Source of the DNA: Betaproteobacteria bacterium
GTDB taxonomy: Bacteria > Pseudomonadota > Gammaproteobacteria > Burkholderiales > SG8-39
DNA: 64,000 nt
Assembly (NCBI GenBank): GCA_022340285.1
Contig: JAJDOG010000094.1
Coordinates: 33,046-97,045, forward strand
Direction: 5' to 3'
In this document: one piece after another, positions 1 through 64,000 of the stretch
Layout of the letters: each line of letters starts with the position of its first letter
Numbering within the stretch: position 1 is the first letter of the stretch
Notes under the pieces: model-generated
What the model saw: only the letters and a program-made list of their open reading frames with translations
What the model was told of the DNA's origin: nothing
Database searches by the model: none
Made by a program: the position numbers and the translations under genes

Positions 1-1
1 G

Positions 2-391
2 GCGCTGGACGAGCATGCACACCTGACACACGCCGATCTGCGGCAGGTCGAGATTCCCCCATGCGACGCGATTGCGATCATCGATGTGCTGCACTACGTC
101 GACGCAGCGGACCAGGAAGCCGCGCTCGCCAAGTGCGCAACGGCGCTCGACGCGGATGGCGTCCTCCTGATGCGGGTCAACGATGCCGGCGCGGGCTGGC
201 GCTTCACGCTGACGCGGACCGTAGATCAGCTCGCCGCACTGGTGCGCGAGCGGACCTTGCCGCGCGTGCACTGCCGTCGGCTGGCCGACTGGATCGCGTT
301 GCTCGAGCGCCTTGGATTCGAGGTTCGGACCCAGTCGGCGAGTGCCGGCACCCCATTCACCAATTCATTACTTGTCGCGCGGCGAACCTGA
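2..391 (+). CDS. class I SAM-dependent methyltransferase, C-terminal part (5' end outside window)
   Basis: Frame open from the window edge. Translation ...AIAIIDVLHYVDAADQEAALAKCATALDADGVLLMRVND... looks like the distal half of a Rossmann-type methyltransferase. The stop lies 6 nt from the convergent kinase stop. Confidence 0.6.
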   Translation, partial: ALDEHAHLTHADLRQVEIPPCDAIAIIDVLHYVDAADQEAALAKCATALDADGVLLMRVNDAGAGWRFTLTRTVDQLAALVRERTLPRVHCRRLADWIALLERLGFEVRTQSASAGTPFTNSLLVARRT

Positions 392-397
392 TTCGTC

Positions 398-2308
398 TCA
401 CTGACCGGCTACCTTGAGGTCGTTGTTCACGCGCACGACGCCGGACACCTCGCCCGCGACCGTTCCGGCCAGATCCCGCTGCGCCTGCGTCGAGACCGTG
501 CCGGTCAGGGTGACCACGCCGCCCGAGACTTTCGCGGTGATCTGCTCCTTGTAGAGGTCGCGGTTGAACTGCAGCTTGGACGCGACCTTGATGTTGATGG
601 CCTCGTCGCGGAAGAAGCTCGGCTCGCGTGCAGGTTCCGCGGGCGGCGACCCCGCTGCCGCCCGCAATGTCGTGGCGGAGGCGGCCCTCGCCCGCTCGGC
701 TTCCGCGCGGGCGCGTGCCTCCGCGGCGAGTTGTGCGTCGCGCGCACGTTGCGCTTCGGTCTGCGGCGCGCGCGTGGTGGCAGATTCCTGCACAGGTGCA
801 CCAGGTCTGTTTTGCAGCGCGATCGCGCGTGCCCGCTCGGCATCGGCACGGGCCTGTGCTTCGGCGCGGGCCTGCGCCTCGGCGGCGCGGCGAGCGGCCG
901 CCTCGCGTTCGGCGCGTGCCTTCGCTTCGGCGGCGCGCGCTCGCGCCTCGGCTGCTGCGCGCTCGGCACGGGCTTTCGCCTCTGCCGCCTCGCGATCGGC
1001 TCGCGCCTGCGCCGCAGCGATCTGCTCCGCCTCGACCGTTTCGCGCTCCGAGCGTGCGACATCGCCCGTGGCATCGACGGACGGCGCCGGGGACGGAGGT
1101 TCCGGAAGCTCTGTGGTCCGTGTCACGACCGGTTCGGTCGGCAGTGCGACATTCTCGGGGGTCGGCGACTCCCGTCCGGAATGCCACGCGACCACGCCGA
1201 CGGCGACCGCAATCGCGGCGCCCGCTATGGCCCAGGCGACGCCGCCGGTCCGGGATCCCTGCGCGGGCGCAAGCGCGTCAGTCGACGTGGTCGGCGGAGT
1301 GCTGCGCGGCGGAAGCGTGCGTGGAGGCGGCGCAAGGTCGCTGCCGGTGGAACGCGGCACGGGGGTGCTCCCCCAGCCGCTGCCGCGCTCGGTCTGCCAG
1401 GACGGATGGCTCGGATCGAACACCCCGGCCGCGTGCGCAGGCTCGTCGAGGATCGTCTCTTCGGAGATCGTTGGACTTACCGGCGCGGCGTAGGCTTCCA
1501 GAATCGCGGCCTTGAATTCCGCGGCGCTCGCGTAGCGATCCTCCGGCACCTTGCTGAGTGCCCGGGCTACGACCGGGTCATAGCGCTCCAGATCGCGGTC
1601 GGGCGCGACCGAGGACGGTGGTGGCGGCGACTCGTAGCAAACCTTGTACGCAAGCTGCTCGGCGCTGCCGGTGAACGGACGCGTTCCGGTGATGAGCTGG
1701 TACAGCATGACGCCCGCAGCGAAGATGTCCGCGCGCCAGTCCACCGTGTCGCCCTTGTACTGTTCGGGGGCCATGTACCCTGGCGACCCCATCACGGCGC
1801 CCACCTGCGTCAGCGCGGAGGAGTCGATTCGTGCGATGCCGAAATCGGCGACTTTCAGCTTGCCGCTGTTCATGATGATGATGTTCGCGGGCTTGACGTC
1901 GCGGTGCCATACCCCCTGCTCATGCGCGTGCTCGAGCGCGTCGAGAAGCTGTGCCATGAGGCTCACCACGTCGCGCTCCTCGAAACGCGTCTCGCGGCTG
2001 AAGTATGTGCGCAGACTGTTGCCTTCGACGTACTCCATCGCGATGAACGCGATATCCTCGACCTCGCCGTAGTCGTAGACCGCGACGATGCCGGGATGTG
2101 AGAGGCGCCCGGCGGCGCGCGCCTCGTTCTTGAAACGGGCCATCACCGTGCCAGCGCGGTCGTCGTCCTCGACAAGCTCCCGGCGAATCGTCTTGATCGC
2201 TACCGTGCGCTGGATATCCGGATCGTGCGCCTTGTACACGACTCCCATCGCGCCCTTGCCGAGCACGTCGGTCACCTGGTATTTGCCGAGACGCTGTGGA
2301 TGGTTCAT
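398..2308 (-). CDS. membrane Ser/Thr protein kinase with Ala/Arg/Glu-rich periplasmic spacer and C-terminal BON domain
   Basis: Hanks motifs are visible (GKGAMGVVYKA, HRDVKPANI, DFGIA, SPGYMAPE). There is a single TM helix (about 1184-1246), a low-complexity ARAEAE tract (665-1048) and a BON-like tail (about 410-616). Track ORF 398..3466 is an upstream read-through. Start taken at ATG 2308 (MNHPQRLGKYQV); the alternative is ATG 2350. Confidence 0.85.
   Translation of the reverse strand: MNHPQRLGKYQVTDVLGKGAMGVVYKAHDPDIQRTVAIKTIRRELVEDDDRAGTVMARFKNEARAAGRLSHPGIVAVYDYGEVEDIAFIAMEYVEGNSLRTYFSRETRFEERDVVSLMAQLLDALEHAHEQGVWHRDVKPANIIIMNSGKLKVADFGIARIDSSALTQVGAVMGSPGYMAPEQYKGDTVDWRADIFAAGVMLYQLITGTRPFTGSAEQLAYKVCYESPPPPSSVAPDRDLERYDPVVARALSKVPEDRYASAAEFKAAILEAYAAPVSPTISEETILDEPAHAAGVFDPSHPSWQTERGSGWGSTPVPRSTGSDLAPPPRTLPPRSTPPTTSTDALAPAQGSRTGGVAWAIAGAAIAVAVGVVAWHSGRESPTPENVALPTEPVVTRTTELPEPPSPAPSVDATGDVARSERETVEAEQIAAAQARADREAAEAKARAERAAAEARARAAEAKARAEREAAARRAAEAQARAEAQARADAERARAIALQNRPGAPVQESATTRAPQTEAQRARDAQLAAEARARAEAERARAASATTLRAAAGSPPAEPAREPSFFRDEAINIKVASKLQFNRDLYKEQITAKVSGGVVTLTGTVSTQAQRDLAGTVAGEVSGVVRVNNDLKVAGQ
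665..1048 (-). repeat. low-complexity coding tract (AEAKARAERAAAEARARAAEAKARAE...), TolA-domain-II-like
   Basis: Reiterated GC-rich Ala/Arg/Glu codons inside the kinase gene. This tract also generates several spurious ORFs in other frames. Confidence 0.7.
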
Positions 2309-2500
2309 GAGGTACGAGCCGGTGGCGGCGAAGCGCGCCTCAAGTGGCATCACGAGTCGATGCCGCATTTGTAGCAGCGGGACCAACATGGCGCAAGCGA
2401 CGGAATTCCGGCGCTCGCCCCGCCGCCTTTCGCTGCACGCAGTGCGCGGGTGCGAGAAAATGGCCGCTTCCAGATCACTTCGGCTAGCGGGAGAACGGGC

Positions 2501-3352
2501 ATGACCATCAAGGAAATCGGCATCGTCGGCGCCGGCACCATGGGCAACGGCATCGCGCAGGCATTCGCGGTGAAGGGTTACGCGGTTTCGATGACCGACG
2601 TCGCGGATGCCGCGCTCGAGCGCGGCGTCGCGGCCATCGACGGCAGCCTCGAGCGTCTGGTCAAGAAGGACCGGCTCGCGGCGGCCGAAAAATCCGCCGC
2701 GCTCGCCCGCATCCGGACGTCGACCGACCTGGAATCGCTCAAGGGAGCGGATCTCGTCATCGAAGCGGCAACCGAGAACCTTTCGCTGAAGCTCGGCATC
2801 TTCGCCGAGCTCGACCGGGTCGCTTCGAAGCGTGCCGTCATCGCGAGCAACACGTCTTCGATTTCCATCACCCGGCTCGCCGCCGCGACGAAACGGCCGG
2901 ACAAGGTGATCGGCATGCACTTCTTCAATCCGGTCCCCGTCATGCAGCTTGTAGAGCTGATCCGCGGGCTGCAGACATCGGACGCGACGTATGCCGTCGC
3001 GGAGGAGGCGGCGCGCGCAATCGGCAAGGCGCCCATCAAGGTCCGCAACAGCCCGGGCTTCGTCGTGAACCGGATGCTGTGTCCGATGATCAACGAGGCC
3101 GTCTACACGCTGGCCGAGGGGCTCGCGACCGCGGAGGAGATCGACAGCGCGATGAAGCTCGGCGCGAATCACCCCATCGGTCCGCTCGCCCTTTGCGACC
3201 TGATCGGGCTCGACGTCGAGCTGGCAGTCATGAACGTGCTGTTCGAAGGGTTCAAGGACCCGAAATACCGCCCCGCGCCGCTGCTCGTGGAGATGGTCGA
3301 GGCCGGGTATCTCGGGCGCAAGACCGGGCGGGGATTCTTCACTTACGGCTAG
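2501..3352 (+). CDS. hbd: 3-hydroxybutyryl-CoA / 3-hydroxyacyl-CoA dehydrogenase (NAD-binding)
   Basis: MTIKEIGIVGAGTMGNGIAQ Rossmann N-terminus and the C-terminal 3HCDH domain (GFVVNRML, PIGPLALCDLIGLD). GGGAGA RBS lies 6 nt upstream of ATG 2501. Confidence 0.9.
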   Translation: MTIKEIGIVGAGTMGNGIAQAFAVKGYAVSMTDVADAALERGVAAIDGSLERLVKKDRLAAAEKSAALARIRTSTDLESLKGADLVIEAATENLSLKLGIFAELDRVASKRAVIASNTSSISITRLAAATKRPDKVIGMHFFNPVPVMQLVELIRGLQTSDATYAVAEEAARAIGKAPIKVRNSPGFVVNRMLCPMINEAVYTLAEGLATAEEIDSAMKLGANHPIGPLALCDLIGLDVELAVMNVLFEGFKDPKYRPAPLLVEMVEAGYLGRKTGRGFFTYG

Positions 3353-3519
3353 GGCCGCAGCCGTCTCGGGGCGGTTCGGGGGGCTTGCTAGGCAAAGCGG
3401 CTCGCGTTGGGGCACAATCCCCGCTCCCAGCCGCTCCCAAGAATGCGGCAGGTGCCGAGGGTCCACAGGCCCGCTCGTCTAGTTTCCGATCAGTACCGCA
3501 GTCGAGTTGAGGAGGGCGT

Positions 3520-5472
3520 ATGGCGGAAAGTCTCGACACGTTTCCGCGCTTGCTGTTGCACAACGCCAAGGTCCGTCCGGACCTGCCGGCGATTCGCGAG
3601 AAGGACCTGGGTATCTGGCAGAGCTGGACCTGGTCCGAGGTTGCCGCGGAAGTGCGCACGCTGGCTTGCGGTCTCGCCGCGCAGGGATTCAAGCGCGGCA
3701 TGACGATCGCTCTCATCGGCGACAACCGACCGCGCCTGTACTGGGGCGTGACCGCGGCCCAATGCCTCGGAGGCGTTCCCGTCCCCCTTTACCAGGACGC
3801 CGTCGCGGACGAATGGGTATTCGTCTTCCAGAATGCGGAGATCGCATTCGCGATCGCGGAGGATCAGGAACAGGTCGACAAGCTGCTCGAGATCATGCCG
3901 AAGTGCCCGCAGCTCAAGCACATCTACTTCGACGATCCGCGCGGATTGCGCCACTACGATCAGCCCGAGATCATGGGCTACGACGAGCTCCTCGAGCTCG
4001 GACGCGAGTTCGACCGCGCGCACCCCGATTACTTTCTCGCCGAGGTGGAGAAGGGCCGTCCCGAAGACATGGCGGCGTTGTTCTACACGTCCGGCACCAC
4101 CGGAAATCCGAAGGGGGTCGTGCACTCGAACAAGAACCTGATCACGACGGGCCGCATGGCGGCAGAGATCGAGGGCATCACCGAGAACGAGAACGTGCTC
4201 GCGTTCCTGCCGATGGCGTGGATCGGGCAGAACATGTTCTCGTACACCCAGGCGCTCATCTGCGGGTTCTGCGTGAACTGCCCGGAGTCCTCCGACACGG
4301 TGATGACCGATCTGCGCGAGATCGGACCGAGCTACTTCCTTGCCCCACCGAGCGTGTTCGAGCGCCTGCTCACCCAGGTGACGATCCGCATGGAGGACGC
4401 CAGTTGGCTTAAGCGCAAGATGTATCACTACTTCATGGGCGTCGCGAATCGCGTCGGCGGCAAGATCCTCGACGCGAAGGAGCCGATCGGGTTCTGGGAT
4501 CGCCTTCTCTACAAGATCGGCGACCTCTGCGTGTACGGCCCGTTGCGCAACGTGCTCGGGATGACCCGGATTCGCATCACCTACACCGGTGGCGAAGCGA
4601 TCGGGCCGGACCTCTTCAAGTTCTACCGCTCGATCGGGGTCAATCTGAAGCAGCTCTATGGCGCAACCGAGACCAGCGTGTTCGTCTGTGTGCAGCCCGA
4701 CGGCCAGGTGAAGCCCGACACGGTCGGCAAGACGGTCGGCAGCGTCCAGATCAAGATCGCCGATTCGGGCGAGATCCTGATCAAGACCCCGGGCCTCTTC
4801 GACGAGTACTACAAGAACCCCCAGGCCACCGCCGAGGCGAAGGACGCCGACGGCTGGTTCCACACCGGGGACGCAGGCTTCTTCGACGCCGACGAGCATC
4901 TCAAGATCCTCGACCGGGCGAAGGACGTGGGCAGGCTCAACGACGGCACGCTCTTCGCACCGAAGTACATAGAGAACAAGCTCAAGTTCTTCCCGTACAT
5001 CAAGGAGGCGGTCGCTTTCGGGCAGGGGCGCGACATGTGCTGCGCGTGCGTGAACATCGAGTTCGACGCGGTCGCAAACTGGGCCGAGCGACGCAATATT
5101 TCGTACTCGGGCTACACCGATCTTGCATCGCGCCCGGAGGTTTACGATCTCGTGCAGGACTGCGTCGAGCACGTGAACCGCGATCTGGCGGCCGACGAGA
5201 AGCTTGCCGGCAGCCAGATTCACCGCTTTCTCATCCTGCACAAGGAGCTCGACCCGGACGACGGCGAGATCACACGCACCCGCAAGGTGCGCCGCGGGTT
5301 CGTCGCGGAAAAGTACGCAACGCTGGTCGACGCGCTCTACTCGGGCAAGGGCGAGTGCTTCATCGAGACGCAGGTGAAGTTCGAGGACGGGCGAACCGGG
5401 ACCATTTCGGCGATCCTGCGCATCGTTGACGCGAAGCTCGCCTCGCCTGACGCCGCGAAGCGGGCCGCCTGA
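3520..5472 (+). CDS. AMP-dependent acyl-CoA synthetase (long-chain-fatty-acid--CoA ligase family)
   Basis: Canonical adenylation P-loop YTSGTTGNPKGV and a later TGD motif. GAGGAGGG RBS. First gene of the Liv-type transporter operon. Confidence 0.9.
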   Translation: MAESLDTFPRLLLHNAKVRPDLPAIREKDLGIWQSWTWSEVAAEVRTLACGLAAQGFKRGMTIALIGDNRPRLYWGVTAAQCLGGVPVPLYQDAVADEWVFVFQNAEIAFAIAEDQEQVDKLLEIMPKCPQLKHIYFDDPRGLRHYDQPEIMGYDELLELGREFDRAHPDYFLAEVEKGRPEDMAALFYTSGTTGNPKGVVHSNKNLITTGRMAAEIEGITENENVLAFLPMAWIGQNMFSYTQALICGFCVNCPESSDTVMTDLREIGPSYFLAPPSVFERLLTQVTIRMEDASWLKRKMYHYFMGVANRVGGKILDAKEPIGFWDRLLYKIGDLCVYGPLRNVLGMTRIRITYTGGEAIGPDLFKFYRSIGVNLKQLYGATETSVFVCVQPDGQVKPDTVGKTVGSVQIKIADSGEILIKTPGLFDEYYKNPQATAEAKDADGWFHTGDAGFFDADEHLKILDRAKDVGRLNDGTLFAPKYIENKLKFFPYIKEAVAFGQGRDMCCACVNIEFDAVANWAERRNISYSGYTDLASRPEVYDLVQDCVEHVNRDLAADEKLAGSQIHRFLILHKELDPDDGEITRTRKVRRGFVAEKYATLVDALYSGKGECFIETQVKFEDGRTGTISAILRIVDAKLASPDAAKRAA

Positions 5473-5483
5473 CGGCCGAGCGC

Positions 5484-6272
5484 ATGGAGCAAGTCCGAAA
5501 CATCGGCGAGCCGATCCTGGTCGTCGAGAACGTCTCACTGGCGTTCGGTGGCGTGAAGGCGCTGCAAGACGTGTCGTTCGACGTTTGCGAGCACGAGGTG
5601 CGCGCGATCATCGGCCCGAACGGCGCGGGCAAGAGCTCGATGCTCAACGTCGTCAACGGCGTGTATCACCCGCAGCAAGGTCACGTCACCTTCAAGGGCG
5701 TGCGGCGCCAGGACATGAACAGTCACGAAGCGGCCTCGATGGGCATCGCGCGCACCTTCCAGAACATCGCGCTGTTTCGCGGGATGACGGTGCTCGACAA
5801 CATCATGACCGGCCGCGCACTGAAGATGAAGACCAACTTCCTGCAGCAGGCCCTGTGGTGGGGCCCGGCGCGCCGCGACGAGATGCAGAACCGTCACAAG
5901 GTCGAGGAGGTGATCGACTTTCTCGAGATCCAGCACATCCGCAAGACGCCGGTCGGCCGGCTGCCCTACGGCCTGCAGAAGCGCGTGGAGCTCGCCCGGG
6001 CGCTCGCAGCCGAACCCGAGGTGCTGCTGCTCGACGAGCCGATGGCAGGCATGAACCTCGAGGAGAAGCAGGACATGTGCCGCTACGTCCTCGACGTGAA
6101 CGACCAGTTCGGCACCACGATCGTGCTGATCGAGCACGACATGGGGGTCGTCATGGACATCTCCGACCGGGTGGTGGTGCTCGACTACGGCCAGAAGATC
6201 GCGGACGGCACGCCCGACGTGGTGCGCGCCGACAAGAAGGTCATCGACGCCTATCTCGGCGTCACTCACTAA
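5484..6272 (+). CDS. ABC transporter ATP-binding protein, LivG-like
   Basis: Walker A GPNGAGKSS, signature YGLQKRVELARAL, Walker B LLLDEPMAG. Confidence 0.9.
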   Translation: MEQVRNIGEPILVVENVSLAFGGVKALQDVSFDVCEHEVRAIIGPNGAGKSSMLNVVNGVYHPQQGHVTFKGVRRQDMNSHEAASMGIARTFQNIALFRGMTVLDNIMTGRALKMKTNFLQQALWWGPARRDEMQNRHKVEEVIDFLEIQHIRKTPVGRLPYGLQKRVELARALAAEPEVLLLDEPMAGMNLEEKQDMCRYVLDVNDQFGTTIVLIEHDMGVVMDISDRVVVLDYGQKIADGTPDVVRADKKVIDAYLGVTH

Positions 6273-6346
6273 CAGAGGCAGTTGAACGATGCGAGCCGTG
6301 GCGACTCTGCGTGACGAATCTAGCGTGCAAGGCAAACCCCGGTCGC

Positions 6347-6418
6347 ACGAACAAGGGGGGACGCCCCCTTGTATATCCCCCGGAACGAACAAGGGGCAAG
6401 CCCCTGGTAGATCCCCTC
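6347..6418. repeat. two tandem ~37-nt hairpin repeats in the livG-like/livH-like spacer
   Basis: Unit 1 is ACGAACAAGGGGGGACGCCCCCTTGTATATCCCCC. Unit 2 is ACGAACAAGGGGCAAGCCCCTGGTAGATCCCCT. Each unit has a G/C stem-loop; the first stem is 8 bp (6352-6371). Confidence 0.7.
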
Positions 6419-6472
6419 GCGCGCGTGCGCAGAGTTCTTCAACACCCAGGTAGCGTCCCGAACGGAGCCATC

Positions 6473-7366
6473 ATGCAATTCTTCTTCGAGGTGCTGATCG
6501 GCGGACTGCTGGCGGGCATCATGTACTCGCTCGTCGCACTCGGCTTCGTGCTGATCTACAAGGCGTCCGGGGTCTTCAATTTCGCCCAGGGCGCAATGGT
6601 CTTCTTCGCCGCGTTGACGGTGGTGGGCTTCATGGAGCAGGGGGCGCCGTTGCCGCTGGCGATCGGCCTTTGCCTGATCGTGATGATCCTGCTCGGCGTC
6701 GCCACCGAGCGCATCGTGCTGCGCCCACTCGTGAACCAGCCGCAGATCACGCTCTTCATGGCGACCATCGGCCTTGCTTTCTTCGTGGAGGGGCTCGCGC
6801 AGGGTCTGTGGGGCGCGCAGGTGCACGCGCTCGACATCGGCATTCCAGACACCCCCATCGAGTCGCTCATGGACAAGACCGGGATGCTCATCAGCCAGTT
6901 CGACCTCATCGCCGCGCTGATCTGCGCCGTGCTGGTGACATTGCTGGCGGTCTTCTTCAACAAGACGCGCATCGGCCGCGCGTTGCGGGCGGTGGCGGAC
7001 GATCACCAGGCCGCGCTGGCGGTGGGGATCCCGCTCAAGCAGATCTGGGCGATCGTCTGGGCCGTCGCAGGCTTCGTGGCGCTGGTCGCGGGATTGCTCT
7101 GGGGCGCGCGCAACGGCGTGCAATTTGCGCTGACGTTCGTGGCGCTCAAGGCACTGCCGGTGCTGATCCTCGGCGGGTTCGAATCCATCGCGGGAGCGAT
7201 CGTCGGGGGGCTGATCGTCGGTTCCTCGGAGAAGCTTGCCGAGGTGTTCCTGGGCCCGTACGTCGGCGGCGGCATCGAGGGCTGGTTCGCGTACGTCGTG
7301 GCACTTCTGTTCCTGCTGGTGCGGCCGCAAGGCCTGTTCGGCGAGAAGATCATCGAAAGAGTGTGA
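6473..7366 (+). CDS. branched-chain-amino-acid-type ABC permease, LivH-like
   Basis: Polytopic membrane protein (MQFFFEVLIGGLLAGIMYSLVALGFVLIY...). Track ORF 5426..7366 is over-extended; ATG 6473 is in the same frame. Confidence 0.9.
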   Translation: MQFFFEVLIGGLLAGIMYSLVALGFVLIYKASGVFNFAQGAMVFFAALTVVGFMEQGAPLPLAIGLCLIVMILLGVATERIVLRPLVNQPQITLFMATIGLAFFVEGLAQGLWGAQVHALDIGIPDTPIESLMDKTGMLISQFDLIAALICAVLVTLLAVFFNKTRIGRALRAVADDHQAALAVGIPLKQIWAIVWAVAGFVALVAGLLWGARNGVQFALTFVALKALPVLILGGFESIAGAIVGGLIVGSSEKLAEVFLGPYVGGGIEGWFAYVVALLFLLVRPQGLFGEKIIERV

Positions 7367-7376
7367 CGCGCAAGCC

Positions 7377-8453
7377 ATGCTTTACCGCGAAACCGGCCAG
7401 TTCAAGACCAGCTACGCCGCCGATCAGCAGATCTTTCCGCTGCGGCAGGACCGGATCGGCGTGGTCGCCACACTGCTCGTCGCCTTTATCGTGGTTCCCC
7501 TCGTGGCCAACGAGTACTGGCTCGAGGCGATCCTGATCCCCTTCCTGGTCTTCTCCCTTGCCGCGCTCGGATTGAATATCCTGACGGGATACGCGGGCCA
7601 GCTCTCGCTCGGGACGGCGGCTTTCATGGCGGTCGGCGCGTTCGGCGCCTACAATTTCGAGCTGCGCCTCGAGTGGATGCCGATCCTTGGAAGCTTCGCG
7701 CTGGGAGGGGTCTGCGCGGCGTTCGTGGGCATTCTCTTCGGGCTGCCGAGCCTGCGCATCAAGGGGTTTTACCTGGCGGTCGCGACGCTCGCCGCGCAGT
7801 TCTTCGTGGTCTGGGCGCTCACGCACTTCAACTGGTTCTCGAACTACAGCGCCTCGGGCGTGATCACCGCGCAACGCATCGAGATCTTCGGTTTCTATTT
7901 CCTGACGGGCCAGAGCAAGTACTTACTCGTCCTCGCGATCGTGACTCTCCTGGCGCTTGCCGCGAAGAACATGGTGCGCAGCGAGACCGGCCGGGCGTGG
8001 ATGGCGGTGCGCGACTTCGACGTCGCGGCCGCGGTGATTGGCATCCCCGTCATGCGAACCAAGCTCCTCGCTTTCGCGGTGAGCTCGTTCTATTGCGGCG
8101 TGGCGGGGGCGCTCTATGCGTACGCCTACCTCGGGACCGTCGAGCCGGACGGGTTCAATCTCGATCTCTCGTTCCGGATCCTCTTCATGATCATCATCGG
8201 CGGGGTGGGGTCGATACTCGGGTCGTTCCTGGGCGCTGCCTTCATCGTGCTCTTTCCCATCCTGCTGAACCGCTTTGCGGAGCCCTTCGCGAACGCGATC
8301 GGGATCGACCTGCCGTCGGGGATGTCGTCGAATCTCGAGCTCATCATCTTCGGCGGGCTGATCATCTTCTTCCTGGCCGTGGAGCCCCTCGGGCTCGCGC
8401 GGCTGTGGCAGGTCGCCAAGGAGAAACTGCGTCTCTGGCCGTTCCCGCATTGA
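7377..8453 (+). CDS. branched-chain-amino-acid-type ABC permease, LivM-like
   Basis: MLYRETGQFKTSYAADQ... followed by LNILTGYAGQLSLG, typical of LivM-family permeases. Starts 10 nt after the previous stop. Confidence 0.9.
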   Translation: MLYRETGQFKTSYAADQQIFPLRQDRIGVVATLLVAFIVVPLVANEYWLEAILIPFLVFSLAALGLNILTGYAGQLSLGTAAFMAVGAFGAYNFELRLEWMPILGSFALGGVCAAFVGILFGLPSLRIKGFYLAVATLAAQFFVVWALTHFNWFSNYSASGVITAQRIEIFGFYFLTGQSKYLLVLAIVTLLALAAKNMVRSETGRAWMAVRDFDVAAAVIGIPVMRTKLLAFAVSSFYCGVAGALYAYAYLGTVEPDGFNLDLSFRILFMIIIGGVGSILGSFLGAAFIVLFPILLNRFAEPFANAIGIDLPSGMSSNLELIIFGGLIIFFLAVEPLGLARLWQVAKEKLRLWPFPH

Positions 8454-8575
8454 TTTCGTGGCGTTTTGAGTTCACCCCGTGATTCGGGTAGACTGGCCGC
8501 ACTAACCCCCGGATAAGTCTGAACAAGCAGGTCAAAACAGGGGGTTTTTCCCACCGCGTAACAGAGGAGAGAAAC

Positions 8576-9940
8576 ATGCTATCCAGCACGGCACGCAGAT
8601 TGGGCCGGCCGGCGGCTGCGCTACTCGGCGCAGCAGTCATTGCGCTTGGCTCGGGCCTGGCGCACGGCCAGGCCAAAGAGCAGTTCATTCCGGCGAACTT
8701 CTACTGGGTCGGCCCCTATGCTTCAGGCGGCTCGGGGATCGCCGGCGGTTTCATCGACTACTTCAAGATGGTCAACGCGCGCGACGGCGGCGTGAACGGC
8801 GTGAAGATCACCTGGGAGAAGTGCGAGACCGAGTACAACAACGCCCGCGGCGTGGAGTGCTACGAGCGCTCGAAGAACAAGGGCCCGACCGGCGCGTCGC
8901 TGATCCACCCGCTGTCCACAGGGATCACCTACTCGCTGATCGACAAGGGCACCGCCGACAAGATTCCGATCGTGTCGCTCGGCTACGGGCGCGCGGACGC
9001 GACGATCGGCAGCGTCTTCCCGTACGTGTTCCCGCTCATGACGACCTACTGGAGCCAGGCGGCGGCCATGGTCAACTTCCTCGGCCAGCGGGAAGGCGGG
9101 CTCGCCAAGCTGAAGGGCAAGAAGATCGTGCTCCTCTACCATGAGTCGGCTTATGGAAAGGAGCCCATCCCCGTCCTGACCGATCTTTCCAAGAAGTACG
9201 GCTACCAGCTCACCACGATCGCGGTTCCGCACCCCGGCAACGAGCAGCAGTCGCAGTGGCTGCAGATCCGCCAGATCCGTCCCGACTGGGTGATCCTCTG
9301 GGGCTGGGGCGTGATGAACCCGACCGCGTTGAAAGCCGCCCAGAAGACCGGATTCCCGCGCAACAAGATCCTTGGCGTGTGGTGGTCAGGCGCGGAAGAG
9401 GACGTGATTCCGGCGGGCAGCGCGGCCAAGGGTTACATGGCGGCCGGATTCAATGCGCCGGGCACGAGCTATCCCGCCATCCAGGACATCCTCAAGTACG
9501 TCTACGCCAAGGGCGACGGCGAGATGGAGGACAAGTCCCGCGTTGGGTCGATCTACTACAACCGCGGCGTCGTGCTTGCGGCCGTCAGCGTCGAGGCGAT
9601 CAAGGTCGCCCAGGAGCACTTCGGCAAGGGCAAGCCGGTGACCGGTGAGCAGGTTGCGTGGGGACTCGAGCACCTCAACCTCGACGAGAAGCGCTTGAAG
9701 CAGCTCGGCCTGTCCGGTTTCATGCCGCCGACCACGACCGCCTGCAACAACCACGAAGGTTCGGGGCTGGTGAAGTTCCAGCAGTGGGACGGCACCAAGT
9801 GGAAGATACTGACCGCGAACTGGGTCGCTCCCACACCCGAAGATCAGAAGCTGGTGCGTTCGAAGATGGAGGCGTCCGCGGCGAAGTACGCCAAGGACAA
9901 GGGCATCACGCCGCGCGCCAACTGCACCGACGAGAACTGA
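8576..9940 (+). CDS. ABC transporter periplasmic substrate-binding protein (LivK/Peripla_BP_6-like)
   Basis: Signal peptide (...ALGSGLAHGQA), about 430-aa type-I periplasmic binding fold, AGAGGAGAG RBS. A close paralog lies at 33399..34745. Confidence 0.9.
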   Translation: MLSSTARRLGRPAAALLGAAVIALGSGLAHGQAKEQFIPANFYWVGPYASGGSGIAGGFIDYFKMVNARDGGVNGVKITWEKCETEYNNARGVECYERSKNKGPTGASLIHPLSTGITYSLIDKGTADKIPIVSLGYGRADATIGSVFPYVFPLMTTYWSQAAAMVNFLGQREGGLAKLKGKKIVLLYHESAYGKEPIPVLTDLSKKYGYQLTTIAVPHPGNEQQSQWLQIRQIRPDWVILWGWGVMNPTALKAAQKTGFPRNKILGVWWSGAEEDVIPAGSAAKGYMAAGFNAPGTSYPAIQDILKYVYAKGDGEMEDKSRVGSIYYNRGVVLAAVSVEAIKVAQEHFGKGKPVTGEQVAWGLEHLNLDEKRLKQLGLSGFMPPTTTACNNHEGSGLVKFQQWDGTKWKILTANWVAPTPEDQKLVRSKMEASAAKYAKDKGITPRANCTDEN

Positions 9941-9990
9941 TCCGACCCGTCGCGGGGCCCCGCGCCCCGCGCCAGTCAGAGAGCGTTGAC

Positions 9991-10016
9991 CAAGCCCCCT
10001 CCCCGGAGGGGGCTTG
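9991..10016 (+). terminator. strong intra-operon stem-loop after the binding-protein gene (attenuator or mRNA-stabiliser candidate; no U-tract)
   Basis: CAAGCCCCCTC-CCCG-GAGGGGGCTTG gives an 11-bp perfect G/C-rich stem. It lies 51 nt after the SBP stop and 39 nt before the next ATG. Confidence 0.45.
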
Positions 10017-10054
10017 CGCGATGGCTTTCGGGATTAGCGAGATCTGACACTGCC

Positions 10055-10885
10055 ATGTCCACTGCCAACCAGCCGTCCTCCGCGCCGCAGACCTATCTGG
10101 AGGTCAACAATGTCGAGGTCATCTACGATCACGTGATCCTCGTCCTCAAAGGCGTCTCCCTCAAGGTGGACAAGGGCCAGATCGTGGCGCTGCTCGGCGC
10201 GAACGGCGCCGGCAAGACCACGACCCTCAAGGCCATTTCGAACCTGCTGCGCGCGGAGCGCGGCGATGTCACCAAAGGCACGATCGAGTTCGACGGGCGC
10301 CCCATCGACCATCTCACGCCAAACGATGTCGTGCGCCTGGGCGTGTGCCAGGTGATGGAAGGCCGGCACTGCTTCCAGCACCTCACGGTCGAGGAGAACC
10401 TGCTGACCGGGGCGTTCACGCGCAAAGCGGGCCGCTCGGCGCTGCGCGACGATCTCGAGCTCGTCTACAAGTACTTTCCGCGCCTGAAGGAGCGGCGCAA
10501 TTCGCTGGCAGGGTATACCTCCGGGGGCGAACAGCAGATGACTGCGATCGGGCGTGCGTTGATGGCGCGGCCGAAGATGATCCTGCTCGACGAGCCGTCG
10601 ATGGGCCTCGCCCCGCAGCTCGTCGAAGAGATCTTCGGCATCGTGCAGCGCCTGAATGCGAACGAGGGCGTGTCGATCCTGCTCGCGGAGCAGAACACGA
10701 ATATCGCGCTCAAGTACGCCAACTACGGGTACATCCTCGAGAACGGCCGCGTGGTGATGGACGGCGAAGCGCGCAGCCTGGCGGAGAACGAGGACGTGAA
10801 GGAGTTCTACCTCGGGCTCTCCGCAGCGGGCCGCAAGAGCTTCCGCGACACGAAGTTCTATCGTCGCCGCAAGCGCTGGCTCTGA
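10055..10885 (+). CDS. ABC transporter ATP-binding protein, LivF-like
   Basis: Walker A GANGAGKTT, signature SGGEQQM, Walker B ILLDEPSMGL. Start taken at ATG 10055 (MSTANQPS...). Confidence 0.9.
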   Translation: MSTANQPSSAPQTYLEVNNVEVIYDHVILVLKGVSLKVDKGQIVALLGANGAGKTTTLKAISNLLRAERGDVTKGTIEFDGRPIDHLTPNDVVRLGVCQVMEGRHCFQHLTVEENLLTGAFTRKAGRSALRDDLELVYKYFPRLKERRNSLAGYTSGGEQQMTAIGRALMARPKMILLDEPSMGLAPQLVEEIFGIVQRLNANEGVSILLAEQNTNIALKYANYGYILENGRVVMDGEARSLAENEDVKEFYLGLSAAGRKSFRDTKFYRRRKRWL

Positions 10886-10895
10886 CGTTCAGCGG

Positions 10896-12170
10896 GTGCT
10901 CACGCCTATGTCATCCGGGATGGCTGAGTACTTCGACAAGCTCGAGCGCCGGGACCCTCAACAACGCGAGGAAGCGCTGCTCGCGGCGCTGGCCAAGCAC
11001 ATTGCGCACGCCAAGGCCAACGCACCGGGATTTGCACGCATTTTGAAGGACGTCGACCCGGCAGCCGTCTCCTCGCGCGAGGCGCTCGCCAGGCTTCCCG
11101 TCACCCGCAAGTCGGACCTGAAGGACCTTCAGCACGCCGATCGTCCTCTCGGGGGGTTGAATGCCACGCCGCTCGGCAAGCTCGCGAAGATCTTCGTGTC
11201 CCCCGGTCCGGTCTACGACCCGGAGGGCCACGGCAAGGACTGGTGGCGCACGGCGCGGGCCCTGCACGCCGCAGGATTTCGCGCCGGCGACCTCGTCGCG
11301 AACACGTTCTCCTATCACTTCACGCCGGCCGGGTCGATGCTCGAAAGCGGCGCGATCGCGCTGGGGTGTGCGGTGGTGCCGACGGGCATCGGACAAACCG
11401 AGATGCAGGTCGCGACGATCGCCGATCTCGGCGCCAACGCCTATATCGGAACGCCGTCGTTTCTGAAGTTGATCGTCGAGAAGGCCGACGACACGAAAAC
11501 CAACATTGCTTGCCTGAAAAAGGCGATGGTCGGCGCCGAATACCTGCCGCCCGCGCTGCGTGAAGCGATGCGCGCGCGAGGGATGGCGGTCATGCAGTGC
11601 TATGCGACAGCCGACCTCGGCCTGATCGCGTACGAGTCCGCAATGCCCGACGGCACCGTCAACCCCGGCATGATCGCCGACGAGGGCATCGTCCTCGAGA
11701 TCGTGCGCCCCGGAACCGGCGAGCCGGTTCCCGAGGGTGAGGTCGGCGAAGTGGTCGTGACGAGCTTCAACCCCGACTATCCGCTCATCCGCTTCGGCAC
11801 CGGCGACCTCTCCGCCGTGCTGCCGGGCCCGAGCCCGTGCGGGCGCACCAACGTGCGTATCAAGGGCTGGATGGGTCGCGCCGACCAGACCACCAAGGTC
11901 AAGGCGATGTTCGTGACCCCATCACAGGTAGCCGAAGTGGTCAGGCGCCACCGGGAGATCCGCAAGGCGCGGCTGGTCGTAGATCAGGCAGGAGGACAGG
12001 ACCGAATGACACTGCACTGCGAAGTCGCTGACGGCGGTGACGCGCTTGCCAAGGCGATCGTCGAGAGCATCCGCGACGTCACCAAGCTGCGCGGCGAAGT
12101 CGAGTTCGTGAAGTCCGGCACGCTGCCGAACGACGGCAAGGTCATCGATGACATTCGCAAATACGAATAG
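10896..12170 (+). CDS. phenylacetate-CoA-ligase-like (PaaK / F390-synthetase family) protein with degenerate P-loop
   Basis: Overall PaaK-like layout (N-terminal helical region, RFGTGD, C-terminal small domain). SPGPVYDP sits where PaaK has SSGTTGKP. Start uncertain (GTG 10896, ATG 10908 or ATG 10920). Confidence 0.7.
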   Translation: MLTPMSSGMAEYFDKLERRDPQQREEALLAALAKHIAHAKANAPGFARILKDVDPAAVSSREALARLPVTRKSDLKDLQHADRPLGGLNATPLGKLAKIFVSPGPVYDPEGHGKDWWRTARALHAAGFRAGDLVANTFSYHFTPAGSMLESGAIALGCAVVPTGIGQTEMQVATIADLGANAYIGTPSFLKLIVEKADDTKTNIACLKKAMVGAEYLPPALREAMRARGMAVMQCYATADLGLIAYESAMPDGTVNPGMIADEGIVLEIVRPGTGEPVPEGEVGEVVVTSFNPDYPLIRFGTGDLSAVLPGPSPCGRTNVRIKGWMGRADQTTKVKAMFVTPSQVAEVVRRHREIRKARLVVDQAGGQDRMTLHCEVADGGDALAKAIVESIRDVTKLRGEVEFVKSGTLPNDGKVIDDIRKYE

Positions 12171-12215
12171 CGCGTTTTGCGCGGCCGCGGGCCACTGCGG
12201 TAGGGGAGGCTGTTC

Positions 12216-12371
12216 ATGATCGTCGTTCCGTTCATACTGATGGTCGTGGCGGCGCTGGTCGCGACGATCGGCATGCGCCGGGTCTCGCTCTGGGTCTGGT
12301 TCGTCGCGTTCGCCGCCTTGCTCTTCGTTTTCGGCCAGTACCCGTTCGACGTGCTTAACATCGCCCTATAG
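12216..12371 (+). CDS. small two-TM membrane protein (51 aa), below the ORF-track length cutoff
   Basis: ATG preceded by GGGGAGG. Translation is MIVVPFILMVVAALVATIGMRRVSLWVWFVAFAALLFVFGQYPFDVLNIAL*. Third-position GC is high like its neighbours, and it ends 8 nt before the next start. Confidence 0.45.
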   Translation: MIVVPFILMVVAALVATIGMRRVSLWVWFVAFAALLFVFGQYPFDVLNIAL

Positions 12372-12379
12372 AGCATCCC

Positions 12380-12919
12380 ATGGCCACCCTTGCACGTGCC
12401 CTAAACTCCCTTGCGCTGCTCGTCGTCTGCGCCGTGCTGCTTTTCGTTCTCTACTGGGAACTGATGCGCGGCGAGTTCCCCGGCGGGCTCGGACTGCAGC
12501 AGCGCGCCGCATTGCTCGGCGTGGGCCTGGGCATGCTCCTGAACGTGCGCTTCGGAGCGTCCGAGTCGCATTACGGCGTCATCCTGGCGAGCGCGCTCCT
12601 CGGCGCCTGGGTCGCTGGCCGCCAGATGCTGGGCTACATCGTGATCGCCGGCAGCTACGGTTCGGCGATCTTCGAGTGGCATTTCTATACCTGGGCGTTT
12701 GCCGGATTCTGCGTGACGATCGTGTTCGCCACGGCATTGCTTTTCATGGAGGGACAGTTCTTCGAGGGCGTGCGCGACACGCGGCCTAGCAGCGCTGCGC
12801 AAGCGGCGGGCTGGTTGTTTGTCCTCGTGGCGCTGGCCCACGCCGTATCCGCGCTGCTCCAGTGCGGATTCGAGGCGTGCATCGACGCACCAGCCGGCTA
12901 CGAACTCTTGCTCAAGTGA
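12380..12919 (+). CDS. polytopic membrane protein, DsbB-like but lacking the first CxxC pair
   Basis: FPGGLGLQQRAALLGVGLG aligns position-for-position with E. coli DsbB KPCVLCIYERCALFGVLGA, with both Cys replaced by Gly and the Arg kept. Four to five TM segments. The stop overlaps the next start (GTGA). Confidence 0.45.
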   Translation: MATLARALNSLALLVVCAVLLFVLYWELMRGEFPGGLGLQQRAALLGVGLGMLLNVRFGASESHYGVILASALLGAWVAGRQMLGYIVIAGSYGSAIFEWHFYTWAFAGFCVTIVFATALLFMEGQFFEGVRDTRPSSAAQAAGWLFVLVALAHAVSALLQCGFEACIDAPAGYELLLK

Positions 12920-13776
12920 ACCGACGTTTGAGATGGCTGGGCCTGCTGGCCCTGGTGACGCTCGATTGCGCAGCGTTCGCGCAGGGTCCGGTGGAGGACG
13001 TGCCCTTCGTTCCGACACCGCAGTCGGTGGTGGAGGCGATGCTCAAGCTCGCACAGGTGCGCCCCAGGGATTTCGTCATCGATCTCGGCTCGGGCGACGG
13101 GCGTATCGTGATCACGGCGGCGCGTCAGTTCGGCGCCGAAGGGCTCGGAATCGAGTACGACGAAGCGCTCCTGGAGCGGGCGACCAAGGCGGCGGCCGAG
13201 GCGGGCGTCGCCGATCGCGTGACGTTCATCAAGCAGGACCTCTTCCAGACGGACCTGTCGCAGGCCACCGTGCTGACGCTCTATCTCCTGCCGGAGGTCA
13301 ATCTCGCGCTGCGCCCTAAGATTCTCGAGCAGCTGCGGCCCGGCGCACGAGTCGTCTCGCACGACTGGGACATGGGCGACTGGGAGCCCGACGCGAAGAT
13401 CGAGGTCGACGCGCCGGACAAGGAGGTCGGCGCGCAGAAAAAGAGCACGGTGTTCCTGTGGGTCGTTCCCGCCCGGGTGGAAGGCGCGTGGCGCTCGCGC
13501 CTCGGCGCGGGCGGCGAGCTCGAGCTCGAGCTCAAGCAGAAATATCAGCACGTAACCGGCACGGTCCGCTACCGGAACGTGGAGTGCCCCGTCGCGGAAG
13601 CGACGCTGTCGGGCGACCGGCTCGCCATCCGCGCCTGCGAGGAGCGAAACCGGCTGCTGATGGTCGGCAAGGTGCATCCGGACCGGATCGTGGGCATGGT
13701 CTCCCGCGGCGGCGCTCCGCGCACCCAGTTCCGGGCGCTGCGGGACAAGCCGGACGCCTTTCCCAGCTTCCGGTGA
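12916..13776 (+). CDS. N-terminally anchored or exported class I SAM methyltransferase (FAM173/ATPSC-KMT-like core) with C-terminal extension
   Basis: GTG start overlaps the upstream stop. Hydrophobic N-terminus (RLRWLGLLALVTLDCAAFAQG), then PFVPTPQSVVEAMLKL...VIDLGSGDGRIVITAA...GIEYDEAL, matching the 7-beta-strand lysine-MTase family signature. Confidence 0.65.
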   Translation: MNRRLRWLGLLALVTLDCAAFAQGPVEDVPFVPTPQSVVEAMLKLAQVRPRDFVIDLGSGDGRIVITAARQFGAEGLGIEYDEALLERATKAAAEAGVADRVTFIKQDLFQTDLSQATVLTLYLLPEVNLALRPKILEQLRPGARVVSHDWDMGDWEPDAKIEVDAPDKEVGAQKKSTVFLWVVPARVEGAWRSRLGAGGELELELKQKYQHVTGTVRYRNVECPVAEATLSGDRLAIRACEERNRLLMVGKVHPDRIVGMVSRGGAPRTQFRALRDKPDAFPSFR

Positions 13777-13828
13777 CGGGGGCGATGCGCGCGAGGCCAT
13801 CATTCACGCAGATCGATCGGAGGAAAGC

Positions 13829-14644
13829 ATGACCGTGCGCGTCGAGAAATCCGGAAAGGTCTGGACGGTCATTCACAGCCGACCCGAAGCGCGTAACGCG
13901 ATGGATCCTGAGAGCGCCGACGCGCTCGTCGACGCTTTCGTTGCATTCGATCGGGACCCGGATGCCGCGGTGGCGGTACTGTGGGGAGAAGGCGGCGCGT
14001 TTTGCGCCGGCTGGGACCTCAAGTACGGCGCGGCGCTCGTCGGCGAGCAGCGACCGCTCGAGGACATCGCCTATCCGCTCGACGAGCGTGTCGGGGAGAA
14101 CGGCCAACTGCCGCGCGGCCCGATGGGTCCCACCCGCCTCGAGCTCGACAAGCCGGTGATCGCTGCCGTCGCCGGTCCCGCGGTGGCCGGCGGTTTCGAG
14201 CTCGCGCTCTGGTGCGACGTGCGCGTGATGGAAGCTTCCGCGTACTTCGGGGTCTACTGCCGGCGCTGGGGCGTGCCGCTCATCGACGGCGGCACGGTGC
14301 GGCTGCCGCGGCTCGTCGGAGCCGGACGTGCGATGGAGATCATCCTCACCGGCCGCAAAGTGCCGGCGGAGGAGGCCCTGCGCATCGGCGCGTGCGAGCA
14401 GGTGGTCGCGGACGGAGAATCGCGTACGCATGCCGAGGCGATGGCGCACGAGATCGCGCGGTTTCCTCAAGCATGCGTGCGCGCCGACCGACGCTCGGCA
14501 CACATGCAGCACGGCCTGTCGCTGCGCGAAGCGATGCGCCGCGAGTGGTACAACGGCATCCCCGCATTCGTTTCGGAGGGGGCGGAGGGCGCGAGCCGGT
14601 TCGCCGGTGGCAAGGGCCGCCACGGCGATTTCGGAAATATCTAG
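13829..14644 (+). CDS. enoyl-CoA hydratase/isomerase (crotonase) family protein
   Basis: RPEARNAM...GGAFCAGWDL oxyanion-hole region, AAVAGPAVAGGFELALWCD. GGAGGAAA RBS. Confidence 0.85.
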   Translation: MTVRVEKSGKVWTVIHSRPEARNAMDPESADALVDAFVAFDRDPDAAVAVLWGEGGAFCAGWDLKYGAALVGEQRPLEDIAYPLDERVGENGQLPRGPMGPTRLELDKPVIAAVAGPAVAGGFELALWCDVRVMEASAYFGVYCRRWGVPLIDGGTVRLPRLVGAGRAMEIILTGRKVPAEEALRIGACEQVVADGESRTHAEAMAHEIARFPQACVRADRRSAHMQHGLSLREAMRREWYNGIPAFVSEGAEGASRFAGGKGRHGDFGNI

Positions 14645-14650
14645 CGCGCT

Positions 14651-15550
14651 CTAGCGCCGCCGCGCATACAGCGTGAGGTTGTGGCCCGCTCCGGCGAAGC
14701 GGGACGGCATGTCGAGCGCGCTCGCGACGACTTTCGCGAGGCGGTAGACCACGCCCGGGTACTGGCCCTTCTCGGCGAGGCGCACCTGGCGCGTTTCCAG
14801 CCGTGCGACGTCGAAACCCGTGCGCTCCGCCAGCAGCCGAAGCGATCCGGGATTGAAGAAGCTCACGTGTCCGCCCATGCCGCGCAGGCTGAAGACGTCC
14901 CAGTGCGCGCCCATCGCGCGCGCCGTCCAGCTCGCGCCGTTGGGCGTGGTCGCCATCAGCACTCCTCCTGGCCGCAGGATCCGCCGGCACTCAGCGAGCA
15001 GGGCGCGCGGCTCGCGCAGGTGCTCGACAAGCTCGATGAGCGTCACCGCATCGAAGCTCGCTTCCGGGTAGCGGGCGTCCTCGAGCAGTCCCGTATGAAC
15101 GCGAAATCCCGCGTTGCGCGCCGCCTCGGCAGCCTCCGGCGAGATCTCCACGCCTTCCGCTTCGAAGCCGCTCTCGCGCGCGGCAAGGAGAAACGCGCCG
15201 CTCGAGCAGCCGACGTCGAGAAGCTTCACTTGCGCGGTGCGGCGCCCGAGCACCGATAGCAGGGATTGGAGCCGCCGTCGACTGACGCGCGCGTGCCGCC
15301 GCACCGAGCGGGCATCGGGCAGCGTGCCGGCGGCGGTGTCCCATTTTGCGAGTGCGGCGTGATACGCGTCTGCGCTGCATTGGCTCAGGAGCTGCCCGCA
15401 GGCCGAGCAACGCAGCAGCGGTCCCTCAGGCAGGACGATCTGCGTTGCGACGAGCGGCGCCATGCATCCGACCGGGCAATGCGTGATGAAGCGCGCATCC
15501 GTTGGGTCGGGTGCCGCGCTATGATGTCGCGAGGCGAGCACGTCGTTCAC
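14651..15550 (-). CDS. class I SAM methyltransferase with N-terminal Cys4 zinc-ribbon
   Basis: CPVGC...CSACG, then LLDVGCSSGAFL (motif I) and LRPGGVLM. GTG start overlaps the MBL stop (GTGA). Track ORF 14651..15985 is over-extended. Confidence 0.75.
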   Translation of the reverse strand: MNDVLASRHHSAAPDPTDARFITHCPVGCMAPLVATQIVLPEGPLLRCSACGQLLSQCSADAYHAALAKWDTAAGTLPDARSVRRHARVSRRRLQSLLSVLGRRTAQVKLLDVGCSSGAFLLAARESGFEAEGVEISPEAAEAARNAGFRVHTGLLEDARYPEASFDAVTLIELVEHLREPRALLAECRRILRPGGVLMATTPNGASWTARAMGAHWDVFSLRGMGGHVSFFNPGSLRLLAERTGFDVARLETRQVRLAEKGQYPGVVYRLAKVVASALDMPSRFAGAGHNLTLYARRR

Positions 15551-16476
15551 GCGACAACAAGCGGCACGATCCTGTCGCCTTCCCGCTTCAGCGCGCGGGC
15601 GCGCGCGAGCTCCTCGACGAGCCACGCCGCGTAGCGCTCCGGCGTCCAGTTGAAGAAGCGCCGGTTGAGGTCGCGCAGGATCGGGACCTCCTCGACGTAG
15701 CCCGTGAGGCGCGCGACTGGCAGGCTGCGCCGTTCGAGGAGGGTGAATGTCAGCATGACCTTCGCGCAATGCCGGGCGAGCCGGCCGACATCCTCCTCGA
15801 AGCCGCGCAGGCGCGAGAATGCGCGGTCCAGGGCGGCGTCGACGTCGGTGAAGATCCGGCCGTGGCCCGGAATGACGACCGCCACATCGAGCTTCGCGAT
15901 GGATTCGAGCGTCCCGCGCGTCTCGGCGAAGGTGGTTGCGCGGCCCGAGAGGTAGGGAAAGAGCACGCCGAAACCGTTCTCCCACAGGGCATCGCCGGAG
16001 ATGAGAATTCGCTTGACGGGTGCATAGAGCATCGTCGCGTGCGGGTCGTGCCCCGGTGCGGCGAGCACCTGCCAGTCGAGCTCGCCGAGCCGCAGCGTAT
16101 CGCCCGGGGCGAACGTGTCGTCGATGCGAAAGCGCTCGGCGCGCTGGTCGGCGTAGGAAAGCAGGAGTGCCTCCTCGTCCCAGCGCTCGATCAGCGGCGC
16201 TTCACCGACGGGAATGCTGGTGCGGCAATCGTACTCGCGCTGGAGCGCTGCGTTTCCGCCCATGTGATCGGAATGACAGTGCGTATTGACGAGGCGCGCC
16301 AAGGCTCCGCCGCCGAGTTGTTGCGCGACCAGCGCGAGGGTCTGCGGGGCGTGGGTGAGATAACCGCTGTCGACGAGCGTCGGGCCCGCACCACCCTTGA
16401 GGAGGACGTTGTTCGATGACAGCCAACCGCGCTCGAGGACCTTGACCGTATCGGGGAGCACCGCGGCGCCCAGCAT
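15547..16476 (-). CDS. MBL-fold metallo-hydrolase with C-terminal helical extension
   Basis: HCHSDHMGG metal motif, later PGHDPH and GHG. ATG 16476 lies 1 nt after the upstream stop. Confidence 0.85.
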   Translation of the reverse strand: MLGAAVLPDTVKVLERGWLSSNNVLLKGGAGPTLVDSGYLTHAPQTLALVAQQLGGGALARLVNTHCHSDHMGGNAALQREYDCRTSIPVGEAPLIERWDEEALLLSYADQRAERFRIDDTFAPGDTLRLGELDWQVLAAPGHDPHATMLYAPVKRILISGDALWENGFGVLFPYLSGRATTFAETRGTLESIAKLDVAVVIPGHGRIFTDVDAALDRAFSRLRGFEEDVGRLARHCAKVMLTFTLLERRSLPVARLTGYVEEVPILRDLNRRFFNWTPERYAAWLVEELARARALKREGDRIVPLVVA

Positions 16477-16477
16477 A

Positions 16478-17251
16478 TCACTCGGGGCGCACGTTGGCGT
16501 AGACGACCCCCGCAACGGTCCCGTCGCTCTTTCGCAGCGCGAGCAGCGCGCTGCTGTAGCGTCCCCGCAGCGGCACGAACGCAAAATCCTCGAACCGCGC
16601 GCCGCGCTCCGTGAGGAACTCGTCGATGAGGCTGCCGGCTTCCGGCGCGAACGATTCGAGCGCTGCGCGGTCCCGCGACTCCGCGACGATGGTCGTCAGC
16701 GCGCGCCCCTCGATGGGGAGCCACAGATGGGTCGACGAAAGCAGGCTCGGGCCGCCCATCAGGACAGACATGAGCATGCCGCGTGCCTGCGCGGGATCCG
16801 ACGAGAGCGGGATGAAGACGAGGGGCGGATGCCCCACGAGCCGCGCGCGTAGCTCGGCGGCCGGCGGCGCGTCGCGGATCAACGGCTCGGTGACCGGAAA
16901 GAACGTGCGCACCGGGCCGCCGACATACGCCGCATAGAGTGGACGTTGAGAATACAGAACCTGTACACCCCAGCTGAGCGCCACGGCCTGCAGGAAGGCG
17001 ATCACCGCGAAATTGATCGCGTTGTCGCGACGCTGGGGCCGGTAGACCAGGAACGTGATCAGCGGGCCGATCACGAGGTCCACCGCGGCAGCGAGCGCGA
17101 TCATCGCGAGGCCGCCATCGATGCGGAAGTACGGCTCGGGGAACCACAGCATCAGGACCACGTAGATCACCGCGCTGAACACCACCGCGCTCACCGCGAC
17201 GTGAATCGCGAACGCTTTGGCCTTGCTGGCGAGAAGTGTGCGGCTCCACAT
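16478..17251 (-). CDS. integral membrane protein, type IV pilin accessory (TfpB/FimB)-like
   Basis: N-terminal three TM segments (KAFAIHVAVSAVVFSAVIYVVLMLWFPEPYF...VDLVIGPLITFLVY) resemble the FimB/TfpB accessory family as I remember it, followed by a soluble C-terminal half. Family call is tentative. Confidence 0.4.
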   Translation of the reverse strand: MWSRTLLASKAKAFAIHVAVSAVVFSAVIYVVLMLWFPEPYFRIDGGLAMIALAAAVDLVIGPLITFLVYRPQRRDNAINFAVIAFLQAVALSWGVQVLYSQRPLYAAYVGGPVRTFFPVTEPLIRDAPPAAELRARLVGHPPLVFIPLSSDPAQARGMLMSVLMGGPSLLSSTHLWLPIEGRALTTIVAESRDRAALESFAPEAGSLIDEFLTERGARFEDFAFVPLRGRYSSALLALRKSDGTVAGVVYANVRPE

Positions 17252-17254
17252 GGA

Positions 17255-17470
17255 TCACACCGGGTCGGGTCCGTGGATGGCTCGCCGCCGTGTCGCCAGT
17301 CGGGCGAGTACCGCAAGCTTTGCTTCGTCGCTTGACTGAGCCCAATCCGCGATCTCTTCCAGCGTCCGCAGACATCCCGTACACCATCCGCGCTCGGTGT
17401 CGACTTGGCAGATGTTGATGCACGGGGAAGGAACCGGACTGTCACTCATGCGTTGCTGATTTTGTTTCAT
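17255..17470 (-). CDS. DUF1289 (YdhL-like) small Cys-rich protein
   Basis: SPCINICQVD...WCTGCLRTLEEIADW is the DUF1289 pattern. Ends 3 nt before the next start. Confidence 0.7.
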   Translation of the reverse strand: MKQNQQRMSDSPVPSPCINICQVDTERGWCTGCLRTLEEIADWAQSSDEAKLAVLARLATRRRAIHGPDPV

Positions 17471-17481
17471 CCGCCGAGTTT

Positions 17482-17533
17482 AACCACCCCGTCGGGCTTC
17501 GCCCGACACCCCTCGTTGGAAAGGAGGGGAAAG
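17482..17533 (+). repeat. 52-nt double-hairpin dispersed repeat, copy A
   Basis: AACCACCCCGTCGGGCTTCGCCCGACACCCCTCGTTGGAAAGGAGGGGAAAG. Lies between the liuE stop and the DUF1289 start. Confidence 0.75.
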
Positions 17534-17546
17534 TTATCTTCGTTCC

Positions 17547-18455
17547 TCACTTGCGCTTTGCGGCGAGCGCCCTGTGCACCTTCGATGCGGCCTCCCGGCC
17601 GAGCTCGCCACAGATGAAGCGGCCGGTCTCGAAGATCCGCTCGAGGTCGACGCCGGTCTCGATCCCGAGGCCGTCCAGCATGTAGACGACGTCCTCGGTG
17701 GCGACATTGCCCGACGCGCCCTTGGCGTAAGGGCAGCCGCCGAGGCCGGCGACCGAGCTGTCGACCACGTTCACGCCCTGCTCGAGGGCCGCGTAGATAT
17801 TCGCGAGCGCCTGGCCGTAGGTATCGTGGAAGTGCACCGCCATCTTCTTGATGGGGACGTCGCGCGCGACGGCCTCGATCATGTCCCGCACCTTTCCGGG
17901 CGTGCCCACCCCGATCGTGTCGCCGAGCGAGATCTCATAGCAGCCCATCGCGAAGAGTCGACGCGCCACCTCTGCAACCGCCTTCGGCTTGACCTCGCCT
18001 TCGTACGGACAGCCGGCGACGCACGAGATGTAGCCGCGCACCTTGACGCCGCGTTCCCTTGCGGCCTCGACCACCGGGGCGAAGCGATCGAGGCTTTCGG
18101 CGATCGAGCAGTTGATGTTCTTCTGGCTGAAGGTTTCGGAGGCCGCACCGAACACCGCGACCTCGTCGGCACCGGCGGCGATTGCCGCCTCGAATCCTTG
18201 CATGTTCGGGACCAGCACCGGATAGCTCACGCCGGGCTTGCGCGCGAGTCCGCGCATCACCTCGGCGCCGTCGGCCATCTGCGGCACCCATTTCGGGGAC
18301 ACGAATGCAGCCGCTTCCACCGCGGGAATGCCGGCTTCGGCGAGCCGCTCGACGAGCTCGATCTTCACAGCGGTGGGCACCGACTTCGGCTCGTTCTGCA
18401 ACCCGTCGCGCGGGCCGACATCGACGATCTTCACCTGACGTGGCAATCCGTTCAT
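17547..18455 (-). CDS. liuE: hydroxymethylglutaryl-CoA lyase
   Basis: [35 protein letters not shown] motifs. ATGA overlap with the upstream carboxylase gene. Confidence 0.9.
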
Positions 18456-20452
18456 CGCTTGCTCCGTTCGAAGGCGAGAAGCTCCGCGCCTTCTTCGACC
18501 TGCTCACCGACGCCGTAGAGCAGCTCCTTGACCGTACCGCCGGCCGGCGCCTTGATCGTGTGCTCCATCTTCATCGCCTCGAGAATGAGCAGCGGCGTTC
18601 CCTTCTCGACCGTGGCGCCGGCTTCGACCAGCACCGCGATGATCTTGCCCGGCATCGGCGCGGCGAGCCCGCCGTCGGCGCCGCTTGCCTCCAGCTCGTG
18701 CAGGCCCGGATCGTGCAGCTCGAGTGTGTGGTGTTCCGCACCCTGAAAGATGTCGATGGTGCGGCCGCTGCGCACCACACGTGCGGCAACGGTGCGGTCA
18801 TCGAGCCAGGCGCGCAGCGTCTCTCCGAAGCGCTCACCCGAAACCGTGCGTCGGCCGTGCGGCAGCTCGAGCTCGAATGCGTCTCCTCGGTAGTGGACCG
18901 TCACCGCGAACCGTCGTTCGCCTTCACGGAACAGGAAATCGTGGTGATTGTCCTCGTTGGCACGCCAGCCGTCGCGCGCGCCCCATGGTGAGTAGGGATC
19001 GCCGGCCGTCGCAGCATGCTCCCGGGCTGCCGACTCCAGCCTCAGCAGCTCGTCGAGCGTTGCAAGCGCGAGCACCTCGTCGCTCGCTGCCTGCGCAGGC
19101 GGAAAGAGCATCGCCCGATTGCGCTCGATCAGCCCGGTATCGAGATCGGCGCCGGCAAAGGCTTCGCTCGCGACCAGGCGCGCGAGAAAACCGATGTTCG
19201 TCGTGAGTCCGACGACCTCGAATTCGCCCAGCGCCGACCGCATCCGGGCGAGCGCGCCCGCGCGATCCGGACCCCACACGATGAGCTTCGCGATCATCGG
19301 GTCATAGTGCGGGCTGATCGCGTCGCCCGTGCGCACGCCCGTGTCGACGCGCACATATCGCGACGTCGCGGGCGCCGCCATGTGCGCGATCGTTCCGGTC
19401 GCGGGAAGGAAGTCCCGGTCGGGATCCTCGGCGTAGATCCGCGCCTCGAGCGCGTGACCCTCGAACGCGAGCCCATCCTGCGCGACCGGCAGCGGCTCGC
19501 CCGCCGCCACGCGGATTTGCCACTCGACCAGATCCTGCCCGGTGATCATCTCGGTGACCGGATGCTCGACCTGCAGCCGCGTGTTCATCTCCATGAAGTG
19601 GAACGTGCCGGAAGGGTCCGCGATGAACTCGACCGTCCCGGCGCCGACGTACCCGATCGCCTTCGCAGCGGCGACCGCGGCAGCGCCCATCTCGGCGCGC
19701 CGCTCCGCGGTGAGGCCGGGTGCGGGCGCCTCTTCCAGCACCTTCTGATGGCGGCGCTGGACCGAGCAGTCGCGCTCGAAGAGATGCACGCAGTGGCCGT
19801 GCCGATCGGCGAAGACCTGGATCTCGATGTGCCGGGGCCGGCGCAGGTAGCGCTCGAGCAGCACCTTGTCGTCTCCGAAGGCCGAGGCTGCTTCGCGCTT
19901 GCAGGAGGCGAGCGCCCCGGCGAAGTCGCTCGACTGCTCGACGATCCGCATGCCCTTTCCGCCACCGCCTGCCGAAGCTTTGACGAGGAGCGGATAGCCG
20001 ACTTTGTCGGCTTCCTTCTGCAGGGTCGCGGGATCCTGCTTGTCGCCGTGATATCCGGGCACCAGCGGGACTTTCGCCTTCTGCATGATCGTCTTTGCGG
20101 CGCTCTTCGAGCCCATGGCGCGAATCGCCGCCGCCGGGGGCCCGACGAAGACGATCCCCGCTTTCTCGCAGGCTTCGGCGAATGTGTCGTTCTCGGAGAG
20201 GAAGCCGTAGCCCGGGTGGATCGCTTGCGCGCCGCACTGTCTCGCCACCGCGAGGATCGCATCGCCGCGCAGATAACTCTCCTTCGCGGGTGCCGGGCCG
20301 ACGCAGTACGCCTCGTCCGCCGACGCGACATGCAGGGCGTGCGCGTCGGCCTCCGAATAGACCGCCACGGTGCGCAGGCCCATGCGCCGTGCGGTGCGGA
20401 TGACGCGGCATGCTATCTCCCCGCGATTGGCGATGAGAAGCGTCGCGAACAT
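18452..20452 (-). CDS. liuD: 3-methylcrotonyl-CoA carboxylase alpha subunit (biotin carboxylase + BCCP)
   Basis: [24 protein letters not shown]-grasp core, C-terminal biotinylation motif EAMKMEH. Confidence 0.9.
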
Positions 20453-20457
20453 CGGAA

Positions 20458-21258
20458 TTACGACGACCCCTTTTTCGGCAGCCAGGCCGGACGGCGCTTC
20501 TCGAGAAACGCCCGCACGCCTTCCTGGCCCTCGGGGGTCGCCCGCGCGGCGGCGATGCGCCGCGCCGTCTCGGCAAGCAACTCGGGCGCGAGCGGCGCGC
20601 CCGCCACGTCGCGGATGAGCCGCTTGCTCGCCGCCTGTGCATCGGGCCCGCCTGCGAGAAGCTCGCGACAGATGCCCGCCACCGCGTCGTCGATGCCCGT
20701 TGCTGGGACGAGCGCATGAACGAACCCGATCCGGAGCGCCTCGGCGGCGGAAAACCGCTCCGCCGTGAGGAAGTAACGGCGCGCGGCGCGTTGGCCCATC
20801 GCCGCGAGCACGTAGGGGCTGATCGTCGCGGGAACGAGTCCGAGCTTCACCTCGGAGAGGCAGAATTCCGCCTCCTCGGCGGCCACGGCGATGTCGCAGG
20901 CGGCGACGAGTCCCATCCCCCCCGCGTACGCCGGACCGTGCACACGCGCCACCGTCGGCTTGGGCAGCGTCGCGATGGTGTGGAGCATTTCGGCCAGGCC
21001 GAGCGCGTCGGCGTAGTTCTCCTCGGACGAGTAGCCGGCCATCTTCTTCATCCAGTTGAGATCGCCGCCCGCGCTGAATGCGCTGCCGCGGCCTCCCAGC
21101 ACGACGACACGCACGTTCGGGTCGCCGCCCATGCCGGTAAACGCCTTCGCCAGCTCGGCGATGGCCGTGTCGTTGAACGCATTGCGGATGTCGGGCCGGT
21201 TGAGCCAGATGCAGCCGATGCTGTCCCGCACGTCGATTTCTAGGGTTTCGTATTTCAT
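20458..21258 (-). CDS. liuC: methylglutaconyl-CoA hydratase (crotonase family)
   Basis: Crotonase fold (FSAGGDLNWM, GPAYAGGMGLVAACD), placed directly upstream of liuD-liuE. Confidence 0.8.
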   Translation of the reverse strand: MKYETLEIDVRDSIGCIWLNRPDIRNAFNDTAIAELAKAFTGMGGDPNVRVVVLGGRGSAFSAGGDLNWMKKMAGYSSEENYADALGLAEMLHTIATLPKPTVARVHGPAYAGGMGLVAACDIAVAAEEAEFCLSEVKLGLVPATISPYVLAAMGQRAARRYFLTAERFSAAEALRIGFVHALVPATGIDDAVAGICRELLAGGPDAQAASKRLIRDVAGAPLAPELLAETARRIAAARATPEGQEGVRAFLEKRRPAWLPKKGSS

Positions 21259-21481
21259 CTTGCGACCTGACGCGCCGCGCCCGGCGCGATCATCCGAGGT
21301 GAACGCGCAATGATAGTGGAATACGCCCCGGCGGGGCTGCGGCGGCTGGAGGCTGCCTTGGGGATCGCCGAAGGCGCCATGATGATGCTGGTCAGATCGA
21401 GTACTCTCAACCCGCCAGTGGCCCGCTCACCGTCCCGTGATCGCGGCACGTACCGCGGCGCCAAGGTTAGCAGGCGAAACG

Positions 21482-22756
21482 ATGAGCGAAGCGCAAGCGC
21501 ACGCTGCAGGCGTGCAACGCACCGCACTCGGTGTGCTCGCGGTATGCACCGCATTGAACTTTCTTTCGCGTGGCGTGAGCGACGCCTATGCAGTGTTCCT
21601 GTTGCCGCTCGAGCAGGAGTTCGGCGCCGATCGCGCGACGCTGACCGGTGTCTACTCGGTCTACATGCTGGTGCACGGTATCGCCGCGCCCGCTGTCGGG
21701 ATGGCGTTCGACCGGCTCGGACCGCGCATCGTGTATGCGGGCGGCCTCGCCTGTTATGGCATCGCGTACATGCTGGCAGGGAGCATCGGTGCGCTGTGGC
21801 AGCTCTACGCGCTCGCCGGCATTGCAGGCGGGATGGCCGCCGCGGCGATCGGCATGGTGCCGGCGTCGGGCCTGGTGAGTCGCTGGTTCCGTGCGCGCCT
21901 GCCCACGGCGATGGGGATCTTGTATGCATCGCTCGGAACGGGCCTGCTGCTATTCGCGCCGATCACGCAATGGCTGATCGACGCTCTCGGATGGCGCGGT
22001 GCGTATCGGGTGCTGGGCGTGTGCCTGCTCCTGATGCTTCCGCCGTTGCTCCTCCTGCCGTGGCGCAAGATGGCCGCGGGTCACCCGGACTACGGGGGGA
22101 GCGGGATTCGACGCACGGCACAGGGCGCTGCGTGGACGCTGTCGCAGGCGATGCGGACGACGCCCTTCTGGGCGCTCTTCGGGGTGATGTTCGTCACCTC
22201 GCTCAGCACGTACGCCGTCAACGTCCAGGTCGTCGCCTATCTCGTCGGGATCGGCTTCACGCCGCTCGAGGCTGCGTCGGTCTATGGCCTGGTGGGCATG
22301 CTGTCGGTGGTCGGCATGCTGGGTGCCGGCGTGGCGGCTGGGCGCTTTGGCGAGCGCGCGGTGGCGACCTTCGCCTATGCCTGCTCGATCGCGGGTATCG
22401 CGGCGCTTGCATTGCTCCAGTCGACGCCGTCACTGGTCCTGCTCGGTGCGTTCGTAGCGCTGTTCGGTACCGTCGCGGGCTCGCGCGGGCCGCTGGTGGC
22501 GGTCCTCTCCGCGCGCCTCTTCTCGGGTGGCGGCATGGGTGCCATCTACGGCGCAATCGTCCTCGGACTCGGTCTTGGTGGGGCGGCCGGTTCCTGGGGC
22601 GCGGGCGCGCTGCACGACCTGACCGGCGGCTACGGCGCCGGCTTTGCGCTCGGCGCATCGGGCGCGGTGGCCGGCATCGCGCTTTTCTGGACCGTCCCGG
22701 CGCTTCATATTCCTCACCGAGAAACGCATAGAGGGCAGAGGACCAGCCGGCAGTAG
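21482..22756 (+). CDS. MFS transporter (OFA/monocarboxylate-porter-like)
   Basis: Twelve predicted TM helices. Divergent from liuC and convergent with the MarR gene. Start at ATG 21482, or 21437 per the track. Confidence 0.85.
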   Translation: MSEAQAHAAGVQRTALGVLAVCTALNFLSRGVSDAYAVFLLPLEQEFGADRATLTGVYSVYMLVHGIAAPAVGMAFDRLGPRIVYAGGLACYGIAYMLAGSIGALWQLYALAGIAGGMAAAAIGMVPASGLVSRWFRARLPTAMGILYASLGTGLLLFAPITQWLIDALGWRGAYRVLGVCLLLMLPPLLLLPWRKMAAGHPDYGGSGIRRTAQGAAWTLSQAMRTTPFWALFGVMFVTSLSTYAVNVQVVAYLVGIGFTPLEAASVYGLVGMLSVVGMLGAGVAAGRFGERAVATFAYACSIAGIAALALLQSTPSLVLLGAFVALFGTVAGSRGPLVAVLSARLFSGGGMGAIYGAIVLGLGLGGAAGSWGAGALHDLTGGYGAGFALGASGAVAGIALFWTVPALHIPHRETHRGQRTSRQ

Positions 22757-22763
22757 CGACGAT

Positions 22764-23204
22764 TCAGAAGTCCATCGGTCCCGCAAGCTTCTCGAGCAGC
22801 TTCACCAGCTGGTGACGCTCCGCCGGTTTGAGCGCCGCATCGAAATACTCGACGGCCTGCGCGAAGATGGCGGGGAAGCATTTTCGGAATATTTCTTCCC
22901 CCTTTGGTGTCAGCTCGACGACCACGACCCGATCGGAATCGGCGTGACGGGTACGGATCAGGAGATCGCGCTGTTCGAGGCCCTTGACGGTGCGCGTGGT
23001 GCTGGCCGGGGAGATGAATGCACGCTGGGCCAGTTCCCCCATCGTCACCGACCCGAACTTGCCGAGGATGTCGATGACGTTGAGCTCAGCGCTCTGCAAG
23101 CCGAATCTGACCGCCACCGCGCGCGCGCGGTGCTGCAGGGCGTGATGGGTCAGCATCACGGCACGGAACAAGGCGATGTAGCTGCGCTCCTGCGGTGTCT
23201 TCAT
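22764..23204 (-). CDS. MarR-family transcriptional regulator
   Basis: Winged-helix core LNVIDILGKFGSVTMGELAQRAFISPASTTRTVKGLEQRDLLIR. Start at ATG 23204 (MKTPQERS). Confidence 0.85.
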   Translation of the reverse strand: MKTPQERSYIALFRAVMLTHHALQHRARAVAVRFGLQSAELNVIDILGKFGSVTMGELAQRAFISPASTTRTVKGLEQRDLLIRTRHADSDRVVVVELTPKGEEIFRKCFPAIFAQAVEYFDAALKPAERHQLVKLLEKLAGPMDF

Positions 23205-23242
23205 TACGGCGTTTCTGGCTTGTGGGCGATGCCCGGGGCGGC

Positions 23243-23953
23243 TCAAGATTGCCGCTCGAGCGTGTAGTGCGTGTACTCCGCGAACAGGTTGGGCCAAACA
23301 TGTAGCCCGGCCGTCAGGACGGTACGTCCAAGGCGGCTGTGCCGGCGAGGATTCTTTAGCGCTGGCACCTTCTCGAGAAGCCGCAGCATGGGCGTCTCTT
23401 CTCCGATGAAGCGGTCGAAGTCGTCGTCAAAATTGAAAAAACGGATGTGCAGGCCTTCGCCGTCGTTGGTGTGGAGGAGGTCCTTGCTGAGCCGCCCACG
23501 CACGAAGTCCCAGCGATACCGGAGACTGACCGCATTCGGCAGGGTGACCAGCAGACGGCCGCCGATTCGCACTGCGCGCGCGGTCTCGCGCAGCGTATGA
23601 CCCGGGTCGAAGACGTGCTCGAGGCAACAGAGCAGGGTCGCGAAGTCGAACGCGTCATCGTCGACCGGAAACCGCTCCGCGGAGACATCGCATGGCCGCG
23701 ACTCGAGACCTCGCCTGGCGGCCATATCCCGCGCATAACCCGAGACGTCCAGACCGAGGACCTTGCAGCCCTTCGCTCGCATCAGCATCTCGCCCAGCAC
23801 GCCGTCGCCGCTCGCGACGTCCAGCACACGGCTCCCGTCGGCTATCCGCTCGACCGCAAAGTCCCAGCGACTGCGCCACCGCTTGTCGAGCGTCTGGTAT
23901 TGCGGCAGAGAGAGCTTTTCCGTCCAGACGCGATCGTAGTACTCGGCAATCAT
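23243..23953 (-). CDS. class I SAM methyltransferase (MetW-like / type 11)
   Basis: VLDVASGDGVL motif I, CCLEHV, GGRLLVTLPN. ATGA overlap with the upstream UbiD-family gene. Confidence 0.75.
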   Translation of the reverse strand: MIAEYYDRVWTEKLSLPQYQTLDKRWRSRWDFAVERIADGSRVLDVASGDGVLGEMLMRAKGCKVLGLDVSGYARDMAARRGLESRPCDVSAERFPVDDDAFDFATLLCCLEHVFDPGHTLRETARAVRIGGRLLVTLPNAVSLRYRWDFVRGRLSKDLLHTNDGEGLHIRFFNFDDDFDRFIGEETPMLRLLEKVPALKNPRRHSRLGRTVLTAGLHVWPNLFAEYTHYTLERQS

Positions 23954-25380
23954 TTTGCTCGCTCCTTGTGCGCCGCTGCCCATAGGGTGCGAGCGCGCGC
24001 ACGCTCTTCGTCCGAGTAGCCGGCGACGCGAAAATGGGATGCCGCGGCGCCGAACGGCCGGCACGCGTCGATCAACATGCGCGAGTTGAGCCCGCCGCCT
24101 TCGGCGCCGACCGCCGGGTCCAGCGGTCCGCCCCAGGCGCCGCGAATGAGGTCGACGTCCCGTGCCGGGTCGGAGCGCGTGCTCATTGCCCACAACACGT
24201 CGTCGATATTCGTCGGGTCGATATCCGCGTCCACGGCAACGAGGTATCGACCCATGTAGGCGCCCGCCGGCAGCGCGGCGGCGGCCATCAACGACTGCCG
24301 TGCGTGGCCAGGATGCCGCTGCTCCAGTGCAACGACGATGAATAGGCGCGTCCCCGCCGCGGGATGGCACCAGACGCCGCGAATCGGCCCGACCCCCGCC
24401 TTCTCCAGCTGGTCCCACAGCAGTGCGGATCGGAAGATGGACCAGAATGTCATGAGCTCCGAGGGCGGCCTCGCGGTGCCGACACCGAGGATGATCGGCT
24501 GCTCCCGGTGATGGACGGCTTGCACTCTGATCAATGGTTCCTGGCGCGCCTCGCGACTGTAGTACCCGCTCCATTCGCCGAACGGCCCCTCCGCGGCGAG
24601 TTGATCGCACAGGACCTCGCCTTCGAGCACCAGCTCAGCATGCGCGGGCACCGGCAGCCCATGCAGCGGTGTCTGAACGGTCTCCAGCGGTTCGCCGGCG
24701 AGCCCGCCCCATACGTCGTACTCGCACGTTCCGTAGGGGATATTGAGGCCGCCAACGATCAGGAGCGACGGATGCTGCCCGCAACAGATCGCGATCGGCA
24801 TCGCTCGCCCTGCGCGCTGCCAAGCCTCGAAATGCCGGCGCGAATCCTTGCCCGACGACACGCGGTAGAACACGTGTCGCGCATCGTGGACCATCACCCG
24901 TGCGGTACCGACATTTGCCGCGCCCGTCTCGGGGTCTCGTGTGACGCAGAGCGTTCCCGTTCCGATGTAGCGACCGCCGTCACCGGCACGCCACTGCGGA
25001 GACGGAAAGCGATAAAGATCGACCTGGTTCCCTTCCTGCCGGCAGTCGAGTATCGGACCCGCCGACCCGGTGTGATGCGGGACCAGTTGCAGGCTCCCGT
25101 AGCGCCGCTTCCATTCAGCGACCACCTCGAGCGTCGGAAGCTCGGCCGGCAGTCCGCCTGCGTGCGCCACCCGTCCGGGCGTTCCCAGGGCATTCACCAG
25201 TACCCGATAGCCCTTTGGATAGTCGGGAATGTCATCGAACAGCAACGCCGGAGAGTCTGCCTGCTTGCCGACGAGATCGGCGACCGCGCCGATCTCCACG
25301 CGCCAGTGCACGCCGCGGAGTGTTACAAGCTCGCCTTTCTCCGCCGTCTGGCGGAGCCAGAGCCGCAGGTCCTGTTGCAT
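23950..25380 (-). CDS. UbiD-family (prFMN-dependent) decarboxylase/carboxylase, motif-complete paralog
   Basis: NVGTAR (N-x4-R), CEYDVWGGLAG, AELVLEGEV...EGPFGEWSGYY. The last contains the E-x4-E acid-base pair known from Fdc1/UbiD. Confidence 0.85.
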   Translation of the reverse strand: MQQDLRLWLRQTAEKGELVTLRGVHWRVEIGAVADLVGKQADSPALLFDDIPDYPKGYRVLVNALGTPGRVAHAGGLPAELPTLEVVAEWKRRYGSLQLVPHHTGSAGPILDCRQEGNQVDLYRFPSPQWRAGDGGRYIGTGTLCVTRDPETGAANVGTARVMVHDARHVFYRVSSGKDSRRHFEAWQRAGRAMPIAICCGQHPSLLIVGGLNIPYGTCEYDVWGGLAGEPLETVQTPLHGLPVPAHAELVLEGEVLCDQLAAEGPFGEWSGYYSREARQEPLIRVQAVHHREQPIILGVGTARPPSELMTFWSIFRSALLWDQLEKAGVGPIRGVWCHPAAGTRLFIVVALEQRHPGHARQSLMAAAALPAGAYMGRYLVAVDADIDPTNIDDVLWAMSTRSDPARDVDLIRGAWGGPLDPAVGAEGGGLNSRMLIDACRPFGAAASHFRVAGYSDEERARARTLWAAAHKERAK

Positions 25381-25391
25381 CCTGAGCTGTG

Positions 25392-26915
25392 TCAGGTGAC
25401 GTCAGCCCAGAGCTTGTCGACCCTGGCCTCGATCTCCGGCTTGACGACCACGCGGTCGAATACCTTCAGACCGAGCGGGACCGTGCAGTCGACACCCATG
25501 AGCGGTCGTACATTGAGCGGGAGCTCCGGATGGCCGTCGTAGATGCCCAGGCGCGTCGGGCCGCCCATCTTTCCCTGCGCGAGCGGGTCGATGACCATGC
25601 CCACCACGTTGGGGACGACGAGCAGGTCGCGATCGGCCATGAAGCGGTGCGCGAGCGCCCAGTCCCGCTCGCGCGGGTTGCGGATGTCGACATCGTGGTC
25701 GTAGACAAATACATGCTTGGCGAAGCCGGCGAGCGCAGTGTAGGCCCGCATCATCGCCATCCGCGGCTCGCCGACCCGCCCCTTCTTGATCGACACGTGG
25801 ACGGTGAAGCCGCAGCCCGCTGACGGATCGACGAAGACGTCGACCAGATTCGGCATCACCATCTGCACGTCACGGAACACGCGGACCGAGCGGAAGAATG
25901 CCGCCATGTTGTTGCATTCGTTGAGCGGTAACCCGATGTGCACGTGCTGAAAGATCGGGTTGCGCCGCATCGTGATCGCCGTGACCTCGAATACGGGGCG
26001 CCGCCGCGGTTCGTCGTAGAAACCGTTGAACGAGGCGTACTTGCCCTGCATGCCCCAGTTGAAAGGACGCATGATGCCTTCGACCACGATCTCGGCATTC
26101 GCCGGGACCATGACGTCGATCGTCTCGCACTTTACCAGCCCCACGGGCTGGCCCATCAGGCCGCCGATGAAAGCAAAGTCGTTGTACTTGAATGGCATGC
26201 CGGGGTTGGCGCCGGTCATCAGAAACTCGGGGGTCACACCGATGACGTAGGCCATCGGGAACGGCTTTCCCTGCGCTGGGTCGTGGGATTTCTCGGGATC
26301 GGCGATCTTGGCGCCCCACGCTTCTTCGATCGCGCGCGCGTCGCCGGTCAGCCGGAACACCCAAACCGTGCCCTCCCGCTTACCCTGGACTTCGAAGCGG
26401 TGGTAGGAAAGGTTATGGCTCGATGGGCCGGGCTGCGAGCAGGCGAGACTCGAGATGAACCGTCCCTCGGTCGACTTCGGTCCGCCTCCGTCCTCGGGAT
26501 TGAGCCGCAAGACCGGCAGCAGCCCGAGATCGACGTCGCTCCCCTTGAGCACGATCTCGCGGCACGGGGCCTTGGCGGGATCGACCGTCACCGGGGGGAT
26601 GCCGCCGCTTCCCATGACCTTGCCCATCTTCTCGGCTGCCTCTGCAACGGCGTTAGATTCCGAAACCCCGAAGCACTCCGCGATTCGCTGATAAGTCGAG
26701 CCGACGGTATTGGCAAGGACGGGAATCGCCGAGCCCTTCGGCTTCTCGAAGAGAATCGCCTTGTTCATGCCGCTTGAATCGGCACGCGCGATGAACGCGC
26801 CCATCTCGTCCAGCGGGTCGACCTCGTCGCGCACGCGCAGCACGTCGCCGCGGCCGTCGAGCAATTCGAGATAGTCCCTGAGATCCTTGACCAGTTCGCC
26901 GTCTGCTCGTTTCAT
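25392..26915 (-). CDS. UbiD-family protein, divergent paralog lacking the EGPFGE motif
   Basis: Same fold signature (NLSYHR, FIGGLMGQPVGLVKC, NAEIVVEG), but QGKYASFNGFY replaces EGPFGE-x-GYY. Lies 11 nt upstream of the other paralog. Confidence 0.8.
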   Translation of the reverse strand: MKRADGELVKDLRDYLELLDGRGDVLRVRDEVDPLDEMGAFIARADSSGMNKAILFEKPKGSAIPVLANTVGSTYQRIAECFGVSESNAVAEAAEKMGKVMGSGGIPPVTVDPAKAPCREIVLKGSDVDLGLLPVLRLNPEDGGGPKSTEGRFISSLACSQPGPSSHNLSYHRFEVQGKREGTVWVFRLTGDARAIEEAWGAKIADPEKSHDPAQGKPFPMAYVIGVTPEFLMTGANPGMPFKYNDFAFIGGLMGQPVGLVKCETIDVMVPANAEIVVEGIMRPFNWGMQGKYASFNGFYDEPRRRPVFEVTAITMRRNPIFQHVHIGLPLNECNNMAAFFRSVRVFRDVQMVMPNLVDVFVDPSAGCGFTVHVSIKKGRVGEPRMAMMRAYTALAGFAKHVFVYDHDVDIRNPRERDWALAHRFMADRDLLVVPNVVGMVIDPLAQGKMGGPTRLGIYDGHPELPLNVRPLMGVDCTVPLGLKVFDRVVVKPEIEARVDKLWADVT

Positions 26916-27019
26916 CTCGCGCCTCCTCTTTCGCTACCGCGGGTTGTCGATTCGAGAGCCGCCTCTTGCTGCGATGCCGCAAACTTTTCCGCCCGGTTCG
27001 AGCAGAAAGCCTAGCACAT

Positions 27020-27034
27020 GGAACATTTCCATCT
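27020..27034. promoter_or_regulatory. perfect inverted repeat ATGGAA-cat-TTCCAT upstream of the UbiD operon (candidate MarR operator)
   Basis: 6+6 bp palindrome, 105-119 nt upstream of the first UbiD start, in the only sizeable gap (26916-27109) on that strand. Confidence 0.25.
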
Positions 27035-27109
27035 GGAAGCGTTCGCGTACCAAGGGCACGCAAGGAAAGCGCGGAAGGAAGCCGCGGCCGAAGCGTGCGC
27101 GGGGTCGAG

Positions 27110-28261
27110 CTACGGCGCGAAGCGCTTCGCCACTTCCTCGAGCATCACCTCGGTCGCCCCGCCGCCGATGGAGAGGATCCGCGCGTCGCGCACCAGTCGC
27201 TCAATGGCAGTCTCGCGCATGTAGCCCATCCCGCCGTGGAACTGCTGGCAGGTGTAGGTCGCCTCGTTCGCGAGCTCGCCGGCAAAGGCTTTCAGCATCG
27301 AAACTTCGCGTACGCCGTCGCGCCCCTGGCTCATCAGCCAACCGCAGTGGTAGAGAAGCTGGCGCGCTGCCTCGTTCTTTGCCTGCAACATCGCGAGCCG
27401 CTGGCGAATGGCCTGCTTGTCGAAGAGCGTCGCGCCGAACGCCTTGCGGCTCATCGTATGCTCGAGGGCGAGGCGGATGGCCTGCGCGGTGTGTCCGATC
27501 GCCATCGCGCCGAGCACCACGCGCTCGTTCTGGAAGTTGCGCATGATCGCGTAGAAGCCGCCGTTCTCCTCGCCGAGGAGATTCTCCGCCGGGATACGGC
27601 AGTCTTCGAAGACGAGCTCAGCCGTGTCCGACGAGAGCCAGCCCTGCTTCTTCAGGGCGCGGCCCACGCGGAAGCCCGGCGTGCCCTTCTCGACGATGAA
27701 CATCGAGAGGCCGCGCGAGCCCTTCGTATCGGGATCGGAGCGTGCTGCGACGAAAAAGAGATCGCCGTGCACGCCGTTGGTGATGAACATCTTGGTGCCA
27801 TTCAGCACCCAGGAGTCGCCGTCGCGCCGCGCGCGCGTACGGATCGCCGCAACGTCCGAGCCCGCGTCCGGCTCGGTCACAGCGATCGCCGTGATGAGCT
27901 CGCCCGCGACAACCTTCGCGAGATAGCGGTCGCGTTGCGCCTTCGAGCCGGCGTGCACGAGGTGCGGCGCGGCCATGTCGGTATGCACCAGCACGGTGAC
28001 GATGAACCCGCCGAATGTCGACTGCGAAAGCGCCTCGGCAAACACGACGTTCGTAAGCGGATCGGCGCCTGCACCGCCGTACTCCACCGGTGCGGTGATC
28101 CCGAGAAAGCCGAGGGCGCCCATCTTGCGCAACACTTCGCGCGGAACGTGGCCCTGCTCCTCCCACGCCTCGGCGAAGGGCTCCACCTCTTTGGCGATGA
28201 AGCGGGCGACCTGCTCGCGGAGCGCGTCGTGCTCGGGGGTCAGGTAGATCGATTCGGCCAC
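27110..28261 (-). CDS. acyl-CoA dehydrogenase (possibly filling the isovaleryl-CoA dehydrogenase role)
   Basis: TEPDAGSD, LNGTKMFITNG, QFHGGMGY motifs. Glu in FQNERVV and Gly-rich IGGGATEV suggest IVD/LCAD-type base placement, which is tentative. Confidence 0.85.
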   Translation of the reverse strand: MAESIYLTPEHDALREQVARFIAKEVEPFAEAWEEQGHVPREVLRKMGALGFLGITAPVEYGGAGADPLTNVVFAEALSQSTFGGFIVTVLVHTDMAAPHLVHAGSKAQRDRYLAKVVAGELITAIAVTEPDAGSDVAAIRTRARRDGDSWVLNGTKMFITNGVHGDLFFVAARSDPDTKGSRGLSMFIVEKGTPGFRVGRALKKQGWLSSDTAELVFEDCRIPAENLLGEENGGFYAIMRNFQNERVVLGAMAIGHTAQAIRLALEHTMSRKAFGATLFDKQAIRQRLAMLQAKNEAARQLLYHCGWLMSQGRDGVREVSMLKAFAGELANEATYTCQQFHGGMGYMRETAIERLVRDARILSIGGGATEVMLEEVAKRFAP

Positions 28262-28280
28262 GCGTGTCCAGGAGAGCGTT

Positions 28281-29342
28281 CTAGCAGCGGTTCGCCTTGA
28301 AGTACTGGAGGGCGCGCTCGTTGCCGTTGTTGGCGGCGCGTTCCCACCACGCGCAGGCGCTCTTGACGTCGCGGGGTGCGTTCTCCGCGTTCCACGAGTA
28401 GATCCCGAGATTGAGCTGCGCCTGGGCGTCGCGCTGGTCGGCGGCGCGCGTCCACCACCTCACGGCGGCCTCCGGGTCGCGCGGCACGCCGAGGCCCTTG
28501 TCATAGACCACGCCGAGCGTGAAGAGCACGTCGACCCAGCCGTCCTTCGCCGCAGCCTCGAGCCATTTACGACCCTCCTCGGGGTCGGCCGGCACGCCGC
28601 GCCCGTACAGAAGTGCGGTGCCGACGACTGCTGCCGCCCGGGTGTTGCCCGCTTCGGCGAGAGGCTTCAGCAGAGCGATCGATCCGGCCATGTCGCCTGC
28701 CTGCTCGCGCTTCATGGCCGCCTGCAGTTCGGGCGGCGCCGTGAGGGGCAGGAAGCGGAGGCTTTCCAGGAACCGCCCGCCTGCCTTGGTGAGCACTTCG
28801 CTCATCACGCCTTCGCCGCCGCGCTCGGAATACGCCACGTCTGCCAGCCGATCCGGCTGATCCGGATGGACGCAGGTGAGGCCGCGGAACTGCATCAAGA
28901 CGTTCTCGTCGCCTTTCTCGCCCCGATCGATGGCCCGTATCGTGTACCGGGAGCACGGCTGACCCCGATGCTCGGTCGGCACCTCCTCGTGGGCGAGCTT
29001 CGTGAGCCGCTTCGCGTCGAGTCCCGTCTCGCGTCGCGTGCGCATGTGCTCGGAGAGCTCGCGCGCACTCTTGAACGCTCTGCCGGGACGCAGCGTCAGC
29101 ACGACGAATGCCCAGGTGCGCTCGGGCTGCACTACCTGCTTGCCGATGGCCGCCGCCTCGCCGGTGCGAAGCTGGCTGTACAGGTCGTCGAGTCCGGGCG
29201 TATCGACGACGAAGCCTGCGAAAGGCCACGGGGCCCCGGCATTCACGATCGGGTTGGCGAGCGGTGTCTGCTGCTGCGCCCGGGCGGGATCCGGCAGCAT
29301 CAGGGCGGCGACAATAAGCAGGATCGGGAAGACTCGTCGCAC
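28281..29342 (-). CDS. exported Sel1/TPR-like repeat protein with unknown N-terminal domain
   Basis: GTG 29342 is preceded by AGGAGA (6-nt spacer). Signal peptide VRRVFPILLIVAALMLPDPARAQQ. C-terminal Sel1 repeats (GRGVPADPEEGRKWLEAAAKDG..., GLGVPRDPEAAVRWWTRAADQ...). Confidence 0.7.
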   Translation of the reverse strand: MRRVFPILLIVAALMLPDPARAQQQTPLANPIVNAGAPWPFAGFVVDTPGLDDLYSQLRTGEAAAIGKQVVQPERTWAFVVLTLRPGRAFKSARELSEHMRTRRETGLDAKRLTKLAHEEVPTEHRGQPCSRYTIRAIDRGEKGDENVLMQFRGLTCVHPDQPDRLADVAYSERGGEGVMSEVLTKAGGRFLESLRFLPLTAPPELQAAMKREQAGDMAGSIALLKPLAEAGNTRAAAVVGTALLYGRGVPADPEEGRKWLEAAAKDGWVDVLFTLGVVYDKGLGVPRDPEAAVRWWTRAADQRDAQAQLNLGIYSWNAENAPRDVKSACAWWERAANNGNERALQYFKANRC

Positions 29343-29362
29343 GCAGGCTCTCCTGTAACCGG

Positions 29363-30970
29363 TCACATCCGGAACACGCCGAAGCGCGTGTCCTCGACGG
29401 GCGCGTTCAGCGCAGCGGAGATCGCGAGACCGAGGACACGGCGGGTATCCTCGGGGGCGATCACGCCGTCGTCCCAGAGGCGCGCCGTGGCGTAGTAGGG
29501 ATGGCCCTGGCGATCGTACTGATCGAGGATCGGCTGCTTGAACGCCTCCTCCTCCATCCTCGGCCAGGTGCCGCCCTTCGCCTCGATGGCGTCGCGCTTC
29601 ACCGTGGCGAGCACCGAGGCGGCCTGCTGCCCGCCCATCACCGAGACGCGCGCGTTCGGCCACATCCAGAGAAAGCGCGGGCTGTAGGCCCGACCGCACA
29701 TGGCGTAATTCCCGGCGCCGTACGAGCCGCCGATGATCACCGTGAACTTGGGTACTCGCGCGCAGGCCACGGCGGTGACCATCTTCGCGCCGTCCTTCGC
29801 GATGCCGGTGTTCTCGTACTTCTTTCCGACCATGAAGCCGGTGATGTTCTGCAGGAAGACGAGCGGGATGCCGCGCTGGCCGCATAGCTCGATGAAGTGC
29901 GCGGCTTTCATGGCCGACTCGGAAAAGAGTATGCCGTTGTTGGCGACGATGCCGACCGGGTAGCCGTGAATGTGTGCGAAGCCGGTCACGATCGTGGTGG
30001 CGAAGCGCGCCTTGAACTCGTCGAGCTCGCTCGCGTCGACGATGCGTGCAATGACTTCGCGCACGTCGTAAGGCTTGCGGTTGTCAGTGGGGATCACGCC
30101 ACCGAGCTCAGCGGGTGCGTGCAGCGGCTCGCGTGGCGGCACGACGTCGAGCGCGACGCGCTTTCTCAAGTTCAGGTGCGAAACGATGCGCCGCGCGATC
30201 GTCAGGGCGTGCGCGTCGTTGACGGCGAAGTGGTCCGCGACGCCCGAGATCCGTGTGTGCACGTCGGCTCCGCCGAGCTCCTCGGGGCTGACCACCTCGC
30301 CGGTGGCAGCCTTCACGAGCGGCGGCCCGCCCAGAAAAATCGTTCCCTGCTCCTTCACGATCACGGCTTCATCGCTCATTGCCGGGACGTAGGCGCCGCC
30401 GGCCGTGCAAGAGCCCATCACCACCGCGATCTGCGGGATGCCCGCTGCGGACATGTTCGCCTGGTTGTAGAAGATCCGCCCGAAGTGCTCGCGGTCGGGG
30501 AACACCTCGTCCCACGTGGGCAGATTCGCGCCGCCCGAGTCCACCAGGTAGAGGCAGGGCAGGCGGTTCTGCGCGGCGATCTCCTGTGCGCGCACGTGCT
30601 TCTTCACCGTTATCGGGAAGTAGGTGCCGCCCTTCACCGTCGCGTCGTTCACGACGACGATGCACTCGCGCCCGGATACACGACCGATTCCCGTGATGAT
30701 TCCGCCGCAAGGCGCGTCGTTGTCGTACATGTCGTAGGCCGCGAGCTGCGAGAACTCGAGGAACGGCGAGCCCGGATCGAGCAGCGTGCGCACGCGTTCG
30801 CGTGGCAGCAATTTGCCGCGCGCGACGTGCCGCGCACGCGCCGACTCGCCGCCGCCCAGCGACACCTCGGCCACGCGCTCGCGCAGGTCGGCGACCAGGC
30901 GGCCCATCGTGGCGTGGTTTGCGCGGAATTCTGCCGAGCGGGCGTTGAGAGCGGTCTTGATGGCGGGCAT
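29363..30970 (-). CDS. liuB: 3-methylcrotonyl-CoA carboxylase beta subunit (carboxyltransferase)
   Basis: 535-aa carboxyltransferase: [38 protein letters not shown]. Confidence 0.9.
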
Positions 30971-31152
30971 GGGCGTAGCGAGCGCGGAGCGGACCGGACA
31001 TTGTAGCCGAGCGTGCGGATGATCCGACGTGTAGAACGCCCTCTCGGCCGGACACGGTCGCGAAGGGCCGCAGCCCTTTGCGCTGCGTCAGGCGATGTGC
31101 CGGTCCGCACACGCAAACCCCGTCACGTCGTGGTTCGGCTAGACTAGTAACG

Positions 31153-32397
31153 GTGAACTCGGCGGTTTCCTCCCTGGCCTGGTTTTTCATCAGCTACGGC
31201 GCACTGGTCGCGCTCTTCTACGCTTTCGTCGCGGTGCGGATCGTCCAGATGCTGACGCGCGCCCCGCGGGTGCGCGACGGCCTCGCGGAAGCGGCGCCTC
31301 CCGAGGGCTGGCCGCTGGTATCGATCGTCGTTCCGGCCCACAACGAGGAGCGCGTCATCGCGACCTGCGTGGCGAGCCTCCTTGCAAGCGACTATCCCGA
31401 ACTCGAGGTGGTGGTCGTCCTGGACCGTTGCAGCGACCGATCGCGTGAGCTGCTGCGCCCGTTTGCCGAGCGCGATGCGCGCCTGCGGATCATCGAGAAC
31501 GCCACCTGCCCGCCCGACTGGGCCGGAAAGTGCAATGCGGCGCGCGTCGGCGCGGAGGTTGCCCGGGGCGAGTACCTGCTCTTCACGGACGCCGACGTTC
31601 GCTTCGATCCCTCACTCGTGCGGGCAGCGGTCGGTTTGCAGCGCCGCGACCGGCGCGGGTTGCTGTCGCTCCTCCCGCGAGTCGTCGCCGCGACATGGGT
31701 CGAGCGCATCGTGCAGCCGATTGCGGCGATGACGCTGATGCAGATGTACCCGATCGACAAGGTGAATCGGGAGTACCGCAGGCGCCCGTTCGCGAACGGA
31801 CAGTTCATGCTGTTCGAGCGCAGCGTGTACGAGCGTATCGGCGGCCACGCTGCGACGAAGAACGACCTGCTGGAGGACATCGCATTCGCGCGCTTGGTCG
31901 ACGCGAGCGGCGCCCGGGTGGGCCTGGCGATCGCCGTGGACATGCTCGAGGTCCACATGTATTCCTCGTACGCTGCCCTGCACGAGGGCTGGAAACGGAT
32001 CTTCATCGAGGCGAGCCGACGGCGCGTCAGGCAGCTTCGTGAGAAGGCCCTGCTGGTCCTGGCGCTCGGGGTCGGCACGCCTATCGCGCAGATCGGGGCG
32101 ATCGCGGCGGGCGCTGCGGCTGGGGAGACGATGCTCCTGCTCGCCGGCGCCGTGGTCGCGTGCGGCATCGGGGCGCAGGCCGTGGCGCTGGCGGTGTTCT
32201 ACCGCACCGGCCGATCCCTGGTGCGGGACGTCGTATCGAGTCCGGTGGGCGCGGCGCTTGTCGCTCGCATGCTCTGGCAGGGCGCCGAGGACCTCGCGGG
32301 AAGGCGTCCGGTGCGCTGGGGCGGGCGCGAGTACCGGCTGATTCCCGAGGACGGGTTCGCGGGCAAGAAATCCGGCGAGGTGGACGCACGATCATGA
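31153..32397 (+). CDS. membrane glycosyltransferase family 2
   Basis: N-terminal [19 protein letters not shown] (DxD), [18 protein letters not shown]-terminal TM bundle. Start ambiguous (GTG 31153 or TTG 31078). Confidence 0.8.
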
Positions 32398-33374
32398 ATC
32401 GGATTCTGGTCACCGGCGGCGCAGGGTTCATCGGCTCGCATCTTTGCGAGCGGCTCCTTGCGCACGGTCACGACGTGCTGTGCGTGGACAACTTCTACAC
32501 CGGGAACAAGCAGAACATCGAGGGCCTGCTCGATAGTCGGAACTTCGAGCTCCTGCGGCACGACATCACTTTCCCGCTGTACGTCGAGGTGGACGAGATC
32601 TATAACCTCGCCTGCCCCGCCGCGCCAGTGCACTACCAGTTCGATCCGGTGCAGACTACCAAGACTTCCGTGCATGGCGCGATCAACATGCTCGGTCTCG
32701 CCAAGCGCCTGCGCGCAAGGATCCTGCAGGCGTCGACCAGCGAGGTCTATGGCGATCCCGAGGTGCATCCGCAGCCCGAGGAATACTGGGGCCGGGTCAA
32801 CCCCATCGGCGTGCGCTCGTGCTACGACGAAGGCAAGCGCTGTGCCGAGACGCTGTTCTTCGACTATCGTCGCCAGCACCGGCTGAGCATCAAGGTGGCA
32901 CGGATCTTCAATACGTACGGCCCGCGCATGCACGTCAACGACGGCCGCGTCGTCTCGAATTTCATCGTGCAGGCGCTGCGCAACGAGCCGATCACGCTGT
33001 ACGGCGACGGCAGCCAGAGCCGCTCGTTCTGCTATGTCGACGATCTGGTCGCCGGGCTCGAGCGGCTGATGGCGACGCCCGACGACGTCACCGGGCCGCT
33101 CAACCTCGGCAATGCGGCCGAGATCACGGTGCGGCAACTGGCCGACAACGTGATCACGCTGACCGGCTCGCGCTCGAGAATCGAGCATCGTCCCTTGCCG
33201 GAAGACGATCCGAAGCAGCGTCGACCGGACCTTGCCCGCGCCAAGGCGGCGCTCGACTGGGCACCGAGCACGCCGCTCGAGGAAGGGCTCAAGAAGACGA
33301 TCACGTATTTCGATGCGCTGCTCGCGAGCGGGCAGTCGTTTCCCGACCTCTCGCGGCGAACCACCCTCCGCTAG
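32394..33374 (+). CDS. UDP-glucuronate decarboxylase (UDP-xylose synthase), SDR family
   Basis: [29 protein letters not shown] catalytic region, [13 protein letters not shown] overlap with the GT2 stop. Confidence 0.9.
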
Positions 33375-33398
33375 ATTCCACTCTGCTCGAGGCGCGGC

Positions 33399-34745
33399 TC
33401 AGGGCATCGGGCAATTGCGGGGCATGATGCCTTTCTCCTTGGCGTAGCGCGCCGCCGAGGCTTCGATCATCGGCCGCACCAGGTCCTGGTCGGAGGAGAT
33501 CCAGTCGCTGATCACGACCCATTTCGTGCCGTCCCACTGCTGAAACTTCACCTGTCCCCCGCCTTCGTGGTCGAGGCAGCTCGTCTTGAGCGGTTGCATG
33601 AAGCCCGTCGCCCCGATCGCCTTGAGACGCGCCGAGTCGATGTTCATGTGTTCCAGCGCCCACTGAATCTGCTCGCCGGTCACCGGCTTGCCCTTGCCGA
33701 AGTGATCCTGCGCGGTGCGGATGGCCTCGGTGGTGACCAGTCCCAGGACCACGCCGCGGTTGTAGTAGATCGTGCCGATGCGTCCTTTGTCCTCCATCTC
33801 GCCCTGGCCCGTGCCGTACACGTATTTCAAGATGTCCTGGATGACCGGATAATTTCGTCCGCCGACATTGAAGCCCGCGGCAATGTACCCCTTCGCAGCG
33901 CTGCCCGCGGGGATGGTGTCTTCCTCGGCGCCCGCCCACCAGACTCCGACGATGTGGTCACGCGGGAAGGAAACGCGGGCCGCGGTCTTCAACGCCGTGG
34001 GATTCATTACGCCGAAGCCTCGGAGGATCACCCAGTCGGGCTGGATCTGGCGAATCTGCAGCCACTGCGCCTGCTGTTCGTTTCCGGGATGCTGCACCGG
34101 GATATGGATCACCTCGAAGCCGTACCGCTTGGCCTGCGCGTCCAGCACCGGAATGGTCTCCTTTCCGTAGGCCGAATCGTGGTAGAGGTTCACGATCTTT
34201 TTGCCCCGGAGCTTGTCCATTCCGCCTTCCCGCGACCCGATGAACTTGATCTTGGCGGTGTTCTGGCTCCAGTAGTTGGTGATGAGCGGGAAGACGTACG
34301 GGAAGACCCGTCCGTCGGAGGCGTCCGTGCGCCCGTAGCCGATCGATACGAGAGGAATCTTGTCGGCGGTCGCCTTCTCGATGAGCGCATAGGTGATTCC
34401 GGTCGAGGCCGGATGGATCATGGTCGCGCCGGTCGGGCCCTTGTGCTTGGATCGCTCGTAGCATTCGATGCCCCGTGCCGTGTTGTATTCGGTCTCGCAT
34501 TTCTCCCACGTGATCTTGACCCCGTTGATGCCGCCGTCGCGGTTGTTGAGCATCGTGAAGTAGTCGATCATCCCGCCGCCGATTCCGGTGCCGCTGCTCG
34601 CGTAGGGTCCGACCCAGAAGAAGTTGATGGGAACGAACTGCTCCTTCACCTGTGCCTGGGCGAGTCCGGCAACGAGCATCATTGCCAGGGTTGCCGCAAA
34701 CGTCTTCACGTTGCGAACGATTCGTCGTTCGAGGTGAGTTGTCAT
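33399..34745 (-). CDS. orphan LivK-type periplasmic substrate-binding protein (paralog of 8576..9940)
   Basis: GAGGAGG RBS and signal peptide. Collinear with the other SBP, with roughly two thirds of residues identical by eye. No adjacent permease or ATPase. Confidence 0.9.
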   Translation of the reverse strand: MTTHLERRIVRNVKTFAATLAMMLVAGLAQAQVKEQFVPINFFWVGPYASSGTGIGGGMIDYFTMLNNRDGGINGVKITWEKCETEYNTARGIECYERSKHKGPTGATMIHPASTGITYALIEKATADKIPLVSIGYGRTDASDGRVFPYVFPLITNYWSQNTAKIKFIGSREGGMDKLRGKKIVNLYHDSAYGKETIPVLDAQAKRYGFEVIHIPVQHPGNEQQAQWLQIRQIQPDWVILRGFGVMNPTALKTAARVSFPRDHIVGVWWAGAEEDTIPAGSAAKGYIAAGFNVGGRNYPVIQDILKYVYGTGQGEMEDKGRIGTIYYNRGVVLGLVTTEAIRTAQDHFGKGKPVTGEQIQWALEHMNIDSARLKAIGATGFMQPLKTSCLDHEGGGQVKFQQWDGTKWVVISDWISSDQDLVRPMIEASAARYAKEKGIMPRNCPMP

Positions 34746-35099
34746 GCTGCCTCCTCGCTGGCTGCGTGGCGACGCCGCGGCGCCGCCAGCGGGTGATCGT
34801 TCGGGGGGGGCCGAGCCAATATAACGCATGCGTCCGTGACGCTTCAAACGCGGTGCGCTTCCACTATTTCGCCGCCGGTTCCTGCTACTCGACCGAAAAA
34901 CCAAGCCATGTCTCTACGCGCCCTACTCCGCGTACGGCAAGCGGGCACACGGCAGAAAGCGACCCCCGGCCGTCGGCATTTCGCCTAGGCCATTTGGCCT
35001 GTGGAGGGAATTCTCCCGTAAAGACAATGTCATAATTAATTGGCGCGTTTCACAGCGCGCCGCGTGTACCCCGAGGCTCGGGGTGCCACCCCCACGACA

Positions 35100-35564
35100 A
35101 TGCACGAGCTCCACACTGACATCGAGATCGCTGCGCGACCTGAGCAGATCTGGGCGGTGCTGACGGACTTTGCCGCCTATCCGCGCTGGAACCCGTTCAT
35201 CCGCTATGTCCACGGCGTCGCGGAGGAGGGCCGCTCTATCGAGGTCTTCGTCCGCGGGCGCGGCGCGCCGCGCACCACCTTTCGGTCCCGGGTGCTGGTG
35301 GCGGATCGGCCGCACGAGCTCCGCTGGCGCGGCCACCTGTTCATGCCCGGTGCCTTCATCGACGAGCATCAATTCCTGATCGATCCCCTGCCCGACGGGG
35401 GCTCGCGATTCGAGCAGACGGGCCGATTCAGCGGTCTCTTGACCCCCATGCTGCGCAGCACCATCGACCGGGAAGTCCAGCGCGGCCTGCGTGAGATGAA
35501 CGCGGCGTTGAAGGGACTCGTCGAGCGCAGCTGCAACGGACACCCCTCGCGGTCGATCCCGTAG
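35100..35564 (+). CDS. SRPBCC (START/polyketide-cyclase-like) family protein
   Basis: MHELHTDIEIAARPEQIWAVLTDFAAYPRWNPF is the typical SRPBCC N-terminus. Confidence 0.7.
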   Translation: MHELHTDIEIAARPEQIWAVLTDFAAYPRWNPFIRYVHGVAEEGRSIEVFVRGRGAPRTTFRSRVLVADRPHELRWRGHLFMPGAFIDEHQFLIDPLPDGGSRFEQTGRFSGLLTPMLRSTIDREVQRGLREMNAALKGLVERSCNGHPSRSIP

Positions 35565-35629
35565 CGCCACCGGCCGGCGTGCGCGGGACGACCCCGGTGC
35601 GAGCGACGCTAGTGGCTTGTCGTCATGCC

Positions 35630-37027
35630 CTATTCCGGGAACCCTGCCTTGCGATAGCCCGTGACGAGGTGGTCGAGGTCCGCACGGCGCTGGTAGAGGC
35701 TCGCGCGGACGGCCGCGCCGATCGTCCAGCCAGGATTCTCGCGCATCGCCTCGGCCGCCTGAAACACCGCTTCCTCCTGTCGACCGGTCTGCGAATACGC
35801 GGCCGCGAGCAGGCGGTGACAGAACGCCGACGTCGGTGCGCGCTGCACGCATACCGTAAGCGCGTCGATCGCCTTGCCGTAGTCGCCGACCATGTAGTAG
35901 GCGTGCCCGAGCGACGCGAGCGTCTCGGGCGATGCAAGGGGATCGAGGCGCATCGCCCGCTCGATGATCGGCACCGCTTCCACGGCGCGGCCGGCGAAGA
36001 CGAGAGGCTCACCGGCGCGCGCGTCGACGACGTTCGGATTGAGCGATCGCGCGCGCTCGAACGCGGCGATCGAGTCTTCGAACGGCGGCCGCCACCTCAG
36101 CACCCAGCCGAGTTGCGCCCAGGCCTGGAACGACTCCATGTCGAGCGACACCGCGCGCCCGGCAAGCTGCGCCGCGCGGTCGATGGCCACGCGACTGCCG
36201 AACTCGTTATCGAGCGCCGGGTCGTGCATGCGCTCCGCGTAGGCGGCGCGGTACGTCTCCGACAACGCGCTGTAATAGGGCGCAAAATCCGCCTGCTCGG
36301 CGACTGCGCGCTCGAGCAATTGGCGCGCGGCGAGCACTGCGGCACCGGGGCGATCGGTTTCTCCATGCCGGCGAAGCAGGTGGCGAGCGAGCAGATAGCG
36401 ATCGTAGGAAGCAATGCTCGGGAGCGGGGTGCGGCGGATTCCTTCCCCCTGCACGCGATCGGACTCGGCTGCCAGCCGCTGGGCAATCCCGTCAACGATC
36501 GCGAACTGAACATCGGACAGACCGTTCGCGGGCCAGTCGATCTCCTCGGACCAGACGTGTGCACCGCTTGCTGCGTCAACCAGCGTCGCGGCGATTCGGA
36601 CGTTCGGGGCCGGGTGCGCCACGCTGCCCGTGAGCACGTAGCGCGCGCCCAACGCCTTGCCGGCGCGCATCGGATCCCCCCCGCGCGCGCGATAGCGAAA
36701 GCTCGAGTTGGGCGCGACGACCGCGAGACTTTGGTAATTCGCGAGCGCCGCCGCAATGTCTTCGGCCATACCCTCCCCGAAGTGTTCCTGGCCGACGCCG
36801 GAAGCCGCGAAGGGCAGTACCGCGATGGTTGTCTTTTCTCCCGGCGCGCGCTCCGGGGCGTTTCGCGTGCGCGGGCTCAGCGCAGCGAGCTGCCACGCGA
36901 TGGCCATTGCGACGATGAACGCCAAGGCCGCGGCGCTGAACGCGAGCAGGTACCGGCGCCGCGGCACACGGCGCGGGGGCAGCGGTCGGCGCGCAAAGAC
37001 CGGGCGCGGGGCAGGCGGCTGATTCAC
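35630..37027 (-). CDS. membrane-anchored TolB_N-like + TPR repeat protein
   Basis: TM helix (YLLAFSAAALAFIVAMAIAW), then a TIAVLPF...GxxxAEDI...YVLTGSV module and C-terminal TPRs. Start uncertain (GTG 37027 chosen; the longer ORF would run through an intergenic hairpin repeat). Confidence 0.6.
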   Translation of the reverse strand: MNQPPAPRPVFARRPLPPRRVPRRRYLLAFSAAALAFIVAMAIAWQLAALSPRTRNAPERAPGEKTTIAVLPFAASGVGQEHFGEGMAEDIAAALANYQSLAVVAPNSSFRYRARGGDPMRAGKALGARYVLTGSVAHPAPNVRIAATLVDAASGAHVWSEEIDWPANGLSDVQFAIVDGIAQRLAAESDRVQGEGIRRTPLPSIASYDRYLLARHLLRRHGETDRPGAAVLAARQLLERAVAEQADFAPYYSALSETYRAAYAERMHDPALDNEFGSRVAIDRAAQLAGRAVSLDMESFQAWAQLGWVLRWRPPFEDSIAAFERARSLNPNVVDARAGEPLVFAGRAVEAVPIIERAMRLDPLASPETLASLGHAYYMVGDYGKAIDALTVCVQRAPTSAFCHRLLAAAYSQTGRQEEAVFQAAEAMRENPGWTIGAAVRASLYQRRADLDHLVTGYRKAGFPE

Positions 37028-37174
37028 CGGCAAAGAGACACGCGGGACGGCTCTCGGAACATGGTTGCGCGACTCGGATGTCTGACCGGACCTCGCCCTG
37101 CAGCCCCGAGTTTCCGGCAGTGTAACCGGTCGGGAGACGCCGTGAGGGGGGCGGTCTCCATCGGGCGCCACGCG

Positions 37175-37220
37175 CGTCCCGGACGTTTGGTGTCTCCCCT
37201 CCTTTTCAAGGGAGGGGAAT
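37175..37220 (+). repeat. double-hairpin dispersed repeat, partial/divergent copy B
   Basis: CGTCCCGGACGTTTGGTGTCTCCCCTCCTTTTCAAGGGAGGGGAAT. Lies just downstream of the putA stop. Confidence 0.6.
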
Positions 37221-37241
37221 GAGTTCCATCTCGCTCGCCCG

Positions 37242-40200
37242 TTACTCGTCCCCGGCGAGAAGTGCGGCATTGCCCCCGATCGCGGCGGTGTTGACGGTGA
37301 GGGTGCGCTCGAGCGCGAAGCGAAGGAGATAGTTGGGCCCGCCGGCCTTGAAGCCCGTACCGGATAGGCCCTCGCCGCCGAAGGGTTGCACGCCGACCAC
37401 CGCGCCGATCATGCTGCGGTTCACGTAGGTGTTGCCCGCATGCAGCGTTCGCATTACCTCGCCGACGAAACCGTCGATGCGGCTCGCGATACCGAGCGTG
37501 AGTCCGTAACCCGGCGCGGCGAGGCGCTGAAGGAGCTGCGGCAGATCGACCCGTGCGTAGCGGACGATGTGCAGGATCGGCCCGAACACTTCGCGGTCGG
37601 GAAGGCCATCCCAGTCCACCTCGTAGGCAACCGGGGCAAAATAATGGCCGCGCGGCAGACCGGACGGGCGCGGCGCGGCGCCTACGAGCTTCGCGCGCGG
37701 GGCGAGGCGGTCGCAATGACCCTGCAGCGCTGCAAGCGCATCGGCGTCGATGACCGGGCCGACGTCCGTGCCTTGATGCGCCGGATCGCCGAGCCTTAGA
37801 CATCTCATTGCACCGGACAGCATCTCGATGACGCGGTCGGCGCTGTCCTCCTGAAGCGCGAGGATACGCAGCGCCGAGCAGCGCTGGCCCGCGCTGCGGA
37901 ACGCCGACGTGATCACGTCGCCGACGACCTGCTCCGTGAGCGCGGTGGAGTCGACGATCATCGCGTTGAGGCCACCGGTCTCGGCAATGAACGGCACGAT
38001 CGCCCCGTCGCGCGCGGCAAGCGAACGGTTGATGTGCTGCGCCGTCTCGACCGAGCCGGTGAACGCCACGCCAGCGATGCGCGGATCGGCGACGAGCGGC
38101 GCGCCGACCGCCTCGCCCGTGCCGATCGCGAGCGATAGTGCATCGGCCGGCACGCCCGCTTCGTGCAGCATCGCCACCATGCGCCGCGCGACGAGCGGCG
38201 TCTGCTCGGCGGGTTTGGCGACGACCGTGTTGCCGGCGGCGAGCGCTGCGACGACCTGACCGGTAAAGATCGCCAGCGGGAAATTCCACGGGCTGATGCA
38301 CGCGAAGACGCCGCGTCCGTGGAGCGTGAGGCGGTTTGATTCGCCGGTCGGCCCGGGCAGCGCCTGCGTCGCGAAGCGATGGCGCGCTTCGGTCGCGTAG
38401 TACCGACAGAAGTCGATCGCCTCGCGCACTTCGGCAACGCCGTCGTCCCAGGTCTTGCCGCCTTCGCGGGCGAGGAGCGAGACGAATCCGAGCTGCGTCG
38501 CCTCGAGCGTATCGGCGGCCTGCTTGAGCATGCGTGCGCGATCATCGACGCTGCGCTGCGTCCAAGCGGGAAACGCCGCGTGCGCACGCGCGATGGCCTC
38601 GTCGAGCGCCGTGGAGGTCGTGGCCGTGATGCTTCCCAGGGGCTGGTCGAGGTTGCCGGGCTCTACGCGTTGCGGTGCGGAATCTCGCGCGCTGCGCACG
38701 CGGTTGCGGTCCATCTCGATCCCGCGCGCAATGGCGTCCAGCGCCGTCTGATCGGCGAGATCGACGCCGTCCGAATTGCGGCGATCGGGGAAGAGGTTCG
38801 CGGGAAGCGGAACGCGCGGATTGGTCGAGTAGGGAAGGGGCAGCTTCGCGACCGGGTTGCTCACGAGACGCGAGAGCGGCACGTCCGGATCCGCGATCTG
38901 GTGCACGAACGAGCTGTTCGCGCCGTTCTCGAGCAGGCGGCGCACGAGGTAAGCCAGCAGATCGCGATGGTCGCCGACCGGAGCGTAGATGCGCACGGGC
39001 GCGCGGTCGGGCTCCTCCTGCAACGCCTTGTACAGCGCATCGCCCATTCCCTGCAACTTCTGAAACTCGTAGGCTGGCTCCCGCGCGGCGCGCGCGAGTT
39101 GCCGAATGACTGCTACAGTGTGGCAGTTGTGGGTTGCAAACGCGGGGAAGATCTCGCGTGGCACCGCAAGGAGTCGTTCGGCGCAGACGAGATAGGCAAG
39201 ATCGGTCGCCGCTTTGCGCGTGAAGACCGGGTAATCGGGCAGGCCGAGCGTCTGCGCGCGCTTGATTTCCGAATCCCAGTACGCGCCCTTCACGAGCCGG
39301 ACCGGAATCCTGCGGCCGGTCAGACGCGCGCATTCGATGACCCACTCGCAGAGCTGCGGCGCGCATTTCAGATAGGCTTGGACCACGATTCCGAGCCCGT
39401 TCCAGCCGGCAAGCGCCGGATCTTCGGCGAGCTTCGAAAACAGCTCGAGCTGCAGCGCAAGCCGGTCGGCTTCCTCGGCGTCGACCACCAGCGCGATGCC
39501 GCCTGCTTTTGCGGCGAGCGCCAGGTGGCGCAGGCGCGGCGCAAGCTCGGCGAGCACCCGATCGCGCTGCGCGGGTTCGTATCGCGGATGGAGCGCCGAG
39601 AGCTTGATCGATACGCTCGCACGGACGAAGACGTCGGCCGGGGTGGCGGTGTGCGCCACGGCATCGATGGCTTCCTCGTAGCGGGTCAGGTAGCGCACGG
39701 CGTCGGTCTCCGTGTGCGCGGCCTCGCCGAGCATGTCGTAGGTGAACCGATAGCCGTCGGCCTCGCGGGTGGGCGCGGCTTCGAGCGCGGCTCGCATAGT
39801 CTCGCCGGTCACGAACTGCTCGGCCATGATGCGCATTGCCTGGCGCACGGCGCCGCGCGCGACCGGCTCGCCGAGGCGTCGCACCGCGTTCGAGAGCGTG
39901 GCGCCGAGGCCACCGCCCGGGCTCGAGCGCCAGTCGTAAAGCCGGCCGGTGAGCATGAGGCCCCACGCGGCCGCGTTCATGACCAGGTTATCGCCCGCTT
40001 CGTGCGACGACCAGTCGGTGCCGGAGAGCTTGTCCGCGATGAGGCGATCGACGGTCGCTTCGTCAGGGATCCGGAGGAGAGCCTCCGCAAGGCACATGAG
40101 GGCAACGCCCTCGCGCGTGCTGAGGCCATAGTGTCCGAGAAAGCGCTCTGCGGAGAGCCCGCTCTTGCCCGCGTTGCGAACGGCCGCCGCGAGCCGCAGC

Positions 40201-40346
40201 GCCTCGGTCTCGATCGCCGCGTGCGCCTCGGCGTCGAAGGGCAGCGCGGCACGCAGCCGCTCCACCACCGCCGCTTCGGGCGCGTGCTTGTGTGCGGTCA
40301 CCGCCGCGGTGGCGGTGGCCAGGGACGGAGGAAGCGGGGCGCTCAT
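37242..40346 (-). CDS. putA: bifunctional proline dehydrogenase / L-glutamate-gamma-semialdehyde dehydrogenase
   Basis: About 1034 aa. N-terminal PRODH barrel and C-terminal ALDH (FTGS, EAGGLNAM-type motifs). GGAGG RBS before ATG 40346. No obvious RHH DNA-binding extension. Confidence 0.95.
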   Translation of the reverse strand: MSAPLPPSLATATAAVTAHKHAPEAAVVERLRAALPFDAEAHAAIETEALRLAAAVRNAGKSGLSAERFLGHYGLSTREGVALMCLAEALLRIPDEATVDRLIADKLSGTDWSSHEAGDNLVMNAAAWGLMLTGRLYDWRSSPGGGLGATLSNAVRRLGEPVARGAVRQAMRIMAEQFVTGETMRAALEAAPTREADGYRFTYDMLGEAAHTETDAVRYLTRYEEAIDAVAHTATPADVFVRASVSIKLSALHPRYEPAQRDRVLAELAPRLRHLALAAKAGGIALVVDAEEADRLALQLELFSKLAEDPALAGWNGLGIVVQAYLKCAPQLCEWVIECARLTGRRIPVRLVKGAYWDSEIKRAQTLGLPDYPVFTRKAATDLAYLVCAERLLAVPREIFPAFATHNCHTVAVIRQLARAAREPAYEFQKLQGMGDALYKALQEEPDRAPVRIYAPVGDHRDLLAYLVRRLLENGANSSFVHQIADPDVPLSRLVSNPVAKLPLPYSTNPRVPLPANLFPDRRNSDGVDLADQTALDAIARGIEMDRNRVRSARDSAPQRVEPGNLDQPLGSITATTSTALDEAIARAHAAFPAWTQRSVDDRARMLKQAADTLEATQLGFVSLLAREGGKTWDDGVAEVREAIDFCRYYATEARHRFATQALPGPTGESNRLTLHGRGVFACISPWNFPLAIFTGQVVAALAAGNTVVAKPAEQTPLVARRMVAMLHEAGVPADALSLAIGTGEAVGAPLVADPRIAGVAFTGSVETAQHINRSLAARDGAIVPFIAETGGLNAMIVDSTALTEQVVGDVITSAFRSAGQRCSALRILALQEDSADRVIEMLSGAMRCLRLGDPAHQGTDVGPVIDADALAALQGHCDRLAPRAKLVGAAPRPSGLPRGHYFAPVAYEVDWDGLPDREVFGPILHIVRYARVDLPQLLQRLAAPGYGLTLGIASRIDGFVGEVMRTLHAGNTYVNRSMIGAVVGVQPFGGEGLSGTGFKAGGPNYLLRFALERTLTVNTAAIGGNAALLAGDE

Positions 40347-40548
40347 CGCGAGCCTCCGGGAACAGGGAATTAACCTACCACTTCCCGCTGGATCCTGATC
40401 GGTCTTTGTGCACGCCAGATGCTCTGGCCGGTGGCCCGGCGCGGTCGCCCCGACGAGCGGCCGGTTTCCACGGCGCAGCGGTCGCCGCGTAGAATCGCGT
40501 CTCTTGCGCCGGCCGCATCCGGCGCCTTGCCGCTCCGGGGAGAATGCC

Positions 40549-41040
40549 GTGACCACTGCGATGTACTGGAAGGAAATCACCGTCAACTGGGGCGAGTCCG
40601 ATCCGTTCGGCCTCGTCTATTACCCGCGGATCGTCGCGTGGTTCAACGACACCGAGCACGAGTTCTTCCGCACCATCGGCTTTCCGATCGACCAGATGAT
40701 CAAGGACGACCGCACGACCTTCGTGATGGGTGAAATCCACTTCCGGTTCATCGGGCCGGCTGCCTACGGCGACCGGGTCGCCACTTCCGTGACGCTCTCG
40801 CGCATGGGCGAACGCACGCTCCACTGGAACTGCAAGGCAATCAATGCGGACAGCGGCGCGCTGGTCGCGGAGGGCCGCGCGACGCGGGTCTATGCGCGCA
40901 TCAACGAGGACGGCACGCTGAACTCCGCGGTGATTCCGGATCGCATGCGCAAGGCGCTTTCCGACACCGGGCAGCTCAGCCATCTCAACCAGGATATCGA
41001 GAAGGATCCCGAGTACCGCCATCCGCCGAGCAAGGCCTGA
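40549..41040 (+). CDS. hotdog-fold acyl-CoA thioesterase (4HBT/YbgC-like)
   Basis: WGESDPFGLVYYPRIVAWFNDTEHEFFR matches the 4HBT catalytic-Asp region. Start at GTG 40549 (GGGGAGA RBS) or ATG 40561. Confidence 0.7.
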   Translation: MTTAMYWKEITVNWGESDPFGLVYYPRIVAWFNDTEHEFFRTIGFPIDQMIKDDRTTFVMGEIHFRFIGPAAYGDRVATSVTLSRMGERTLHWNCKAINADSGALVAEGRATRVYARINEDGTLNSAVIPDRMRKALSDTGQLSHLNQDIEKDPEYRHPPSKA

Positions 41041-41061
41041 CGGACGGCGATCGACGTCCGG

Positions 41062-41781
41062 TCAGCGCCCGCCGGCCTGCTCCAGGATCTGCACCATCGA
41101 GGCGTAGCCACGCGCGCGAGCGAGCGCAAGCGGCGTGGCGCCCTGCCGGTCGGGGAGGTTTGGATTTGCCCCCGCCGCGACCAGCGCCTGGAGGGTCGCG
41201 GTGTGCCGCGGGCCGCCATCGCCCAGAACGATCGACTCGATCAGGGCAGTCCAGCCGAGATTGTTGACGTGGTCGAGGGGCGCTCCCGCCCTGATCAGCA
41301 TCGTCACGACTTCGTCATGTCCGAGATGCGCCGCCGCGATCAATGCCGTGCCGTCGTAAGGGCTCGTCACGTTGCGCGCGCTGGCACCGCCCTCGAAGGC
41401 GACCTGGAGCATGCGGGGGTCGTCCGCGACCGAGGCGATGGTGACGACGTCGTAGCGCTGGGCGTCGAGAGCGTTCGGATTGGCGCCGCCGCGCATCAGC
41501 GCCCGGGCCGCGTCGTACTGGCGGGAAAACGCGGCGACATGCAACGGGGTACGGCCATTGCCGTCGCGGGCTTCCCGATCCGCGCCCGCGGCGATCAATC
41601 GAGCGATTTCGGAGACGTCGCCCGTGGCTGCAGCGGCGTGCAGGCCACGGTAAGCCTTGACCTCCGCGCTGGATGGCGGTCTTTGCGCCAGCGCATTTGT
41701 CGCATCGCCGGCGCAGAGCGCCGCGAGCGTGATGCTGACCAGGGCCGCCGCCGAAGAAGAAGAACGGGCTCGGCGCATCAT
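41062..41781 (-). CDS. exported ankyrin-repeat protein
   Basis: Signal peptide, then 4-5 ANK repeats (GRTPLHVAA, GTALIAAAHLGHDEVVTMLIRAGA, GWTALI, GATPLALA). ATGA overlap with the mltF-like stop. Confidence 0.85.
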   Translation of the reverse strand: MMRRARSSSSAAALVSITLAALCAGDATNALAQRPPSSAEVKAYRGLHAAAATGDVSEIARLIAAGADREARDGNGRTPLHVAAFSRQYDAARALMRGGANPNALDAQRYDVVTIASVADDPRMLQVAFEGGASARNVTSPYDGTALIAAAHLGHDEVVTMLIRAGAPLDHVNNLGWTALIESIVLGDGGPRHTATLQALVAAGANPNLPDRQGATPLALARARGYASMVQILEQAGGR

Positions 41782-43250
41782 TTGCCGCCCAGCGCCTTGC
41801 GCGCCGCCTTGCTCTCCGCCCGTTCTTCGAGGATGAGCTTGTACGCGACGTAGTACTTGTAGATGTTGCTCACGTATTGCACCGTCTCGCGGCCGATCTT
41901 TTCAGCGGCCACGCGCTCGACGCTGCCGAACCACTTGTCGGGATCCAGACCGCGTTGCTCGGCTTCCTTGCGGAGCCCCGCCACCCGCGTCGGTCCCGCG
42001 TTGTAGGACGCGAACGCGAAGAGATGGCGGTTGAGCCCGTCCATTTTCGCGTCGGCGAAGTAGGTATCCAGGAGGGTGCGCAAGTACTTTGTTCCGGCAT
42101 GGATGTTCGGCTCGATTTGCTTTACGTTGCCGACCTTCATGGCGGCGCCGGTGGCTGGCATGACCTGCATGACGCCGATCGCGCCGACCGGGCTGCGAAC
42201 GCTCTGATCGAGCCTCGATTCCTGGTAGCCCAGTGCGGCGAGCATCAACCAGTCGAAGTCGTATTGGCCGGCGTACTTCTTGAACAGGCCGAGCGTCCGC
42301 TCGAACTTCTTGAGTTCGGCGTCTGCCGTCGCGCGTGTCACCCACTTGGTGTTCTCGAGATAGCGGCGGTAGAGGATGTTGCCGAACTGAGTGCCCTTGC
42401 GGTGCCGCTTGACGAAGTCGTTGACGACGGCCGCCAGTTTCGGACTTCCCTTGCGGAAAGCCCAGGCGATCTCGCCGCCCTCGCGCACCGCAACGTCGTC
42501 GTGCACCTTGATCGACTTGAGGATTTGCGCCCAGAACTTCGCCTTGTGGCTATCGACGATGACGATGGGAACGAGTCCCGCGTTCACCATCTCGAGCAGG
42601 TCTTCGTCCTCGAGTTGCTCGGGGGCGAGCTTGATCTTCACCCGACGCTTGCCCGCCTTCCGCAGGGCCTTGTTGAGTGTCTGGAGGCTCTCGTAGTAGC
42701 TGCTCGACTTGCGGACCAGGACCTTCTTGCCCGCCAGATCGTCGGTGCTCTTGATCTCGGGCGCGCCGGGCCCGGTCACGACGAGTTCTTTTATGCCGCT
42801 CCAAACCGGCTGGGAGAAAGCAACGACCCTCTGACGCTCGGGCGTGATCGTCAGATTCGCCACGGCGAGATCGCCCCGCCCCTCGATCAGCGCGGGCAGC
42901 AGCTCGTCGCGTGCGACCGGAATGAAGAGGACCTGAACGCGGCGGACCTTCTTGCCGAGCTGCTTGTTCACGTGTTCCTGGAAAGCGTGCAGCGCATCGG
43001 TACTCGTGCCGCGCTGGGTGGCGCCGTCCAGGAAGTAGAACGTCTTGCTGTAGACGACGAGCGCCCGAATCATGTGGCGCCCCACCATGCCGTCGAAGTC
43101 GCCGGTCCACTTGCGCTCGACCCGCTCGAGATCGAGTCCTGTCTTTCCCGGAGCCTGATTCTCGGTGGACCATGCGGAGGCCGCGGCGACCAGGATACCC
43201 CCGACGAAGGCAGCAAGGCGAAAGTTCGCGTGGTGCAGCAAGGGTTTCAC
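41778..43250 (-). CDS. mltF: membrane-bound lytic murein transglycosylase F-like (SBP_bac_3 + SLT domains)
   Basis: N-terminal type-3 solute-binding fold. C-terminal SLT catalytic region (LGYQESRLD, GVMQVMP, YNAGP). Confidence 0.8.
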   Translation of the reverse strand: MKPLLHHANFRLAAFVGGILVAAASAWSTENQAPGKTGLDLERVERKWTGDFDGMVGRHMIRALVVYSKTFYFLDGATQRGTSTDALHAFQEHVNKQLGKKVRRVQVLFIPVARDELLPALIEGRGDLAVANLTITPERQRVVAFSQPVWSGIKELVVTGPGAPEIKSTDDLAGKKVLVRKSSSYYESLQTLNKALRKAGKRRVKIKLAPEQLEDEDLLEMVNAGLVPIVIVDSHKAKFWAQILKSIKVHDDVAVREGGEIAWAFRKGSPKLAAVVNDFVKRHRKGTQFGNILYRRYLENTKWVTRATADAELKKFERTLGLFKKYAGQYDFDWLMLAALGYQESRLDQSVRSPVGAIGVMQVMPATGAAMKVGNVKQIEPNIHAGTKYLRTLLDTYFADAKMDGLNRHLFAFASYNAGPTRVAGLRKEAEQRGLDPDKWFGSVERVAAEKIGRETVQYVSNIYKYYVAYKLILEERAESKAARKALGGK

Positions 43251-43280
43251 GTGGACGGTCCTCCTGGCGACTGAAGGCGT

Positions 43281-44336
43281 TCAGAAGGCGATTACGCCCT
43301 TGCCGGTCGTCTGCGTGTCGAAGAGCCGATAGGCGTCGGCCGCCTCATCGAGCTTGAAGCGGTGCGTGATCAGCTTTCCGAGCGGAATCTTCCGTTCGGC
43401 GATGAAGCGCGCGCATTCCTCCTGGCCGACGCTCGAGAACGTCCACGAGCCGATCAGCGTCACCTGCCGGCGCAGGAGATCGGGACTCACGTCGAGCGAC
43501 ACGCTGCCGCCCTCGCCGACAAAGCACGCGGTGCCCCACGTGCGCACGCTGCGCACCGCGGCCTGCCGCGCGCTCGGCGCGCTGCTGCATTCGATCGCCA
43601 TGTGGACACCCTCGCCGCGGGTGAGGTCCCTTATCGCTGCGACCGGATCCGCTTCATTCGGATTGACGGTCGCGTCCGCCCCGAAATCCTTCGCGAGCGC
43701 GAGCCGCTCGAGCGAGACGTCGAGCGCGATGACGCGCGCACCCATGGCCGCACCGATCAGCGTGGCGCTCAGCCCGACAGGGCCCTGGCCGAACACGGCA
43801 AGCGTGTGATGTCCGCCGAGCCGCATGCGGCGCAGCGCGCCGTACGCCGTGCCGGTGCCGCACGAAACCGCGGCGCCCTCCTCGAACGTGAGCTCGTCGG
43901 GGAGCGGCACCAGCGTGCGCGCGGGCACTTTCAGGAAATGCGCGTGGCCGCCATGCCCGGTGACGCCGTACACGGTGATCCCGCCGCGGCAGAGTTGCGA
44001 CCAGCCGACCCGGCAGTGGGGACAGACGCCGCACCCGGCGTAGTGATGATCCATGACCCGCGCACCCATGGGCGCCATGGCGTCAGGAACGTCCGGTCCA
44101 CGCGCCACGACCACACCGCAGGGTTCGTGCCCGGCGATCACCGGTTCTCCTTTCCCGCCAAGGCCCAGCGACGTCGCCGCCTTCGTGCCCTGGCGCGGCG
44201 CACGGTAGACGTGCAGATCGCTGCCGCACATACCCGAAGCCTTCATTTGAAGCACCACTTCCCCGGGGCCCGGGGTGGGATCGGGAAACTCGCGGATCTC
44301 GAGTTCGCGATCACCCAGGAACACTACGCCGCGCAT
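43281..44336 (-). CDS. zinc-dependent alcohol dehydrogenase (MDR family)
   Basis: GMCGSDLH, GHEPCG, structural-zinc CGVCPHC, GxGxxG NAD site (VFGQGPVG). Confidence 0.85.
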   Translation of the reverse strand: MRGVVFLGDRELEIREFPDPTPGPGEVVLQMKASGMCGSDLHVYRAPRQGTKAATSLGLGGKGEPVIAGHEPCGVVVARGPDVPDAMAPMGARVMDHHYAGCGVCPHCRVGWSQLCRGGITVYGVTGHGGHAHFLKVPARTLVPLPDELTFEEGAAVSCGTGTAYGALRRMRLGGHHTLAVFGQGPVGLSATLIGAAMGARVIALDVSLERLALAKDFGADATVNPNEADPVAAIRDLTRGEGVHMAIECSSAPSARQAAVRSVRTWGTACFVGEGGSVSLDVSPDLLRRQVTLIGSWTFSSVGQEECARFIAERKIPLGKLITHRFKLDEAADAYRLFDTQTTGKGVIAF

Positions 44337-44402
44337 GGGCCGACTCCCGCTGGCAATGACTTGTGAATGGTACCGGGGGCGGCGATCGGCTGCCGGAAGA
44401 CG

Positions 44403-45722
44403 CTACGCCAGCAGTCGCGGGAGGATGAGGGTAATGACCGGAAACACGATGATCAGCACGACACGGATTGCATCCGAAGCGAGGAAGGGCAGCACGCCCT
44501 TGAACGTCTCGATCATCGGGACATCCTTGGCCAGCGAATGGATCACGAACACGTTCAGACCGACCGGCGGCGTGATCAGCCCGACCTCGACGACGATGAG
44601 CGAGATGATCCCGAACCAGAGCTTCAGGTCCTCGCCTTCCAGCCCGAAATCGAGTCCGGCAACGATCGGCCAGAAGATCGGCACGGTGAGGAGGATCATG
44701 GATAGCGAATCCATGATGCAGCCGAGGATCAGGTAGAGCACGATCATCGTCATCAGGATCACCATCGGCGGAAGCCCGGACTCCTGGAACATCTCGGAGG
44801 CGCGGAGCGGCAGCTGCGAGAATCCGAGGAACGCGTTGAAGATCGCGGCGCCGAGCAGGATCAGGAAGATGAACCCGCTCGTCTGCGCGGTGCCGAGAAG
44901 CGCGTCGACGAAACCCTTCCATCGCATGCCACCCTGCGTCACGGCGACGAGGAAGGTGCCCGCCGCGCCGATCCCGGCACCCTCGGTCGGCGTGAAGAAG
45001 CCGACGTAGATGCCGCCCATCACGAGAATGAAAATCAGCAGGACGGGCCAGATCTCGAGCAGCGAGCGGATCCGCTCGCTGCGGCTCGCCCGGGGGCCGG
45101 CTGGGCCCGCATCCGGGACGATGCGCACCACGATCGCGACGGTCAGGATGTAGCCAAGCGCAGCGAGAATTCCCGGGATGAACGCCGCCTGGAAGAGCTG
45201 CACCACGCTTGCCTCGACCATGATGGCGTAGATGATGAGCACGATCGAGGGCGGAATGAGAATGCCGAGCGTACCGCCCGCCGCCAGTGCGCCCGTGGCA
45301 AGCGAGCCGGAATAGCGATAGCGGCGCAGCTCCGGCAGGGCGACCTGGCCCATGGTGGCCGCCGTCGCGAGCGACGAGCCGCTGATCGTGCTGAAGCCGG
45401 CGCATCCGCCGAGCGCGGCCATCGCGATGCCGCCGCGAAAGTGTCCGAGCCACGCGTTGGCGGCGGTGAATAGCGCCTGGGAGAGACCGGCCTTGGCCGC
45501 GAACTGCCCCATGAGAATGAACAGCGGCACGACGGTCAGGCTGATGCTCGAGAACCGCCAGTAGGTTTCCGTCTTGAGGAAGCTCAACAGCGCGGACGGA
45601 CCGGCGATCAACGTGTAGCCGGTCATGCCCACGGCCAGCATCGCGACGCCGATCGGAACGCGTACCGCGAGGAGCAGGAGCAGGACGACGAGTCCCGTGA
45701 GTCCGATCTGCAGATCGCCCAT
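44403..45722 (-). CDS. dctM: TRAP transporter large permease
   Basis: 439-aa polytopic DctM-family protein, adjacent to DctQ and DctP genes. Confidence 0.9.
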   Translation of the reverse strand: MGDLQIGLTGLVVLLLLLAVRVPIGVAMLAVGMTGYTLIAGPSALLSFLKTETYWRFSSISLTVVPLFILMGQFAAKAGLSQALFTAANAWLGHFRGGIAMAALGGCAGFSTISGSSLATAATMGQVALPELRRYRYSGSLATGALAAGGTLGILIPPSIVLIIYAIMVEASVVQLFQAAFIPGILAALGYILTVAIVVRIVPDAGPAGPRASRSERIRSLLEIWPVLLIFILVMGGIYVGFFTPTEGAGIGAAGTFLVAVTQGGMRWKGFVDALLGTAQTSGFIFLILLGAAIFNAFLGFSQLPLRASEMFQESGLPPMVILMTMIVLYLILGCIMDSLSMILLTVPIFWPIVAGLDFGLEGEDLKLWFGIISLIVVEVGLITPPVGLNVFVIHSLAKDVPMIETFKGVLPFLASDAIRVVLIIVFPVITLILPRLLA

Positions 45723-45740
45723 TGGATTTACGCGGTCGGG

Positions 45741-46280
45741 CTAGTCGACGTCGAAGAAACGGTTTGCGCGCGTTTCCGCGATGCTGCGCCAGATCGTGTA
45801 GGCCACGACGACGACCAGGAACATCATCAACAGCACCGAGACGGGAAAGGTCGTCCATCTCGGGAAATTGATGGTCATGGTCCGCTCGGAATAGCGGTAC
45901 ATGTCCAGTCCGCCGAGAATCAGCCGCCAGGTGAGAATCGCGCCGATGACGAGATAGAGCAGCGCGCCGATCGCATCGCAGATCGTCTTTGCACGCGTCG
46001 GCGCACGGACCATGAAGAAGTCCACGATCACGTTGCTGCGCGTGATCTGGCAATAGGGCAGGAAGGCGAAGATCGCGACGCCGGCACCAATCGATACGAG
46101 CTCGAAGTCGCCCGGAATCGGCGTCGAGAAGGCCGCGCGACCGGTCACGCTCACCGCCGTCAGCCAGGCCATCGCGAAGAGAACCACGCCGCCGAAGACG
46201 GCGAGTACCCTCGAGATGTCGAACAGCACCCGACCCACCGGATCGGCGGGTCGGAGTGCCGAGCTCGAAGTTTCAGCCAT
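45741..46280 (-). CDS. dctQ: TRAP transporter small permease
   Basis: Four-TM, about 180-aa protein between dctP and dctM. Confidence 0.8.
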   Translation of the reverse strand: MAETSSSALRPADPVGRVLFDISRVLAVFGGVVLFAMAWLTAVSVTGRAAFSTPIPGDFELVSIGAGVAIFAFLPYCQITRSNVIVDFFMVRAPTRAKTICDAIGALLYLVIGAILTWRLILGGLDMYRYSERTMTINFPRWTTFPVSVLLMMFLVVVVAYTIWRSIAETRANRFFDVD

Positions 46281-46325
46281 TGGAGGCGATTGCCGCGCCG
46301 GCCGCGGGCCGGCGCGGAAAGTACC

Positions 46326-47363
46326 TTACTGCGAGTACTTGTCGATCATCGCACGGGCGTCGGCGACCATCGCTTCGCCGTCCACGCCGATATTCTTCAT
46401 CTCGGCATACCAGCGGTCGAACACGGGCTGGGCCGCTTTCTTCATCTTGTTGACTTCTTCGATGGGGATCGTGTGGAACTTGTTCTTCGGCTTGGAGGCG
46501 ATGACCTTCTTGCCGGGGATCTCGATCGCCGCCCAGTTCTCGCCCGCCCACTTGGCGATGTTGCGGCCCGAGTTGTCGTCGATGACCTTCTTGAGATCCG
46601 GGGGCAGCTTCGCGTAGGTGTCCTTGTTCATGAGAAAGGTGAAGACGTTCGTGCCGAGGCGCGGCTGCGGACCGGCGAGCTCGGAGAAGTTGCTCACGAG
46701 ATCCTGCGTCTTCACGGCCGGCGCGATTTCGTAGGGGAGCGTCACGCCGTCGATCACGCCCTTGGAGAGCGCCGGCGGGATCTCGTTCAGCGGCAATCCG
46801 ACGCCGGTCGCGCCCAACGCCTCGAGCAGCCACACGCCGCCACGCGACGCAGCGCGGATCTTCTTGCCTTTGAGATCCTCCATCTTGAGGATGGGATCTT
46901 TGGTCTGGAAGAGGAATCCGGCGTGAACGTGCAGAAGCAGCGGATGATAGTCCTTCAGATCCGGCCCGAGATACTTGTCCTGATAGTCCTGCAGCGCGAG
47001 CGTCGACGAGAGGGGATCCTTGTGCACGAACGGCAGCTCGAACGGCTCGACGCGCGGCATGCGCCCGGGCGTGAATCCCGGCAGGGTCCAAACGATGTCC
47101 ACCACCCCGTCGCGAACCTGGTCGAGCAGTTGCGGGGCCTTGCCGCCGAGCTGCATGGACCAGTAACCCTGGACCTTCATGCGCCCGTTGGATGCTTTGT
47201 TGACCCGTTCGATCCAGGGGATCAAGAAAGTCTTCGGCGGGTTCGATACGGGTGGAACGAACGTGTGCAGTCTGAGGGTGACTTCCTGGGCGTTGACCGG
47301 CGCGGAAACGGCAATTGCCGCGAGGGCGGCCGCCGCCAGGGCGGTGATACGAATGCGAACCAT
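46326..47363 (-). CDS. dctP: TRAP transporter substrate-binding protein, copy 1
   Basis: AAGGAGGA RBS, signal peptide ...SAPVNAQE, DctP-family fold. Confidence 0.9.
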   Translation of the reverse strand: MVRIRITALAAAALAAIAVSAPVNAQEVTLRLHTFVPPVSNPPKTFLIPWIERVNKASNGRMKVQGYWSMQLGGKAPQLLDQVRDGVVDIVWTLPGFTPGRMPRVEPFELPFVHKDPLSSTLALQDYQDKYLGPDLKDYHPLLLHVHAGFLFQTKDPILKMEDLKGKKIRAASRGGVWLLEALGATGVGLPLNEIPPALSKGVIDGVTLPYEIAPAVKTQDLVSNFSELAGPQPRLGTNVFTFLMNKDTYAKLPPDLKKVIDDNSGRNIAKWAGENWAAIEIPGKKVIASKPKNKFHTIPIEEVNKMKKAAQPVFDRWYAEMKNIGVDGEAMVADARAMIDKYSQ

Positions 47364-47527
47364 CGTGCTTCCTCCTTCTGTGGTCTCTGAGAATGTGACG
47401 CGTCGGCGGGGTCTCACGCCCCGTACCTCGAAGTCGCTCGGTCCGAACGGCTTCGGGCTGCGCTCGGCTGAATCCTAACCCATCTGGCCAGCAGGGCCGA
47501 AAGGGCTCTTGAGGCGGCGATCGCCGC

Positions 47528-48571
47528 TTACTGCGAGTACTTGTCGATCATCGCGCGGGCGTCGGTCACCAGCGCTTCGCCATCCACATTGATCTTCTTC
47601 ATTTCCGCGTAGTAGCGATCGAAGACGGGCTGGGCGGCCTTCCTTATCTTCTCGACTTCCCCGATGGGGATCGTGTGGAATTTGTTCTTCGGCTTGGACG
47701 CAATCACTTTCTTTCCCGGCACCTCGATGTCGATCCAGTTCTGCCCGGCCCACTTGGCGATGTTGCGGCCCGAGTTGTCGTCGATCACCTTCTTGAGATC
47801 CGGGGGCAGCTTCGCGTAGCTGTCCTTGTTCATGAGGAAGCTGAAGACGCTCGTGCCCAGACGCGGCTGCGGACCCGCGAGCTCGGAGAAGTTGCTCACG
47901 AGATCCTGGGTCTTCACCGCTGGCGCAATCTCGTAAGGGAGCAACACGCCATCGATGACGCCCTTGGAGAGTGCCGGCGGGATCTCGTTCAGCGGCAGCC
48001 CGAAGCCGGTCGCGCCGAGCGCTTCGAGCAGCCAGACCCCGGCACGCGACGCAGCGCGGATCTTCATGCCCTTCAAGTCTTCCATCTTCAGGACCGGTTC
48101 CTTGGTCTGGAAGAGGAAGCCCTGCTGGACGTGCAGCAGGAGCGGGTGAAAGTCCTTGAGGTCCGTCGTGAGGAGGTATTTTTCCTGGAAGTCCTGCAGC
48201 GCCAGCGTCGACGAGAGCGCGTCCTTGTGGACGAACGGCAGCTCGAACGGCTCGACACGCGGCATGCGGCCCGGCGTGAAGCCCGGCAGGGTCCAACCGA
48301 TGTCCACGACTCCATCGCGAACCTGGTCGAGGACCTGCGGCGCCTTGCCGCCGAGCTGCATCGACCAGTAACCCTGGACCTTGAGGCGGCCGTTGGAGGC
48401 CTTGGCGACCCGCTCGGACCACGGAATCAGGAACGTCTTGACCGGATTGGAAACCGGGGGCAGAAAAGTGTGCAGCTTGAGGGTGATTTCCTGCGCCTTG
48501 ACCGGCGAGGCGACGGCAGTTGCTGCGACCACCGCCACCGCCACGGTGGACATGCGAATGCGTGAAACCAT
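47528..48571 (-). CDS. dctP: TRAP transporter substrate-binding protein, copy 2
   Basis: GGAGGAGGAG RBS, signal peptide ...ASPVKAQE. Near-identical to copy 1 over the full length. Confidence 0.9.
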   Translation of the reverse strand: MVSRIRMSTVAVAVVAATAVASPVKAQEITLKLHTFLPPVSNPVKTFLIPWSERVAKASNGRLKVQGYWSMQLGGKAPQVLDQVRDGVVDIGWTLPGFTPGRMPRVEPFELPFVHKDALSSTLALQDFQEKYLLTTDLKDFHPLLLHVQQGFLFQTKEPVLKMEDLKGMKIRAASRAGVWLLEALGATGFGLPLNEIPPALSKGVIDGVLLPYEIAPAVKTQDLVSNFSELAGPQPRLGTSVFSFLMNKDSYAKLPPDLKKVIDDNSGRNIAKWAGQNWIDIEVPGKKVIASKPKNKFHTIPIGEVEKIRKAAQPVFDRYYAEMKKINVDGEALVTDARAMIDKYSQ

Positions 48572-48764
48572 GACTCCTCCTCCGTAGTGAGCTCTGCGTG
48601 TAGACAACGTCGACACGTCCGCAGGGTCTCACGCCCCGTCCCTCGGGGTAAGTGTAAGTAATTGATTGCTTGGCTACCCCGGGCCGCGCTCCGATTGGAT
48701 CTTAAACCAGATGGAACATGGGGCCAAATCCCACCAACAATGGGACCGAAATGGGCTGACAGTC

Positions 48765-50378
48765 CTACGCGCCGCGAACGACGTCGATGATCCCGCTCGC
48801 CTGCGCCGGGACCGCATCGCCGCGCCACGCCACGAATCCGTCGGGCCGCACCAGCACGAGATTGTTCTCGTAGAGTTCGGCGATCGTGTCATCGGCGACG
48901 TCGATGACCGACATCGGCACGCCGCGATCGCGCGCCGCGGCTTGCAAAGGCGCTGTCGCGATCTTCGGATCGAAGCGCACCAGCGTGTAGCCGAGTCCGT
49001 AGAGATCTAGCATCGAGCGGTCGCGCTCGAGCCAGGCATGCGGCGCGCGATGGCCGGGCCGCGCCGTGGGGCGATACTTCATCACCTCGAACGGCGGGGT
49101 CGGCGTGCCGTCGGAGATCACGATCGGCGAATCCTCCACGCGATAGCCGAGGGGCACGCCCTCCATCACGTACTCGCGATCGAACCGCTCCGCGTAGATC
49201 GCGTCGCCGATGGCCTTGCGAAGCGCCGCGCCCGCAGGCGTGTCGGCGTCGATTCCCTCGCCCTTGGGCAGCCTCGAGAACTGGGTGAAGTTGCGCGCCG
49301 CCTCGTCGACGATCATGCGCGCGACCGGGCGGCGCTCGAGGTCGTAGCTTGCGAGCATTTGCGGTCCGCCCCAGCCCTGGATTACGGCCGCGAGCTTCCA
49401 GCACGCGTCGACCGCTTCCTGGATGCCGGTGTTCATGCCGAATCCGCCGGTCGGGGACATCTGGTGCGCGGCATCGCCGGCGAGGAGCACGCGCTCCTCG
49501 GAAAACCGCTTGGCCACTACGCGCCGGCGCTCCCATGGCAGCACCGAGTGGATCTCGAACGCGGCGTCACGTCCGATCGCGCGCCGGAGGTGCGTGGCCA
49601 TCTCCTCTTCCCCGGGTTGCGCGCCCGGCGGGAGACGCATCAGGCTGAAGCGCCACAGGTCATGGCCGTTCACCGAGACGATGTCCCCCCAGACGCCTTG
49701 GCCGTCGATCAGCCACTGCATCACTGCGCGTCCGTTGCGGAAGAGAGCGTCGTGGTCGGTGCAGCTGAAGAAGGCGTTCACGTTCGTGTTGAGCGACTGG
49801 TCGCCGACCATCGGGATGCCGAGCGCCGCGCGGATGCCGCTTTCGGCGCCGTCGCACGCGAGGACATAACCGGCGCGCATGCGCTTCTTCGCGCCGGTCG
49901 CGAGATCGGTGAGATCGGCCGTCACGCCGTCCGCGTCCTGGGAGAAGGATTCGAGCTCGTGGCGATAAGCGAAGAGCGCGTGGCCGAGCGACTGCGCGTG
50001 CTCGCGCAGGATCACGTCGAAATAGATCTGCGAGCAGCGCTGGATGGCCTCCGGCGAGTTGGTGCATGGCTCGTCCTTCCTGGCCGGAAAGTCGTAATGC
50101 GCGAGCTCGTAGCCCGATGTCGCCGTGACGAAGCGGATGTTGCGCGGGAAATCCTCCGGGACGCTGCGCTCGCGGACCGTCCGTGCGACGCCCCAGCGGC
50201 GGCAGATCTCCATGGTCCGCACGCTCACCTGGTTCATCTTCGGATGGCCGATGGAGCCGTCACGGCGCTCGACCAGGAGGCAGTCGATGCCCCGCCAAGC
50301 AAGCTCGATCGCCGCGGCGAGACCGACTGGCCCGCCGCCGACGATCAGCACCGGTACATCAGTGGTCGTGCCAGCCAT
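48765..50378 (-). CDS. FAD-dependent aromatic-ring monooxygenase (PheA/TfdB/MhpA-like)
   Basis: VLIVGGGPVGLAAAIELAWRG (GxGxxG), GDAAHQMSPTGGFGMNTG, about 537 aa with a thioredoxin-like C-terminal domain typical of this group. Confidence 0.85.
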   Translation of the reverse strand: MAGTTTDVPVLIVGGGPVGLAAAIELAWRGIDCLLVERRDGSIGHPKMNQVSVRTMEICRRWGVARTVRERSVPEDFPRNIRFVTATSGYELAHYDFPARKDEPCTNSPEAIQRCSQIYFDVILREHAQSLGHALFAYRHELESFSQDADGVTADLTDLATGAKKRMRAGYVLACDGAESGIRAALGIPMVGDQSLNTNVNAFFSCTDHDALFRNGRAVMQWLIDGQGVWGDIVSVNGHDLWRFSLMRLPPGAQPGEEEMATHLRRAIGRDAAFEIHSVLPWERRRVVAKRFSEERVLLAGDAAHQMSPTGGFGMNTGIQEAVDACWKLAAVIQGWGGPQMLASYDLERRPVARMIVDEAARNFTQFSRLPKGEGIDADTPAGAALRKAIGDAIYAERFDREYVMEGVPLGYRVEDSPIVISDGTPTPPFEVMKYRPTARPGHRAPHAWLERDRSMLDLYGLGYTLVRFDPKIATAPLQAAARDRGVPMSVIDVADDTIAELYENNLVLVRPDGFVAWRGDAVPAQASGIIDVVRGA

Positions 50379-50403
50379 GCATTCGCAAGGAAATGCTCGC
50401 GCC

Positions 50404-50895
50404 CTACCTCGTCGGCTCGGGGTCCTGCTCCCAGGTCTGGGAGGGGCGTGTCGTGCGTCCGAGCCACTCGTCGAGCGCTTCGACGTGCTCCTGCTCCTCG
50501 GCGGCAAATTCGCCGGCGAGGCGTTTCACCTCTGCATCGCCGGACTCGCCCGTGACCGAGCGGTAATACTCCATGGCGCGCACCTCGTTCGCGCGCGCGT
50601 ACTTGAGCGCGTTGTACGCCTCGATCATGTAGTCGAAGGCGTCCTCGTCACCCATTTCCGGGGGCGTGCGCCACCGGTACTGCCAAGACTTCAGCTTCGG
50701 CAGCTCGGTCGATCCGACCCGCTCCCGGATCGAATCGCGGTGCTTCAGCGAGTAGCGATGCATGTCGCGAAAGAGCGCCGAGACCTCATCGTTCCGGTGC
50801 GACTCCATCATGTCGGCAAGCTCCAGGTAGCGCTCCGCCGCCTCCTCTTCCATGGCGATCGCGTGAGCGAGAAATTCGGGCAGTGTGTAGCTCAT
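50404..50895 (-). CDS. ferritin-like / rubrerythrin-family protein
   Basis: AGGAGGA RBS. Four-helix pattern with an AAEEQEHVEAL (ExxH) second-half site; the first-half site is partly degenerate. Confidence 0.55.
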   Translation of the reverse strand: MSYTLPEFLAHAIAMEEEAAERYLELADMMESHRNDEVSALFRDMHRYSLKHRDSIRERVGSTELPKLKSWQYRWRTPPEMGDEDAFDYMIEAYNALKYARANEVRAMEYYRSVTGESGDAEVKRLAGEFAAEEQEHVEALDEWLGRTTRPSQTWEQDPEPTR

Positions 50896-51118
50896 CACTT
50901 GTCCTCCTGCTCGGTCTTGTAGAAATTGCCCGGTATGCGCGGGCCGATCTGCTCGGACGGTGCCTCGCAGGCGTCCGGGAACGCGCATCGTGCGTGGCCA
51001 GGCGTGGTTAGGCTACATGAAATTTCATTCCGCGAAGCTTCGACCAAGCGCATGCGGGTGGGGTGGATTCGCCCAGTGGATCGGTGCTAGCTTGAGATCA
51101 GGTGCGCGCTCGCATCCA

Positions 51119-51559
51119 ATGACCCCTTTCAATTTCGCCCGTTCACTTCTCGGATTGGCCGCCGTCGCGCTTGCCGGTGCAGCGCAAGGCGCCTGCGAGG
51201 TTCCGACGTCACTTCGCTCCGCACCGCCGATCATCAACGGAAAGCCCGTAGTGGCCACGGCTACCTTCACCCTCGTCGACGTGATCGCAATCAAGGACGC
51301 GGACCAGACCTTCACGCTGGTCGCGCTTCTCGTCGCCCTGCGCGGGCGCCTTCCACCGGTTCCCTACTTGACTCGCATGGACGAGCTGATTCTCTTCTCC
51401 ACGGCACTTGTCTTCGCCGCGCTAGCGCAAGCAGTTCTTACGAGCCGCCTGGCACAGAAGGAAAAGCTCGCGCTCGCTCAGCGCATCGACGCCTACGGAC
51501 GCTGGATCTATCTCGCGTCGTTCGGCGTCGTGCTCTACGTCTCCCTCGTGCGCTATTGA
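51119..51559 (+). CDS. 146-aa protein that looks like an internally deleted pentameric ligand-gated ion channel (signal peptide + beta1-beta2 fused to M3-M4)
   Basis: PVVATATFTLVDVIAIKDADQTFTLVALLVALRGRL matches GLIC PLTVNTGIYLIECYSLDDKAETFKVNAFLSLSWKDRRL with the same spacing. It is followed directly by LPPVPYLTRMDELILF... (compare GLIC M3, LPKTPYMTYTGAIIF...) and an M4-like helix. Confidence 0.5.
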   Translation: MTPFNFARSLLGLAAVALAGAAQGACEVPTSLRSAPPIINGKPVVATATFTLVDVIAIKDADQTFTLVALLVALRGRLPPVPYLTRMDELILFSTALVFAALAQAVLTSRLAQKEKLALAQRIDAYGRWIYLASFGVVLYVSLVRY

Positions 51560-54102
51560 GGTCCGGGCTGCACGTGTTGCAGCGGCTTGCCGTCGAGCGC
51601 CTCGGCCTCCGCCTTCTCGAGCGTCTTGATGTCCTCGGGCGACAGCTTGGGACGATCGACCTTGACCGTCAGCTTGACGAGCTTGGCCGTCAGGGGGAAC
51701 GGCGGCTGGTAGTCCGCGTCGTTCACCCCGGTGAGCGTGTCGGAGCCGATGTCGAAGCTCTCGTCCCATTGCAGGATCATGGGCAGCGTGCGCTCAAGCT
51801 TGATGGTCTGCACCGCCTTGCCGTCCACCTTCAGCGTGCCGGTTCCGGAACGGCCGAGGCCGCTGAGGTTGTTGAAAGCGAGCGTGCCCGTGCCGAGGCC
51901 CTCATACTTGAAGTCGAACTCCACCGTGTGCTTGCCGGGCGGCAGCGCATCGGGGCCTTCCCACTTGACGCGCTTGAGGTCAACCAGGTTCCAGAGGAAG
52001 ACCGGCTTGCCTTTCAGCAGGTAGAAGCCGTAGCCAGCAAAGCGCCCGCCCGAGGTCAGGATCATGCCCTCGGCACCGCCCTGGGGTACCTCGATCTCCG
52101 CGGTGATGGAGTACGAGGCGTTCAGCAGGAACGGCGAGTCGCCCTGTGGCAGGCCGACCATTGGCCGCGTGTAGACGAACTCCGTGCGCCCGGCGGTGAT
52201 GTTCGGTCGAGGCGCGACGATGCGGGCCGCCACCGAGGCATCCAGCGGGAACACCTGGTACTTCTTCGCTTCCGCGACGAACTTCTTGCGCATCTCCGCT
52301 ACTTTCTCCGGATGCTGCGCGGCGATGTCCTCGGCCTGGCTGAAGTCTTTGTGCAGGTCGTAGAGCTGGAACACCTGGTTGTTCAGCGGATCGGGGTTCG
52401 CCACACCGAAGGCCTGCCATGGCGCCCGGTTCACTTTGGTGCTGAGCAGCCAGCCGTCGTCATAGAGCGCCCACTGACCCATCATCTCGAAGTACTGCGT
52501 CTTGTGGCGCGACGGTACCTTCGCGTTCTTCGCGTCGAAAGTGTAGGCGAAGCTCGTGCCCTCGATCGGCGCCTGCTTGATGCCGTCCACCATCTGCGGC
52601 GCCTTGATGCCAGCGGCCTCGAGGATCGTGGGCACGACGTCGATCACGTGGATGAACTGCTCGCGCAAGCCCCCCTTGTCCTTGATGTGCGCCGGCCAGG
52701 ACACCACCATGTTCTGGTTGATGCCGCCGAGCCGGGACGCATTCTGCTTGAACCAGTCGAACGGCGTGTCGAAGGCCCACGACCATCCCGCGGACATGTG
52801 GTTGTAGGTCTGCTCGGTGCCCCAGACGTCGTACCATTTCATCTGCACGTCCACGGGAATTTCACTCAGGCCGTTGAAGAACGCCACTTCGTTGGGCGTG
52901 CCCAGTGGCCCGCCCTCGGCGCTGGTGCCATTGTCGCCGTTGATGTAGATGATCAGCGTGTTGTCGAGCTTGCCCAGGTCCTCGAAGGCCTGGATCACGC
53001 GGCCGATCTCGTGGTCGTTGTAGGCCGCGTAGGCTGCGAACACCTCGACCTGGCGGATGAAGAGCTTCTTCTCCTCCGCGCTCAGCTTATCCCAGGGCTT
53101 CAGAAGCTCGTCGGGCCAGGGGGTCAGCTTCGAATCCTTATCGATCACGCCGAGCTTCTTCTGGTTCTCGAAGATGCGCTCGCGCAGCTTGTTGTAGCCG
53201 TCGTCGAAGAGATGCATCGCGTGGATCTTGTCCACCCACTCTTTGGTCGGATGATGCGGCGCGTGCGTGGCGCCGGGCGCGTACTTGATGAAGATCGGCT
53301 TGCTCGGGTCGGTCTGGTGCATCCGCGTCATCCAGTCGATGGCATCGTCCGCCATCCCCGTGATGAGGTTCCAGCCTGGCTTGCCCTCGAAGGGATAGAT
53401 CTGCGTGGTGTTGCGGAACAGGTTCGGCTGCCACTGGTTGGCGTCGCCGCCGACGAAGCCGTAGAAGTACTCGAAGCCCATGCCGGTCGGCCACTGGTCG
53501 AACGGCCCGGACTGGCTGGCGGCGAAAGCAGGCGTGTTGTGGTCCTTGCCGAACCACGAGGTGTTGTACCCGTTGTCGAGCAGGATGCGCCCGATCGTCG
53601 CCTTGTCCTTGCCGATGATGCTGTTGTAGCCGGGGAAGCCCGTCGACTGCTCCGAGATCACGCCAAAGCCGGCCGAGTGGTGATTACGCCCGGTGATGAG
53701 GGCCGCCCGCGTCGGCGAGCACAGCGCGGTGGAGAAGACCCGGTTGTAGCGCAACCCCTCGCTCGCGATGCGATCCATCGTCGGCGTCGGGATGACCCCG
53801 CCGAAAGTGCTTGGCACACCGAACCCGGCATCGTCGGTGATGATCAGTAGCACGTTGGGCGCCTTCTTCGGCGGCACGATGCGTGGCGCCCACCATGGCT
53901 TCGACTGCAGCGCGTCGTTCTTGATCACGCCGCCGAACTTCGGGTCAGGGGCCGGGAGCTGCTCGTTGCTGATGGTCGTGGTGGCGCTGGGCGAGCCCAG
54001 AGTGCCTGTGACCTGCTGCGCAGATGCCGCGGAGGCGACGACCAAAGCACCCGCACTCAATGCGAGTGCGGACAACGCTGCTCTTACATCTATTACCTTC
54101 AT
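51553..54102 (-). CDS. large exported arylsulfatase (Cys-type, formylglycine-dependent)
   Basis: Signal peptide, LLIITDDAGFG, sulfatase signature CSPTRAALITGRN, about 250-aa C-terminal extension. The 3' end overlaps the convergent ORF by 7 nt. Confidence 0.9.
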   Translation of the reverse strand: MKVIDVRAALSALALSAGALVVASAASAQQVTGTLGSPSATTTISNEQLPAPDPKFGGVIKNDALQSKPWWAPRIVPPKKAPNVLLIITDDAGFGVPSTFGGVIPTPTMDRIASEGLRYNRVFSTALCSPTRAALITGRNHHSAGFGVISEQSTGFPGYNSIIGKDKATIGRILLDNGYNTSWFGKDHNTPAFAASQSGPFDQWPTGMGFEYFYGFVGGDANQWQPNLFRNTTQIYPFEGKPGWNLITGMADDAIDWMTRMHQTDPSKPIFIKYAPGATHAPHHPTKEWVDKIHAMHLFDDGYNKLRERIFENQKKLGVIDKDSKLTPWPDELLKPWDKLSAEEKKLFIRQVEVFAAYAAYNDHEIGRVIQAFEDLGKLDNTLIIYINGDNGTSAEGGPLGTPNEVAFFNGLSEIPVDVQMKWYDVWGTEQTYNHMSAGWSWAFDTPFDWFKQNASRLGGINQNMVVSWPAHIKDKGGLREQFIHVIDVVPTILEAAGIKAPQMVDGIKQAPIEGTSFAYTFDAKNAKVPSRHKTQYFEMMGQWALYDDGWLLSTKVNRAPWQAFGVANPDPLNNQVFQLYDLHKDFSQAEDIAAQHPEKVAEMRKKFVAEAKKYQVFPLDASVAARIVAPRPNITAGRTEFVYTRPMVGLPQGDSPFLLNASYSITAEIEVPQGGAEGMILTSGGRFAGYGFYLLKGKPVFLWNLVDLKRVKWEGPDALPPGKHTVEFDFKYEGLGTGTLAFNNLSGLGRSGTGTLKVDGKAVQTIKLERTLPMILQWDESFDIGSDTLTGVNDADYQPPFPLTAKLVKLTVKVDRPKLSPEDIKTLEKAEAEALDGKPLQHVQPGPQ

Positions 54103-54299
54103 TACTGGCTCCTTTAGGACCTTTGAGTCTTTCCTGCCATGTCAGGGTTGCTGCACGCGAGTGTTCGCCGCGCTGCCGGCGGATGGTATACGATGATTGT
54201 GTTACACGGCGTCGCGGGCCAAGATCCCGCTCGCCCGGACGCGCGGGCAGGGAGCAGCTCCGGATCGTCTCACATTAGAGCGGAGCACGAGCCCTTGCC

Positions 54300-54599
54300 T
54301 CAGTCCCCGGGCGCGCCCCCGAATTCGCGCACCAGCGCCGTGTAATCGGGCGACTGACGCATCAGTCGGCCGGCCACCTCGCGCAACCGATCGACTTGTT
54401 CGGGCGAAAGCACAAAGCTCGTCGGCAGGTTCATGAAGTAGGCGCGCTCCTTCGGGTCGCGGATCGCGTCGAAGGCGACGTCGACCACCTCCAGCGTGAC
54501 CTTCGGCACGCGTGCCTCGGCCTGCGCCTCGGTCGCGCCGGCGAGGCGCAGGCGCGCGACCGCCAGCTCGCGCCGCCATTTGATGATCTCGGCTAGAGA
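54300..54599 (-). pseudogene. 3'-terminal remnant of a patatin-like phospholipase gene
   Basis: Only the last ~100 codons read sensibly (...VDVAFDAIRDPKERAYFMNLPTSFVLSPEQVDRLREVAGRLMRQSPDY...). This resembles the C-terminal region of proteobacterial patatin-like proteins. No catalytic GxSxG/DGA part is present upstream. Confidence 0.4.
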
Positions 54600-54961
54600 T
54601 TGATGCTGACACCGTGTACAAGGAAGTTGAGCAGCAGGGCCAGCAAGCGAAAGGAGGCGGCCGCGTAGGCGAGCCACGGCCTCCCGGCGTCGAAGTAGAA
54701 ATGCACGAACCCGATCATCGACAGGACGATGACGGCGACCGGCACGTGAATCCAACGCGCCACCGTGGCGTAGTCCGCCGGGGTCTGCGCCCGCATCGCC
54801 GCGATCTCGAATGCACTGAAGGCCGCGACTGACGCCGCGAGGACGAAGAACGCGAGATGGGCGGGGCGAGATCGCGCCTTGCACCAGACGACAAGATGGA
54901 TAAGCCCCAGTGCAAGGCTCGCCCCGGCCATGATGGTCCAGACGAATTCAACCCAGTTCAT
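54593..54961 (-). pseudogene. truncated N-terminal membrane module of a sensor protein (122 codons)
   Basis: MNWVEFVWTIMAGASLALGLIHLVVW...RWIHVPVAVIV...LLNFLVHGVSINL* has four TM helices like the N-terminus of hybrid sensor kinases. It stops where the periplasmic/cytoplasmic domains should begin and abuts the patatin remnant. Confidence 0.4.
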
Positions 54962-55098
54962 GTCCCCGATGATAATGCGCCGTGGCCGCCGCTCCTTCGC
55001 CCACGGTCGGGGGAGGGTGGGGCAGCGCAGGCGCGATGCGCGCGCACGCGTACTCTGCCTGATCGCCTGGCAGCGGCGGAGACGGCGTTTGACTTGGG

Positions 55099-55473
55099 TC
55101 AGGTCACCCGCCCGATCGCCGCGAGCAGGTCTTCCTTGTTGAACGGCTTGTAGAGCACCGCCACCGGTGCAAACGCGGCGAGCGGCGCGTCTACCTCGCC
55201 AGGCTCGAGCGCGGTGATGAAGATCGTCGGGAGATCGCGGCCCGCGGCGACGAGCGTCCGCTTGAACGCGATGCCCCCGATGCCGGGCAGGTCCACGTCG
55301 AGCACGAGGCAGGCGTCGCGCTCGGGAACGCCGTGTGCGAGCAGCTCCTCCACGGACTCGAACGCCTCGACCTCGAACCCGGCAAGGCGAATCGTTCGCG
55401 CGAGCGCACAGCGCAGTGAATCGTCGTCGTCCACGAGTAGCACATGTGATCGCCGGGGTCTGGGTGCCAACAC
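55099..55473 (-). CDS. single-domain response regulator (CheY-like receiver)
   Basis: LLVDDDD, phospho-acceptor LVLDVDLPG, IFITA, YKPF. Start at GTG 55473 or GTG 55443. Confidence 0.85.
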   Translation of the reverse strand: MLAPRPRRSHVLLVDDDDSLRCALARTIRLAGFEVEAFESVEELLAHGVPERDACLVLDVDLPGIGGIAFKRTLVAAGRDLPTIFITALEPGEVDAPLAAFAPVAVLYKPFNKEDLLAAIGRVT

Positions 55474-55635
55474 TGCTCGAGTATTCGCCGCCGTGCCGGG
55501 CGGGGAAATGCGACCTTGGTGTTACCCGTCGCCGTATGGCGGCCGCCCGGCGGGTGTCCCGTTCGCCGCCGGGCGTTCCGAGCCGGCCCCGATCAGCTAC
55601 TGGGTTGAGAGGCGCGCGCTGCGCTCCCGCGATGT

Positions 55636-56712
55636 TCAGCGACGTCCCGTCACGGGGATTGTGAGCACCGGCGCCGAGCCCGTGGCGCCGCCCGGCAACT
55701 GCGCGGCGACGAGCGCCTGCAGCATGTTGAACCACTGCTTGCTCACATCGTCGCTATCGTCGATGTAATACCAGCGTTCACGGTACTGCACGGCGACCCG
55801 CGGCCGGGGCGGCGCTGCGGCCGAGGAATGAATGTGAATGCCACGACCGGCCGGACCTGTCGCGGGGAAACGGGCCGCGCCGTAGGTGTCCGCCGGCAGC
55901 TCGATGCTGGCCGCCGCGAGCCGCATGAGATCCATGAGCGTGCGGGTCTCGATCGAGATGGCGCCGGGTGTGGGCGTGCCGACCGAGAGCTGGACGGGGA
56001 TCACGATATCGTCACCCTCGCGCGCGGGCTTCTCGATCCCGAGGAGCTCGAGGAGCCTCGCTACCTCCCGCGAGCTGGTCGACGCGTAGCTGTGCAATAC
56101 CACTGCGTGACCCGATTTCGCCCCGCTGAGACGCACCCAGTAGAGCGAGCCGCGATGCTGCAGTGCGCCCGCAAGCTCCGCGACTTCCTTGAAGCCCGGG
56201 TCGACGACGAGCGCGGGCGGATCAGGGAAGTCCGGGTTGCGGAGGTTGTTCACGCGTCGCACGATCGCCCACCACGCGTGCGCATGCGAGTGCGCGCTGT
56301 TCACCATGAGGATCGCCAGGTCGAGCGGCACCTCGGCGGCGAATTGACGCAGGAGATGATCCGCGGCGACCGGCGTGTAGGAGATCGTCGGGTTCTGTTC
56401 GGTTCGCAGCGTCCCGGTGAACGGCACCAGGTTGCCCGAGTAGTTGGACTCGGTGCCGAACCCGAGCTGCATACCACCGGTTGCGGTCACGGACACGTTG
56501 GCGGTGACCGAAGACACCGCGAGGAATCCGATGCTGTCGACGAAGCGCATGCGCACGATGTTCTGCAGCAGCTGCTGGTCGCTGGTCGCGAGGATCGCGT
56601 CGTTGTAGGCCGGCCGGCCGGTGCGCACGATCTCCGGCCCGAGCCAAGCGCAGCCCGACAGCACGGCCGCGACCGCGAGCGCGGTACTTCGTACGAGCGC
56701 CGAGTTCCTCAT
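55636..56712 (-). CDS. lipoprotein of unknown function
   Basis: Lipobox AAVLSGC near the N-terminus. No domain recognised. Confidence 0.6.
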   Translation of the reverse strand: MRNSALVRSTALAVAAVLSGCAWLGPEIVRTGRPAYNDAILATSDQQLLQNIVRMRFVDSIGFLAVSSVTANVSVTATGGMQLGFGTESNYSGNLVPFTGTLRTEQNPTISYTPVAADHLLRQFAAEVPLDLAILMVNSAHSHAHAWWAIVRRVNNLRNPDFPDPPALVVDPGFKEVAELAGALQHRGSLYWVRLSGAKSGHAVVLHSYASTSSREVARLLELLGIEKPAREGDDIVIPVQLSVGTPTPGAISIETRTLMDLMRLAAASIELPADTYGAARFPATGPAGRGIHIHSSAAAPPRPRVAVQYRERWYYIDDSDDVSKQWFNMLQALVAAQLPGGATGSAPVLTIPVTGRR

Positions 56713-56822
56713 GTTTCCCCCTTGGCGTTCGAGCCATCCCCGAGGCCAATGCTACTTTATTTCCCGAGATCGCCGGACTCGTCCGCGCGGTTCTTGGCGT
56801 TCACGACGCGGCGACGAACGCA

Positions 56823-57551
56823 TCAGGCACCCGAATGAAACCACTTCAGCTCGGTCGCGATGTTGTTGGTCACGATCCGGCCCTGCACGAAGTCCACGCG
56901 ATGATGGAACACGGCGTTGCGCACGCTCGCGGCGTACCAGAACGACTCGGTGCTGTTGCCCCGCTCGGAAGCTTCCACGGAGACCCGCCACTCGACCGCC
57001 AGATCGATGCGCAGCGCCGTGAAAATTCCGGCGGGGACCGTCACGCGCTCCCATCCGTGCACGGTGGCGCGCACATGCTGCAGAAGCGTGCCCTGATCGG
57101 GTGCCCCGATGACGTTCGTTCGGACCTCGCCCGACCAGGTCTTGTCGATCGCGAGCGGAAACGCGTAGCGGGGATAGGCCGGCTCGAACGCCACGTTCCG
57201 GTTGCGCACGGGGTTCAGGTCGCGGTCGAAGCGGACCTCGTAAGCGCCCGCCGCCTGGGATTGCCCCGCGAGGGCATACCCCTCCGCATCGACTGCGCTG
57301 ACGCGCAGCTGGATCTCGTCGGTCGTCAGTCCGGTCAGCACGCTGCGGGTGGCGTAACGCCACTCGTCTCCCACCCGCAATGCGGGCGCGGGCAACTCGC
57401 GCGGAAGGCCCTCAGGCGGGACCGGCCTCAGGTCTGCCTGAGTGAGAACCGACGGACCACCACAAGCGCCGAGCAGCGGCGCCACGGCAAGTACGCGGAG
57501 AATGCTTCGTCGGGACGCGTGCGAGGGCAGGAGAGGATCTGGGGCGGTCAC
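56823..57551 (-). CDS. lipoprotein of unknown function
   Basis: Lipobox PLLGAC. Beta-rich sequence with no domain recognised. Confidence 0.55.
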   Translation of the reverse strand: MTAPDPLLPSHASRRSILRVLAVAPLLGACGGPSVLTQADLRPVPPEGLPRELPAPALRVGDEWRYATRSVLTGLTTDEIQLRVSAVDAEGYALAGQSQAAGAYEVRFDRDLNPVRNRNVAFEPAYPRYAFPLAIDKTWSGEVRTNVIGAPDQGTLLQHVRATVHGWERVTVPAGIFTALRIDLAVEWRVSVEASERGNSTESFWYAASVRNAVFHHRVDFVQGRIVTNNIATELKWFHSGA

Positions 57552-57636
57552 TGGAAATCTCCACGCGAAAATGCTTCTCTAACCGACTAGATCGGGCGCT
57601 CGCCGAGTGCCGCAGGGACCGCGAGTCGGTTCTACG

Positions 57637-58026
57637 TCACTTCTGCTTTTTCGCGTCGGCGATCCGCGCCTTGCAACCGGCCGACACCTCTCCCGCGCTC
57701 TGCTTGAGGCATGCGGCAATGCGACCGCCACCCGGCTGGATGCCGTCGCACAGAAAGTGGATGTCTTCCTCGCAGGCCTGGTGGACTTCCTTGAGGATCT
57801 GCCGCATCTGGCCGACGCGCTCCTTGCAGGGCGCCGAGAGCTGCGCGGCGTTCTTCTTCAGGCATGCAGCCACCGCGCCGCCGCCGGGCTTCGCCTGCGG
57901 GCAGAATCGGGCAAGGTCCGCCTTGCAACTCGGCGCTTCGGCCAGTGCGCCGCCGTTAAATACCAGCCCGAAGCCGAGAAGTGCTGCTGCGGCGATGCGG
58001 CCGAGTATGGATTGCCGGTGTTTCAT
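57637..58026 (-). CDS. exported cysteine-rich repeat protein (two C-x7-C-x12-C-x11-C units)
   Basis: Signal peptide, then CKADLARFCPQAKPGGGAVAACLKKNAAQLSAPC and CEEDIHFLCDGIQPGGGRIAACLKQSAGEVSAGC. Confidence 0.65.
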   Translation of the reverse strand: MKHRQSILGRIAAAALLGFGLVFNGGALAEAPSCKADLARFCPQAKPGGGAVAACLKKNAAQLSAPCKERVGQMRQILKEVHQACEEDIHFLCDGIQPGGGRIAACLKQSAGEVSAGCKARIADAKKQK

Positions 58027-58149
58027 ATCTTCTCCCTTTGCATGCTCGTTCCGGCTCGCCCCGCCGGAGAGAGTATTCGCTTGTCGCGAGCGGTCGAGGG
58101 TTCGGGAGCATGAGCGTCAGGCGGTTCGACCGAAACGATGCCGTCGCGC

Positions 58150-58986
58150 TCACTTCGGGAACATGAACTGCACCTGCACGCGCATCTGCCAGTTGGCGCC
58201 GTTGTCCGGGTGCACGACGTTGTAGTAGGCGCCGACCTGGGCATTCACCGGCAATCTGCCCAGGTGAAAGATGTGCCCGACGGCGGCGCCGAACGGCACC
58301 GTCCAGCGCTGGCCCGACTCGGCCTTCCAATTCGCGGTGATGACCGGGGCGCTCGAAATGTAGGTGCCGCCGGGAAAGTTGTAGTTGATGAAGTACTGCG
58401 CCAGAAAATTGCTGTATGCGCCGCCGCGCTCGTCGCTCGAGAGCGACCACACGTTGTTGACGAGCAACCCATACACCCAAGGGTTGCCCTTCTCGAGCTT
58501 CAGCACGACCGCGGTGGGTCCCAGGCCCCAGTTCTTGTTGCCGAGGCCGTTCGAGTCGGTGGGCATCTGCGCGATGGCTCCGGCGCCCCAGATCAGGCCG
58601 CCCGGGCCAGGCTGGCTCGGCGACAGGAAACCCGACAGCTGCGTGTCGCCCAGCCCGAAAGTCGTTTTCTCGCCGGGTGCGGAGCCAGGCTGCCAGACGA
58701 GCGGCAGGATCGTGCGCGTGATCAGGTTCCATTCCTTGTTGAGCTTGATCGGGTAGACGGGCTGAATGTTCAGGATGTTCTGCGTGCCGTTCTGCGGGCC
58801 GACGTTGAAGTTGGTGTTGTTCTGGAGCGGCACGCTCACCAGGTTGCCGACCGGGTTCTGTGCGAGCTTTGCGAGGTCCGTGGCGCTCAGCTTCGACTGG
58901 GCCTGAGATGAAGCGGCGGCAGCGAGGGACAGTGCGGTGAATACAGCGACTGCGCCGTGCTTCGTACGGAGTATCGGGTTGTTCAC
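58150..58986 (-). CDS. outer-membrane beta-barrel protein (MetA-pathway/phenol-degradation-like transporter family)
   Basis: Signal peptide, LAQNPVGNLVSVPLQNNTNFNVGP...LNIQPVYP, alternating beta pattern, C-terminal aromatic (QFMFPK). Confidence 0.5.
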   Translation of the reverse strand: MNNPILRTKHGAVAVFTALSLAAAASSQAQSKLSATDLAKLAQNPVGNLVSVPLQNNTNFNVGPQNGTQNILNIQPVYPIKLNKEWNLITRTILPLVWQPGSAPGEKTTFGLGDTQLSGFLSPSQPGPGGLIWGAGAIAQMPTDSNGLGNKNWGLGPTAVVLKLEKGNPWVYGLLVNNVWSLSSDERGGAYSNFLAQYFINYNFPGGTYISSAPVITANWKAESGQRWTVPFGAAVGHIFHLGRLPVNAQVGAYYNVVHPDNGANWQMRVQVQFMFPK

Positions 58987-59028
58987 TGCGCACTCCTCGT
59001 GAGGCGACTCGTGTCGGGCGGCGCCGTG

Positions 59029-60387
59029 TCAGAACGTCCAGTTGCCGTACGCGCCCATGAACAGCAGTCCGACGTTGCCGTACGAGCCGACAACGCTGCC
59101 GCGCCCGCCGAGCGCGACCGGGGTCGTGCCCTGGATGTTGACGTCGAGGTTCCCGCCGTACAGGTACTCGGCCGCGACGCCCCACTTGAAGGTCTTGCTT
59201 GCTTGGTGCTCCGCGCCCACGCCGAAGCGCCAGGCGGCGTTGGTGGGCAGGAGCGGCGAGACGGTACCCGACTGGAAGCCCGAATCGTACGCGATGCCGA
59301 AGTTGAGCAGCCACGGCTGGCTCAGGCGGTATTGCGCACCCGCCGCGACGTGCCACGTGTCCTTGAATGGAATGCTCGTCGTGAGGCTGGTCGGGTTGTT
59401 CGGGTTGTCGACACCGAGCTGGACCTGGCCGAACTTCGACCACTGCTGCCAGCCGACGCTTCCCAGCACTGCCCAGCGATCGTTCACTTGCGCGAAGACG
59501 CTGCCCATCACTTGCTGCGGAACCTTGATCCCGACGTTGATGGTCGAGCTGAGCAGGCCGGCGGCCTGGAGATTGGTGCCGAGCGCGCCGAGGTTTGACC
59601 AGTCGGGCGCGGAGCTGAAGTCCAGGTTGATCTGCGAATTCCAGGTGAGCCCGACCCGGGTGCGCGAGTCGAACTCGTAGAGGAGACCGAGATTGACGCC
59701 CCAGCCCCAGGTGCTGTCCTGGAGCTTGAGCTGCGCGTCGCCGGATGCCCGTTGGATCGGCACGACGACCCCGGGCCGCAGCGCGTCCGGGATGTTGATC
59801 GCCACCTGGTTCTCGTAGTAGCCGTACATGGCGGTGACGCCCGCGCCGAGCGAGAGCTTGTCGCTCACCTTGTAGGCAATCGAGGGGACGAGCGACAATC
59901 CGACCATGCTCGTCTGCTGGACGTAGTAGCGCCCGACCCAGCTGTCGTCGTATTTCACGACGCCGCCGAAGTTGCCGGTCATCGCGACACCGACCTTGAG
60001 GTCGGGCGAGATGCTATGGCTGTAGAAGCCCCCGCCGCCGAGAAACCAGCCGTTCGAGCCGAACGCGTTGCCGCCGGCGTCGGCGCCGAGCGCGGGCGAG
60101 GTGCCCAGGCCGATCCCGAACTGGGTCCGGCCGTAATCGAGCTGGCCGGAGCCGAGGAACTGGTTGCCCTGGAGCCGCGTCATGCCGGCCGGATTGGTGA
60201 ACACCGTGGAGGCGTCCTGCGCGCGCGCGCCGTAGCCCGCCGAGGCGAGGCCGACCTCGGCCGTTCCGAACTCGTAGGCGTACATGCCGCCGGCCGCCGC
60301 CTGCCCGGCGGCGAGCACGCCCGAACACAACACGGCGATGGTCGCCGCTCGGCGCACATCACTCTTCGAAACCCGCAGCGTGACCAT
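59029..60387 (-). CDS. FadL/TodX-family outer-membrane transporter for hydrophobic compounds
   Basis: Signal peptide, STVFTNPAGMTRL hatch motif, 14-strand-like alternating pattern, terminal ...GNWTF. Confidence 0.85.
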   Translation of the reverse strand: MVTLRVSKSDVRRAATIAVLCSGVLAAGQAAAGGMYAYEFGTAEVGLASAGYGARAQDASTVFTNPAGMTRLQGNQFLGSGQLDYGRTQFGIGLGTSPALGADAGGNAFGSNGWFLGGGGFYSHSISPDLKVGVAMTGNFGGVVKYDDSWVGRYYVQQTSMVGLSLVPSIAYKVSDKLSLGAGVTAMYGYYENQVAINIPDALRPGVVVPIQRASGDAQLKLQDSTWGWGVNLGLLYEFDSRTRVGLTWNSQINLDFSSAPDWSNLGALGTNLQAAGLLSSTINVGIKVPQQVMGSVFAQVNDRWAVLGSVGWQQWSKFGQVQLGVDNPNNPTSLTTSIPFKDTWHVAAGAQYRLSQPWLLNFGIAYDSGFQSGTVSPLLPTNAAWRFGVGAEHQASKTFKWGVAAEYLYGGNLDVNIQGTTPVALGGRGSVVGSYGNVGLLFMGAYGNWTF

Positions 60388-60600
60388 GGAACCCCCCTTT
60401 ATTGTTGAGCGTCGATTATGAACTACCTAGCCGCCGTGTCCGCAAGCGCGGCGTATGCTTCGGTACGGCTTGTGGAAGCGAGGCAACGCTGCGCTTCAGC
60501 AATCGCATCATCAACGACTTGAAATGAAGTGGCGCTCGGCATTGTCCGGCCCCGTCACTTCGGGTCCGGTGCCGAGCGCCGTGGCGTATGCCGTGCCGGG

Positions 60601-61154
60601 TCACTTCAGCTCCTTGTCCTTCCAGACCTTGAGGCCTCCGACGTTGCCGCTCGCCTGGAAACCTTCTGGGTCAGGCTGTAGACCTCGCCGCCCGTGAACA
60701 GCCCCGCGGTGCCGCCGGTAGCTTTCGCGCCCGTGCCCGCCCCGGCGCCACCTTCGGTGCCGGCCTCCCAGCCCGAGTCGATGAAGCGCTGCATGGCCCT
60801 GGCGTCCTTGAACACGAAGAGATAGCGCTCTTCTTCCGCGCCGATCTGCAGACCGGCGGTCGCCGCACCGAGGTCCATGTACGTGTTCTTCTTCGTCTTG
60901 TTGTTATGGACGAGGCCCTTGCCGCCGGCGCCACCGAGCAGGAAGCTGAACCCGTAGGTCGTGAACACGGCGTAGCCGGGCGCCTTCTGCACCGCGGTTT
61001 TCAGCTGCGGGTTGGCCTTGTAGAAGTCGTTGAGCGACGTTTGCGCCTTCGCGCGCACCTCGGCCTGCTTCTTGGCCTTGTCCTGCGCGAGCGCGCCGGT
61101 CGCGACGAACGAAAGGGCGACGGCCGCAACCGTCAAGAGCTTGCGAATTTCCAT
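60601..61154 (-). pseudogene. exported SYLF/DUF500-like protein with apparent 1-nt frameshift near 60662-60664
   Basis: The track ORF (60606..61154) ends ...GGEVYSLTQKVSRRAATSEASRSGRTRS. Shifting frame after CAGAA gives ...LTQ(K)GFQASGNVGGLKVWKDKELK*, with a stop at 60601-60603. That fits the family's usual C-terminal pattern. Confidence 0.5.
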
Positions 61155-61311
61155 CTTGATTTTCCAGAATTTAGTTGAGATCAACAGGGAGGGACGGCGC
61201 ACACAAAACGAGTATTCGCGTCTGGACCGAACTTGCAAATACGACCTTGGTGTTACGAGCGCGCCGCGAGCGTGCGCGTCGCTCGCCGTCAAGCCAGGCC
61301 AAGAATCCGGC

Positions 61312-63285
61312 TCATCGATTGTTTGGCTTGTACCAGATCGGCGAGGTATAGGCGCGCTCCTGCAGCGTCATGGTCGTGCCCTCCAGCGGCTTGACCCCGA
61401 AGCGCTTGGCGTCGTAGGCGGTCCAGCGCGGCGTCGGGATCTCGAGCACCCGACCGTAGTAGAAGGCCGGCTGGCTCGCGTCGAAGTCGGGATCCTTCCA
61501 CACCGCTATCAGCTCGGGCGCGCCGATCGTGTTGGTCCACGAGGCGTTCGCCACGTCGACGGTGCTGCCGACCGCCGGCACCTTGCCGGTCTTGGCGTCC
61601 GGCTTGCGCTCGCCGGACCAGGCGACGTCGTGGACCTTCTCGTGCAGCTTGCCGTCCTTGTCCATCCAGCCCTTGACGATCTGGTAGCGGTCGAGGTTGG
61701 CGCCGATCGGGTCCTTGAGCGCCGCCACCAGGAAAGTCGGCGCCTTGCCCTGCGGCGCGGCGTGCAGATCGCCCCCCATCGGCACGCCCTTGGTGTAGCC
61801 GATCTGCGCCGGCAGCCGGTTGTGTGCGTCGCCGGGCTCGAACTCGAAGCCGCCGAAGAAGCGCACCAGCATGCGCGACCCGGTGGTGGCGTAGGTCTCC
61901 TTGCGCTGCATCGCGTCCCACAGGGCCGCGCGCGTGTTTTCCGTCGCCCACACCGCGGCGTAGCCGGAAGCGCCGACTTCCCAGTCCATGACCTTGACGC
62001 CGGTCTTGGGATTGTCGAAGAAGGTGGCCGTCAGACGATGCGGGCTGGGCTCCTGCGGCGTGGTCTTGCCGAAGAAATTTTCCTCCTCGACCGCGGCGAG
62101 CCCGGTGTGCGCGTCGGTGCTGCCGATCAGGCCGAACTTGTACGGATCGGTGCCCAGCGTCTGATCGAGCTTGAGGCCGTTCTTCAGCGCCGATCGGGCG
62201 TACTCGAATTCCAGCATTGATTCCTTCTTTGCCGCGCTGCCGTCGAGGTTGCCCTTGTCCCAGAGCTCGAAGTTGGCGAACTCGTCGTTCGGTGACAGGA
62301 AGGGGTGCGACTCGCCAGTGCCCTTGGTTTGCGTGACTTCGTACAGCCGCTCCCATTTCGCGCGCGTGTCGGCATATTCGCGATCGAGCTTTCTTCCGAA
62401 GGCTTCGACCGTGGGAAACATGAGACCGTTGGAGAGATTGCCGTTGTGCGCGATGGCGAGCACCTGCCCCCCGGTCTTCTGCTCGTAGGTGGCCATCCAC
62501 TTCCACAGGTCGCGCGGGTTATCGCTGCCGAGCGGCGCCATGGTGGTGAAGGGCTCGACCTGGCTGGCCTTGTCGGCGCCGTCGCGATAGATGACATTGC
62601 GGTGCAGGTTGTTGCCGCCGGTGTTCGAGGTCCACTCGTAGCCGATGAACGCGGTGAAGTGCCCCGGATCGTTATAGGCTTCCGCCGCCTTGATCGTCTC
62701 GTCCCATGCTCCGCGGTAGGCCTTCGTGCCGGGCACGGGCATGATGGCCTTGGAGATCGTGCCCTTGCCGAAGCTCTGGATGATGTCCAGTGCGGCTTCT
62801 GCGCCCTTGCCAGTGCGGATCATCTCGTTCCACTTGCGGCCCTGTGGATCGGCCATGATGGCGGGGTCGCCGCCGAGGATGAGCGGGAAGAAGCCCATGC
62901 CGTCGGAGTGATCGGCCACCACCAGGAAGTCGAGCGGGCGCGAGAGCTTGACCGGCTGTCCGCTCGACGCGGTGAGCTGCTCGCCGCGCGCAAAGCGGTA
63001 GGCGTCGCGCGGACCGAGCCGCGCGCCGAACGCGCCGGCGTCCATCGAGTACGAGGTATGCAAGTGCGTATCGCCGAAGAATGGCCGCGTCGGGAAATTG
63101 CGATCCGCATAGGGCGAATACGCGGGCTTGGCGGGATACACTCTTTCGGCTTCTTGTTTGCTGAGCGCGCCGCTGTCGCTTTCATACGCTTGCGCCGGCA
63201 GTCCGAATCCGGCAATGGCGAAAGCGGCACCGATCAGGGCCGCGGCCAAGGCTGGAATCGAATTGCAGAACGAGGTGATCGTCAT
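61312..63285 (-). CDS. exported DUF3604 (PHP-like metal-dependent) protein
   Basis: Signal peptide, FFGDTHLHTSYSMDA, VVADHSD, FIGYEWTS, AIAHNGN, GSTDAHT. Confidence 0.8.
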   Translation of the reverse strand: MTITSFCNSIPALAAALIGAAFAIAGFGLPAQAYESDSGALSKQEAERVYPAKPAYSPYADRNFPTRPFFGDTHLHTSYSMDAGAFGARLGPRDAYRFARGEQLTASSGQPVKLSRPLDFLVVADHSDGMGFFPLILGGDPAIMADPQGRKWNEMIRTGKGAEAALDIIQSFGKGTISKAIMPVPGTKAYRGAWDETIKAAEAYNDPGHFTAFIGYEWTSNTGGNNLHRNVIYRDGADKASQVEPFTTMAPLGSDNPRDLWKWMATYEQKTGGQVLAIAHNGNLSNGLMFPTVEAFGRKLDREYADTRAKWERLYEVTQTKGTGESHPFLSPNDEFANFELWDKGNLDGSAAKKESMLEFEYARSALKNGLKLDQTLGTDPYKFGLIGSTDAHTGLAAVEEENFFGKTTPQEPSPHRLTATFFDNPKTGVKVMDWEVGASGYAAVWATENTRAALWDAMQRKETYATTGSRMLVRFFGGFEFEPGDAHNRLPAQIGYTKGVPMGGDLHAAPQGKAPTFLVAALKDPIGANLDRYQIVKGWMDKDGKLHEKVHDVAWSGERKPDAKTGKVPAVGSTVDVANASWTNTIGAPELIAVWKDPDFDASQPAFYYGRVLEIPTPRWTAYDAKRFGVKPLEGTTMTLQERAYTSPIWYKPNNR

Positions 63286-63482
63286 GGGTCTCCCTCTGTC
63301 TCTCGGTCTCGGCCCTTGTAGCCGCGCGGGTGCGAATGATGTGACGGCGCGGCTGGAAGGTACCTGACATTCTAGCGCGGACGCTCAACCATTCGCCGGC
63401 AACATAGGCTCCAGCTACGGCTCGGGAAACCCGACTTTGGTCGTATGGCGGCGCGCGGGGCGCTTAGCACGCAAAGAAAGGG

Positions 63483-63534
63483 TTTTCTCCCCTCCTTTTC
63501 AAGGAGGGGTGCCGCCGGAGGTGGCGGGGTGGTT
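63483..63534 (-). repeat. 52-nt double-hairpin dispersed repeat, copy C (inverted orientation)
   Basis: The reverse complement is AACCACCCCGCCACCTCCGGCGGCACCCCTCCTTGAAAAGGAGGGGAGAAAA. Confidence 0.75.
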
Positions 63535-63581
63535 TCGATTTCGATCAGCGCTTCACACCTTTCTTCCTACACAGGCTCTGG

Positions 63582-63633
63582 AACACCACCCCGCTTGCTT
63601 CGCAACCACCCCTCCTCGGAGAGGAGGGGAAAC
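63582..63633 (+). repeat. 52-nt double-hairpin dispersed repeat, copy D
   Basis: AACACCACCCCGCTTGCTTCGCAACCACCCCTCCTCGGAGAGGAGGGGAAAC. Confidence 0.75.
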
Positions 63634-63662
63634 AGCTCTAGACCATCCGACCATCCCTTCCT

Positions 63663-64000
63663 TCAACCGCCTAGCTCGCCGCGCACGATCGTCGCGCCGG
63701 CCGCGAGGGCGCGCAGCTTGCCGCTGGACACCTCGCGCGCCAGCGGCACCATGCCGCAATTCGTGCACGGATAGAGGTGGTCGGGCGCGACGTACTTCAG
63801 TGCCGCGCGAATGACGCCGGCCACGTCCTCGGGCGACTCGATCCGGTCGGTCGCCACGTCGATCGCGCCCACCAGCACGTCCTTGCCCTTGAGGAGCGCG
63901 ATCAGCTCCAGCGGAACGTGCGAGTTGGCGCACTCGAGCGAGACCTGGTCGATGCGGGAGGCGGCGAGCAGCGGAAACGTCTGCTCGTACTGGCGCCATT
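63663..64000 (-). CDS. cobalamin-independent methionine synthase (MetE C-terminal domain)-like protein, 3' part (5' end outside window)
   Basis: Frame open to the window edge. ...IDQVSLECANSHVPLELIALLKGKDVLVGAIDVATDRIESPEDV...YPCTNCGM matches the Meth_synt_2 zinc-site region. Confidence 0.7.
   Translation of the reverse strand, partial: WRQYEQTFPLLAASRIDQVSLECANSHVPLELIALLKGKDVLVGAIDVATDRIESPEDVAGVIRAALKYVAPDHLYPCTNCGMVPLAREVSSGKLRALAAGATIVRGELGG

Follow-up and report, generated by a model that had tools for sequence, protein, structure and literature searches.

Protein A of the four-gene cassette analysed here belongs to a narrow, strongly constrained clade of the UbiD family and is not a decayed duplicate of protein B, the UbiD-family protein encoded beside it. 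Throughout this clade (family A) the UbiD fold, Asn168 and Arg173 have been kept, whilst the Glu-Arg-Glu loop has been permanently replaced by Gln...Ser. The Glu-Arg-Glu network counts as the hallmark of UbiD enzymes and as indispensable to their catalysis, and its conserved replacement in A suggests, as far as can be read from the sequences, an undescribed use of the prenylated flavin cofactor (prFMN) rather than a decayed gene copy. We give an even chance to the fuller reading that the cassette is a horizontally acquired, mobile and MarR-controlled short pathway for a (hetero)aromatic acid, in which A would be a prFMN protein whose active site has been rewired.

Layout, insertion site and recurrence of the cassette

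The window, the whole stretch of DNA analysed, is 64 kb in length and carries the genes for A, B, a methyltransferase (MT) and a MarR-family regulator, all on the minus strand, in the following setting:

27110..28261, minus strand: acyl-CoA dehydrogenase at the liuA position, upstream edge of the insertion (Pfam; synteny)
25392..26915, minus strand: UbiD-family protein A, 507 aa (Pfam UbiD_N, UbiD, UbiD_C)
23950..25380, minus strand: UbiD-family protein B, 476 aa (Pfam UbiD_N, UbiD, UbiD_C)
23243..23953, minus strand: class I SAM-dependent methyltransferase (MT), 236 aa (Pfam MetW, Methyltransf_11, Methyltransf_23)
22764..23204, minus strand: MarR-family regulator, last gene of the operon, 146 aa (Pfam MarR, MarR_2)
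21482..22756, plus strand: MFS transporter within the inserted block, 424 aa (Pfam MFS_1; gene call in L001)
20458..21258, minus strand: enoyl-CoA hydratase at the liuC position, downstream edge of the insertion (Pfam, NCBIfam; synteny)
18452..20452: MCC-alpha, after the enoyl-CoA hydratase (Pfam, NCBIfam; synteny)
17547..18455: HMG-CoA lyase, after MCC-alpha (Pfam, NCBIfam; synteny)

A spacer of 11 nt separates A from B, the ATG of MT overlaps the TGA of B as ATGA, and MarR starts 38 nt past the end of MT. The original prediction had given this layout, with its coordinates, spacer and overlap, correctly in every detail examined, and the coupling of MT and MarR to the UbiD pair which it proposed is confirmed by the arrangement of the genes. 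The MFS gene converges on MarR with a gap of 7 nt; neither the other cassette loci nor the liu-type relatives yielded a homologue of it, and it lies outside the conserved cassette and is unrelated to it.

By gene content and order the flanks appear to be a liu-type leucine/isovalerate cluster, comprising a carboxyltransferase, the acyl-CoA dehydrogenase, the enoyl-CoA hydratase, MCC-alpha with its BT domain and an HMG-CoA lyase which scores 484 bits against an NCBIfam cut-off of 246. This run of genes is unbroken in about 40 related metagenomic loci, in none of which does a UbiD gene lie between the dehydrogenase and the hydratase, and the synteny upholds the earlier claim of an insertion into a liu cluster. 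The A-B-MT-MarR operon would have been dropped, together with the MFS gene, between the liuA-like and liuC-like genes of this betaproteobacterial metagenome-assembled genome (MAG). The edges of the block showed neither long repeats, direct or inverted, nor tRNA- or IS-like features, and scans for promoter and terminator consensus sequences were uninformative. As had been predicted, UbiX, the prFMN synthase, is missing nearby (the lowest E-value in a tblastn search of the window with E. coli UbiX was 0.14), and the spacing of the cassette genes leaves no room for a small subunit of the gamma/delta type.

The same gene order, with junctions of 4-14 nt, is found in the window and at loci L054, L055, L057, L058 and L059, and MarR occupies the same position in all of these and in L056, a shorter duplicate of L057. 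The neighbouring genes differ at each locus; the genomic contexts of A-B-MT-MarR number at least six, and five were tabulated gene by gene. Two further loci have A-B-MT with UbiX (L052 and L004) and one has A-B-MT without MarR (L053); from most MarR-type cassettes the adjacent UbiX has been lost. No function assigned to the cassette was found in curated families or in the literature, whereas an assignment in curated databases would have spoken against the original prediction, and within an incomplete coverage of the literature there was no account of the cassette or of a UbiD clade without the Glu pair.

Active site, conservation and distribution of family A

Protein A matches all three UbiD domains (Pfam PF20695, PF01977 and PF20696 at 65, 147 and 79 bits, above gathering), and its AlphaFold2 model (pLDDT 78.8, pTM 0.82) adopts a complete UbiD fold, with Foldseek TM-scores of 0.75-0.84 against HmfF, VdcC and UbiD structures, HmfF being the top match at 0.84. 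The motifs of A read NLSYHR, YNDFAFIGGL and QGKYASFNGFY. Three alignments (phmmer to HmfF, without gaps; BLASTP between A and B; profile-profile) agree in placing Q290 and S295 at the positions of the two catalytic Glu, and D246 at that of the metal-site Glu; in place of the catalytic network E277-R173-E282 of AnFdc1, A has Q290-R173-S295. The earlier reading of the motifs, with Glu-x4-Glu in B alone of the two UbiD-family proteins and Asp in A at the metal-site Glu (YNDFAFIGGL vs CEYDVWGGL in B), was therefore right, and equivalent acids at the Glu positions, which would have spoken against it, did not emerge from any of the three alignments. The metal/phosphate sites of A are N168, G191-D192 and D246 (N168, H191 and E233 in AnFdc1); the H191 column holds His in 84 and Asp in 25 of 143 relatives, B also having Asp, and ligation of the metal by D192 and D246 of A is plausible. 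A conserved insertion is present in A at about residues 447-472.

Family A forms one tight clade, with 57-88% identity across phyla and a single cluster at 50% identity, and its nearest relative outside the family has 39% identity (275 bits). Q290 and S295 are invariant in an alignment of 27 family A sequences, and Q-G-x-F/Y-A-S-F-N-G replaces E-G-P-F-G-E near-uniformly among the 120 homologues listed; the altered motif, being invariant in the family alignment, is thus a fixed state and not decay. Among the nearest relatives of family A, Glu or Asp stands at the two positions in 139/144 and 142/144 sequences, the latter count being that for an acid at the acid-base position. Protein A retains about 55 of some 70 positions conserved family-wide and is the most conserved of the cassette proteins, its dN/dS of 0.08-0.15 being no higher than that of B in a comparison where dS was 0.5-1.7 and partly saturated.

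That A is a decaying, functionless UbiD duplicate has as its sole point the loss of both catalytic Glu, and stands practically no chance given an intact ORF, invariant replacement residues, a dN/dS of about 0.1, a predicted fold that is complete and a family spread over several proteobacterial classes, Acidobacteria and Myxococcota. Motif invariance, dN/dS and the predicted fold led to the rejection of a degenerate or pseudogenised paralogue; the degenerate partner of the original prediction is likewise unsupported. Recent tandem duplication was also rejected; A and B are 25% identical, so A is not a recent duplicate, and their nearest solved structures differ.

The hosts of family A are Alpha-, Beta- and Gammaproteobacteria, Acidobacteria and Myxococcota; all 49 genome matches were MAGs, with no cultured organism among them, and no member was found on PLSDB plasmids, where every match had <31% identity. 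The genomes were scanned with two peptide patterns, which makes the locus counts lower bounds. UbiX, recognised by Pfam Flavoprotein, is the commonest neighbour of A and lies within 6 kb of it in at least 33 of 52 loci, or 25 of the 31 with enough flanking sequence. In at least about 40 loci A has no second UbiD beside it, and in two of the three family A clades it stands alone with UbiX. The loci in which a second UbiD follows A form a monophyletic clade in a neighbour-joining tree without support values, and this second UbiD is always canonical. Solitary A genes are accompanied by TetR or MarR regulators, TonB-dependent receptors and thiamine-diphosphate enzymes, as well as aldehyde dehydrogenase, CoA ligase and tannase, which are catabolic, substrate-regulated and uptake-linked settings. 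The family A clade is ancestrally UbiX-paired and usually works without a second UbiD, and A is the ancestral member of the A/B pair. The asymmetry between the two is hence the opposite of that in the active-subunit and degenerate-partner reading: A had been taken for the dependent partner, whereas it is usually found without a second UbiD and beside UbiX, and it is B which is found only beside A.

Protein B, the methyltransferase and the regulator

Protein B has the motifs NVGTAR, CEYDVWGGL and EGPFGEWSGYY and all of the canonical catalytic residues (N156, R161, E220, E264 and E269), which are invariant in the B-family alignment and include the canonical UbiD network as E264-R161-E269; its scores for PF20695, PF01977 and PF20696 are 43, 201 and 109 bits. 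The closest solved structure is PhdA (7pda, 339 bits), the phenazine-1-carboxylate decarboxylase of Mycolicibacterium fortuitum (PMC10850782), which likewise has all catalytic residues, followed by HudA. PhdA and HudA/PA0254 share with B a branch of UbiD enzymes for heteroaromatic acids; the PhdA system differs in that no phdB (UbiX) or phdC gene adjoins B. Orthologues of B have 63-100% identity, followed by a gap and then relatives at 50% or below, and in every orthologue context inspected A lies upstream and MT downstream. The relatives at 45-50% identity are solitary or beside another canonical UbiD, and therefore do not explain the A/B pairing. A and B have a BLASTP identity of 25% and come from different deep UbiD branches, A near HmfF, VdcC and UbiD and B near PhdA and HudA.

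The methyltransferase reached no NCBIfam cut-off. Its identity as MetW of methionine biosynthesis was rejected, the TIGR02081 score of 54.7 bits falling far under the equivalog cut-off of 189.5, and its top solved structure scored only 37 bits. The family is small (65 clusters), members of at least 54% identity are on contigs that match cassette contigs in length, and in the contexts inspected MT was seen solely adjoining A; a Chloroflexia homologue of 50% identity had no UbiD gene linked to it. The protein is predicted to have a generic class I SAM methyltransferase fold and to represent a small cassette-specific family. A step in which the substrate is decarboxylated and then methylated, as first proposed, is plausible.

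A possible target of the regulator lies upstream of A:

27019..27038, minus strand: operator-like near-palindrome TTCCAGATGGAAATGTTCCA, 103 nt upstream of the ATG of A

Next comes TGCTAGGCT, which may be an extended -10 element. When the upstream sequences of six cassette loci are aligned, the near-palindrome is the sole conserved block. The window contains one copy of it, compared with 0 occurrences expected from shuffles, and a related palindrome pattern is found upstream of A in L056, L057 and L059. We infer that it is a candidate MarR operator.

Known systems and possible roles of family A

The top match of A is HmfF, a 2,5-furandicarboxylate decarboxylase (PDB 6h6v, 6h6x; 187 bits, 29% identity), with which it shares the three-domain UbiD fold and the N-x-S-x-H-R motif, and the relatives of A share the usual pairing with a UbiX gene. 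The sequence branch of A is that of the hexameric UbiD and VdcC enzymes alongside HmfF. However, HmfF has E-G-P-F-G-E where A has Q-G-K-Y-A-S, and the Asp at the metal-site Glu position and the insertion at about 447-472 are also specific to A. The window has no hmf-type neighbours and no HmfG/UbiX beside A, and an HmfF/HmfG decarboxylase was rejected on the missing Glu pair, UbiX and hmf neighbours. JGI labels family A "2,5-furandicarboxylate decarboxylase 1", a name given by similarity only.

A heteromeric A/B enzyme accounts for the gene order and the tight coupling as well as a two-step pathway does. In such a heteromer, A and B would be one (de)carboxylase in which B gives the Glu pair and A is non-catalytic or regulatory, for example holding cofactor or substrate, and the junctions of 11 nt or a 4-nt overlap, the fixed gene order and the fact that B orthologues were never seen without A are all consistent with this. 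Enzymes of two UbiD subunits exist, such as the phenylphosphate carboxylase of Thauera aromatica, also encoded by two different UbiD-like genes side by side, and the phenylphosphoamidate carboxylase of D. anilini, which has no gamma/delta (PMC7500099); VdcCD requires an extra subunit for activity (PMC10865409). However, about 40 loci, and two of the three family A clades, have A alone with UbiX, which indicates a function independent of B; B is less conserved than A; and the D. anilini subunits are 52% identical as against 25% for A and B. The layout like that of phenylphosphate carboxylase which had been proposed is not supported: A scores 123.5 against a cut-off of 564.6 for the alpha subunit (TIGR02723) and B 282.9 against 469 for beta (TIGR02724), the two derive from different deep branches, the relatives of A are mostly single, and the cassette has none of the synthase, gamma and delta genes. 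Membership was rejected on the widely missed cut-offs and the absent partner genes, and we consider the heteromer unlikely. A VdcBCD/LpdBCD-type decarboxylase was also rejected, as the VdcC model NF041204 (cut-off 650) was missed by both A (226 bits) and B (270 bits) and neither a small subunit nor a UbiX gene accompanies them.

In Fdc1, activity survives only Glu-to-Asp substitutions; the E277Q and E282Q variants still bind prFMN and bring it to maturity but have lost decarboxylase activity, and Arg173 is required for prFMN maturation (PMC5818171). The natural state of A is of the same kind as these engineered single mutants, but A has further fixed changes (P292, G294A, D246, E175, D192, D301 and the insertion), which suggest that the site has been remodelled and not simply inactivated. 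As loss of the acid-base Glu abolishes Fdc1 activity, A may be something other than a decarboxylase. It is possible, and we put it forward tentatively, that family A is a naturally occurring UbiD lineage, linked to UbiX, which uses prFMN without the universal Glu acid-base. Its reaction could be other than classical (de)carboxylation coupled to protonation, such as a substrate-assisted decarboxylation of dicarboxylic acids or an isomerisation by way of a cycloadduct; alternatively, family A could be a UbiD-fold prFMN maturase or carrier activating client decarboxylases such as B.

This last role, in which A would act as maturase, carrier or chaperone, taking prFMNH2 from UbiX, oxidising or storing it and passing it to B in the cassette and to other UbiD enzymes where A is solitary, seems to us rather improbable. 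A keeps the maturation Arg173 and is without the Glu needed only for catalysis (PMC5818171). Dedicated helpers such as LpdD and PhdC exist and more have been postulated; VdcD, LpdD and PhdC/YclD are co-encoded, prFMN-related partners, not themselves decarboxylases, which UbiD decarboxylases can need (PMC10865409, PMC13040415). The very high cross-phylum conservation would also suit a cofactor-centred role. However, these helpers are small proteins of unrelated folds and A is a full-length UbiD homologue, solitary A genes lie in catabolic neighbourhoods with TetR/MarR and TonB-dependent receptors, and the neighbouring UbiX is gone from most MarR-type cassettes. The tight binding of prFMN by UbiD enzymes also counts against a handler. 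UbiX being the commonest neighbour of A is in line with such a role but does not discriminate, because UbiD-type enzymes commonly have their own UbiX.

Under the short-pathway reading which we favour, A would bind prFMN, supplied by a UbiX gene elsewhere in the genome, and would take the first step, with an aromatic, heteroaromatic or acrylic carboxylic acid as substrate, by a rewired acid-base arrangement or by different chemistry, with E175, D192 and D301 as candidate clade-specific acids. The canonical PhdA/HudA-like decarboxylase B would then take the product of A, MT would methylate what results, and the presence of substrate would make MarR release its operator.

A strongly conserved, UbiX-linked, multi-phylum clade without both Glu, so far from uncultured bacteria, means one of two things: the chemistry of prFMN extends beyond reversible decarboxylation with acid-base assistance, or a full-length UbiD fold has been co-opted to handle the cofactor. 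Genome annotation will label family A proteins as ordinary decarboxylases, and both possibilities bear on the engineering of enzymes that fix CO2 or decarboxylate and on the long-standing difficulty in activating some UbiD enzymes.

Cassette genes and their insertion into the liu-like cluster

The cassette consists of four tightly packed minus-strand genes, encoding two UbiD-family proteins (A, the Q290/S295 variant, and B, of canonical type), a SAM methyltransferase (MT) and a MarR regulator.

Cassette genes and their neighbours in the window
29363..30970, minus strand: carboxyltransferase, upstream of the cassette
28281..29342, minus strand: Sel1-repeat protein, 353 aa, between the carboxyltransferase and the acyl-CoA dehydrogenase
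27110..28261, minus strand: acyl-CoA dehydrogenase, upstream of the cassette
25392..26915, minus strand: A, 507 aa (Pfam UbiD_N, UbiD, UbiD_C)
23950..25380, minus strand: B, 476 aa, 11-nt spacer after A (Pfam UbiD_N, UbiD, UbiD_C)
23243..23953, minus strand: MT, 236 aa, its own ATG overlapping the TGA of B (Pfam MetW, Methyltransf_11, Methyltransf_23)
22764..23204, minus strand: MarR regulator, 146 aa, 38-nt spacer after MT (Pfam MarR)
21482..22756, plus strand: MFS transporter, converging on the MarR gene, inside the inserted block

All of the motifs quoted for A and B in the original prediction were found in the sequence, and A, B and MT each fell below every NCBIfam equivalog cut-off. The predicted lack of a UbiX gene was upheld across the 64 kb window by a tblastn search with E. 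coli UbiX (best E-value 0.14).

Downstream of the cassette, the liu-like genes resume with an enoyl-CoA hydratase, an MCC-alpha-type biotin carboxylase and an HMG-CoA lyase. Metagenomes were scanned with the dehydrogenase, and the window proteins were compared with the 80 returned loci by tblastn; approximately 40 of these carried a contiguous carboxyltransferase-dehydrogenase-hydratase-MCC-alpha-lyase run, and in none did a UbiD gene separate the dehydrogenase from the hydratase. The cassette, as had been proposed, and with it the MFS gene are therefore an insertion in the lineage of the window; no flanking repeats were found at the insertion. The carboxyltransferase and acyl-CoA dehydrogenase are directly adjacent in most related loci, so the Sel1-repeat gene looks like a second, separate insertion. 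The MFS transporter scored best against models of L-lactate, oxalate/formate and monocarboxylate transporters, and none of the other cassette loci has a homologue of it. It may have been acquired independently of the cassette, or may work alongside it in this particular host by importing or exporting a carboxylic acid.

An alignment of six cassettes revealed a single conserved block upstream of A, TTCCA-N-ATGGAAATGTTCCA followed by TGCTAGGCT, which occupies 27019-27038 of the window, 103 nt upstream of the A start codon, and occurs nowhere else in it. This near-palindromic block is a putative MarR operator overlapping the promoter.

The altered active site of A

In A, Q290 and S295 fall on both glutamates of the E-G-P-F-G-E motif (the Glu pair of canonical UbiD enzymes) and D246 on the metal-site glutamate. 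Three alignments agree on this, a gap-free, high-confidence phmmer alignment of A with HmfF, a BLASTP alignment of A with B and a profile-profile alignment of both families, and thus bear out the missing Glu pair of the original prediction. The motif Q-G-x-F/Y-A-S-F-N-G-F/Y-Y runs throughout the 120 A homologues listed (57-88% identical), among which two have H for Q and 20 lie outside the search pattern, and an alignment of 27 family members shows no variation at Q290, S295, N168 or R173. When 1.84 billion representatives clustered at 50% identity were searched, family A formed a single cluster at 856 bits, the next protein scoring 275 bits at 39% identity. When the 143 nearest full-length representatives were aligned with B (144 sequences), E or D occupied the first Glu position in 139 and the acid-base position in 142. 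The altered residues of A are thus real and fixed.

Of the approximately 70 positions with at least 75% conservation among these relatives, A retains approximately 55. It has invariant, clade-specific acids of its own in E175 (two residues past R173), D192, which adjoins a column where relatives have His or Asp, and D301. Its AlphaFold2 model (pLDDT 78.8, pTM 0.82), with low confidence only at residues 327-331 and 426-485, matched the HmfF, VdcC and E. coli UbiD structures with TM-scores of 0.75-0.84. A is a UbiD-family member by fold and domains, but fails the catalytic signature of that family.

Residues 426-485 are highly conserved and clade-specific (…AQGxMGxxxKLGVYDGYPELPLNVRxFMGVDCTVPLG…), and include an insertion of approximately 14 residues relative to B; in the model, pLDDT over this stretch falls to approximately 31. 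Cys477 is invariant in the clade and replaced by Ala in 92% of relatives.

Occurrence of A alone and within the cassette

A and B are only 25% identical and their nearest structures differ, HmfF for A and PhdA (7pda; PMC10850782), at 339 bits, for B. Pairwise dN/dS among cassette copies, for which dS was partly saturated, was 0.08-0.15 for A, 0.07-0.18 for B and 0.07-0.17 for MT, and amino-acid identity between copies is higher for A than for the other three cassette proteins. The suggestion that A is a decaying gene was refuted.

A genome scan based on two peptide patterns, with one genome per species, placed family A in 49 loci from Woeseiaceae, Marinicaulis and other Parvularculaceae, Sphingomonadales, Myxococcales and others. 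All 49 hits are MAGs, mostly of marine sediment or soil lineages (Woeseiaceae, Marinicaulis and Erythrobacteraceae among them), with no cultured isolate among them, and no member was found on plasmids in PLSDB. By tblastn and neighbour clustering, A lacks any second UbiD in approximately 40 of the 49 loci. The gene most often found beside it encodes a clear UbiX of approximately 190 aa (Pfam Flavoprotein, 146 bits). This gene lies no more than 6 kb from A in 33 of 52 non-redundant loci; among the 31 loci with enough flanking sequence, it does so in 25. TetR or MarR regulators, TonB-dependent receptors, thiamine-diphosphate enzymes, an aldehyde dehydrogenase, OsmC-like proteins, DUF2390 and DUF3179 also recur around solitary A genes, and one cassette is flanked by a CoA ligase and a tannase. 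In Woeseiaceae-type loci (L009-L018, L043), a string of TetR, DUF3179, 2Fe-2S ferredoxin and DUF2390 genes precedes UbiX and A, near a double OsmC-like protein, a Tat-signal thiamine-diphosphate enzyme and an aldehyde dehydrogenase; these neighbours may make up the pathway to which solitary A genes natively belong.

B orthologues form approximately 31 clusters at 63-100% identity, below which identity falls abruptly to 50% or less in the remaining relatives. Every orthologue context inspected had A upstream and MT downstream. With approximately 40 solitary loci and the low dN/dS of A, the original view of A as a degenerate accessory partner is not borne out: the insertion of the cassette and its lack of UbiX stand, but the wrong gene was chosen as accessory, as A is often solitary and B was seen only with A in the contexts inspected. 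The many solitary A genes likewise argue against an A/B heteromer in which A is non-catalytic, an explanation that we consider unlikely despite the tight coupling of the genes and precedents with two UbiD-like subunits (PMC7500099).

A neighbour-joining tree of family A, without support values, resolved three clades. UbiX is oriented divergently to A-MarR in the Woeseiaceae-type clade, as is UbiX-TetR to A in the alphaproteobacterial one; in the third, a single clade, a second UbiD comes after A. This second UbiD is B except in two alphaproteobacterial MAGs (L005 9697-11097; L019 6419-7990), where a canonical UbiD 42-43% identical to B, with NLGTYR and E/DGPFGE, follows A without a methyltransferase; A therefore appears to have been paired with a second UbiD before MT was recruited. 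The variant type has itself been duplicated in a gammaproteobacterial MAG (L032 38-1642 and 1780-3321), whose tandem copies, 62% and 54% identical to A, both carry NLSYHR and QGAFASFNGFY.

The whole A-B-MT-MarR cassette was found with six different neighbour sets.

Neighbours of the A-B-MT-MarR cassette
Window: liu-like genes
L054: EVE-domain gene upstream
L058: EVE-domain gene upstream, malic enzyme downstream
L055: divergent UbiX-like gene
L057 (L056 being a shorter duplicate): AhpC upstream, thiolase downstream, beside the mraZ cluster
L059: CMD-family gene and TctC

In L052 and L004, A-B-MT is followed by UbiX, and in L053 by a TonB-dependent receptor, with neither MarR nor an adjacent UbiX. 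Most MarR-type cassettes, that of the window included, have no adjacent UbiX; its absence is therefore typical of this form and implies that the prFMN cofactor is supplied in trans. MT belongs to a tiny family of 65 clusters, whose members at 54% identity or above lie on contigs matching cassette contigs in length; a Chloroflexia homologue at 50% identity has no adjoining UbiD gene. Transposase genes occur within a few kb to approximately 9 kb of two cassette copies (L052 5607-6806, Transposase_mut; L054 469-1200, Y1_Tnp/IS200-like), which fits with mobility of the cassette; none lies next to that of the window.

Possible role of A in a carboxylic acid pathway

Curated scores or gene context ruled out A as HmfF, VdcC, PpcA or PpcB, and the phenylphosphate-carboxylase-like layout of the original prediction is not supported. 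B is unexceptional within the PhdA/HudA branch. Source annotations of the family are generic or similarity-based. No description of a UbiD clade without the Glu pair, nor of the A-B-MT-MarR cassette, was found in the literature searched.

In Fdc1, activity is kept only by Glu-to-Asp changes, yet E277Q and E282Q variants still form mature prFMN, Arg173 being the residue that matters for oxidative maturation (PMC5818171). The Gln-Arg-Ser site of A should therefore still bind and mature prFMN, although the textbook protonation step could proceed there only if some other group assumed this role. Retention of the Arg, together with the link to UbiX, would also suit a UbiD-fold prFMN maturase or carrier, and other helpers exist (PMC10865409, PMC13040415); however, the settings of A are catabolic and substrate-regulated, and we judge such a role distinctly improbable.

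Because A exists independently with UbiX in catabolic neighbourhoods, because B depends on A, and given the gene order, we favour a reading to which, taken as a whole, we would give an even chance: that A is functional as a prFMN protein whose site has been remodelled, acting ahead of B and MT under MarR control. A would carry out the first step on an aromatic, heteroaromatic or acrylic acid; one might speculate that a dicarboxylic substrate supplies the missing proton itself, leaving a mono-acid for B. The product would pass to B as canonical decarboxylase and MT would methylate the resulting compound, so that the decarboxylation-methylation route first proposed is possible, with MarR sensing the substrate.
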